Shown one piece after another: positions 1 through 36,622 of a stretch of DNA of 36,622 bases; within the stretch, counting starts at the first letter, position 1; each line of letters opens with the position of its first letter. The notes below the pieces were generated by a model. The model saw nothing but the letters and a program-made list of their open reading frames with translations. It ran no database searches and was not told the origin of the DNA. A program made the translations under genes and the position numbers. The DNA comes from a virus (taxonomy: Duplodnaviria; Caudoviricetes), in IMG/VR virus record IMGVR_UViG_3300014885_000002, positions 1 to 36,622 of that record; one strand, written 5' to 3'.

Positions 1-123
1 TCTTTATTATCTAGTTCTTTATCATTTATATTATAGGGTGACATGGGCGTCACCCCCCCCATGACGCCGGCGTCACCCCCCCATGACGCCGGCGTCACCC
101 CTACCTCACTAGAAAGCACGTCA
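1..123. repeat. Terminal overlap identical to 36500-36622 (circular contig closure)
   Basis: Exact 123-bp match TCTTTATTATC...AAGCACGTCA at both ends; the rep reading frame continues across it. Confidence 0.97.
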
Positions 124-395
124 GTATTAATGATATATATGTTCGATTTTTGATTATTACTTTCTGTCAGTTGAGGGACGCATTGAATAATTTTTAATTC
201 TGAAAGGGTGCGTAAAATTCGTTGTGTATGTCTTTTCGACAAATTACAATTTTCTGAAATAGTTTTGACCGAAGGAAAACAAAGGCAATTATTTTTATCG
301 TTAGCACAATGAGCTAAAAACAATAATACAAACTTTTCAGTTGGCATTAAATTGATCTTATTTTTCCACACTAATTGAGTGAGCCGAATGCTCAT
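1..395 (-). CDS. Phage replication initiator, 5' part (N-terminal winged HTH); continues across the junction into 36148-36499, 248 aa in total
   Basis: ATG at 395 with upstream AGAGGA; MSIRLTQLVWKNKINLMPTEKFVLLFLAHCANDKNNCLCFPSVKTISENCNLSKRHTQRILRTL matches the HTH_36-type initiator pattern; in frame with ORF 36148..36618. Confidence 0.88.
   Translation of the reverse strand, partial: MSIRLTQLVWKNKINLMPTEKFVLLFLAHCANDKNNCLCFPSVKTISENCNLSKRHTQRILRTLSELKIIQCVPQLTESNNQKSNIYIINTDVLSSEVGVTPASWGGDAGVMGGVTPMSPYNINDKELDNK
36..101. promoter_or_regulatory. Putative replication origin: three palindromic iterons inside rep
   Basis: TGACATGGGCGTCA (39-52, imperfect), TGACGCCGGCGTCA (62-75 and 84-97, perfect palindromes), spaced 23 and 22 bp, next to AT-rich DNA; lambda O-like arrangement. 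Confidence 0.75.
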
Positions 396-406
396 GGCAA
401 ATCCTC

Positions 407-643
407 TTAAACAAGAGAAAAAATATCAGGGCGTAATTGTTCTTTTTTAATTCCGTATTTGTGCTCAAGTAGAACACATACACGTGCACCTGGTAAATAA
501 ACACCCTTAATTAAAAGGCTTAAAGAAGGATTTGATATATTAAGAGATTTTGCTAGTTCTTTTTGGGAGCCGACTTGTTGTGACAATTGTTTTAAAATTT
601 CGCGGACACTTTCCCTTTCTTTTTCTGACAGTGTGATTAACAT
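407..643 (-). CDS. Cro/YdaS-like HTH transcriptional regulator
   Basis: 78 aa; GSQKELAKSLNISNPSLS HTH and C-terminal LRPDIF motif; first gene upstream of rep. Confidence 0.85.
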   Translation of the reverse strand: MLITLSEKERESVREILKQLSQQVGSQKELAKSLNISNPSLSLLIKGVYLPGARVCVLLEHKYGIKKEQLRPDIFSLV

Positions 644-676
644 TTTTTCCCTTCATGTTATTTAGTTTAGACAAAC

Positions 677-705
677 AATATAATGTGTTTTTTATAAATT
701 AGCAA
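677..705 (-). promoter_or_regulatory. Leftward sigma70-like promoter for cro-rep
   Basis: TTGCTA-17 bp-TATATT on minus strand. Confidence 0.55.
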
Positions 706-733
706 TTATTTTAAAATATTTTCAAAATAATTC

Positions 734-762
734 TTGACAACTTTGTTTTGATAAACTAATCT
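734..762 (+). promoter_or_regulatory. Rightward sigma70-like promoter for the early operon
   Basis: TTGACA (734-739)-17 bp-TAATCT (757-762). Confidence 0.65.
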
Positions 763-802
763 TGTTTTGTAAAGTTATTTTATGGAACTAGGGAGAACCG
801 AA

Positions 803-1009
803 ATGACGACTGAGGAAAACATTCAAGATTACGTGGAATACCTTGTGGAATTAAGAGGTGTTCGCGGACTCCAAGACTTATTACCGCAAGAACATTCAAA
901 ATTATTATTTTTACTTTTAATAAACGACAGTTTATATGTAAAATTGATAAAGTCTATGCACAAAATTTTAACTTCAGAAGTACTAAAACAAACCAAAACT
1001 GGGAGATAA
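803..1009 (+). CDS. Hypothetical protein
   Basis: ORF; ATG 803 preferred over 782 because of upstream GGGAGA. Confidence 0.6.
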   Translation: MTTEENIQDYVEYLVELRGVRGLQDLLPQEHSKLLFLLLINDSLYVKLIKSMHKILTSEVLKQTKTGR

Positions 1010-1013
1010 TGCT

Positions 1014-1286
1014 ATGGACTACATAGAACAAATGAAAAATATGCGTCAAGCAATGCATGTGATATCTGAAAAAGTACCTACATTAAGCGCAATTATTGAA
1101 GAAATGAAGCGTAAAAAAGATGCAGATTTAGATTTAGGTGTATTAACAATGTCTGATGCAGAATTCAAAATTATGCAAAGAACGTGCGAGCATATAGAAG
1201 AAAGAATTTGCCGTTTTGATCCAGAACAAGAATATGGCAGCGTAGTCACAATGTCTAAATCTGAAATGATGGGAGATCCAAAATGA
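1014..1286 (+). CDS. Hypothetical protein
   Basis: 90-aa ORF with GGGAG RBS; ATGA overlap with next gene. Confidence 0.7.
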   Translation: MDYIEQMKNMRQAMHVISEKVPTLSAIIEEMKRKKDADLDLGVLTMSDAEFKIMQRTCEHIEERICRFDPEQEYGSVVTMSKSEMMGDPK

Positions 1287-1564
1287 ATAATAAATTAAAT
1301 GAACTTTCTGTAAAATGTTCTACAGCAATAAAAGAAATTTTAGAACCAATGCATTTGTCTATTTCAGATGCAGATGAAGTGATTGATATGCTGATGACCT
1401 ACTTTGTAGGAAATTCTTTAATGCAAGTAAAAGTAGATGATGAAAAAAATTATTTGCAATTTCGCTTAATATCATTGAGCGAAAAATTAGGAAATGCGGC
1501 ATTAGTGATTCATAATTTGAAATGTAAAAATTGTTCAGAAGAACATCACCATACAATTCATTAA
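1283..1564 (+). CDS. Hypothetical protein, paralog of 1603-1875
   Basis: RBS GGGAG; aligned motifs EL..KC...I..IL, AD...D, NSL, NY...R and C-terminal IH. Confidence 0.75.
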   Translation: MNNKLNELSVKCSTAIKEILEPMHLSISDADEVIDMLMTYFVGNSLMQVKVDDEKNYLQFRLISLSEKLGNAALVIHNLKCKNCSEEHHHTIH

Positions 1565-1602
1565 TATCTTAAAAGTTATTTTATGGAACAAAGAGGTTAC
1601 CA

Positions 1603-1875
1603 ATGAAAAAAGAAGAATTAGTAAAAAAATGTTTAGAGGAAATAACAAATATTTTACGTTCTGAAAATCTAAAATTAGGAGAAGCAGATGATCTCGCGGA
1701 TGCTATATTTTGTGCTTTATTATCAAATTCATTATCACATTTATATGAAATTGAAAGCAAAGATAGATGCCTCAATTATTTTAAAGATAGAATGAAATTA
1801 CTTACAGACAAAGCGGCTCATTGCGTGCTCGTAGCTCTTTCATTTAATGAAAGAACAAGTAGCAGCATTCATTAA
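1603..1875 (+). CDS. Hypothetical protein, paralog of 1283-1564
   Basis: RBS AGAGG; same shared motifs. Confidence 0.75.
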   Translation: MKKEELVKKCLEEITNILRSENLKLGEADDLADAIFCALLSNSLSHLYEIESKDRCLNYFKDRMKLLTDKAAHCVLVALSFNERTSSSIH

Positions 1876-1903
1876 TATTTATTTTTATAGGGAGAATTTT
1901 GCA

Positions 1904-1990
1904 ATGAAGCACTATTTAGTAACTTGTTTTTGGGGGGTTGTTCTATGTGGAACAATGTATTATTCGCTTTGTATAATTGGAGGATGGTAA
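1904..1990 (+). CDS. 28-aa hydrophobic peptide
   Basis: GGGAGA RBS; MKHYLVTCFWGVVLCGTMYYSLCIIGGW. Confidence 0.5.
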   Translation: MKHYLVTCFWGVVLCGTMYYSLCIIGGW

Positions 1991-2003
1991 AATTACAATT
2001 GTA

Positions 2004-2147
2004 ATGGTATTTGCTTTTTATAGTATTTTAGCATTTGTATTAAGTTGGGTGATATTTGAAATATTGCCAAAAAAATACCAATTCTTTGCTCCAATTATTG
2101 CTTTTATATGGGCGATAGCTATTTATTTTTTATTACAACTTATTTAA
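2004..2147 (+). CDS. Small two-TM membrane protein
   Basis: MVFAFYSILAFVLSWVIFEILPKKYQFFAPIIAFIWAIAIYFLLQLI; start uncertain. Confidence 0.45.
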   Translation: MVFAFYSILAFVLSWVIFEILPKKYQFFAPIIAFIWAIAIYFLLQLI

Positions 2148-2160
2148 CGGAGAACTTAAT

Positions 2161-2298
2161 ATGCAATACGGAGAACTAGAAACACCATTTAATTTTAATC
2201 AGCATGAGCATGACGGTTCAGTTGAATACGATATTTACAATGGCATTTATGATAATAATGAGCCAGAAGAAATAGAAGATATAGAAATACCTTTTTAA
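2161..2298 (+). CDS. 45-aa acidic protein ending in an SSB-tail-like motif (DIEIPF)
   Basis: GGAGA RBS; MQYGELETPFNFNQHEHDGSVEYDIYNGIYDNNEPEEIEDIEIPF. Confidence 0.7.
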   Translation: MQYGELETPFNFNQHEHDGSVEYDIYNGIYDNNEPEEIEDIEIPF

Positions 2299-2315
2299 AT
2301 ACCGGAGAATAAAAC

Positions 2316-2633
2316 ATGTTAACTAGAGAAGAATCACAGAAACTTTATCAGGCTTTAGTTGGTCTTACGCTTATGCCTGAAGAGATAAAAGATAGAATAG
2401 AAATATTTACAGAAAAAAGAGAAATAAAAGTTGGTGACATTTATAAAGACGGACACCGAGTCGGAAGAGAAATTATAGGGATATGCGATGGTGAAGAGTA
2501 TCCATTAAAAACACCAAACCTTTTGTCTTTTACGATTGATGGTATTTATGATAAAGGTGACCCATCATCTATTAATAATTTAGACTTAACTAAGAGATAC
2601 AAACTTATTGAAATAACCGGAGAACAAAAATGA
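2316..2633 (+). CDS. Hypothetical protein, MLTxxE/GDIYxDG/NLDLxxRY paralog family
   Basis: GGAGA RBS; motifs shared with 34562-34882 and 35745-36086. Confidence 0.8.
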   Translation: MLTREESQKLYQALVGLTLMPEEIKDRIEIFTEKREIKVGDIYKDGHRVGREIIGICDGEEYPLKTPNLLSFTIDGIYDKGDPSSINNLDLTKRYKLIEITGEQK

Positions 2634-3286
2634 ATGAATTAGTAAAATCAGAAAAAGTCCAAGACTTTGAACTTAATCAAAGATTAGGAAAAATGTTTTA
2701 TGCAAGCGGCATGTTTCCAGATTTAAAATCAGAAGCTCAAGCAATGGTAAAGGTTATGGTAGGAAAAGAGCTTAATTTACCGCCTTTTGCGAGCATAACG
2801 GGTATTCACGTTGTTTTAGGAAAACCAGTTATAGGAGCTAATTTAATTGCGACTATGATTGCAAATCATCCTAAATATGCTTATAGGATAGCTAAATCAA
2901 CAAAAGAAATTTGTGAGATAAATTTTTATGAATCAACTGCTAAAGTAATGAATGAAACTACTTTAGTAGGAACCTCTTCTTTTACAATTCAAGAAGCACA
3001 AGAAGCTGGGCTATTGGGAAAAGATATCTGGAAAAAATATGCAGCGGACATGCTTTTTGCAAGAGCAATTAGCCGAGGCGCTAAGCGTTATGCTCCAGGT
3101 ATTTTTGGGGGTGCGGCAGTTTACACTCCTGATGAATTAGGTGTAGACCATGACGAGGACGGCATAGTAAATTTATCTAAAGATGCAATATCAGTTAATG
3201 CAGTTATTAATAATGATGTATTTTCTGATGAAGCAATTATCGAAGAATTTAAACAAACCAATGTAATAAATGAGGAGTTCAGATAA
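2630..3286 (+). CDS. RecT-like single-strand annealing recombinase
   Basis: 218 aa; SGMFP, GKELNLPP, IHVVLGKP, AQEAGL..K..WKKY...MLFARA motifs typical of phage RecT-like proteins; SSB-like gene nearby. Confidence 0.75.
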   Translation: MNELVKSEKVQDFELNQRLGKMFYASGMFPDLKSEAQAMVKVMVGKELNLPPFASITGIHVVLGKPVIGANLIATMIANHPKYAYRIAKSTKEICEINFYESTAKVMNETTLVGTSSFTIQEAQEAGLLGKDIWKKYAADMLFARAISRGAKRYAPGIFGGAAVYTPDELGVDHDEDGIVNLSKDAISVNAVINNDVFSDEAIIEEFKQTNVINEEFR

Positions 3287-3444
3287 TGAAATGTCATTTT
3301 TGTGATAAAAAAGTTTCTGAGGGAAATTCTCTTAAGAAATTAGAAGTACTAATAAAACCGCATTTAAATAGTAACAAAGTAGAAGAAGTTACTGTTGAAT
3401 TGTATAATAATTGCATTAAAAGAATTAAAGGGGAAACATTATGA
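3286..3444 (+). CDS. Small CxxC protein
   Basis: TAATG coupling; GAGGAG RBS; MKCHFCDKK... Confidence 0.6.
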   Translation: MKCHFCDKKVSEGNSLKKLEVLIKPHLNSNKVEEVTVELYNNCIKRIKGETL

Positions 3445-3608
3445 AATTAACCATTAAAAATCTAGATGGAAGTTTAAATAGTAAAACTATTGATGAACCA
3501 AAAGTAATAGAATTTTTATCTAACCTTCTTGAAAAATATCCAAATACCACTAAACCATTCATGGGTTCTAAATTGATTGAGGAGAAAAAAAATGAAAGTA
3601 ACAATTAA
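3441..3608 (+). CDS. Hypothetical protein, N-terminus resembles 3592-3789
   Basis: ATGA coupling; MKLTIKNLDG vs MKVTIKSLNG. Confidence 0.6.
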   Translation: MKLTIKNLDGSLNSKTIDEPKVIEFLSNLLEKYPNTTKPFMGSKLIEEKKNESNN

Positions 3609-3789
3609 GAGTTTAAATGGGACTACCAGTCATGGCGTAGTTAATCAGGATGACTTGTTTCATCTATTAGATAGCTTTAAAGATAAGCCATTTAATGTTT
3701 TAATTATGCAACAAGATGTAGTAGATGATATATTAGAAGCAATTAACCCACTAACTGGGGAATCTTTTGGAGATAAAAACAATGATTGA
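3592..3789 (+). CDS. Hypothetical protein
   Basis: GAGGAG RBS before ATG 3592. Confidence 0.65.
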   Translation: MKVTIKSLNGTTSHGVVNQDDLFHLLDSFKDKPFNVLIMQQDVVDDILEAINPLTGESFGDKNND

Positions 3790-4222
3790 TTTTGATTTGA
3801 AAAGTTATGCAAAAAAAATTGCCCCTCCTGGCGAGTATATTATTAGAGTAATGGGAAGCGAACTTAAATATACAAAAGCAAATAACGGTTCGCGTTATCT
3901 GGAGGTAAAATTTAAGATAGTTGAGGGGTTTATGTCTGGAGTTTTCCTAGCAAAAAAATTTAATATTTATAATGCAAGTGAAGCAGCAGAAAGAATGGCG
4001 AGAGAAAGTTTCTGCGCATTTTGTGAAGCTGCTTCGATGCCGAATATTAAATCATATACTGAATTAGAAGGGGCAATTCTTCTAGCTAAAGTAAGTGAAA
4101 GTTCTTACCAGGGGACGCCAAAAAATGAAATAGATTCATTTTCTAAATATGAAGGTACAGTTAGGATTCCAGAAGAACAATTGACTGCACCACCCGAATT
4201 AAATGATAGTATACCTTTTTAA
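3782..4222 (+). CDS. DUF669-type single-stranded DNA-binding protein
   Basis: PPGEY, YLEVKFKIVEG, KNEI motifs and acidic C-terminal DSIPF. Confidence 0.8.
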   Translation: MIDFDLKSYAKKIAPPGEYIIRVMGSELKYTKANNGSRYLEVKFKIVEGFMSGVFLAKKFNIYNASEAAERMARESFCAFCEAASMPNIKSYTELEGAILLAKVSESSYQGTPKNEIDSFSKYEGTVRIPEEQLTAPPELNDSIPF

Positions 4223-4244
4223 TTAAACCAACGGAGAAATAGAC

Positions 4245-4517
4245 ATGACATTAGTAGATAATAATTTAAGAATAATAGTTTTAGATAGGGGCTGGGTTTA
4301 TATAGGTTACCTTACGGAAACAGAAAAAGAATCTGTCCTAGAAAAAGCCTCTTGTATTCGCCGATGGGGAACAAGAAGAGGATTAGGAGAATTAGCTTTA
4401 GAAGGTAAAAAAGAAAATACAGTGCTTGATAAATGCGGAACAGTTATTTTTAGTAAAAAAAATGAGATCCATTCTATTGTCTGTGATTCTTCAAAGTGGC
4501 TGACTTATTATGAATGA
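4245..4517 (+). CDS. Conserved phage protein (DUF6948-like)
   Basis: IVLDRGWVYIG...A..IRRWGT..GLGELALEG pattern, usually found upstream of GYGDG-repeat genes; family name recalled, not searched. Confidence 0.6.
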   Translation: MTLVDNNLRIIVLDRGWVYIGYLTETEKESVLEKASCIRRWGTRRGLGELALEGKKENTVLDKCGTVIFSKKNEIHSIVCDSSKWLTYYE

Positions 4518-4734
4518 AATAATAGAAGTTTACCATAACTACGGGGATGGCTATGACTATGACTATGGCTATGGGGGGGGGCATGTTTATGAAAATAGAG
4601 ACCTCTATGGCGATAAAAATGAAGACGGCTCTGGGGATGGAGACGGCTATGGATTTGGTTGTGGCGATGGTCGCGGTTATGGGAGTGACTACAACGATAG
4701 TTTCCCTAAATCACTATGGAACATTCAATTATGA
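4510..4734 (+). CDS. Gly/Asp/Tyr-rich repeat protein 1
   Basis: Degenerate GDGYG repeats; overlaps upstream gene. Confidence 0.65.
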   Translation: MNEIIEVYHNYGDGYDYDYGYGGGHVYENRDLYGDKNEDGSGDGDGYGFGCGDGRGYGSDYNDSFPKSLWNIQL

Positions 4735-5021
4735 ATGATTTAATTATTAAAAACTACTATTGTTATAGCGATCCTAATGGCGATGGCTATGGCGATGGCG
4801 ATGGCTATGGCTATGGCTATGGCGATGGCGATGGCTATGGATTTGGTTGTGGCTATGGCAATGGCTATGGCGATGGCGATGGCTATGGCGATGGCGATGG
4901 CTATGGCTATGGCTATGGCGATGGCGATGGCTATGGCGATGGCTATGGCGATGGCGATGGCTATGGATTTGGTTGTGGCTATGGCTATGGCTATGGCTAT
5001 GGCGATGGCAATCGGATTTAG
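4731..5021 (+). CDS. Gly/Asp/Tyr-rich repeat protein 2
   Basis: ATGA coupling at 4731; pure (GD/GY)n repeat. Confidence 0.7.
   Translation: MNDLIIKNYYCYSDPNGDGYGDGDGYGYGYGDGDGYGFGCGYGNGYGDGDGYGDGDGYGYGYGDGDGYGDGYGDGDGYGFGCGYGYGYGYGDGNRI
4778..5009 (+). repeat. Hexanucleotide tandem repeat (GGCGAT/GGCTAT)n
   Basis: Visible directly; interrupted twice by GGATTTGGTTGT. Confidence 0.95.
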
Positions 5022-5062
5022 GTAATTAATTATAAAATATTTTATCAATAACAGGGGGTTTT

Positions 5063-5521
5063 ATGAGTATGTTTATGGATACCACTACAGGTGAAATTTA
5101 TTCTGGTTCTATTAGCTCGGTTGACGGGCTAATAGAAACTATTACAGCTACAGAGAGAAAAATTAATGAGCTTAGATTAATTGCCTCGGAAGCTAAGAGT
5201 AAATTATGTGCGATGGCAAAATTCAATAGCGGTGTAAAAACCGCTAGAATTCAGGGTGAAAAGTATCGATGTAAAGTTGAGTTGCCTTCAAAAATGGCAT
5301 GGAACCAAAAAAAACTTTCACAGCTTTATCATAATAATCCATTTCCAAAAGAAGTAATTTCAATAAAAGATTATAAGATAAATTTAAGGGAGTACAAAAA
5401 CATAATAAATACTTCTTATTGTTCTGAGGAGTTTAATAAATTTCAGCAGGGCTTAATTGAAGCTAATTTAGGATATGTGGGCACTCCGCGTGTAACAATT
5501 GAGGAAACCAAATGTTTATAA
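5063..5521 (+). CDS. Conserved phage hypothetical protein of recombination/SSB modules
   Basis: 152-aa ORF with AGGGGG RBS; WNQKKL and terminal GTPRVTIE. Confidence 0.7.
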   Translation: MSMFMDTTTGEIYSGSISSVDGLIETITATERKINELRLIASEAKSKLCAMAKFNSGVKTARIQGEKYRCKVELPSKMAWNQKKLSQLYHNNPFPKEVISIKDYKINLREYKNIINTSYCSEEFNKFQQGLIEANLGYVGTPRVTIEETKCL

Positions 5522-5748
5522 AAATAAAAGATACTGCGACAAATTTTGATAGACCAGCATACACAATAACCGAGGAAGACAGATGTGCAATTATTAATGT
5601 AGGAGCCATCGAAGCCATTACATTCTTGAAGGGTTGCAACGACAAAATAAAAATACATCTGCAGTCTGGAAAAGAATTTAAAGCGGATAGTGGCTATCTT
5701 GATGAAATAATACCCTTTAAAGATAGGAGTAATTTTAGAGATGAATAA
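5512..5748 (+). CDS. Hypothetical protein
   Basis: GAGGA RBS; overlaps both neighbours. Confidence 0.65.
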   Translation: MFIKIKDTATNFDRPAYTITEEDRCAIINVGAIEAITFLKGCNDKIKIHLQSGKEFKADSGYLDEIIPFKDRSNFRDE

Positions 5749-6328
5749 TTTTCCAGAAGCAATTAGTTTTGTATTAGAAAACGAAGGGCGTTATTCCAAT
5801 AATCCCAGCGATAAGGGGGGTGAAACCTATATGGGAATCACCCGAAAATATTATCCTATGTGGGAAGGTTGGAAAATAATTGATGAAATTAAAAAAAACT
5901 ATTCCCCCCCTTCTAGATGGTTTAAACAAGATATGGAGCAATATACTCTAAAGCAAGCAGCTGTAGACTTTTACAAAAAAAATTATTGGGATCCCTTAAA
6001 ATTAGATAACATTAAGATCCCAAGAGTTAGGACTAAAATTCTAGATATGTCAGTAAATCTAGGCGTTTCCAGAACAGCGTCGATAGTCCAAATATGCGTA
6101 AACTTAATGACTTCTAATGAATTGGTAGTTGATAATATTATTGGGTCATCTACCATTAATTTGATAAATTCGGTGTGCCAAGATGATAACGGAGAATTTC
6201 TATTAAAACTTTTAACGTTGCAGCAAGGTTATATTTATATGAAATTGTGTCAGCTGGATTCATCTCAAGAGAAATTTATTAGGGGATGGATAAACAGATT
6301 ACATATGTCGATTGGAGAATTCAAATGA
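5741..6328 (+). CDS. Endolysin, glycoside hydrolase family 108 with C-terminal peptidoglycan-binding domain
   Basis: ENEGRYSNNPSDKGGETYMGIT, FYKKNYWD, D..VN.G, VDNIIG..T and F..GW.NR motifs. Confidence 0.92.
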   Translation: MNNFPEAISFVLENEGRYSNNPSDKGGETYMGITRKYYPMWEGWKIIDEIKKNYSPPSRWFKQDMEQYTLKQAAVDFYKKNYWDPLKLDNIKIPRVRTKILDMSVNLGVSRTASIVQICVNLMTSNELVVDNIIGSSTINLINSVCQDDNGEFLLKLLTLQQGYIYMKLCQLDSSQEKFIRGWINRLHMSIGEFK

Positions 6329-6453
6329 ATAATAAATGTTATTGGTGCATGAAAGAAGTAGACGGCAAAATAGTCTGGTATATTCCAGAAAGTGGCTGTT
6401 ATCTCAGCGCATGCAATAAATGTGCAAGTAAAAACATTGAAGAAATTACTTGA
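6325..6453 (+). CDS. 42-aa CxxC...CxxC protein
   Basis: ATGA coupling; GGAGA RBS; MNNKCYWCMKE...SACNKCASK. Confidence 0.55.
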   Translation: MNNKCYWCMKEVDGKIVWYIPESGCYLSACNKCASKNIEEIT

Positions 6454-6832
6454 AATAAAGAAATCGAAGAGCGGTTATTAATGAAATCATAAGCGCACAG
6501 ATAGGCAACCACCGGTGTACTAACTTGTCCCAGTTGCTATTGTTTCTATCCGTAAGAATATCGATTCGTTTAAACCGCTCCTCGAACATCTTATAGCTCT
6601 CTTTGATGTTGTCTATTTCTCGGTTAATCGCTTCAATTTCAATTCTAGATTGTTTTACTTCGTGAGTAAGATGAACCAACTGTCTAACATCGTGTCCTAT
6701 TTCGTGCATCTTCTCAGAAAGAAATTTTTGATCTTTCATGAGCAATTGTAAGTCCGTTCCGACCGCGTGAATACTATCTCGTATGTTAGCTATTTCTGTG
6801 TCGTGCTTATTTACTAAGTTTTCTAATTGCAT
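6446..6832 (-). CDS. Coiled-coil protein with C-terminal TM helix (lysis-associated, XhlA-like architecture)
   Basis: Heptad pattern, hydrophobic C-terminus, follows the holin. Confidence 0.6.
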   Translation of the reverse strand: MQLENLVNKHDTEIANIRDSIHAVGTDLQLLMKDQKFLSEKMHEIGHDVRQLVHLTHEVKQSRIEIEAINREIDNIKESYKMFEERFKRIDILTDRNNSNWDKLVHRWLPICALMISLITALRFLYFK

Positions 6833-6849
6833 ACTGCTCTACCAACTTA

Positions 6850-7299
6850 TTACTTCCTTATATTTACTGATTTCTCATAAGTTCTAAACGCTGCCATCCC
6901 CAGCATTCCACATATTAATTGAATCAAAGAATCTGGATTTATAGGATAAGGCGCGATAGCTCCTGTCTTACAAAAAACAATCACCCAAAAAATAGTCGCT
7001 ATTACAAATTGAGGCACATAAAACAAAAACAGGCATAATGCACATGTCCACCCTATGCCTGGTCGCCAACCTGAATTCCAAAAAGACATGCTTTGTGCAT
7101 CTATTTTATTTAGCTCAATTTGTGCATTAAGTAACTGAGCTTCTCTGGCAGCTTTCTCTTCTTCAATTTTTGCTAATGCCAGTTCAGCATCAAGTTTATC
7201 TTTCCCTGATGAAAACTTCCCTACAATTTCTTTTATAACATCAAGAGGAGCAGTTAAGGGTGACGACACCCCCTTAACTACATCTTCAATAATTGACAT
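6850..7299 (-). CDS. Holin (3TM/GTA-type family)
   Basis: Q.E.NK.DA.S..FW.SGWRPGIGW and GMLGMAAFRTYEK motifs. Confidence 0.85.
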   Translation of the reverse strand: MSIIEDVVKGVSSPLTAPLDVIKEIVGKFSSGKDKLDAELALAKIEEEKAAREAQLLNAQIELNKIDAQSMSFWNSGWRPGIGWTCALCLFLFYVPQFVIATIFWVIVFCKTGAIAPYPINPDSLIQLICGMLGMAAFRTYEKSVNIRK

Positions 7300-7308
7300 A
7301 GTTACCTC

Positions 7309-8508
7309 TTATACGTTGGTAACATCCCAGGAAAAAGTAATATTTTCAAATCCAGCAACCCCTGTGTTTGCAAATGGGCCCTGTCCAACATTCGCATAAA
7401 TTATAATAGAGCCAGAAGTATTAACAGAGACAGCCCCAATTGCAAAAGTAGTATTATCAACTACATAGGCTAAATCAAATACATCCACTAAGGGTCTAAG
7501 CGCAACTGGAACAATAGTGCTTACTGAAATAACCGAAGAGCTCGTCGTCGCTGTAGCTGGTATTCTAGAAATGACCGCCGTGGCAATATTATTTTCACGA
7601 GTGATGGTCAGATTTCCAGAGACGGAACCAGCAAATGGGCCGGCCCAACTCACAGAAGTAGAAAATTCATTGAAATAATTAATAGTTCCACCACCGTTTA
7701 CACCTGCTAAAGTAATACCACCCTTAATAAGGGTAGGTATAGTATTCGACCCTATTTCAATAGGAAGAGTAGTGATTTCTCCGATTACTAGAGGAAAGCC
7801 ACCGGCAGTAATGGTATCAATTTTATTAGTGCGAACACCTGTAGTCACAGCTCCCGTGTTCTGTCCTATAATGGTAATACCGTCATAAAGGACATGCACA
7901 TTTAAAGTAGTTCCCGCGCCAACATTATTTACAACATCTGTAATAATACCGGCAGGGAAGGCTACATTAGAGATTGCGCCCCCTATAGTAATCGTAGAGG
8001 TTTGATTGTTGCCTATGAACATTTGGTCAGCAGCCAATATTCCCTCAATAATATTTACGCGTATCGCATCAACAAAAGTTTTTACACCATCGAAGACTTG
8101 TGGCTGTGTAGATACAATCCCTGGACGCCCCAAATCAGCAAATTCTAACGAAACGTTTGTGCCAGAAATAACAATACCGTTATTATCTACTGGGGCAATT
8201 GGAGCAGTAACAGTCAGTGAGCCGGCAGTAAATAAATCAGCACCTAATGTAACTGGGTTTAATCCCGTAATATTAACAAAAGAAGTTGCGCCGACGCTGT
8301 CTTTAATAAAAAGCCAATCGCCAACAAATACTTTATCGCTTACCGGCACGTTCTCGAAATTTGGTGGAAAATATCCAGGAGCCGCTATTTGCGCTAATGT
8401 ATCAGTAGTGCTTTTGTAAGTATGAGGAATCGCCGTAAAACCTTGCCCTTGAGCATTTGCACTGGTGATGCCTCGGTTAAATTGAAAACCTAATATATTA
8501 AATGCCAT
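7309..8508 (-). CDS. Tail fibre/virion protein, paralog of 8523-9824
   Basis: G/T/I/V-rich beta pattern; shared NRG..T.A.AQG, HTY, YFPP, APIAPVDNN and Q.F.G.KTF motifs. Confidence 0.7.
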   Translation of the reverse strand: MAFNILGFQFNRGITSANAQGQGFTAIPHTYKSTTDTLAQIAAPGYFPPNFENVPVSDKVFVGDWLFIKDSVGATSFVNITGLNPVTLGADLFTAGSLTVTAPIAPVDNNGIVISGTNVSLEFADLGRPGIVSTQPQVFDGVKTFVDAIRVNIIEGILAADQMFIGNNQTSTITIGGAISNVAFPAGIITDVVNNVGAGTTLNVHVLYDGITIIGQNTGAVTTGVRTNKIDTITAGGFPLVIGEITTLPIEIGSNTIPTLIKGGITLAGVNGGGTINYFNEFSTSVSWAGPFAGSVSGNLTITRENNIATAVISRIPATATTSSSVISVSTIVPVALRPLVDVFDLAYVVDNTTFAIGAVSVNTSGSIIIYANVGQGPFANTGVAGFENITFSWDVTNV

Positions 8509-8522
8509 GATAAAATCCTCTA

Positions 8523-9824
8523 TTAATTAAGTGAGTATGCAAAAGATCCAGAATCAAAACCATTAGTGACTGCCGCTGTAAACGCGGTCGTAAAATCCGC
8601 GTTGTTATATATATCAATACTTCCAGCCGCAGTAATATTAATAGCGCCTCCAGAACTAATACCATTATTGGTAACTATGTAAAATCCAGATGTATCATTC
8701 GTGGGTCTAAATCGTGCTGGCAATAAAGTATCAGTACTAAAAGTAGGGCCCGGAGCGCCTTGTCCTGGAACAGAAACAACAGTTTTATTGGTTACCGTTA
8801 CTGCATCGCCTACCCGAACAAAACGAAAAGTTGTGCTTCCACTAGTTTCTGTATTGAGAGAAAATGTAGACACATGGTCATATTCTTCATAATCATTTAA
8901 AAGTGCAGGAGTTCCTCCAGGAGTAGCAAATGATACTGGTTTTGGGAAAGATACATCTGTTGTATCTGTGCCACCTATTTTTAAAGTTCCTGGGGTAAAA
9001 ACATCTACCTCATCAACATTAATATTATTGCCAGCCGTAATATTTACTTGTTTATGCAAAGTTATAGACGTTGCATTATTTAGTCCTATATCAAGATTGG
9101 TTGCTGTCCTTGTATCTAAATTATCACTCAAAAGATTAGCAAAAATTGTCACAGTTTGCAGAGTATCATTTAAAATAACACCCGCATTGTTTCCGGCTAT
9201 TAAGTAAAGCTCTGGATCAAGAGTAGCAAATCCTGTGCGTTTATAAATTAAACCAAATACCATTCCTGGAAGTCCGGTATCACCGATTGAAAATCCAGGC
9301 ACAGCGTTTGGATCGCTTGTAACTAACTGAACCCCAAAACTGCCTATCGTCTTTTGAATAGTTAATCCATTGACAGGATCTATAATATTAATATTGGCAT
9401 GGAAGGTTTTTTCGCCTCCAAAATCTTGAGGGGCAGTACTCATAATTCCGTTGTGTGTTTGATCTGCAATTTCCATCTGTAAAATACCGGCTGTAATTTT
9501 AGCCGCATTATTATCAACCGGAGCAATAGGAGCGCCTACACTTAATCCAGCAGCGCCCGAAAATAAATCTATATCCACAACAAAAGGATCTAATGAAAGT
9601 ATTCTTGCCATAATGGCGGTATCAGAACCAGTGACAAACATATAATCGAGAAGCAAAATATCTTCTTGATTAGCTCCTTGATCTAAAAAAGGAGGAAAAT
9701 AAAGTTTTATATTAGCGACTGTGGTTTGTTCATCAATGTATGTATGAATAACCGACGTATCTTTCCCTTGCGCAGAAGCGGTAGTTCGACCTCTATTTAT
9801 TTGTAAATTCTTAACACTAAACAT
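8523..9824 (-). CDS. Tail fibre/virion protein, paralog of 7309-8508
   Basis: As above; L.DYEE and LP.RFRP C-terminal fibre-like domain. Confidence 0.7.
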   Translation of the reverse strand: MFSVKNLQINRGRTTASAQGKDTSVIHTYIDEQTTVANIKLYFPPFLDQGANQEDILLLDYMFVTGSDTAIMARILSLDPFVVDIDLFSGAAGLSVGAPIAPVDNNAAKITAGILQMEIADQTHNGIMSTAPQDFGGEKTFHANINIIDPVNGLTIQKTIGSFGVQLVTSDPNAVPGFSIGDTGLPGMVFGLIYKRTGFATLDPELYLIAGNNAGVILNDTLQTVTIFANLLSDNLDTRTATNLDIGLNNATSITLHKQVNITAGNNINVDEVDVFTPGTLKIGGTDTTDVSFPKPVSFATPGGTPALLNDYEEYDHVSTFSLNTETSGSTTFRFVRVGDAVTVTNKTVVSVPGQGAPGPTFSTDTLLPARFRPTNDTSGFYIVTNNGISSGGAINITAAGSIDIYNNADFTTAFTAAVTNGFDSGSFAYSLN

Positions 9825-9825
9825 T

Positions 9826-10170
9826 TTATTCTCCGCTTGTCCACGTTAAAAGGGTTGCCGTGGTATTACCTTCTGAGCTAACACTTAATACACGTTTAAT
9901 TAATCCTCTAATCTCTTGCCCAGGAATCACAGCAGCAATAAAAGAAATAATAGGAATGTTATTAAGGGTATAAGCCATTTCTAAAGCCAAACTTCCCGCA
10001 CCACCTACTAATATAGAATTTGCCGTTATTTGAGGAACAATGACGCCATTTTGATTAATAGTAAAATATTGATCGAGTATAACTGGCAAAGCGATCCCGA
10101 AATGTCTGCCTAACTCACTCATTCTTGAAGCTTCATTTGCTAACTTAACTCTAATATCAATTGTTGCCAT
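9826..10170 (-). CDS. Small virion protein (spike base-like)
   Basis: Position in tail module; ILVGGAG.L and IKRVLS pattern. Confidence 0.5.
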   Translation of the reverse strand: MATIDIRVKLANEASRMSELGRHFGIALPVILDQYFTINQNGVIVPQITANSILVGGAGSLALEMAYTLNNIPIISFIAAVIPGQEIRGLIKRVLSVSSEGNTTATLLTWTSGE

Positions 10171-10214
10171 GATTTACCTTTTAAATAAATTTTAAAATCA
10201 TTATATCATCTTTA

Positions 10215-11849
10215 TTATAATTTAACATATATCCATAAATAGAATGTCGGTTGCATAGTATTATGCGCCGCACCCCCTCCGGTGGCAGACGTTACTAATC
10301 CCTGAGATGCGAATCCAGGTACACCGTCTGCGCCCCCTCCAGTAAAAAATTCTATCGAACTTGAAGCAGACGTTACTACGGTATGTGTGTGCGCTGGAAT
10401 TTCAGGAATAGTTAAAGTATGAGCACGCTCACCTTCAGAAAATGAGAACGGCGCATTAATTGATAAATTGACGCCAGCTCCGGCAAGAACATACCCTAAA
10501 ATACGCCTAGGAATTGTCATGGGCTTATTAGCATTAAAGTCAGCCAATGCAGATACACCACGCCCCCCAAAAACTATCAGTTCAGTTTGAGCGAAAGACT
10601 CCCACCATGCGATATATAAATTTTTAACTACATGACCAGTATGGACAGCACCACTTCCCGTATTCCCAATAAATGAAACATTCACATCAATCAATGGGAG
10701 CCATCCGGGTATATTAATAGGGGAGCCACCAGGAGCGTTGCTCATCCATTTCAATTCGCCTGTCCTAAAAAAAATATTGCCGTTATTAATTAAATCGATT
10801 AATACTTTATATTGATCTTGAGCATACGTTTGCTGGATATAAGGAGTTGATCCAAAAACGCCACGCTGTACTTGAAAGTTAGCTAATTCAAATGTTCCAA
10901 TCGTATTAAGAGGAAATTGCCATTCAAGAAATATATGATCATCTAAATCAGTTCCTTTGTTTTTTCCTATTACTGAAGGAACATTCAATGTAAAAGATTG
11001 CCTCGCAAACGCACCATTAGAAAATGTAAATATTTGAGGCGTCGTAACCACCGGCGACGGCGCACCCCCATTTCCAAAAAATTGACCAAATATAAAAACA
11101 CCTTGAGCACCTACAAGATTCGAACGCGTCTCAAATGAGACTGTAATTGTTTCACCAGAAAATCGTTCAACATTAGGAATAACATTTATAATACCGGCGT
11201 CGGTAACAGGAGTCCCTATATTAGAAAATTGATACCTAAAATATCGAGTGGCATTTGCACTTGGTTCATTTGGAAATCCAGCTCCTATCGCGGTTACTGC
11301 AACAAATTGAATGCTGTCTGTTGAACCTGCGCCTCCCTGTTTCTGAAATATCCATCCAGCATCTGCGAGGGGAGTATAATTTCCAGACGTATCTTTATAA
11401 AATCCACTTCCTGGAGCGATGCGAGTTTGTCCAATAGGAGCGGGTGATATTAAGGAATCCGCCTCATTGACTGCGTCAATAAAAAGAAATTGTCCATTAA
11501 CTAAATGGTTTTCTATATCTACATTTGCTGTAATAGGAGTAATGCCACCTGATGAAATTGGGAAATTATCGATGGTAAAAATAATATTCCCAGCGGCATC
11601 TTTAACTACTACATAATATAAATCGACACCATTATTTTCCCAATACATAGGCACAGGAGAACCACCAGTCGCATCTAAAATAATTGGATCGATATAAGGA
11701 AACATTCCTAGTGCATCGGAAAAAACAAACTTCGGTGTTGAATGGTCGATGCTACTAAATGTAGTAATTGAACCACCAGCAGCAAGACGACCAAATGCAT
11801 CAAAGAAGTACCATTTGGGATTAGGAGCTAAATTAAATGTTGATGCCAT
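10215..11849 (-). CDS. Tail fibre/spike with N-terminal virion-attachment domain and C-terminal short-fibre tip
   Basis: N-terminal FFD..G..AAGG, FSD, P.ILD..G; C-terminal GE..HTLT..EIP.HTH...GG..AHN.MQP. Confidence 0.8.
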   Translation of the reverse strand: MASTFNLAPNPKWYFFDAFGRLAAGGSITTFSSIDHSTPKFVFSDALGMFPYIDPIILDATGGSPVPMYWENNGVDLYYVVVKDAAGNIIFTIDNFPISSGGITPITANVDIENHLVNGQFLFIDAVNEADSLISPAPIGQTRIAPGSGFYKDTSGNYTPLADAGWIFQKQGGAGSTDSIQFVAVTAIGAGFPNEPSANATRYFRYQFSNIGTPVTDAGIINVIPNVERFSGETITVSFETRSNLVGAQGVFIFGQFFGNGGAPSPVVTTPQIFTFSNGAFARQSFTLNVPSVIGKNKGTDLDDHIFLEWQFPLNTIGTFELANFQVQRGVFGSTPYIQQTYAQDQYKVLIDLINNGNIFFRTGELKWMSNAPGGSPINIPGWLPLIDVNVSFIGNTGSGAVHTGHVVKNLYIAWWESFAQTELIVFGGRGVSALADFNANKPMTIPRRILGYVLAGAGVNLSINAPFSFSEGERAHTLTIPEIPAHTHTVVTSASSSIEFFTGGGADGVPGFASQGLVTSATGGGAAHNTMQPTFYLWIYVKL

Positions 11850-11859
11850 GTTTCACCTA

Positions 11860-13551
11860 TTATAAAATTTGTCGTCCAGTTTCAATGCTACCCAAAATAC
11901 TAGTTGCCCAAGCACTTCTTCTTAGAAGTTTTCCAAGTCCTTGTGTTTTCGATTGCTCATTTTTAATATTTTCAGACATATCACCTAATTTAGATAATGC
12001 TTGTTGAATAGATGATTTTTGAATTGGATTTAGTAAGTTAGAATCTATTCCTTTCATATTATTAATTAATTGATCAGGATTAATATTCCCAGATATATCT
12101 TGTACATTATTAGTTATAGAGTTATATAATTTTGCATCTTTTAAATCTTGACCTAACCCTTGTAATTGCTGCCTTATTTGTGGAGTAATAAATTGAGCTA
12201 TATTTTTTGTGGTAAGACCCTGCGCGCTTTTAGCAAAATTATTTGTATTTATATTTCCGCTAATATCCATTAATGGATTGCTTTGACTGCCAGCTAATTT
12301 TGCTAATGGGATATATTGTTTTTGTTCTGGTGTTAAATGACTGAGGATTGTATTAACTGTTCCTGGAACTTGATTAGGAGAGACAGGTAACTCAGGCTTA
12401 GAAAGAATATTGCTTATATTAGCCGGCTGAACTCCTTGGCGAACTAATTTATTGATAGCTGAATTTTCATAATAAGGAATAACATTATTTTTCCAGAATG
12501 CCTGATCATCTTTATATTGCGGTGCATATGTAGAAATATTATTGATAATTTTATTCCTTAAATCACTCAATACATTAATTGATTCATTATCTCTCTGAGA
12601 ATAAGGAACCGTCTTTTTGTCAGCTATCATTGCTCCCATTTGAGATTGAACTTCATGTAAATTTCGTAAATTTGGAGTTTGATTAGCTGTTATTATTTTA
12701 TTTGCAAGTAATGGATCCATATTCATAGCTTTTTCAAGCTGAGCACTTTCTGCAGGATTAATATGAGCATCTTCTGGTGAAATAATAGGATTAGTATCAC
12801 TCAATGTTTTGTCAAATCTAGCAGACCCAAGGGCATAATTTTGTTGATGCGCATTAAAAACATGTTGCGATAAAATTTGATTTTCATTGCCTATAAGATT
12901 TTTATAATCCGGAGTGCCGTACATTTGTTGCAATGCTTCATGCGTATTTTGTTCCAACTCATCTTGAGGCGTAATTTTAGAGGATCCAAATAAATCTGTA
13001 AGTGAATTTTTAGCCTCATTTCCAAATTTCATCATAGCTTCTTCTACATTTTGCCCCATCAATGTTTTAGCAAATGAAGTATTTTGGAGTTTGCTTAAAA
13101 TTGCTTTTCCGCCGGCTGCGCCTAATGCTCCCAATTCTGGAATTGCTTCTAATCCACTAGCACCTAATGCAGTATTCCCAGCAAGACTTAATAAATTGCT
13201 TCCTTGTTGGGAAGGAGTAGGAACTTCTTGCGCTAATGAAGTGGCTACTTGTGAAATAGGAGAAGGAAGAACCGCCGACATTAATCCTGCACCTTGTTGG
13301 GCTAATGCATTAGGAACTGATTTAGCTATGTTCGCGAGTCCAGGTAAAATCATATGAGGATTTTGCGCTACAGCAGATCCCAATGTTCCAACACCTGGCG
13401 CAATTATATCTAGTGCTTTACCCAATAATCCTTCTTGTGGTACATTATTTTCCTTTTCATTAATGGGCACAAAGTTTTTAGAAACATATACATTGGACTT
13501 AGAAGGTGATTCAGAATCATCTATAGGCACAAAGTTTTTAGATGTGTACAT
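11860..13551 (-). CDS. DNA ejection protein (P22 gp16 position)
   Basis: Large Q/N/L-rich helical protein; TAATG coupling suggests start at 13551; synteny. Confidence 0.65.
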   Translation of the reverse strand: MYTSKNFVPIDDSESPSKSNVYVSKNFVPINEKENNVPQEGLLGKALDIIAPGVGTLGSAVAQNPHMILPGLANIAKSVPNALAQQGAGLMSAVLPSPISQVATSLAQEVPTPSQQGSNLLSLAGNTALGASGLEAIPELGALGAAGGKAILSKLQNTSFAKTLMGQNVEEAMMKFGNEAKNSLTDLFGSSKITPQDELEQNTHEALQQMYGTPDYKNLIGNENQILSQHVFNAHQQNYALGSARFDKTLSDTNPIISPEDAHINPAESAQLEKAMNMDPLLANKIITANQTPNLRNLHEVQSQMGAMIADKKTVPYSQRDNESINVLSDLRNKIINNISTYAPQYKDDQAFWKNNVIPYYENSAINKLVRQGVQPANISNILSKPELPVSPNQVPGTVNTILSHLTPEQKQYIPLAKLAGSQSNPLMDISGNINTNNFAKSAQGLTTKNIAQFITPQIRQQLQGLGQDLKDAKLYNSITNNVQDISGNINPDQLINNMKGIDSNLLNPIQKSSIQQALSKLGDMSENIKNEQSKTQGLGKLLRRSAWATSILGSIETGRQIL

Positions 13552-14813
13552 TATTGTAAACTCCATCCGCCTTTAAGAGCATCTCGCAATTCTCCTACGG
13601 GCAATCGTCCTAACTGCCCCTCCGGATTTCTTACTTCAACTGTTTGTGAATTTGACTGAGAAGATGCACCACCTAGATTTGCTTGTTTTTCTCGAACCCC
13701 TGGGAAAATTGGTTGCGCTGCCGTACTTGCTGCGTGCGCAATTTGAGTCATTTGGTCTTTAAGACGATAATATTGATCCATTGCGCGCGCAGGATTACCA
13801 GACATAGAATCAAATGCTTGTAATATATTTCCTCTAATTTCATTGCGCGTACTTTCTTGAACGCCCAGTCCTTCTACCTGACGCATTAAGTTTGCAACCA
13901 TGGATGTATATTGATTATGAAATTGCAAATAGTCTTCATAGTCTTTAGGATTTTGTTTCGACCACGCTTGTAAGCCCCCTGATACTTTTCCTGCAATTCC
14001 AGCATATTTTGCAGCATTTGCTGCCATAGCATCATTACTTGGATCATTCAAAATCTTTTCAATTTCTACAGCACTTTCTAATCTTTTTGTCGTAGGACTT
14101 GTTACAGAACTTTTATTGGCTGCAATCTGAGAAGCGACAGCAAAAGGCAATTGAGCCGCATTAGGATCCGCATTATTATTAGCCATCTGAGGAATTACCG
14201 GAGGCGCGGGTTGACCTTGAGCAGGAATTCCAGTTATAGGGGCATTTTGTACAGGTTGTTGTTGAGCGGGAGGTTGCGGCTGAGCATTATTTAAGACCAA
14301 CCCTAAAGCTCCTGAAATTTGATCAGGATGCGAAGCAATATAAGCTGCCCGAGCAGCGGGCGGAAGAGCATTAAGTATTTGCTTAAGATTATAAGCACTC
14401 CCCATTCCAAAACGATTTTGTTGTTGCGCTAATTTTTGAGGAGCTAAGTTAATATTCTGTTTTATCTGTTCAATCTGAGCTGCCTTTAGTGCTAGCGCTT
14501 GTTTAAATGCTTGAGGTTGTTCTTGAAATTTCTGGCTATTCATCGAATTCAATATTTGTTTTTGCTGAACATCTAGAGCGCTTAATTGGGGGGCATATTG
14601 AGCAGTATTTTGCATTACAGAAGTTTTAGCCGCTCCTTGTTGCAATGCTTGGTTCATTAATTGAGGGGCAGCATTTAATTGTATTTGAGATAAAGCGTTT
14701 TTCATTTGATTTTGACGCAAAGTATCTAATGTATTCGCTGTTTGTGCATATGCCCCGAAAACTGTTTGTGGTTGTTGGGTAAATAAATTTGCCCACATTC
14801 TAGAACCGTACAT
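13551..14813 (-). CDS. DNA ejection protein (P22 gp20 position)
   Basis: Q/A-rich; C-terminal V.NP.GQ.G..P...L..A.K.G motif; synteny. Confidence 0.65.
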   Translation of the reverse strand: MYGSRMWANLFTQQPQTVFGAYAQTANTLDTLRQNQMKNALSQIQLNAAPQLMNQALQQGAAKTSVMQNTAQYAPQLSALDVQQKQILNSMNSQKFQEQPQAFKQALALKAAQIEQIKQNINLAPQKLAQQQNRFGMGSAYNLKQILNALPPAARAAYIASHPDQISGALGLVLNNAQPQPPAQQQPVQNAPITGIPAQGQPAPPVIPQMANNNADPNAAQLPFAVASQIAANKSSVTSPTTKRLESAVEIEKILNDPSNDAMAANAAKYAGIAGKVSGGLQAWSKQNPKDYEDYLQFHNQYTSMVANLMRQVEGLGVQESTRNEIRGNILQAFDSMSGNPARAMDQYYRLKDQMTQIAHAASTAAQPIFPGVREKQANLGGASSQSNSQTVEVRNPEGQLGRLPVGELRDALKGGWSLQ

Positions 14814-14823
14814 AAGTTACCCC

Positions 14824-15438
14824 TTAAAAAAAGCTAGCTGCTAACCCTATTCCTTGCCCGAGCATATTTGTCCATCCTTTCGATTCTCCTTCTTCTTGAC
14901 CGGCACGCGCATTAGCCATATTTTCATAATAACGTTGCTCTAAAGCTGCTTGTTGTTCTGCTAAATTTGATCCTTGCATTCCTGCTTGGAATCCTTCTTT
15001 TTGCATTCCTCCTAGACCACCTAAATATTGATCTCTTATGCCAAACATATTTTGCATATACTTATCAAAGTCTTGACTCCTGACTGACTGAGCTAATCCC
15101 GCTGCAGCCGTTTGGGCTGCTCCGGAACCTAACATACCGCTCGCAGTAGCTGCATTATTTGCATTCTTTTGTCCCACTTGAATTTGTGCTTGAGCTTCGG
15201 GAGACATCTTGTAACTATTAGCAAATTGATTGTATAAATCCATTGGATTCTTAGATTGACCGAGCGTATCCATATATTGTTGATATAATCCCGGTTCACG
15301 CTGCATAAAAGGACTTAAATATCCCATCCCTTGATTATATAATCCTTGGCTACCTTGGAGACCTTGATTTAGTTCGTTGTACATGGCTGCGCCAGCGGAC
15401 GCTTGACCACCACCAAAAAGCATATCTTGCCAATCCAT
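14824..15438 (-). CDS. DNA ejection/transfer protein (P22 gp7-like)
   Basis: G/A/Q-rich; YLSPF...P, SP..Q.Q...G, A.A.G.LGSG. Confidence 0.75.
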   Translation of the reverse strand: MDWQDMLFGGGQASAGAAMYNELNQGLQGSQGLYNQGMGYLSPFMQREPGLYQQYMDTLGQSKNPMDLYNQFANSYKMSPEAQAQIQVGQKNANNAATASGMLGSGAAQTAAAGLAQSVRSQDFDKYMQNMFGIRDQYLGGLGGMQKEGFQAGMQGSNLAEQQAALEQRYYENMANARAGQEEGESKGWTNMLGQGIGLAASFF

Positions 15439-15445
15439 AAATCAC

Positions 15446-15775
15446 CTATGCTGGAATCGGAGTGAAAGTTACCCATGCTCCGCTTTCTCTAAAATTAAAT
15501 CGATTCGTTGTTAAGTTATAAATAATCGCTCCATCAATTGCATTTTCTAATTGATCCCTTCTTGCCTGTGTCATAGAAATTATTGCCGTCAATGGCGTTT
15601 CTTGTTTGGTATCATTAAATCTGTCATGCACAACTACATTTGCTATTGTTTCAGAAATCGCATCCATGTGATTTTTCCATTCATCTGTCATCGTATTGTT
15701 GAATTGTGGATCAGATGATTTATTTATTAATGGCGCATAAATAGGTGCGACCGGTAAAAAAGGTGAATTTATCAT
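15446..15775 (-). CDS. Small virion protein
   Basis: Follows gp10-like gene; MTQA.RD.L....G.IIYN.T..F. Confidence 0.6.
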   Translation of the reverse strand: MINSPFLPVAPIYAPLINKSSDPQFNNTMTDEWKNHMDAISETIANVVVHDRFNDTKQETPLTAIISMTQARRDQLENAIDGAIIYNLTTNRFNFRESGAWVTFTPIPA

Positions 15776-17274
15776 TGTGGTTCCACCTCAATATCTACTG
15801 CAGCTCCTAAAATATAAATAGGAACCGCATTATAAATTTCAAACTTAAAAATAGCGTCCCTATACGTACCTAATGAACGCCAAATAATTCTAATCAATCT
15901 ATTTCCCGCTTCACCAAATGATGCTGTCCCAAAACTTTTATAGGTGATCCCACCATCATCTGAAACACTCAAGTACGCCATCGGGTCTACATCTGCACTT
16001 ATAGAAAGTTGAGCTTGACTGGGAAAGTGCGGCAATGAACTTAATGGTTTAGTATTAATTCTTCCAACGCCTTTCAACATATCTATTTGCAGCCTGCTGT
16101 ATTTTACTCTGTCATATGTAGGTACACTTGCTGTTCTACATATGCGTGTCCTTTTTATTTTTTCTCCATCATTGTCAAGAAAGTTATAACTCAACTCATA
16201 TAATTTACTATCTTTGTATGAAGTTAAAAAATGCTGTATCCCAAAAAATGAATGCGTATTTGCAATATCCCGTAATTCATGTGCATCTTCTAATTCATGC
16301 CAACTTCCAGTATCAGCATTAAAAACAAATGTATGATTATCGGTTGTAAAATTAATTTGATAAAAAATCTGTCCATTAATTTTATACGCAAATCCAGTTG
16401 CATCATCTGGCTTTGTAAATTTTTGTATTCGCTCATCCATTTGACGAGTACTAATTGCCCGCGGTGTAATTCCTGTTACCATCATTATTGAACCAACACC
16501 GTCCTGGTCGCCTGACAAATAAAATAATCTATCAAAAGCTTGAGATATAGAACTTATTGCTTTCACTCCATGTTCTAATAATAAGTTATTATCTCTTCTG
16601 AAACGAAAATCAGCCGCTCCAGCATCCAACCATAATTCACTTTTTGTTTGTCCAAAAAAGAATATTCTTCTTTTTAATACTGACACTCCATTTAAAATAG
16701 TTGGTCTCGAATTAATTAATGCAAAATCTAAAATGGGCCATGACGCACCATTATTTAAAGCACTTACATAAAATCTATTTTGAAATCCTACACTACCACT
16801 TATTAATAAAAACGAACCGTCCATAAATGTTACATCTAAGGGCCCAAATCCTGCTGGTAAATTAGGGGTATCATCTATTCCAGTTGATGTCGTAATATTC
16901 CATAAAAATGCTTTTGTACCATCTACAAAAATAACTTCATTTTCATTAGCAGAAATTCCGACGTGTCCCGTAATTGTAGTAAAAAAGTTTATAGCTATTA
17001 CATTTGGAACTAATGTAGTATCCATTCTATAAATTGTGTCGCCTACCACAAAATAAACAAATCCTTTAAACTCAAATGAAGCTCTACCAAAATTACCTTC
17101 ACTAAATGTTCCAATACTTTTTTTTCCTGGTGTTGGATGCAAATAAAACGGTTTTTTTCCTGTAGTAGATGCTACTTCATACATATTTATAGTACGTTCC
17201 GCATCTATTTTTGTAACTACATCTTCATGCAAACTGCCAACAATAGGAAAATCATGTCTTGTTGTTGCCATCAA
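15772..17274 (-). CDS. Packaged-DNA stabilisation protein (P22 gp10-like tail hub)
   Basis: 500 aa; INMY, TPG, DVTFMDG.F, YQINF, WHE, SDDGG.T, W..LG..R..IF. Confidence 0.88.
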   Translation of the reverse strand: MMATTRHDFPIVGSLHEDVVTKIDAERTINMYEVASTTGKKPFYLHPTPGKKSIGTFSEGNFGRASFEFKGFVYFVVGDTIYRMDTTLVPNVIAINFFTTITGHVGISANENEVIFVDGTKAFLWNITTSTGIDDTPNLPAGFGPLDVTFMDGSFLLISGSVGFQNRFYVSALNNGASWPILDFALINSRPTILNGVSVLKRRIFFFGQTKSELWLDAGAADFRFRRDNNLLLEHGVKAISSISQAFDRLFYLSGDQDGVGSIMMVTGITPRAISTRQMDERIQKFTKPDDATGFAYKINGQIFYQINFTTDNHTFVFNADTGSWHELEDAHELRDIANTHSFFGIQHFLTSYKDSKLYELSYNFLDNDGEKIKRTRICRTASVPTYDRVKYSRLQIDMLKGVGRINTKPLSSLPHFPSQAQLSISADVDPMAYLSVSDDGGITYKSFGTASFGEAGNRLIRIIWRSLGTYRDAIFKFEIYNAVPIYILGAAVDIEVEPQ

Positions 17275-18014
17275 ATAATACCGAATTTATCGTAGTATCC
17301 ATGTCTAAATGGAGACATCAGAATATTATCTGGATCTATTAATAGATTAACTTCTTGACTTCCTTTTAATCTTTGTAACATTGTTTGGTATTCTTCTTCT
17401 TGCACAGAAAAAGCAAAAGAACTGGTCTTCCAGCTTGCCGAAGGATAATAAGCCGACAATTCGCGTGCCAACCCATACCTTAAAAACTTATAATAATAAG
17501 GTGGAACTTCAGTAATAACTTGGAATGGAGATAATCTATCCAACATGAATTTAGCCCGTATTTTACAAGTAAACGCTAATTGAGGAGCTGGATAAAAAGT
17601 TATATTGCTTTGAAGTTCTAATCTATCTAAATAAATTTTATCTGGGACACCCGTTAAAGTTGGATATCTAATGCTATTTAAAACAACTGCTCTATCTACT
17701 ACACGTACAGGATAATCAATAGTTTGTTGTGTAAGAGTTACAAAATCTAATTCAACAATTCTATTAAGATTAAAATCTGCTGGAACAATATTTGAGATTA
17801 CATACGTTGCTTGCGAAGGCGTTAAAGTTACTATTACTTCTTTAATGCAAGGAATAAAAATACCTTCACCAGAAAATGAATCCAACATATCATTAAGTAA
17901 AAATAAACCGCGATCCATCATACTTGCAGTGGGGACAGTGTCCGGTGTCACTTCCCCAATCAAGTAAAAAGCATTGTTAATAATGTCGTTAACACTTCTT
18001 GAATCTTGAGCCAT
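17271..18014 (-). CDS. Head-tail adaptor (P22 gp4-like position)
   Basis: DII..A...IG, LNDMLDS, YPAP, L.Y.LA.EL...Y. Confidence 0.8.
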   Translation of the reverse strand: MAQDSRSVNDIINNAFYLIGEVTPDTVPTASMMDRGLFLLNDMLDSFSGEGIFIPCIKEVIVTLTPSQATYVISNIVPADFNLNRIVELDFVTLTQQTIDYPVRVVDRAVVLNSIRYPTLTGVPDKIYLDRLELQSNITFYPAPQLAFTCKIRAKFMLDRLSPFQVITEVPPYYYKFLRYGLARELSAYYPSASWKTSSFAFSVQEEEYQTMLQRLKGSQEVNLLIDPDNILMSPFRHGYYDKFGII

Positions 18015-18016
18015 TA

Positions 18017-18463
18017 TTAAATTACTCTTTTTGGTCGACCACGCTTTCTAATTACTTCGCTACATTTCTGCCCTGACCGAACGGTTTGCAGTAAATGTTC
18101 TTTTCCGCCATCGTTGCATAAGTCGGGCTGATGTTGTTCGTGTCTGGATTCTTGCCGCTCACTACTCGACTTACTTCCGCAGCCGATTTCTTCATGCTGT
18201 CTTTCGGAGGAATTGTCGTTCTGGTTGGATTCCCAGGCATCCCGTGTTGTAGTCCGTTGCTGTTCTTCGATTTCATAGTTTAATACCTCTTCATTAGGGT
18301 TATATTTAGTTTGGTCGCGCCAACCATTCTTTAATAATTCAATGGCTTTTGAGTGCCCACATGTTTTATAAAGCCCATGTTTAAACATGGTATAAATTTT
18401 ATAGTCACAACGTACTGGGTTGTGACTATTAAAATTTTGATGGTCAGGCAATAGACTTATCAT
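18017..18463 (-). CDS. Post-coat hypothetical protein with C-terminal KRGRPK
   Basis: TAATG coupling with coat stop; L..GW.D and AT-hook-like KRGRPK. Confidence 0.6.
   Translation of the reverse strand: MISLLPDHQNFNSHNPVRCDYKIYTMFKHGLYKTCGHSKAIELLKNGWRDQTKYNPNEEVLNYEIEEQQRTTTRDAWESNQNDNSSERQHEEIGCGSKSSSERQESRHEQHQPDLCNDGGKEHLLQTVRSGQKCSEVIRKRGRPKRVI
18052..18276 (-). CDS. Nested 74-aa basic protein in another frame
   Basis: Strong SD GAGGT 8 nt before the ATG. Confidence 0.5.
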   Translation of the reverse strand: MKSKNSNGLQHGMPGNPTRTTIPPKDSMKKSAAEVSRVVSGKNPDTNNISPTYATMAEKNIYCKPFGQGRNVAK

Positions 18464-19689
18464 TATTGCGCATTTGAATGTAATCGGACGGCATAATCAG
18501 GATGCCATTTAAACCCGAAAAGCATATCAATACGTAATACATTCACGTCATTCTGAATCATCCCTTGACGCTCAACACGTAAAGAAATATTCAAATCTTT
18601 ATCAGTAACCACAGACGTATCAACATTATTTAATACTTCCATTGGAGGAATGACGATGTCTAATCCTCTAGGAGCATAAGCTAAGTTGACACGATAGCGA
18701 GCAGTCCCTTCTAAAGTAACTGGCATACCGGCAGTAACAGGAATGCTTACATTTCGATACGGGCTGCCTGGATCTGAAATAATTGGAGGATAAACGGTAA
18801 CGTTTCCTAAACCACCGGCGGTAGAATTAACGTCTGCTTGAACAACAAAATCCATCAATTGCCCAGTATCAATTAAATCAATTGGATTGACCGAATTAAC
18901 GCTATCAAAATGAATAATGTCACCAGCCCTATAAACGCCTACAACACTTGCACCTAAGCCGCTTAAGCTAATGGTACTTGCACCACTTACTACAGGAGCC
19001 GCTACAACAGCACCTGCTGCGCCAACACCTGGAGTTTGAAAAGGAATAGATTGGTTTTGGAAAATATCAAATACAGAATAATGTCCCAAGGAAGACGCAA
19101 AAGAAATGTCTTCATTTAAGGTATCATTGAATGCATTTTGATTAGCGGCTTTTAATGCGCTCCCTTGGCGAGGAGATAAAGCCATATAGCCATCATTATT
19201 AATTTGAATGGCTTGTTCAAGCATTTTTGCATATACCAAATCCACAACACCAAAGCTATTAACAGGAGTAGTTGTGCTACCGGAGGTATAATTTAGTTGT
19301 GTCAATGCAGCTTGAGCAATTAAAGTTTCTGCACGTTTGCTTATCGCTTGGATAGCTGGACGAATAGTGCGTTCGTTAAATGGGCCTTGTCCAGTATCAA
19401 CGAATAAAGTTAATTCACGCGAACTGTATTCGACCATTACATTTAATTGATGCGCAATAGTAAGTGATTCTGTTCTATCAATTTGATCTTGAAGAACCCC
19501 AACCCTACCATCATTCACAATAAAGTTATTTTGTCTACGGATAGATAATGTGTCACCTATACGATATTCTGACATTTGAAAATCAGACTCATAAGTACGT
19601 GCACCGGTTAAAAGTAAAGAATTGTTGGTTGCAAATTCTGCAAGCATCGTGTTGCCCACTAACTGGGTAACCGCAATTTGATTAGCCAT
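18463..19689 (-). CDS. Major capsid protein (P22 coat family)
   Basis: 408 aa; MAN start, IGDTL.IR, F.IFQ.Q, AGDII.F..V..VNP, R.D.LFG. Confidence 0.92.
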   Translation of the reverse strand: MANQIAVTQLVGNTMLAEFATNNSLLLTGARTYESDFQMSEYRIGDTLSIRRQNNFIVNDGRVGVLQDQIDRTESLTIAHQLNVMVEYSSRELTLFVDTGQGPFNERTIRPAIQAISKRAETLIAQAALTQLNYTSGSTTTPVNSFGVVDLVYAKMLEQAIQINNDGYMALSPRQGSALKAANQNAFNDTLNEDISFASSLGHYSVFDIFQNQSIPFQTPGVGAAGAVVAAPVVSGASTISLSGLGASVVGVYRAGDIIHFDSVNSVNPIDLIDTGQLMDFVVQADVNSTAGGLGNVTVYPPIISDPGSPYRNVSIPVTAGMPVTLEGTARYRVNLAYAPRGLDIVIPPMEVLNNVDTSVVTDKDLNISLRVERQGMIQNDVNVLRIDMLFGFKWHPDYAVRLHSNAQ

Positions 19690-19690
19690 G

Positions 19691-19733
19691 ATTCACCTTT
19701 GTTTAAACGTTAATATTTGAATCAAAGGTGAAT
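19691..19733 (-). promoter_or_regulatory. Hairpin sequestering the coat-gene SD
   Basis: Perfect 11-bp inverted repeat ATTCACCTTTG/CAAAGGTGAAT ending 1 nt before the ATG. Confidence 0.65.
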
Positions 19734-19740
19734 AGAAGAA

Positions 19741-20589
19741 TTACCGCCTAGACTTTCCAGCCAATTGCGCTCTTCTTTCTGCCTTTAATTCAGCAATGGT
19801 TTTATGAGCGAAATGCTTTACCGGATTGGCAGCGCCTGTTCCTACTGGTTTAATAGGGGCAGGAGCATTTGTGATATTGTTTTTCTTAACCATATCTGCC
19901 ATATGCCGAGCCATTTCTCGCTTCAATTCATAAGCAGGTAGTCGTTGTAGTCTTTCAACTTCGCGTGGATTAGAAGCAATGTAATAACCTAGTTCGCCTG
20001 GGTCTGGAAAAGTAGCCAGTTCCCATGCGATTGCTGGATTTATTCCAGATGATTTCATTGTCTTTTCAAAATCAGGATACTTTTCGTGAGCATCCTCAAA
20101 TGAATCTTGAAAATGAGCAGACAGTTTAGCTTGAACCTCTTTTTGGTTCCTTTCTTGCTGCGCATTTTCTTGCGCAGTTAAGTGTTGTGATATTTTCTGT
20201 CTATCTCGTAATAATTGTTGCCCCTCTGCCGTCGATGTATCTATGTGTTCGCCGGTAAGTGGATCTAAATAAAAAGCATTCCCTGGATTATAAGAGGCTG
20301 GTTGTTGCTGAGGCGCACTTTGACGTGACCTCTCAGCTTCCAATTCCGCTCTTAATCTTCCAAGTTCGCGCTCATATTTTTTTTGCTCTTTTCCTAATCT
20401 GCGTTTAGCAAATTCAGGCAATTCGCCTTCATTAGCTTCTCCATTCACTTCAGTAGGCGCTGACTCAGTATGAGTTTCACTAACTGATGGTTCAGGAATG
20501 GTTACGCTTTCAGAGGGCGTTTCAGCAAAAGAATTATTACTAACTATCTCTCTCTGGTTGCTATTTTCCACATTCGATGTTTCAGACAT
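19741..20589 (-). CDS. Scaffolding protein
   Basis: Acidic N-terminus, coiled coil, KYPDFE, EL.YY.A.NP.E, APAPIKPV; lies between portal and coat. Confidence 0.85.
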   Translation of the reverse strand: MSETSNVENSNQREIVSNNSFAETPSESVTIPEPSVSETHTESAPTEVNGEANEGELPEFAKRRLGKEQKKYERELGRLRAELEAERSRQSAPQQQPASYNPGNAFYLDPLTGEHIDTSTAEGQQLLRDRQKISQHLTAQENAQQERNQKEVQAKLSAHFQDSFEDAHEKYPDFEKTMKSSGINPAIAWELATFPDPGELGYYIASNPREVERLQRLPAYELKREMARHMADMVKKNNITNAPAPIKPVGTGAANPVKHFAHKTIAELKAERRAQLAGKSRR

Positions 20590-20771
20590 TTTCTACCTCA
20601 AGTTTACGGTTTACTTTTAACCCTATGCGTACGGCAGCATATTAGCCCTATACATTTATAAAGTTGCATATTCACTTATTACCAATAATATTATTATATA
20701 AAATAAAAATATACAAGTAGATATTTATGTTTAAAGATAATTTTTTTTTAAATTATTGACAAAATAGATAA

Positions 20772-23186
20772 TTATTGCTGGGGGTTAACAGAATTAACCA
20801 TCGTATTAGGTGTAGTTTCATCTTCATTTGAAGGGATAGACTGAAGTGGCGCTTGCTGCAGACTATGAATTTCAGTTAAATGTGCGAAATGCTTTTCGGC
20901 AATATCAGAATGAGACGCAGCAATTTTAGCTGCACTTTGAGCCATTGAAGCTTTGTAATCGAATGCAGCCTTCTGTAGCTCACTATCAGCTCTTATTTTT
21001 GAGGATTCGCTATCAATTAATGCTTGCTGCATTTTTACTTGGTTAAGTTCATGCTGTGCAGCAGTTTCAGCTTGTGCTGCTTGAACTTTTTGGGCAGCTA
21101 ATTGTAATTTAGCTTGTTCCAGTTGTTGCTGCATTTGCTGCATCTGCATTTCTTGTTGTTGCTGAGGGTTAGGTGGTTGTTTAGGCATCGGTTTACCCTC
21201 TGCCTGAGCAAGTACTTGAGGAGGAACCATAGTTTTTAATCGATTTACTAATTCTATGTTATCTTCAATATCAATATTTTTAGCTATAATATCCGCTACC
21301 ACTGGGAACACTTGAGGATTAGCCGCAACAAGTTGCATAATAACTTGTAATGCTTCTTCTTTTTGGACAGCATAATTAGCGCCGCCATTAACCGTAATAT
21401 CAAAGTCGCCCTTAGTTAAATCATTAATAATTCCACCAGCAACTTTTTGGTTAACTACAACATTCTTCGATTTACCATCCATACCATGGGCAGCTACTTG
21501 TCTTTGTGTATCATAAATTCTAGGAAGCATTGATAATATAGTACGTCCAATTTGTTCTTGCGCCCGTTTTAAATTATCAAAAAACACGAGGTTAGACGAA
21601 TTTCCATCCCGCTGCATTTCTCTAATAGCTTTCCCTGATAAATTACCAAATGCTCTTGGTTCATTCTCTTGCGCATACCCCATAATGCTACGCAAATCTC
21701 TATCGGCTTGCTGAAGATTTTGAACTAATGTTTGTGGTAACTCTGGGGGTGGAAGTCTAACTGGCGCTTGTTTGGTAACAGAATCAGGGTTATAGGGCAA
21801 TGCACCCGCTTGGTTAGCTGGATTCTTCCAAAACTTTTCGTAGCCAGCAATATTATCTGCTGTAACCAAGAATTGCTCCCGACGATTGTTCTTAGCTGCT
21901 TGAGCTAAATCACTGGCTAAGAAGTTCAAAAAGCGTTGCGGGTCTTTTACATAACGCGTCAATGAAATAATTATTTGCTCGCCATCAATATTTACTTCAT
22001 CACCTAACACCATAGCAAAAGGAAATTCTTTACTCGGCCATTCATATTGTTCCAATATATGACCAAAGATTGCTTTGTAACAAATAATCTTATAATCACG
22101 CGATTTCCTGGTTGCGACAATCTGAGGAAAGGTGGGAACGCCCGCTGCCATCGGTTGGGGTGTTGATTGCGGCGAAACGGGTGCAGTTGTTCCCATAATT
22201 TGAGGCGTTGGCGTCGGTTCCATTCCTTGCGACATAGGTTTAATCATACTTTCATTAGGCGACATTTGCTCTTGACCGCCTTCAAACCCAGTATTTGCTT
22301 GTTCTGGAATAGTTTGGTCTGGCATTGCCGCATCTAATTGACCAGCATCAAATTCTTTTTTACGCCGATTATATTCTTTCTTGCTAATACATTCGCCATT
22401 ATCTAATTGGTATAATGTAAAGTTGTACCATTGCTTTTCATAATATTCACAAATAGTAATACTTTTCTTATCGCCCCAATTGAAATAGCGCGTATTGTAA
22501 TTTACTGGGAATGAAACAGGATAAGGAATTTGAGGATACTTTTCGATAAAATCGTCTCTGTCCATTTGGTCATAAATACCCATGAAATTACCATCAGTTT
22601 TTGTGGCAGATTTTGAGAGAGGGTCATAAAATATTCTTTCAGCAAACTTAACAGGTTCAATAATAATATCTTGTTCCATGGTGCGCGGATTAGAATAATC
22701 TGTACGTAATCTAACGGCTCCCATTCCACCACTAACAGCGCTAGCAAATGCTCCTTGATAAGCGATATCGGCTCTTGATTTTGCTTCAATACCACGAATG
22801 ATATCTGCGCGTAATGTGACTTCTTTTTGAGAAATTTTCCCATCAATACTGCGCACTTCGATATTGCTCGTATTGAATCTTTGTTCCCCAATTAATTTTC
22901 GATAATAATCGTAAATTTTGTTATATGTAAATACAGGTTTATTTAAATCTTTAAATGCTTGGCGTTCATCTTGCGACCATTGGTCATAGAACAAAAAATA
23001 GCGGTCATTACGGAAGCGATTAATATTATTTTCATTGAAACGATAATAACGATTGATAGCGACATAAATTCTATCCAGCAATCGTCTGTCAGTTGGATCG
23101 TAAGATTTCATCCCAGAACTCATTGGTTTGGGGCGATTTTCCATACGAATACGCTGACTATCGTCAAGGGTTTTTATTTGAGCCAT
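20772..23186 (-). CDS. Portal protein (P22-like)
   Basis: 804 aa; F...DQW, N.I......IGE, FYDP, KDPQR..N, SG.AI, DN, P.IYDT.R, NDL..G.FD, Q-rich C-terminal helix. Confidence 0.93.
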   Translation of the reverse strand: MAQIKTLDDSQRIRMENRPKPMSSGMKSYDPTDRRLLDRIYVAINRYYRFNENNINRFRNDRYFLFYDQWSQDERQAFKDLNKPVFTYNKIYDYYRKLIGEQRFNTSNIEVRSIDGKISQKEVTLRADIIRGIEAKSRADIAYQGAFASAVSGGMGAVRLRTDYSNPRTMEQDIIIEPVKFAERIFYDPLSKSATKTDGNFMGIYDQMDRDDFIEKYPQIPYPVSFPVNYNTRYFNWGDKKSITICEYYEKQWYNFTLYQLDNGECISKKEYNRRKKEFDAGQLDAAMPDQTIPEQANTGFEGGQEQMSPNESMIKPMSQGMEPTPTPQIMGTTAPVSPQSTPQPMAAGVPTFPQIVATRKSRDYKIICYKAIFGHILEQYEWPSKEFPFAMVLGDEVNIDGEQIIISLTRYVKDPQRFLNFLASDLAQAAKNNRREQFLVTADNIAGYEKFWKNPANQAGALPYNPDSVTKQAPVRLPPPELPQTLVQNLQQADRDLRSIMGYAQENEPRAFGNLSGKAIREMQRDGNSSNLVFFDNLKRAQEQIGRTILSMLPRIYDTQRQVAAHGMDGKSKNVVVNQKVAGGIINDLTKGDFDITVNGGANYAVQKEEALQVIMQLVAANPQVFPVVADIIAKNIDIEDNIELVNRLKTMVPPQVLAQAEGKPMPKQPPNPQQQQEMQMQQMQQQLEQAKLQLAAQKVQAAQAETAAQHELNQVKMQQALIDSESSKIRADSELQKAAFDYKASMAQSAAKIAASHSDIAEKHFAHLTEIHSLQQAPLQSIPSNEDETTPNTMVNSVNPQQ

Positions 23187-23190
23187 TTAC

Positions 23191-24690
23191 TTAGAATCTA
23201 ATATTAGGATTAAATATATTACCTATATTAGCATTCTTTCTGGTTCCAGGGAAGGCAAACGTTAAAGCTAAAGCATCTCCTGCATCAGGACTACGCACAC
23301 CACGCTTACCCATATCTTCTTTACTTTCTAATTGAATTCTTCCTGAAGAATCATATTTAAAATAAGGGGCGCATAAGTCAGAATGTAATGCATCAATGTC
23401 AGGAATTTGGACGGGTGCTTCTTTTATCCATTCCCCCATTAATCCCCACATTTCAGCGCGTAAATTATGATATCTATCAGAATTATATGCATTCACCGAA
23501 CAGTTAATGGGCTTTACAATATTTTCATATCCTAATTCACGTAACCTATCTCCAATTCCTGCCCCGTAACCAATAGTATCTACACAAACAAAGTCAGGAT
23601 TTTCTTCTTTAATCATGCGCACAATCATTCCTACCACTTCCATAGTATCTTTATTTTTATGTAATTCCAGATTATAAGCTACTCTTCCTTGACGTCTAAT
23701 AATTGCAGTTCTATCTTTTCCTCGTCCAGCTGGGTCGACGCCAATAAATTTAACGCCATTCGGATATGCTTCGCCTTTCATTGCGGCTGCTACCTCAATA
23801 TTCCCTATTAAAGATTTATCGCCTGTTACTATAAATGCTTCTTCTGCATTAGAAGGATATTCTTGCTTAAACGCTAATTCATCGCCGCGTTTTTCTTTTA
23901 TTTTATAACGCCGCCATGCTATTTGTTCTTTAGTTAATCCATATATTCTTTGATAATCTGCTTCCTCAGAAGTTAACGGGTAAGGTTCTTCGATAGGCAA
24001 TTGATAACCGGTGTCCCAATACCAAGGAATAAATGCAGGGATAAATCCATTCTCCCCAGCAAGGGCATCTTTCCACATGTAATAAAAATAGTTTCCTTTC
24101 CCATTGGCGGTACTTTCTAGGATAATTTCTGTGTTATCAGTTAATGGAACTGCTTCAAGAATTCCTTTTGAATGCTCATCTGCATTTGACCAAAAACCAA
24201 CTTCCGAACCATGAAACAATTGAATTGTAGTTCCGCGCCCAACCCCTTTAGCTTCAGAGGTTCCAACTTTATAACCAGATTCTGGAGATTGAAAGTTAAA
24301 CTCTTTAACATTGTTTTGACCATCTATAGGCTTAACAACAATAGGGCAATAGTCATGAAATCTTTTCACAATACCAAAAAGGTCATCAGTTGATGCTTGG
24401 CGATGAGCCATAATAAAAGCGCGATATCCGTTTTTATGAGAAACAATTTGATAATAACGGGCAGTTACATAAGTTGAAACCCCTTCTTGACGCGCCTTTA
24501 AAACTACAGCGCGCACACGACCAGTTTTTTTCTTTTGCTCTTCTAATTTTTGATGGAGATATAATTGAGATTTATTGAGGGCGAACGGTAATATCTCGCC
24601 TTGTTTGGTTCGTATTTTTAAGCATTTATAGGCATAATGCGGTAAGTCATTCTTGAGTTTTAATCTTATTTCGAGTTCTCTGGGTGTCAC
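23191..24690 (-). CDS. terL: Terminase large subunit
   Basis: Walker A LKARQEGVST, Walker B HGSEVGFW, ESTANG, F.QEYP, nuclease GVDPA and SPDAGDAL; GTG start. Confidence 0.95.
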   Translation of the reverse strand: MTPRELEIRLKLKNDLPHYAYKCLKIRTKQGEILPFALNKSQLYLHQKLEEQKKKTGRVRAVVLKARQEGVSTYVTARYYQIVSHKNGYRAFIMAHRQASTDDLFGIVKRFHDYCPIVVKPIDGQNNVKEFNFQSPESGYKVGTSEAKGVGRGTTIQLFHGSEVGFWSNADEHSKGILEAVPLTDNTEIILESTANGKGNYFYYMWKDALAGENGFIPAFIPWYWDTGYQLPIEEPYPLTSEEADYQRIYGLTKEQIAWRRYKIKEKRGDELAFKQEYPSNAEEAFIVTGDKSLIGNIEVAAAMKGEAYPNGVKFIGVDPAGRGKDRTAIIRRQGRVAYNLELHKNKDTMEVVGMIVRMIKEENPDFVCVDTIGYGAGIGDRLRELGYENIVKPINCSVNAYNSDRYHNLRAEMWGLMGEWIKEAPVQIPDIDALHSDLCAPYFKYDSSGRIQLESKEDMGKRGVRSPDAGDALALTFAFPGTRKNANIGNIFNPNIRF

Positions 24691-24696
24691 GCCTTA

Positions 24697-25023
24697 TCAA
24701 CCAATATCCCAAAAGTCATTAGTAATTCCTAGTCTCCGATTTGCGAACGCCACATCATCCCCATTAACCATCAGTCGTATTTCTTTTTCTCCCAACATAA
24801 TTCTTAATGTGGTGGTATTTGTCTGTAAATCTCCCATAATCTCAGCATCTAAAATAAAATCCTTTATCTCAGGAATTATCATAGAAATAATGTTATCAAA
24901 ATTACTTATAACTCCGTTAGGCTTATAATTAAGATAATTAACAAATCCTTGGCTCTCTTTTATTTTCGATAGTTGACTTCTCCATTTTCTGCAATCAATG
25001 ACATATTTTTTTATATCGCTCAT
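24697..25023 (-). CDS. Hypothetical protein, probable paralog of 25020-25382
   Basis: Shared YL, N.D, ILDAE and GEK motifs. Confidence 0.7.
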   Translation of the reverse strand: MSDIKKYVIDCRKWRSQLSKIKESQGFVNYLNYKPNGVISNFDNIISMIIPEIKDFILDAEIMGDLQTNTTTLRIMLGEKEIRLMVNGDDVAFANRRLGITNDFWDIG

Positions 25024-25382
25024 TCTTTTTCTACCGCTACTTTAGATAATTTAAACTTAACTATTTTTTCACCAAATGGAAAATTAACTGAGTAATAATT
25101 ATCTTCATCATTTGGCTCAACATACTCTGCATCTAAAATAGCCTCTCTCATATGTTGCAAGATATTAACCGAGTTGGCTAACATATCCATATTGGTAGGA
25201 TAACCGCTTACATTATCTTTTTGAAGATATTTCATTAGTTTTTCATTGTCTTTAACATGATTATGCACAGGTTTTTCCTCGTTATCTATTATTTCAGATG
25301 TAAAGTCGCCATTATTAGTAGCGGCAACCACTTTAGATTGTTGAGCTCGTAATATTCTTTTTTCCCAGCGTTGATTAATCAT
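25020..25382 (-). CDS. Hypothetical protein, probable paralog of 24697-25023
   Basis: ATGA couplings; shared motifs. Confidence 0.7.
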   Translation of the reverse strand: MINQRWEKRILRAQQSKVVAATNNGDFTSEIIDNEEKPVHNHVKDNEKLMKYLQKDNVSGYPTNMDMLANSVNILQHMREAILDAEYVEPNDEDNYYSVNFPFGEKIVKFKLSKVAVEKE

Positions 25383-25597
25383 AAAAAATCCCCTTGAGAT
25401 ATTAGTGTCCTAATATTCTTTATTGCCATTGGATGACGCAGTCTAATTTCTTTAGAAAACATTCTGGCTAAATCAATAAGCTCATGCAAATCTTTGTCTT
25501 CATCTCGTTTCCAGCGCTCGTCTATCTCTGGTTGAAAATTCCTGGATAGATTATCTGGTAACACTCCTTCCGACATAATAACATCATGCGACATCAT
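25379..25597 (-). CDS. Hypothetical protein
   Basis: ORF in tightly packed operon. Confidence 0.6.
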   Translation of the reverse strand: MMSHDVIMSEGVLPDNLSRNFQPEIDERWKRDEDKDLHELIDLARMFSKEIRLRHPMAIKNIRTLISQGDFL

Positions 25598-25602
25598 AAT
25601 TA

Positions 25603-25770
25603 TTACTCTCTTTTTTGAATCACACTTTTAGCCCGTTCTTTCATGTAATTTTCCATGCGACGTTCATCAGATATTTGTTGCTCTGGTCGCTTTTGACCAG
25701 GAGCTATTTTAATAACTTTACCATTAACATATACGGTTTCAGTTAATCTTGCTTCAAATGGTTGGCTCAT
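25603..25770 (-). CDS. Hypothetical protein (55 aa)
   Basis: GGAGA RBS, ATGA coupling; MSQPFEARLTETVYVNG... Confidence 0.55.
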   Translation of the reverse strand: MSQPFEARLTETVYVNGKVIKIAPGQKRPEQQISDERRMENYMKERAKSVIQKRE

Positions 25771-26156
25771 TTTATTTTCTCCGATATTATGATTGGGTTG
25801 GAATTTCTTTTGTCGAGTCGTTCTTTACGTGCTCCCAGTTGGGCTATCATTGCTCTCAGTACTCGCGTCTCAATGTGCTTTCTTACTTGATTAAAATCTC
25901 CTTTTAAATAAAATTCTCTTACAGAGACTTTTACGGTAATTTCTTCTCCTTCTGGATTCGCTCTGCATTTATTAAATTTATAAGAAATACATAAACAAAA
26001 GTCATTATCATACGGGGAATCACATACGCGATACATTTGGAGCAGATCTTCTCTTGTAAATTCCCCTTCATATGCTTTGCATTCTCCTCGGAGCCCAAAA
26101 TATATATCAAGTTTTCCGTTAATATATTTTAATATTTTTCTTTTAATATCGCTCAT
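25767..26156 (-). CDS. Hypothetical protein
   Basis: 129-aa ORF in operon. Confidence 0.65.
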   Translation of the reverse strand: MSDIKRKILKYINGKLDIYFGLRGECKAYEGEFTREDLLQMYRVCDSPYDNDFCLCISYKFNKCRANPEGEEITVKVSVREFYLKGDFNQVRKHIETRVLRAMIAQLGARKERLDKRNSNPIIISEKIK

Positions 26157-26157
26157 A

Positions 26158-26361
26158 TTATTTGCCCTTCTTTTTAGTTTTAACTATCTCAAATGGATCT
26201 GGATTAAACCCAAAAATAAAATTCCCCTGCTTCTCAAACACAGATGTAATCCAAAAATATCTTTCTTTTTCTTTTTTACAGAACTTGCAAACATATAAGT
26301 CTATATCTCCATATTTATTATACGCATCTTGCATCATCTCCATTACTTCAAGGAGTTTCAT
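26158..26361 (-). CDS. Hypothetical protein
   Basis: ATGA coupling; YGD.D.Y pattern. Confidence 0.6.
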   Translation of the reverse strand: MKLLEVMEMMQDAYNKYGDIDLYVCKFCKKEKERYFWITSVFEKQGNFIFGFNPDPFEIVKTKKKGK

Positions 26362-26516
26362 TTTTTATTCTTCTTTCCTTTTAATATTCCAGTACCAGCA
26401 TCTGCTTGGTTAAACTCTTTGCCTACTTTCGCAGGTATACCAACTTTTTTTGCGAACTTAGGATTATGCGCTACGGCAGCCATAAGTTTAGCTTGTTTTT
26501 TACTCTTGCTTGGCAT
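26358..26516 (-). CDS. Small basic phage protein (MPSKSKKQ...MAAVAHNP type)
   Basis: GAGGA RBS; 52 aa, recurring phage motif MPSKSKKQAKLMAAVAHNPKFAKKVGIP...GKEF..AD. Confidence 0.8.
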   Translation of the reverse strand: MPSKSKKQAKLMAAVAHNPKFAKKVGIPAKVGKEFNQADAGTGILKGKKNKK

Positions 26517-26691
26517 TAATGTATTCCTCAATTAACTTATTTACACCATTATAGTGTAAATGGTATTCTTCTTTTCCGCATCGTTGGCAATTCCAGGAAT
26601 ATTTAGTAATTCCTATTCTATCAAGTTCTGTAATTTTACTATCGCCTGTATATGAATGCTGCGTAAGAAAACATTTTAATTTATTGAGCAT
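26500..26691 (-). CDS. Small Zn-binding protein (C...H...CxRCG)
   Basis: KLKCFLTQHSY...CQRCGK. Confidence 0.6.
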   Translation of the reverse strand: MLNKLKCFLTQHSYTGDSKITELDRIGITKYSWNCQRCGKEEYHLHYNGVNKLIEEYINAKQE

Positions 26692-26895
26692 TTATTTTAC
26701 CCCTATAGCTTTTTGACAAAAAGTGCAATGTATTTCCGCTCTCTCTTCTTCAGATAATTCAAAATATCCAGGAACAATTCCGCCGTTCTTGCACGTATGA
26801 CATCTAGCGTAATCTTTATGAATGGAATCCATTATTCTTTGCATATTATATATTATAGATAATTCTTCATGAATTAATTTAACTTCACGGTGCAT
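26692..26895 (-). CDS. Small Zn-finger protein
   Basis: CHTC and CTFC pairs. Confidence 0.6.
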   Translation of the reverse strand: MHREVKLIHEELSIIYNMQRIMDSIHKDYARCHTCKNGGIVPGYFELSEEERAEIHCTFCQKAIGVK

Positions 26896-27059
26896 CGTCT
26901 TGTTTCCTCCCGTTTATTTCGCTCATCATCAAACCATTTTCCTAAATCACTATCTTGTGGTAAAAAATCCACCTGGTCTAATAGTTGACATGCTTCAAAT
27001 AATAGTTTTTTTACTTTAATAAGCTCTTCATTTGCATGCGAATAATTCATTATTCCCAT
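26874..27059 (-). CDS. Hypothetical protein
   Basis: ORF in operon. Confidence 0.5.
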   Translation of the reverse strand: MGIMNYSHANEELIKVKKLLFEACQLLDQVDFLPQDSDLGKWFDDERNKREETRRCTVKLN

Positions 27060-27487
27060 ACCTTATCATTAAGAGATTTATCCGGTGAATATATCACGTC
27101 CATTCTTATAACAGGAATTATAACAGGAGTTACATGGTTTTTATTATAAACATCCATTCCTTCTCCAACCATAATTCTTACACCAAATTCAATACCAGTT
27201 GTTAAATAATTACCTATAAAGCATTTGTTTAATTCTTTATCATGGCAACATGATAAATCATCATGAATAACGTCAACAATGGCATCAACAAAACCACTTT
27301 CGAGATTTAACTGCACGATGAGATTGGTTAGCATATTTATAAGCAAACGCTCAATGTGTGATGCCGTAACAACCGCATGGTCAAGAGGGATGTTTTCCAC
27401 CACTCCTATGCGACCATCGCTAGTTATATCTATCCGATCTATTAATATATTTATTTGATGAGGTTCTTTTAGTTTATTTGGCATCAA
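27050..27487 (-). CDS. Hypothetical protein
   Basis: 145-aa ORF with GAGGA upstream. Confidence 0.65.
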   Translation of the reverse strand: MMPNKLKEPHQINILIDRIDITSDGRIGVVENIPLDHAVVTASHIERLLINMLTNLIVQLNLESGFVDAIVDVIHDDLSCCHDKELNKCFIGNYLTTGIEFGVRIMVGEGMDVYNKNHVTPVIIPVIRMDVIYSPDKSLNDKVWE

Positions 27488-27894
27488 TCATAATCCTCAG
27501 CGCACTCATGTTCTAGATAATATTCCAACGCTTCTATAATATTTGTCACTGTTCTTTTGCTAATTTTCTCTCTTTCTTCGTCTGCACTGGAAATATATTG
27601 CTCCAGACGTTGTCGGCTATCATTTATTTGCTTAGTAATTGCCTCAATAGAATTGTTATTTAAAAAGTCTTGCATCTGCCTTTCTCTTTTAAACAACATT
27701 TCATTTATTATGGGAGTCACAGAATTTGCAACATGATATTTATAATCTGTATCTAAATATTCCTTAAATGCACAGAGTGCTCTACCCCTTATAAGATTAA
27801 ATACTTTTTCAGATATTATATCGTATTTTTCTTCTTCGCTTAAGTGGGAAGGATGGTTGCATTCTTTTTTATCCATCTTGCTTTTTCTCATCAC
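27484..27894 (-). CDS. Hypothetical protein
   Basis: 136-aa ORF in operon. Confidence 0.65.
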   Translation of the reverse strand: MMRKSKMDKKECNHPSHLSEEEKYDIISEKVFNLIRGRALCAFKEYLDTDYKYHVANSVTPIINEMLFKRERQMQDFLNNNSIEAITKQINDSRQRLEQYISSADEEREKISKRTVTNIIEALEYYLEHECAEDYD

Positions 27895-28282
27895 CTACTA
27901 TCTCACGATTCTTATGGCATTCATCAACACGCAAGATATCTATGGTTTCCGATGGCATTATATTTAACTTACCTGTTCTCTTGTCTTCAGCCCATTTTTC
28001 CAATTGAAGCTTTCCATCCCTGTCGGTATTGACATCAGTAAAATCAATGCTTTCTGGCGCACCATCTGTATTAAGTGGAACTGATGATTGGACTTCTTCC
28101 TTTATCTCTTCAACCACACGAATGTCTATTACACAGCATTCCTCTATTGGAAAGTTATTAGCTTGCGAAAACTTTTCTATAGATTTAATCAATGCTACTT
28201 TGTAATCTTTAGCTTCAACTAAACAAACTTGATGAGCAGCGGCATTCCCACGAACACATACTTTAACTTGATATACTTTCAT
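27869..28282 (-). CDS. Hypothetical protein
   Basis: GGAGA RBS; 137 aa. Confidence 0.65.
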   Translation of the reverse strand: MKVYQVKVCVRGNAAAHQVCLVEAKDYKVALIKSIEKFSQANNFPIEECCVIDIRVVEEIKEEVQSSVPLNTDGAPESIDFTDVNTDRDGKLQLEKWAEDKRTGKLNIMPSETIDILRVDECHKNREIVGDEKKQDG

Positions 28283-28616
28283 TTTTATCTCCGGTTGGTT
28301 TAATATCTGGGTAAATCTCTAAAAATTCTTCCCTACTTAGCGGTCTCATATGACGACTATCTACCTTTTCAATGTGCGCCATAATTTTTTCATCTTTTCT
28401 AATTTGCCATTCATATGCATTTGGAAACGAGCGCTGCCACACATGCCTTATTTTGCATTGCAAACTATCAACGTAATTTAATACATAGCAATCAAAACAT
28501 TCGTTGGTCTCCCAAAGCATTCTCATCTTCTTGTTTTTGCTGCACCATTTACATTTACTTTGTTTTTTCGGTCTACTCATCCTTGGATTCCATTTTAGAT
28601 TTACGCTTCTTGTCAT
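28263..28616 (-). CDS. Hypothetical Cys-rich protein
   Basis: CKWC and CFDC; start may be the internal MSRPKK. Confidence 0.6.
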   Translation of the reverse strand: MTRSVNLKWNPRMSRPKKQSKCKWCSKNKKMRMLWETNECFDCYVLNYVDSLQCKIRHVWQRSFPNAYEWQIRKDEKIMAHIEKVDSRHMRPLSREEFLEIYPDIKPTGDKNESISS

Positions 28617-28770
28617 TCATATAATTAATGAAGTTGCTTAAATTTTTAAAGCAAGTTCCTTCTAGATAACTTTTAATCGTACGCTCAATGAATAAACCAT
28701 CACCTTCAACTTTCTCAGGAAACTTCTTTTTAAATTCTTTCCATCTCATTCTTTGCATTCTCCTTTCCAA
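28573..28770 (-). CDS. Hypothetical protein
   Basis: ORF in operon; start probably MRWKEF. Confidence 0.5.
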   Translation of the reverse strand: MERRMQRMRWKEFKKKFPEKVEGDGLFIERTIKSYLEGTCFKNLSNFINYMNDKKRKSKMESKDE

Positions 28771-28937
28771 TGCGGATACATATTTGTTTCTGGCGGCATT
28801 CCAAAAAACTCTTGATTACAACCAGGGCATTTACCTTCATTGTAAAGATAGTTATATTCCATCCATGCGTTAATATCTTTGGATGATAAATGTGTTAATG
28901 CTTCTTTACTTTTGTAAAACATGCTGCCGTATTTCAT
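28746..28937 (-). CDS. Small CxxC protein
   Basis: GGAGA RBS; CPGC and H...C. Confidence 0.6.
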   Translation of the reverse strand: MKYGSMFYKSKEALTHLSSKDINAWMEYNYLYNEGKCPGCNQEFFGMPPETNMYPHWKGECKE

Positions 28938-29097
28938 TTTTATTAATCTCCACCATTTCTATTTCTTCTGTATTCGCTTTAGGTGCAGGTTGTCTAACTT
29001 TAAAAAAATCTGTAGCTGATTTATTAAATTCTTTATTATGTTTTTCCGCTTCTTTTAGTTTATTATGATAATCTGCAATTTGTCCGTATCCCATCAT
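28906..29097 (-). CDS. Hypothetical protein
   Basis: AGGGAG RBS before MMGYG, the 3' part of ORF 28906..29217. Confidence 0.5.
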   Translation of the reverse strand: MMGYGQIADYHNKLKEAEKHNKEFNKSATDFFKVRQPAPKANTEEIEMVEINKNEIRQHVLQK

Positions 29098-29126
29098 TGG
29101 CTTATTCTCCCTTTGTTTATTGTGAA

Positions 29127-29354
29127 TTAAGTAATTGTGTTCTGCTCCGTACATTTCTTTTCCCTCTTCTTGTTGTCCATATATTGCATCGCGAAATCTA
29201 CATGCGCCATTCCGCATCTATAACATAAATAATTATCATATCCAGGCAATCTTTTGCACCAGTAATTTTCTCCAGATTCAACGCCTCTATTTCTATCCCC
29301 ACATTGAGAACATTTTAATCCAATAAATTTAGTGAGCAAATAATTAATTATCAT
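29127..29354 (-). CDS. Small Zn-finger protein
   Basis: TAATG coupling; CSQC and CYRC. Confidence 0.6.
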   Translation of the reverse strand: MIINYLLTKFIGLKCSQCGDRNRGVESGENYWCKRLPGYDNYLCYRCGMAHVDFAMQYMDNKKREKKCTEQNTIT

Positions 29355-29575
29355 TATTTACCTAACTTCTCTTCAATTAAATCGATGAATTCTTTTCTTA
29401 AAGAATATATTTGCTCTTGGGAGCAATCTTTTTTTGAAACATTTAAAAAGCGCGCAAGAATAGTAAGCATGATACTGGCAATTTCGCCACCTTCAATCTC
29501 CTTTCGTTGAAATATTTCTACGAGATAACTCCATGTTGAATTGATAATCTCTTTAAGATCTTCTTTATTAATCAT
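29354..29575 (-). CDS. Hypothetical protein
   Basis: GAGGG RBS. Confidence 0.6.
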   Translation of the reverse strand: MINKEDLKEIINSTWSYLVEIFQRKEIEGGEIASIMLTILARFLNVSKKDCSQEQIYSLRKEFIDLIEEKLGK

Positions 29576-29577
29576 TT

Positions 29578-29754
29578 TTAATCACCCTCTTTATTGATAG
29601 CTTCCCATATTTCTACTACTATATCGGTAAACTCGTGCCACTCTAAGTCTCTTTCTTTTACAGTAATAGAAGAATTATTTTCTAATTGCTCAGTAAATTT
29701 ATTTTGCAACATCTTTAGTTTTAATTTAATTAGTGCACCAGTAATACTATTCAT
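29578..29754 (-). CDS. Hypothetical protein (58 aa)
   Basis: Fills the gap after terS; MNSITGALIKLKLKMLQNK... Confidence 0.5.
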   Translation of the reverse strand: MNSITGALIKLKLKMLQNKFTEQLENNSSITVKERDLEWHEFTDIVVEIWEAINKEGD

Positions 29755-30148
29755 CTTTCCCTAATTCCTCAATCATCATTTTATGTTCACTCAATCTCAT
29801 ATCAATAACTTTTTCATTCTCATGAAACATTTTTAAATGACGCCCAATTAATTCAATTGATTTTAAAACTGTAGGAGCAATTTTTTCGCTATCACTCTCA
29901 GCAAATTTTTTTAATTTAAGTAAAACATATTCTGCATTTAATCCTAATTCTTCTGCTTCTTTACTCATGACTTCCTCTATTTTTAACTTAATACTAGGTT
30001 TAGCTAAGTTTTCAGCTGAAATCTCATTTGCCGTATGTTTGCTGTACCCAGCGGTAATAGCTGACTGCGTTCCATTACCAGTTTTTATATATTCTTTAAT
30101 AAATCTTTGTTGTTTGAGTGTTAATTTACCTTCAACATGTCGTGGCAT
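29747..30148 (-). CDS. terS: Terminase small subunit
   Basis: LT.KQ.RF..EY...GN.TQ.AI.AGYS..TA..I..ENL.KP.I and terminal ELIGRHL.MF. Confidence 0.92.
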   Translation of the reverse strand: MPRHVEGKLTLKQQRFIKEYIKTGNGTQSAITAGYSKHTANEISAENLAKPSIKLKIEEVMSKEAEELGLNAEYVLLKLKKFAESDSEKIAPTVLKSIELIGRHLKMFHENEKVIDMRLSEHKMMIEELGKDE

Positions 30149-30290
30149 ATTTAATTTCTCTTTTTTCTAAAAATTTTTTCCTTTCATCTTCTGGCAAAGA
30201 ATAGAAATATTCATATGCTTCATCTACTTGCTTCATAAGTTCAGGACATAATAAATCTATCAATTTTTCTAAGTCACATTTATTTTGCAT
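30132..30290 (-). CDS. Hypothetical protein (52 aa)
   Basis: MQNKCDLEKLIDLLCPEL...; overlaps both neighbours. Confidence 0.45.
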   Translation of the reverse strand: MQNKCDLEKLIDLLCPELMKQVDEAYEYFYSLPEDERKKFLEKREIKYATTC

Positions 30291-30522
30291 CTTTTTTAAA
30301 ATCCTCATAGGCAGCCTTTAATCCAGTTAACGAATTAGTTACATTCAAATCAATCTTTATGCCAATAACCAACTTAGTTATCTTTAAATCAATTTCATCA
30401 ACTAACTTTTCTGCTGATTCAGATTTGTAAATTGCTATTCCAATTGCCTGCACGCATCGATCTATTCTCTCAACTTCCTCTTCTGTAAGAAGACTTTTTA
30501 AAACCTTTATTTTATTATCCAT
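30280..30522 (-). CDS. Hypothetical protein
   Basis: ORF in operon. Confidence 0.6.
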   Translation of the reverse strand: MDNKIKVLKSLLTEEEVERIDRCVQAIGIAIYKSESAEKLVDEIDLKITKLVIGIKIDLNVTNSLTGLKAAYEDFKKDAK

Positions 30523-30709
30523 CTTTCTTTACCACTTCATACCCATACAACGCAGTTACAAATTCAGACGTCAACTCATGACAAGCCAATAAAAATCCTC
30601 GTTTAAAATAATTATCATCTTCCAGCTTACCATTATATTTAGCTTCAATAGCAAATTGACATTGCTTTATAAGCGTTCGTATTTCATTATCATTTAATGC
30701 GTAATTCAT
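30515..30709 (-). CDS. Hypothetical protein
   Basis: ORF in operon. Confidence 0.6.
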   Translation of the reverse strand: MNYALNDNEIRTLIKQCQFAIEAKYNGKLEDDNYFKRGFLLACHELTSEFVTALYGYEVVKKDG

Positions 30710-30710
30710 A

Positions 30711-31106
30711 TTATTTTCCAGAACCTTTTATAAGGTTATCCAACTCTTTATTCGCTAAAACCTCTAATTTAGCAGGAATAGTTTTAGCAAAAGTAGAATT
30801 ACTAATCTTAGGAATAACATATATCATCGCCATTTGCTGAGAACTTGGAATAAAATTTGCTACCAGCGAAAAAATAATGAATAGTGGAAAATAAACTCTT
30901 TTAACATTTACTACGACCTTCTCTTTAAACTTTTTGGCTTCGGCGGTGGTAGCGTCGCCATACGACGTTGCAGTGTCACACTGTTGTACGATAACCATAC
31001 CAACAAGTATAGCCATCCACGCGAAGATTAAAACCGATGCAAATGCGCAAGCACTTATAAAATTATCTAAACTTAGTATCCAGAAAACTGTCCATCCACT
31101 TATCAT
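30711..31106 (-). CDS. Membrane protein
   Basis: AGGAGA RBS; two hydrophobic helices, W...LD and FIPS...M..IY..P pattern. Confidence 0.7.
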   Translation of the reverse strand: MISGWTVFWILSLDNFISACAFASVLIFAWMAILVGMVIVQQCDTATSYGDATTAEAKKFKEKVVVNVKRVYFPLFIIFSLVANFIPSSQQMAMIYVIPKISNSTFAKTIPAKLEVLANKELDNLIKGSGK

Positions 31107-31267
31107 TTATATCTCCTATTGATTACCCACATACTAATAATGAACATAACAAAATCCCAGGATAAACAAACAATCATAGGAAGAAAAATTACAACCCAAC
31201 TCAGATTAATTAAACCTACTATTTTAAGTACAACTAAAATTAAAACCAAAGTATTAATGAATCCCAT
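31103..31267 (-). CDS. Small two-TM membrane protein
   Basis: GAGGA RBS; MGFINTLVLILVVLKIVGLINLSWVVIFLPMI..., a common phage LK..G.I..SW...P type. Confidence 0.7.
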   Translation of the reverse strand: MGFINTLVLILVVLKIVGLINLSWVVIFLPMIVCLSWDFVMFIISMWVINRRYK

Positions 31268-31547
31268 CGTAGTTCCTCAGCATAGAGTAATCCGGAAAAT
31301 TTGCTTCGAATTTTCCCCATGATATTAAACGTAGATCTTTATCTAAAACTAAATAATAAAAAGAAATCCCAGGTTTAATATAAATAGGACACGGCAGTTT
31401 ACCCATAGAATTAAAAATAAGAGGATTTTGATATGGGCATGCAAATTCTTTATCGCTAAATAAGATGGACGTTTCCCTGTTTAATATCTGCAACAGTCCT
31501 CCAAAATTATCTTTACCATCTATAACTAAATCTGCAATACTACTCAT
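31254..31547 (-). CDS. Stand-alone homolog of the N-terminal attachment domain of tail protein 10215-11849
   Basis: Aligned by eye: FSD....PY..P.I....G..P.P.Y....G...YY...NFP. Confidence 0.65.
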   Translation of the reverse strand: MSSIADLVIDGKDNFGGLLQILNRETSILFSDKEFACPYQNPLIFNSMGKLPCPIYIKPGISFYYLVLDKDLRLISWGKFEANFPDYSMLRNYDGIH

Positions 31548-31798
31548 TTTATCCTCAATTTTTCTTCTTTCGATATTTTACGTTTAAGTTCTTTAGATTT
31601 ATGGGCTCTAATTTTTGCAAATTTATTATCTACACCCACTTCCCATTTAGAATCTTTAGCGGACTCTTTCAAGCCCGCTTTAGATTCTGATTTCTCTCTT
31701 TTCTTTGCACCTTTACCTTCAATCTTAGCCAAAGTAGAAAACGTCTTTTCACGCTTTTCCACTTTCTTTAAGTCTCGGAGTTTTTTTGCAGTTTTCAT
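31544..31798 (-). CDS. Lys-rich basic protein
   Basis: 84 aa, strongly K/R/E-rich. Confidence 0.65.
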   Translation of the reverse strand: MKTAKKLRDLKKVEKREKTFSTLAKIEGKGAKKREKSESKAGLKESAKDSKWEVGVDNKFAKIRAHKSKELKRKISKEEKLRIK

Positions 31799-31805
31799 AT
31801 TTATC

Positions 31806-32216
31806 TCAAAAATAAAAACAATTAACCACTACATTTTGTCCTAGCACTTGGTTCAAATTGAATAATCTAATTGAAGTAGGGTAACTAGGCACAATCGCAT
31901 GCGCATTAAACTTTCTAAAATTAACCGGTGTGCTAACGGTTACCGTATAAACTCCATCTGGAGAATCGTTATTTTCAAACTCGTAATTAGCCGCTGATAT
32001 TTGCACTTTAACCGAAACATTATCAAGCGCCCACAGATTGCAAACAACATTCCTTCCTATATTCTTGCCTTGAATGAGTTGGTATGCTTCCATTCCATCA
32101 AAGGGGGACATGACATAATTCCCAGTCGGGATAATACCCTGAAAGTCCTTCCCAGCATAAACACTCGAAGCGGCTAAAACTAAAGCAGCGCCTAATAAAA
32201 CTTTAAACTTCTTCAT
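31806..32216 (-). CDS. Secreted/periplasmic protein with Sec signal peptide
   Basis: MKKFKVLLGAALVLAASSVYA signal; two Cys; beta-rich. Confidence 0.8.
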   Translation of the reverse strand: MKKFKVLLGAALVLAASSVYAGKDFQGIIPTGNYVMSPFDGMEAYQLIQGKNIGRNVVCNLWALDNVSVKVQISAANYEFENNDSPDGVYTVTVSTPVNFRKFNAHAIVPSYPTSIRLFNLNQVLGQNVVVNCFYF

Positions 32217-32436
32217 TTTGATATCTCAGATTAAATTACAACTTGTCCTGCAATATCATCATCCAATACGAACTATCCTGCTTCTCCAAATTCATGCCTA
32301 TTTTTGCTAGCTGCGCTCGTAATAGACAACGAAGGCTCCTCAATTAACGATATTGTAACCCAATCGAAACGCACCCTTAAAGATGAGGGTGAGACTATTC
32401 CCCGTAACCTAGGAGAGGAATTCATAAAAACTAATA

Positions 32437-32616
32437 TGGCGGTCAATAACTGGATTCGAACCAGTGTTACGCATCACACTTTACTATGATAGGCAAACCT
32501 AAATACAATCAGCCCCTAGGGGAAAATATTGCATTTAGTGAGGTCGACCACCGTTGCTAATAGCAACCGCATCTATCACGATTACCTAGGAATCCTCGAA
32601 CTCCCCCATATTGACC
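32437..32616 (-). ncRNA. 180-nt tRNA-like RNA with encoded CCA
   Basis: 5' GGTCAATA pairs with 3' TATTGACC-GCCA; T-arm ACTGG-TTCGAAT-CCAGT; nested internal helices; 6 nt downstream of tRNA-Asn. Confidence 0.7.
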
Positions 32617-32622
32617 AATAAC

Positions 32623-32698
32623 TGGCTCCTCGAAATGGACTCGAACCATTGACCCAGTAGTTAACAGCCACTTGCTCTACCATCTGAGCTATCGAGGA
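32623..32698 (-). tRNA. tRNA-Asn (GTT)
   Basis: 76-nt cloverleaf TCCTCGA-TA-GCTC AGATGGTA GAGC-A-AGTGG CTGTTAA CTACT-GGGTC-AATGG TTCGAGT CCATT-TCGAGGA-GCCA. Confidence 0.96.
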
Positions 32699-32703
32699 TA
32701 ATT

Positions 32704-32859
32704 TCATTTAATTTTCTTAACTTTCCATTCATAAGACTTACAATTAGGGCACGCACTCGGATTTTCCTTTCTAGGTTGCCATCTCCAACCGCACCGAATA
32801 CATTGCGCCATCTCGGCTACAAGCTTTTTATGTATAGTCTCTTTTTTTGAAATTTCCAT
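32704..32859 (-). CDS. 51-aa zinc-ribbon protein
   Basis: CIRCGWRWQPR...P..CPNCKS..W. Confidence 0.75.
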   Translation of the reverse strand: MEISKKETIHKKLVAEMAQCIRCGWRWQPRKENPSACPNCKSYEWKVKKIK

Positions 32860-32885
32860 TCATACGCTTACATTTATTGTCTTGT

Positions 32886-32920
32886 TCATAATAATAATAA
32901 TAATAATAAGATTTGTCAAA
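32886..32920 (-). promoter_or_regulatory. Leftward promoter with (TAT)7 tract, copy 1
   Basis: TTGACA-AATCTTATTATTATTAT-TATTAT; near-identical to 36121-36152. Confidence 0.75.
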
Positions 32921-32936
32921 CTTTTTTTAAAAATAA

Positions 32937-32965
32937 TTGCAAAATAATTTATATCCATTTAGAAT
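32937..32965 (+). promoter_or_regulatory. Rightward promoter for the three-gene island
   Basis: TTGCAA-17 bp-TAGAAT. Confidence 0.65.
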
Positions 32966-32979
32966 AATCGCATGTCCAA

Positions 32980-33177
32980 TTGAGTGATATCATTATGCAT
33001 AAACCACAAATAAAAGTCACTAGAAGCGTACAAGAAGCTAGAGAACAAAGCTTTGAGCGTATTATGGTTGATTCTGTAAAAGCGAAACAACGTAACTTTA
33101 ATGTAACTATGCGTGATAAATTCATGCCAGGTGATGAAGTAGATGTAAGTAAACGTCATGAAAGAGGGGAAAAGTAA
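32980..33177 (+). CDS. Hypothetical protein
   Basis: ORF coupled (TAATG) to next gene; start uncertain. Confidence 0.55.
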   Translation: MSDIIMHKPQIKVTRSVQEAREQSFERIMVDSVKAKQRNFNVTMRDKFMPGDEVDVSKRHERGEK

Positions 33178-33401
33178 TGGCTGTTTTAAAAGCTAAAGCC
33201 CGTAATAAACTTAAAAAGTCAACTTTTGGTTTACCAGGCGAACGAAAATATCCTATGCCTGACAAATCCCACGCCGCCAATGCTAAAGCCCGAGCGACTC
33301 AAATGGTCAACAAAGGCAAACTATCTTCAGCATCTAAAGCTAAAATAGATGCTAAAGCAAACCGCATCTTAGGAAACTCTAAAAAAGGCAAAACCAAATG
33401 A
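33177..33401 (+). CDS. Small basic protein (RKYPMPDxxHAxNAxAR, DUF6582-like)
   Basis: GAGGGG RBS; recurring phage motif FGLPGERKYPMPDKSHAANAKARA; family name recalled, not searched. Confidence 0.8.
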   Translation: MAVLKAKARNKLKKSTFGLPGERKYPMPDKSHAANAKARATQMVNKGKLSSASKAKIDAKANRILGNSKKGKTK

Positions 33402-33550
33402 AAAAGAAAGAAATGAAATCAAAAGAAACGAAAGGCAAAATGAAAAAAGACCACATGAAAGAAGAAAAAGCAGAAAACAAGGCGTTAAAGAAAAGTCCCA
33501 AGAAAGCTGTCAAAGAAATAAAGAAAATTCATAAAAAAATGGGATATTAA
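33398..33550 (+). CDS. 50-aa Lys-rich protein
   Basis: ATGA coupling; MKKKEMKSKETKGKMKKDHMKEEK... Confidence 0.65.
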   Translation: MKKKEMKSKETKGKMKKDHMKEEKAENKALKKSPKKAVKEIKKIHKKMGY

Positions 33551-33867
33551 AAACTTGAAGCCGACTTTTGATAAGTCGGCTTTCTTTTTTTATAAATAGT
33601 GGCAGGATTCTTTAATCGTGCTTTCAATTTATTATGACTATCTATTTTTAATTTTTCTTCTTCTCTGGTAGGGCGCGCGAACTGCAGCATCATACGGCAG
33701 TCCATTATACGTGATAAAGCAAGCCGTTTATCTTCCTCTTCTCTTATTTCTAAAGATTCAATCCCTGGAGTTATTTCTATTGATGTATCTGCGCGTAGAG
33801 CCTCTAACATTTCCGCTTTGTCAATATCTATACCTGCTTTACTTCGTAAAAAACTAAAAAAACTCAT
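33547..33867 (-). CDS. Hypothetical protein
   Basis: AGGGGA RBS, ATGA coupling with rusA. Confidence 0.6.
   Translation of the reverse strand: MSFFSFLRSKAGIDIDKAEMLEALRADTSIEITPGIESLEIREEEDKRLALSRIMDCRMMLQFARPTREEEKLKIDSHNKLKARLKNPATIYKKRKPTYQKSASSF
33558..33591 (+). terminator. Intrinsic terminator of the plus-strand island
   Basis: AAGCCGACTT-TTGAT-AAGTCGGCTT followed by a T run, directly after the stop at 33550. Confidence 0.75.
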
Positions 33868-34307
33868 ATCGAAAATCCCCTTAAAAATTCATTCTCTATC
33901 TGCACAAAAGGTGGCATATCACAATCATTTCTTTTTGATTTTGCACTTTGTATTCTAAAATCAATCAATCCGCCTTTAACAACCTTATTTATCCTAATGG
34001 TATGGTCATCGCATATTTGATTATCATCAAGATAAAGTCCAGCATGTTGCAATGCATCAAAAAGCGCTTTTTTTATATTATCTATATCTCGTTTGCGTTT
34101 ATCAGGAGGATAGATAATAATCTCCACCATTAAATCGCCATGCATTGGCTTGCCATCCCACTTTTCACACTTACCAATACCTTCCCATAGGGTACAGCAA
34201 ATAAGCTCCCTATACGCCTTCCCAGGAGGTTTTAAATAGACTCTGTTTTTTATCCTTCCGTAATAGTTATTAACAGACGGTGGATAAGGCAAATTCAACT
34301 GAATCAT
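33864..34307 (-). CDS. rusA: RusA-family Holliday junction resolvase
   Basis: LPYPPSVN.Y, PPD.R.RD.DN..KAL.DAL, DD.QI. Confidence 0.93.
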   Translation of the reverse strand: MIQLNLPYPPSVNNYYGRIKNRVYLKPPGKAYRELICCTLWEGIGKCEKWDGKPMHGDLMVEIIIYPPDKRKRDIDNIKKALFDALQHAGLYLDDNQICDDHTIRINKVVKGGLIDFRIQSAKSKRNDCDMPPFVQIENEFLRGFSI

Positions 34308-34411
34308 TTTCTACACCTCGCGCAACACACTTTCGCTGTAAACTGAGTAATAGGGCGCAACCTTAATTCACACCACTTCCTAAACTTGCCGCATATATCA
34401 CACCTGTTCAT
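34304..34411 (-). CDS. 35-aa Cys-rich peptide
   Basis: GGAGGT RBS, ATGA couplings; CDIC and CARC. Confidence 0.55.
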   Translation of the reverse strand: MNRCDICGKFRKWCELRLRPITQFTAKVCCARCRK

Positions 34412-34569
34412 TTGACCTCCCATTCCTCTATTCTGCACTCTATCCCTAGTTCTTTTAACGTAGCATCATATTTAATCATATAATTGAGAGCATCTTGATG
34501 CTTTTTATAAATTTCTTTAATTTTGAAACTATTTCCTTGATATAAAAATACAATATAAACTTTATTCAT
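34408..34569 (-). CDS. Hypothetical protein (53 aa)
   Basis: GGAGGT RBS; MNKVYIV...IEEWEVK. Confidence 0.6.
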   Translation of the reverse strand: MNKVYIVFLYQGNSFKIKEIYKKHQDALNYMIKYDATLKELGIECRIEEWEVK

Positions 34570-34882
34570 CTGTCACCTCCACTATTTTATAACGCCTAGA
34601 TAAATCTAAATTATTACAAGGCATCTTAGGCGCCTCATCAAAAACACCATTTAAATCATATCTCTTATTATATGGACTTGTATAAAAATGATCAGAAGTA
34701 ACGATTTTTACAGTCTCATAATTTCCATTGCCATCTCTATAAATATCTCCGATTTGAATTTCACGTTTTGATTTTTCTGTAAACCGTTTCACGCACCGTC
34801 TCACATGAGTATCATTATCGTCATAATGTATTTGAAACAATAATGAATTGCATAACTCGACAGCTTCTTTTTTAGTTAACAT
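34562..34882 (-). CDS. Hypothetical protein, MLTxxE/GDIYxDG family
   Basis: Motifs shared with 2316-2633 and 35745-36086. Confidence 0.8.
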   Translation of the reverse strand: MLTKKEAVELCNSLLFQIHYDDNDTHVRRCVKRFTEKSKREIQIGDIYRDGNGNYETVKIVTSDHFYTSPYNKRYDLNGVFDEAPKMPCNNLDLSRRYKIVEVTDE

Positions 34883-34884
34883 AT

Positions 34885-35139
34885 CTATTTATCCTTCCAA
34901 ATTAAATCATGTGCGGTATCTAAAGAGCGTTGACACCGAGATAACTCAAAACCCTCCGAACACATGATTAAAACATCCACCAAAATTTTCATAGCTGTTC
35001 TAAGATTATTTTCCTCCTTAGATTTTTCCGGGAGGGGCTCGATAAAAAGTTCAAGGCATTTTTGCATATAATTGTCATGATCGTGACGCTGTACCAGCAA
35101 TTTATTATACAATTGAAAAGCTTCATCTTTAGTTAACAT
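34885..35139 (-). CDS. Hypothetical protein with the MLTxxE N-terminal module only
   Basis: AGGGGA RBS before MLTKDEAFQLY. Confidence 0.7.
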   Translation of the reverse strand: MLTKDEAFQLYNKLLVQRHDHDNYMQKCLELFIEPLPEKSKEENNLRTAMKILVDVLIMCSEGFELSRCQRSLDTAHDLIWKDK

Positions 35140-35413
35140 TTCTATTCCCCTTAAGTTGTAATCGTTCAAACTCTTTCTTAGCCGATGCCTTCTTCAAAAC
35201 ATCCATACAATATTTAACACAAAGTTCTGCAAATGGTCTTCCGGTCAATTTTGTTGCACTCAACACTTTTGCAGTTTCTGCATCAAGCACCATTGGGAAA
35301 TTAGTTTCTTGTGCTCCCACTTGTTTAATCTCAATCGTAGAAACACGCGGAACTTTAAATCCACACCCACATTCATCTCTAAACATCAATGTATCGCAAT
35401 CAGGACAGTTCAT
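35129..35413 (-). CDS. Hypothetical protein with N-terminal Zn ribbon
   Basis: CPDC...CGCG. Confidence 0.65.
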   Translation of the reverse strand: MNCPDCDTLMFRDECGCGFKVPRVSTIEIKQVGAQETNFPMVLDAETAKVLSATKLTGRPFAELCVKYCMDVLKKASAKKEFERLQLKGNRNVN

Positions 35414-35748
35414 TCTTCTCCCTCCATTAATTCTGGATTTTCGTAAATGTTTCCTATAACGATAGATCCAAATTCATTCTTACCAAAGAGAAGACTTCCA
35501 CATGTAAAAGATGCTCTTTCCTCATCCCAATCAACAATATAATTTTCATTATTTAGCTGCATTACGTCGCTCTCATAAATCTCTTTCCCATTCTTGTCTT
35601 TAAGCCCGGTATATTGCATAAAGATATAATCATCTTCTTCTTTGGTTGGATATGAACCCAATACTCCGTGATAAAGTTTTGGCGTATTTAAATCATAAAT
35701 CATTACCTTGTCTTCAGGATGCCACGCTCTAAATTTAATCTCTCTCAT
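35410..35748 (-). CDS. YopX-family protein
   Basis: MREIKFRAW, MQYTGLKDKNGKEIYE.D, VIGNIYENPEL. Confidence 0.93.
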   Translation of the reverse strand: MREIKFRAWHPEDKVMIYDLNTPKLYHGVLGSYPTKEEDDYIFMQYTGLKDKNGKEIYESDVMQLNNENYIVDWDEERASFTCGSLLFGKNEFGSIVIGNIYENPELMEGEE

Positions 35749-36086
35749 TCTTCTATCTCCACAAGTTTATAGCGCCTAGATAAATCTAGATTTTTTTCAT
35801 CAGGGAAAGTCCCCAGAGGTTCTCCATTTAACTTATAATTCCACGCATCAGACGATTGCATCGAGTTATCCCCATAATCAATTTCATTTATTTGTTTTAT
35901 TACTCCTTCTCCGTCTTTATAAATATCTCCTATTTTGATTCTTCGTTTTGGTTTTTCTATTAAACTCCCAGTAATGGAATAAAGATGTTTAATCTTATCT
36001 CTACATTCTGAATTCATTCCTTTCGATAAACATAAAATTTCTCTAATTGCGTCAATAAGTTTTTCAGCTTCTTCTTTAGTAAGCAT
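35745..36086 (-). CDS. Hypothetical protein, MLTxxE/GDIYxDG family
   Basis: GGAGAG RBS; shared motifs. Confidence 0.8.
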   Translation of the reverse strand: MLTKEEAEKLIDAIREILCLSKGMNSECRDKIKHLYSITGSLIEKPKRRIKIGDIYKDGEGVIKQINEIDYGDNSMQSSDAWNYKLNGEPLGTFPDEKNLDLSRRYKLVEIEE

Positions 36087-36120
36087 TTTATTCTCTCCGA
36101 TTAATTATTAATTACACTCC

Positions 36121-36152
36121 TCATAATAATAATAATAATAAGATTTGTCAAA
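36121..36152 (-). promoter_or_regulatory. Leftward promoter with (TAT)6 tract, copy 2
   Basis: TTGACA-17 bp-TATTAT; the -35 box contains the rep TGA stop. Confidence 0.75.
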
Positions 36153-36622
36153 TTGCTTGCATAATATTTTTCTTTTCGTCTGCAGTTACAACTTCAGGTA
36201 AGTATTTATCATAGAAATTACTTTTATTAAAAAGGGTTGATGGTCTTAAATATTTTTCCATTTCTTTATTGCTTCCCCACTCTCTATGCTTCCTAACAAT
36301 CACTTGCTTGCATTGCTCCAAAGTAATTCCTTCTTTCAATCTCTGAATGATAGGTTTTAGGGTAGTCTCCGCATACCGATAATTTCTTCCTGTCTTCTGT
36401 CTTAAGAAATCAATAACCAGTTTTGCGGTACTCCGCAAAACAGAAGAAGGATGGTTTTTAGCGGCTGAACTTTCAGATTCAACTTTCTTTCCTTTAGTTT
36501 CTTTATTATCTAGTTCTTTATCATTTATATTATAGGGTGACATGGGCGTCACCCCCCCCATGACGCCGGCGTCACCCCCCCATGACGCCGGCGTCACCCC
36601 TACCTCACTAGAAAGCACGTCA
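36148..36622 (-). CDS. Phage replication initiator, 3' part (conserved phage C-terminal domain)
   Basis: I..L...TG..Y, I..RL.EG, W......KYLRP.TLF...F..Y motif. Confidence 0.88.
   Translation of the reverse strand, partial: DVLSSEVGVTPASWGGDAGVMGGVTPMSPYNINDKELDNKETKGKKVESESSAAKNHPSSVLRSTAKLVIDFLRQKTGRNYRYAETTLKPIIQRLKEGITLEQCKQVIVRKHREWGSNKEMEKYLRPSTLFNKSNFYDKYLPEVVTADEKKNIMQAI
36500..36622. repeat. Terminal overlap identical to 1-123
   Basis: Exact match. Confidence 0.97.

Follow-up and report, generated by a model that had tools for sequence, protein, structure and literature searches.

A 180-nt gene for a tRNA-like RNA was found in a complete phage genome (the window, the whole stretch of 36,622 bases that was analysed, with direct terminal repeats). 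The element is a real, structurally selected and apparently undescribed phage tRNA-like RNA of a known but unexplained kind. The gene, the selection on its fold and its patchy presence as a unit are the demonstrated steps, and the best explanation of its role, with a probability of roughly one in three, is a host-processed, non-decoding tRNA mimic tying up a host defence protein that attacks tRNAs.

The window phage is P22-like. PHROGs matches among the 60 phage proteins scanned include portal, scaffold, coat, head-closure and ejection proteins and terminase, together with holin, endolysin, RecT, SSB, RusA and repressor. The nearest cultured capsids, annotated as P22-type coats, are <30% identical to that of the window. 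No tyrosine integrase was found in 2/2 complete genomes, and a repressor-like gene is present, a temperate lifestyle not being demonstrable. The best-matching sequencing run is from freshwater sediment, possibly the sample of origin. Small lysine-rich proteins are encoded at 33177-33550 (+) and 31544-31798 (-), the 74-aa one of these corresponding to phrog_16160 with 349 relatives in viral contigs, and a 6-nt repeat run at 4716-5048 encodes a low-complexity protein and gave rise to spurious Rfam miRNA matches.

Architecture of the tRNA-like RNA

The element, its parts and its neighbours are listed below; all coordinates given for the element and its parts in the original prediction hold.

32437..32616, minus strand: tRNA-like RNA gene, 180 nt (predicted mature RNA); diverged copy at L122:2639-2818 (G001), 154/180 identical
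32609..32616, minus: acceptor stem 5' strand, 8 nt (G1, G2, U3); 8/8 pairing with 32441-32448
32589..32606, minus: D arm, 4-bp stem and 10-nt loop (A14, G15, GG in the position of G18/G19); stem identical in both copies
32580..32588, minus: 5' strand of a 9-bp helix at the anticodon-stem position; partner strand 32490-32498, in competition with three other pairings
32499..32579, minus: inner domain, 81 nt, in place of the anticodon loop; comprises conserved junctions, the 6-bp hairpin and the 11-bp stem tipped with 3 bp
32553..32567, minus: 6-bp hairpin; one pair-keeping change
32499..32538, minus: 11-bp stem, internal loop, 3-bp tip, 4-nt loop; 3 double and 2 single pair-keeping changes, 0 breaking
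32472..32491, minus: hairpin resembling a variable arm, 7 bp (8 bp with a GNRA cap in G001); 3 single pair-keeping changes
32466..32471, minus: linker, 6 nt, last base C48; invariant in both copies
32449..32465, minus: canonical T arm, 5 bp and 7-nt loop; invariant
32437..32448, minus: acceptor 3' strand, discriminator G73 and encoded CCA
32623-32698, minus: canonical tRNA-Asn(GTT), upstream neighbour; 64.6 bits; not kept in G001
32704..32859, minus: zinc-ribbon protein, 51 aa, first gene of the predicted transcript; present without the RNA in relatives
32891..32919, minus: sigma-70-type promoter match, 11/12 to consensus
33557..33583, either strand: two-way terminator-like hairpin, upstream; consensus match
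31806..32216, minus: 136-aa protein with a signal-peptide-like start, downstream border of the variable slot; no family above cut-off

All eight acceptor pairs are Watson-Crick (the last being A-U in the window and G-C in G001), and G-CCA is encoded in the DNA at 32437-32440 (-). In standard tRNA numbering, as assigned in the present analysis, U8 and G9 precede the D arm, whose loop begins with A14-G15 and finishes with GG plus one base. Together with C48 and the canonical T loop, these bases leave the tRNA elbow intact in sequence, and U8, A14, G15, G18, G19, C48 and the T loop are present and invariant in both copies. The element begins 6 nt past the tRNA-Asn with a perfect 8-bp acceptor, G-CCA and T arm, as predicted, and the 8/5 geometry with G73 of a conserved tRNA-shaped non-coding RNA gene was borne out in both copies. 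The 180-nt element folds with z = -2.64 (2/200 shuffles equally good), and the runs of ARAGORN and of Rfam at E <= 10 returned no call and no known-family match for it. An assembly artefact was ruled out, since L001 contains an identical element and contigs of two other runs, spanning all or part of it, show 0 differences.

Four features of the fold are well supported: the acceptor, the 6-bp hairpin, the tipped 11-bp stem and a further hairpin preceding the T arm. The hairpin at 32553-32567 and the capped stem at 32499-32538 (10 Watson-Crick pairs and one G-U in its 11 bp) were confirmed as described, and the named helices stand; the description had missed the 7-bp hairpin at 32472-32491 just before the T arm, whose pair probabilities in the joint fold are 0.66-1.0. 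The helix 32573-78/32487-92 is present and unchanged in both copies, but it has to compete with alternative pairings of that segment. Segment 119-131 of the RNA has four candidate partners (29-37, 38-49, 68-75 and 139-145), forming with 29-37 the 9-bp helix at the anticodon-stem position (8/9 pairs in the window, 9/9 in G001) and with 38-49 an extended version of the predicted helix. The pairings with 29-37, 38-49 and 68-75 each carry one pair-improving change, and the order of the alternative models by constrained energy is not the same for both copies. Two readings are possible for the hairpin preceding the T arm: its GNRA cap would suit a variable arm, while its 6-nt linker, resembling a short variable loop, would suit a stand-in for the anticodon arm; the junction is five-way in both cases. 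Joint thermodynamic folding also allows pairing between D loop and T loop, which disfavours the T arm in that calculation; this is taken as an alternative fold because both single-sequence minimum-energy folds retain the T arm.

At the canonical place there is no anticodon loop, and only the off-position 6-bp hairpin can be drawn as one. In both copies it can be redrawn as 4 bp with a 7-nt loop bearing Y32, U33 and R37 (Y-U-N-N-N-R), a weak lead on which the decoy for anticodon nucleases envisaged in the original prediction would have to depend, the hairpin being displayed as an anticodon stem-loop. That proposal is the weaker version of a bait and very unlikely: the hairpin lies off the canonical position, pairing of its inner bases can leave a loop of 3 nt, the two copies have different middle bases in the triplet, and the pattern is expected by chance in an estimated ~1 in 16 per hairpin. 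A protein that recognizes the acceptor end, the elbow or the variable arm is the better candidate for the target.

The same 6-nt palindrome occurs within the element at 32585-32590 and 32515-32520 (-), both conserved in G001, and again at 32407-32412; the copies could permit kissing or dimer contacts. The 5' end of the element resembles the variable loop and T arm of tRNA-Asn (32632-32661 vs 32595-32622, -), and a 10-nt stretch from the end of tRNA-Asn is repeated at the element's end, echoes that reflect either partial duplication or chance.

Selection on the fold and turnover of the genomic slot

Scanning of viral contigs for the T loop, 14 bases and then CCA (58/64 parts of the collection covered) returned 119 loci, one of which, L006 (record G001), contains a homolog of 180 nt with conserved gene order around it. 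A metagenome scan yielded 42 stretches, comprising four copies of the element (two per type), three 96-97-nt tRNA-Sec-like genes and others in which the fold is not formed. None of the 120 loci from 17/64 parts of the bacterial and archaeal genomes is like the element, and no place in cultured phages and plasmids covers 80% of the query. All homolog searches combined give two sequence types of the element; more divergent homologs could have escaped, as every DNA pattern required the exact bases of the T loop or D loop.

The G001 copy differs from the window element at 26/180 sites, with no gaps. The 43 pairs named in the original prediction were derived from the window alone and hence provide a fair prior test: 0 are broken in G001, 7 are changed and 4 are changed on both sides, one double change lying in the acceptor and three inside the insert. 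Under random placement of 26 substitutions, P is 1.5e-5 for 0 broken pairs and 2e-4 for >=4 double changes, and the variable region 79-118 (long stem) alone gives P = 1.2e-4 for no break plus three double changes. Slid controls pair 30-45% of cells vs 99%, and a column-shuffle control of the 51-pair model is weaker (33/500, with two sequences only). The unbroken pairs and the double changes indicate that the fold of the 180-nt RNA is under selection. Identity between window and G001 amounts to 86% in the element, 76-78% in the flanking genes and 50% in the capsids. The shell is the most conserved part of the RNA (4 changes in 72 nt), and the insert junctions differ at 2/26 sites vs 13/40 in the long stem region (Fisher P = 0.03).

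This comparison largely refutes a decaying tRNA with a neutral insertion, a reading to which the decayed look of adjoining tRNA-like genes in relatives and the existence of two sequence types could be taken to point. The acceptor is perfect and carries a double change, the insert has three double changes and no breaking ones, and model R1 retrieved no insert-free parent from 78 sources (best other match 35 bits vs 221). The covariation check with a viral-metagenome homolog, foreseen in the original prediction, speaks against a recent neutral insertion, in two sequence types only.

An 18-codon reading frame (AUG-to-UAG) in the insert is open in both copies. A coding insert was rejected, 9/10 changed codons being non-synonymous and no C-terminus being common to the copies. 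The frame also enters a further proposal, in which the RNA modulates ribosome-linked sensing or rescue, acting uncharged on RelA-type sensors off the ribosome or serving as a small tmRNA-like RNA. The intact elbow and CCA would suit such a role, as would the frame itself; it is nonetheless unlikely, given the same codon changes and unshared C-termini, the D stem, and the lack of G3-U70, A73 and any tmRNA assignment by Rfam or ARAGORN. A module of a longer conserved RNA was likewise rejected, since neither flank is kept from one copy to the other and folding of the 137 nt that follow gives z = 0.06 vs shuffles.

The element occupies a slot between the zinc-ribbon gene and the gene of the 136-aa protein, in which the RNA genes differ among related phages. 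The window type has tRNA-Asn and the element, separated by the 6-nt spacer. In G001 the element is preceded by an irregular tRNA, whose anticodon loop measures 11 nt, and followed by a T-armless tRNA-like piece. L126 carries another irregular tRNA and the T-armless piece of G001, and it lacks the element from one mature end to the other, give or take a few spacer bases. The complete genomes G006 and G008, with capsids 69% identical to the window's, have no element, their slots holding a tRNA-Tyr with a broken anticodon stem and no tRNA, respectively. In a sixth relative (a soil-run contig) the flanks are kept around 493 letters that match neither element type at 80% and may hold a diverged copy. 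The element is present in 2/5 readable related types. It is gained or lost as a unit, and neither tRNA-Asn nor the zinc-ribbon gene is an obligate partner. In this the slot resembles an arms-race cassette.

The proposal that the RNA forms a new system with the zinc-ribbon protein and tRNA-Asn did not survive this comparison, because relatives swap the tRNA-Asn, G001 keeping the RNA behind a different, irregular tRNA, and because the zinc-ribbon gene occurs without the RNA in 3/5 related phage types (both readable), its domain being widespread (167 representatives for the L133 form). The -35 hexamer of the strong promoter at the head of the slot also precedes the zinc-ribbon gene in 5/5 related types, and the hairpin at 33557-33583 would separate the unit from the upstream operon. 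An ATT triplet run at 32886-32910 (-) overlaps the promoter -10 box and is kept in G001 and L126. The placement of the element within a predicted polycistron, with the promoter on one side and a protein gene on the other, would suit a processing signal whose tRNA shape recruits RNase P to cut the zinc-ribbon/tRNA transcript and sets the stability of the downstream RNA. Such a function is quite improbable, as the upstream tRNA already supplies a site of this kind, the same genes are kept in relatives without the element, and the insert is under structural selection.

The irregular tRNAs heading the slot, L122:2546-2630 (+) with an 11-nt and L126:2613-2696 (-) with a 14-nt anticodon loop, both have a possible G-1:C73 pair and no complete encoded CCA. 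The T-armless piece, L122:2842-2890 (+) and L126:2470-2600 (-), has a D arm and a short-looped anticodon arm, and in L126 a terminal stem closes it with a G-CCA end (z = -2.2). Zinc-ribbon homologs with a C-terminal tail weakly resembling the RelB antitoxin are L133:100-351 (-), P0036 and P0037. The Pfam E values of the tail are 0.034 in G006 and 0.0057 and 0.078 in relatives, all below the cut-off; zinc ribbon and tail may form an orphan antitoxin-like fusion in the same slot.

A proposed tRNA bait and its rivals

The bait would be produced by transcription from the 32919 promoter, followed by RNase P cleavage at G1 and removal of 3' sequence as far as the encoded CCA, yielding a stable 180-nt RNA. 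RNase P substrates are characterized by a U-rich leader, G at +1, a T loop and RCCA. Both copies of the element have a U-rich leader and G at +1, and the end is RCCA, flanks with which RNase P processing would be consistent. The 8-bp acceptor would weaken EF-Tu binding and the absent anticodon loop would keep the RNA off the ribosome, so that it could accumulate without poisoning translation. In Ser-tRNA-Sec the 8-bp stem makes EF-Tu binding 100-fold weaker (PMC7609411). Against this analogy, the element shares only C50-G64 with the three base pairs by which E. coli tRNA-Sec rejects EF-Tu.

With G73, G1-C72, G2-C71 and the long hairpin, the RNA might be of serine type and perhaps weakly charged, serine identity depending on the variable arm and G73 without involvement of the anticodon (PMC9976931). 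Charging is doubtful: the gap between hairpin and T stem is 6-8 nt, compared with 1-2 nt in tRNA-Ser. In addition, 12-bp branches are favoured by SerRS (PMC7609411). By analogy with tRNA-Sec biochemistry (PMC7609411, PMC9976931), serylation would be possible but inefficient. The serine-type acceptor end might also suit a dedicated aminoacyl donor, a serylated, EF-Tu-shy RNA feeding a non-ribosomal transferase, and non-proteinogenic tRNAs escaping EF-Tu exist (PMC9976931); no transferase was found among the 60 phage proteins scanned against PHROGs, and this role is highly improbable.

The target of the bait would attack tRNAs at the acceptor end, elbow or variable arm, the shell acting as the bait and the insert perhaps adding grip or blocking the enzyme, the least certain step. 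The bait reading is preferred because the shell is the most conserved part, because the slot fills with non-decoding tRNA shapes in fast turnover, and because defences reading the acceptor or variable loop exist. Among these, toxSAS toxins recognize the acceptor stem and act on the CCA end by modifying it (10.1101/2024.07.05.602228), and Septu reads the tRNA variable loop. Against the bait stands the OLD defence, where rescue by phage tRNA required a working anticodon and hence was replacement, not decoy (PMC12445682). A pure bait does not need the conserved 81-nt insert either, whose junctions are conserved like the shell, and the RelB-like tail, which would suit a bait, is below the cut-off and in a phage without the element.

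The conserved insert gives weight to a rival in which the RNA is a natural tRNA scaffold, the shell serving processing and stability and the insert being a cargo for some protein or RNA partner outside tRNA defence. The layout equals that of the engineered scaffold, with the anticodon stem-loop as insertion site (PMC3753655), the insert junctions change less than the long stem region, eight other viral RNAs combine the same 13-bp arm and G-CCA with unrelated interiors, and the four possible partners of segment 119-131 could make a switch. A scaffold would have no need of the longer acceptor, neither phage genome offers a complementary target above chance, and the slot neighbours are non-decoding tRNA shapes without a large insert; the rival is possible, at odds well short of even.

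If the bait reading is true, a non-decoding RNA would represent a different counter-defence principle, the phage tRNA counter-measures in the literature compared here being decoding-competent tRNAs. The element is short and clonable, and a natural variant with compensating changes makes shell and insert separable for testing.

Comparison with known RNA classes

The 180-nt RNA stands outside the canonical tRNA, tRNA-Sec, allo-tRNA, tmRNA and Y RNA classes. It shares the full set of elbow bases with canonical tRNA (RF00005), which has a 7/5 acceptor-T branch and, after the D arm, a 5-bp anticodon stem with a 7-nt loop, whereas both copies of the element have an 8/5 branch and an 81-nt domain at that place. 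A shorter 78-nt tRNA within the element was rejected, the relaxed ARAGORN call being confined to the window type.

Like tRNA-Sec (RF01852), which has a 13-bp 8/5 branch with G73 in its definition (PMC7609411), the element combines this branch and G73 with a long variable-arm-like hairpin. It lacks a UCA (or sense) anticodon in a 7-nt loop, carries the 81-nt insert, and has a D stem of 4-5 bp with a 9-10 nt loop in place of the long D stem and 4-nt loop of tRNA-Sec; the RF01852 covariance model gave no match to the element at E <= 10. An extended acceptor, G73 and a long arm are also features of allo-tRNAs and of the irregular 'E-loop' and G-1 tRNAs, which were found in phages and soils, some being charged or present without a translation role (Mukai et al., PMC5389517) and some adjoining toxin-antitoxin genes. 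Allo-tRNAs have a 12-bp branch (8/4 or 9/3) with a shortened T stem and keep the anticodon (PMC5389517), unlike the element with its 13-bp (8/5) branch, 5-bp T stem and replaced anticodon loop.

As in tmRNA (RF00023), tRNA-like ends close a larger inner domain through a helix at the anticodon-stem position. The element differs in having a U3-A70 equivalent and G73 instead of the G3-U70/A73 of alanine identity, in its D stem, in being half the size and in lacking a conserved tag frame. No tmRNA was found in the window by Rfam or ARAGORN, and the original prediction was right to set this class aside. Introns are recognized by a group I ribozyme core, or by two 3-nt bulges flanking a 4-bp helix at the anticodon, and by insert-size rules. 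An intron-split tRNA was rejected, the 81-nt insert having no Rfam intron match and the closing helix being continuous.

Phage antisense RNAs of the C4/CI type are processed by RNase P. An RNA of this kind was rejected for the element on the basis of ungapped Watson-Crick complementarity, with no target above chance in its own genome, and of the lack of an Rfam match. The complementarity search found no antisense target above shuffled controls in either phage genome, except the neighbouring T arm in G001; the best complementary match in the window is 10 nt, against a mean null maximum of 11.7. The covariance model of the bacterial Y RNA (YrlA, RF02553) did not match the element. No account of the element or of an 8/5 long-insert class was found in the literature searched, most subscription papers lying outside it. 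The comparison literature includes PMC13096335, and six supplementary files of PMC10690425 gave 0 matches, so the RNA could be catalogued in that paper's three remaining files.

The 13-bp branch is shared more widely. Of the 95 distinct 3' ends yielded by the viral scan, 15 can form an 8-bp acceptor with upstream sequence (1 in the downstream control), and 10/95 give RNAs of 99-180 nt, namely the two element types and eight others. These eight unrelated RNAs (99-145 nt) all have the 13-bp arm and G-CCA; four keep U8 and C48, seven have no ARAGORN call, and seven have no Rfam match over their length. Model R1 scores seven of the other long viral RNAs at 23-34 bits (L021 and L054 aside) vs 221 for true copies; what they have in common is the shell and not the interior. 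With a narrower pattern, bacterial and archaeal genomes (17/64 parts) gave 3/84 distinct ends of such length and 0 with U8 and C48, a sample not strictly comparable with the viral one. The combination of an 8-bp acceptor, a T arm and R-CCA is also found in the long viral RNAs L041:401-499 (-), L119:301-445 (-), L040:401-517 (-), L053:401-515 (-), L054 (128 nt), L110:184-326 (+), L004:401-520 (-), L021 (116 nt), L212:639-753 (+) and L219:521-634 (+). L041 and L119 have the same D arm and anticodon domains of unequal size; L041 comes after a gene of the phrog_16160 family, also present in the window, and L040 before a capsid-like gene.

The 13-bp/G-CCA descriptor picks up viral RNAs overlooked by ARAGORN and Rfam. 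It is tentatively proposed, as a possibility well below even chances, that phages use a recurring class of natural tRNA scaffolds whose swapped-in domains inhibit host defence proteins as RNA. The 13-bp acceptor-T arm, G-CCA and elbow would secure host processing and keep the RNA off EF-Tu, freely evolving domains would stand in for the anticodon arm, and the 180-nt RNA would be the largest member among the 10/95 viral ends, with an interior that is possibly switchable. The engineered tRNA scaffold likewise retains acceptor, D and T arms and replaces the anticodon stem-loop with a foreign structured RNA (PMC3753655), the element differing in being natural and in having an 8-bp acceptor and an extra hairpin.

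The CCA-ended RNAs of T4, to which the original prediction compared the element, proved the right comparison in cluster position and 3' layout, though not in homology. T4 RNA C (species 1; NC_000866 70908-71046) is likewise a small non-coding RNA encoded among phage tRNA genes; its T arm is canonical and directly follows a long hairpin, and a large domain lies further upstream. It is 139 nt as annotated, its predicted fold has weak terminal pairing and no D arm, and the T4 genome has no full encoded CCA there, in contrast to the perfect 8-bp acceptor, D arm and encoded G-CCA of the element. Model R1 found no match in the T4 region L220 at E <= 1 to indicate homology with RNA C or RNA D, the best local match between the element and RNA C being 17 nt around the T loop. 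The gene context of the element fits a CCA-ended RNA cut from a phage tRNA transcript, as are RNA C and RNA D, whose role is given as unknown in PMC3014915 and PMC9697503. Their functions are still listed as unknown while tRNA-directed defences are being discovered quickly, and the proposed scaffold class would, if true, provide a testable role for RNAs of the T4 RNA C type.
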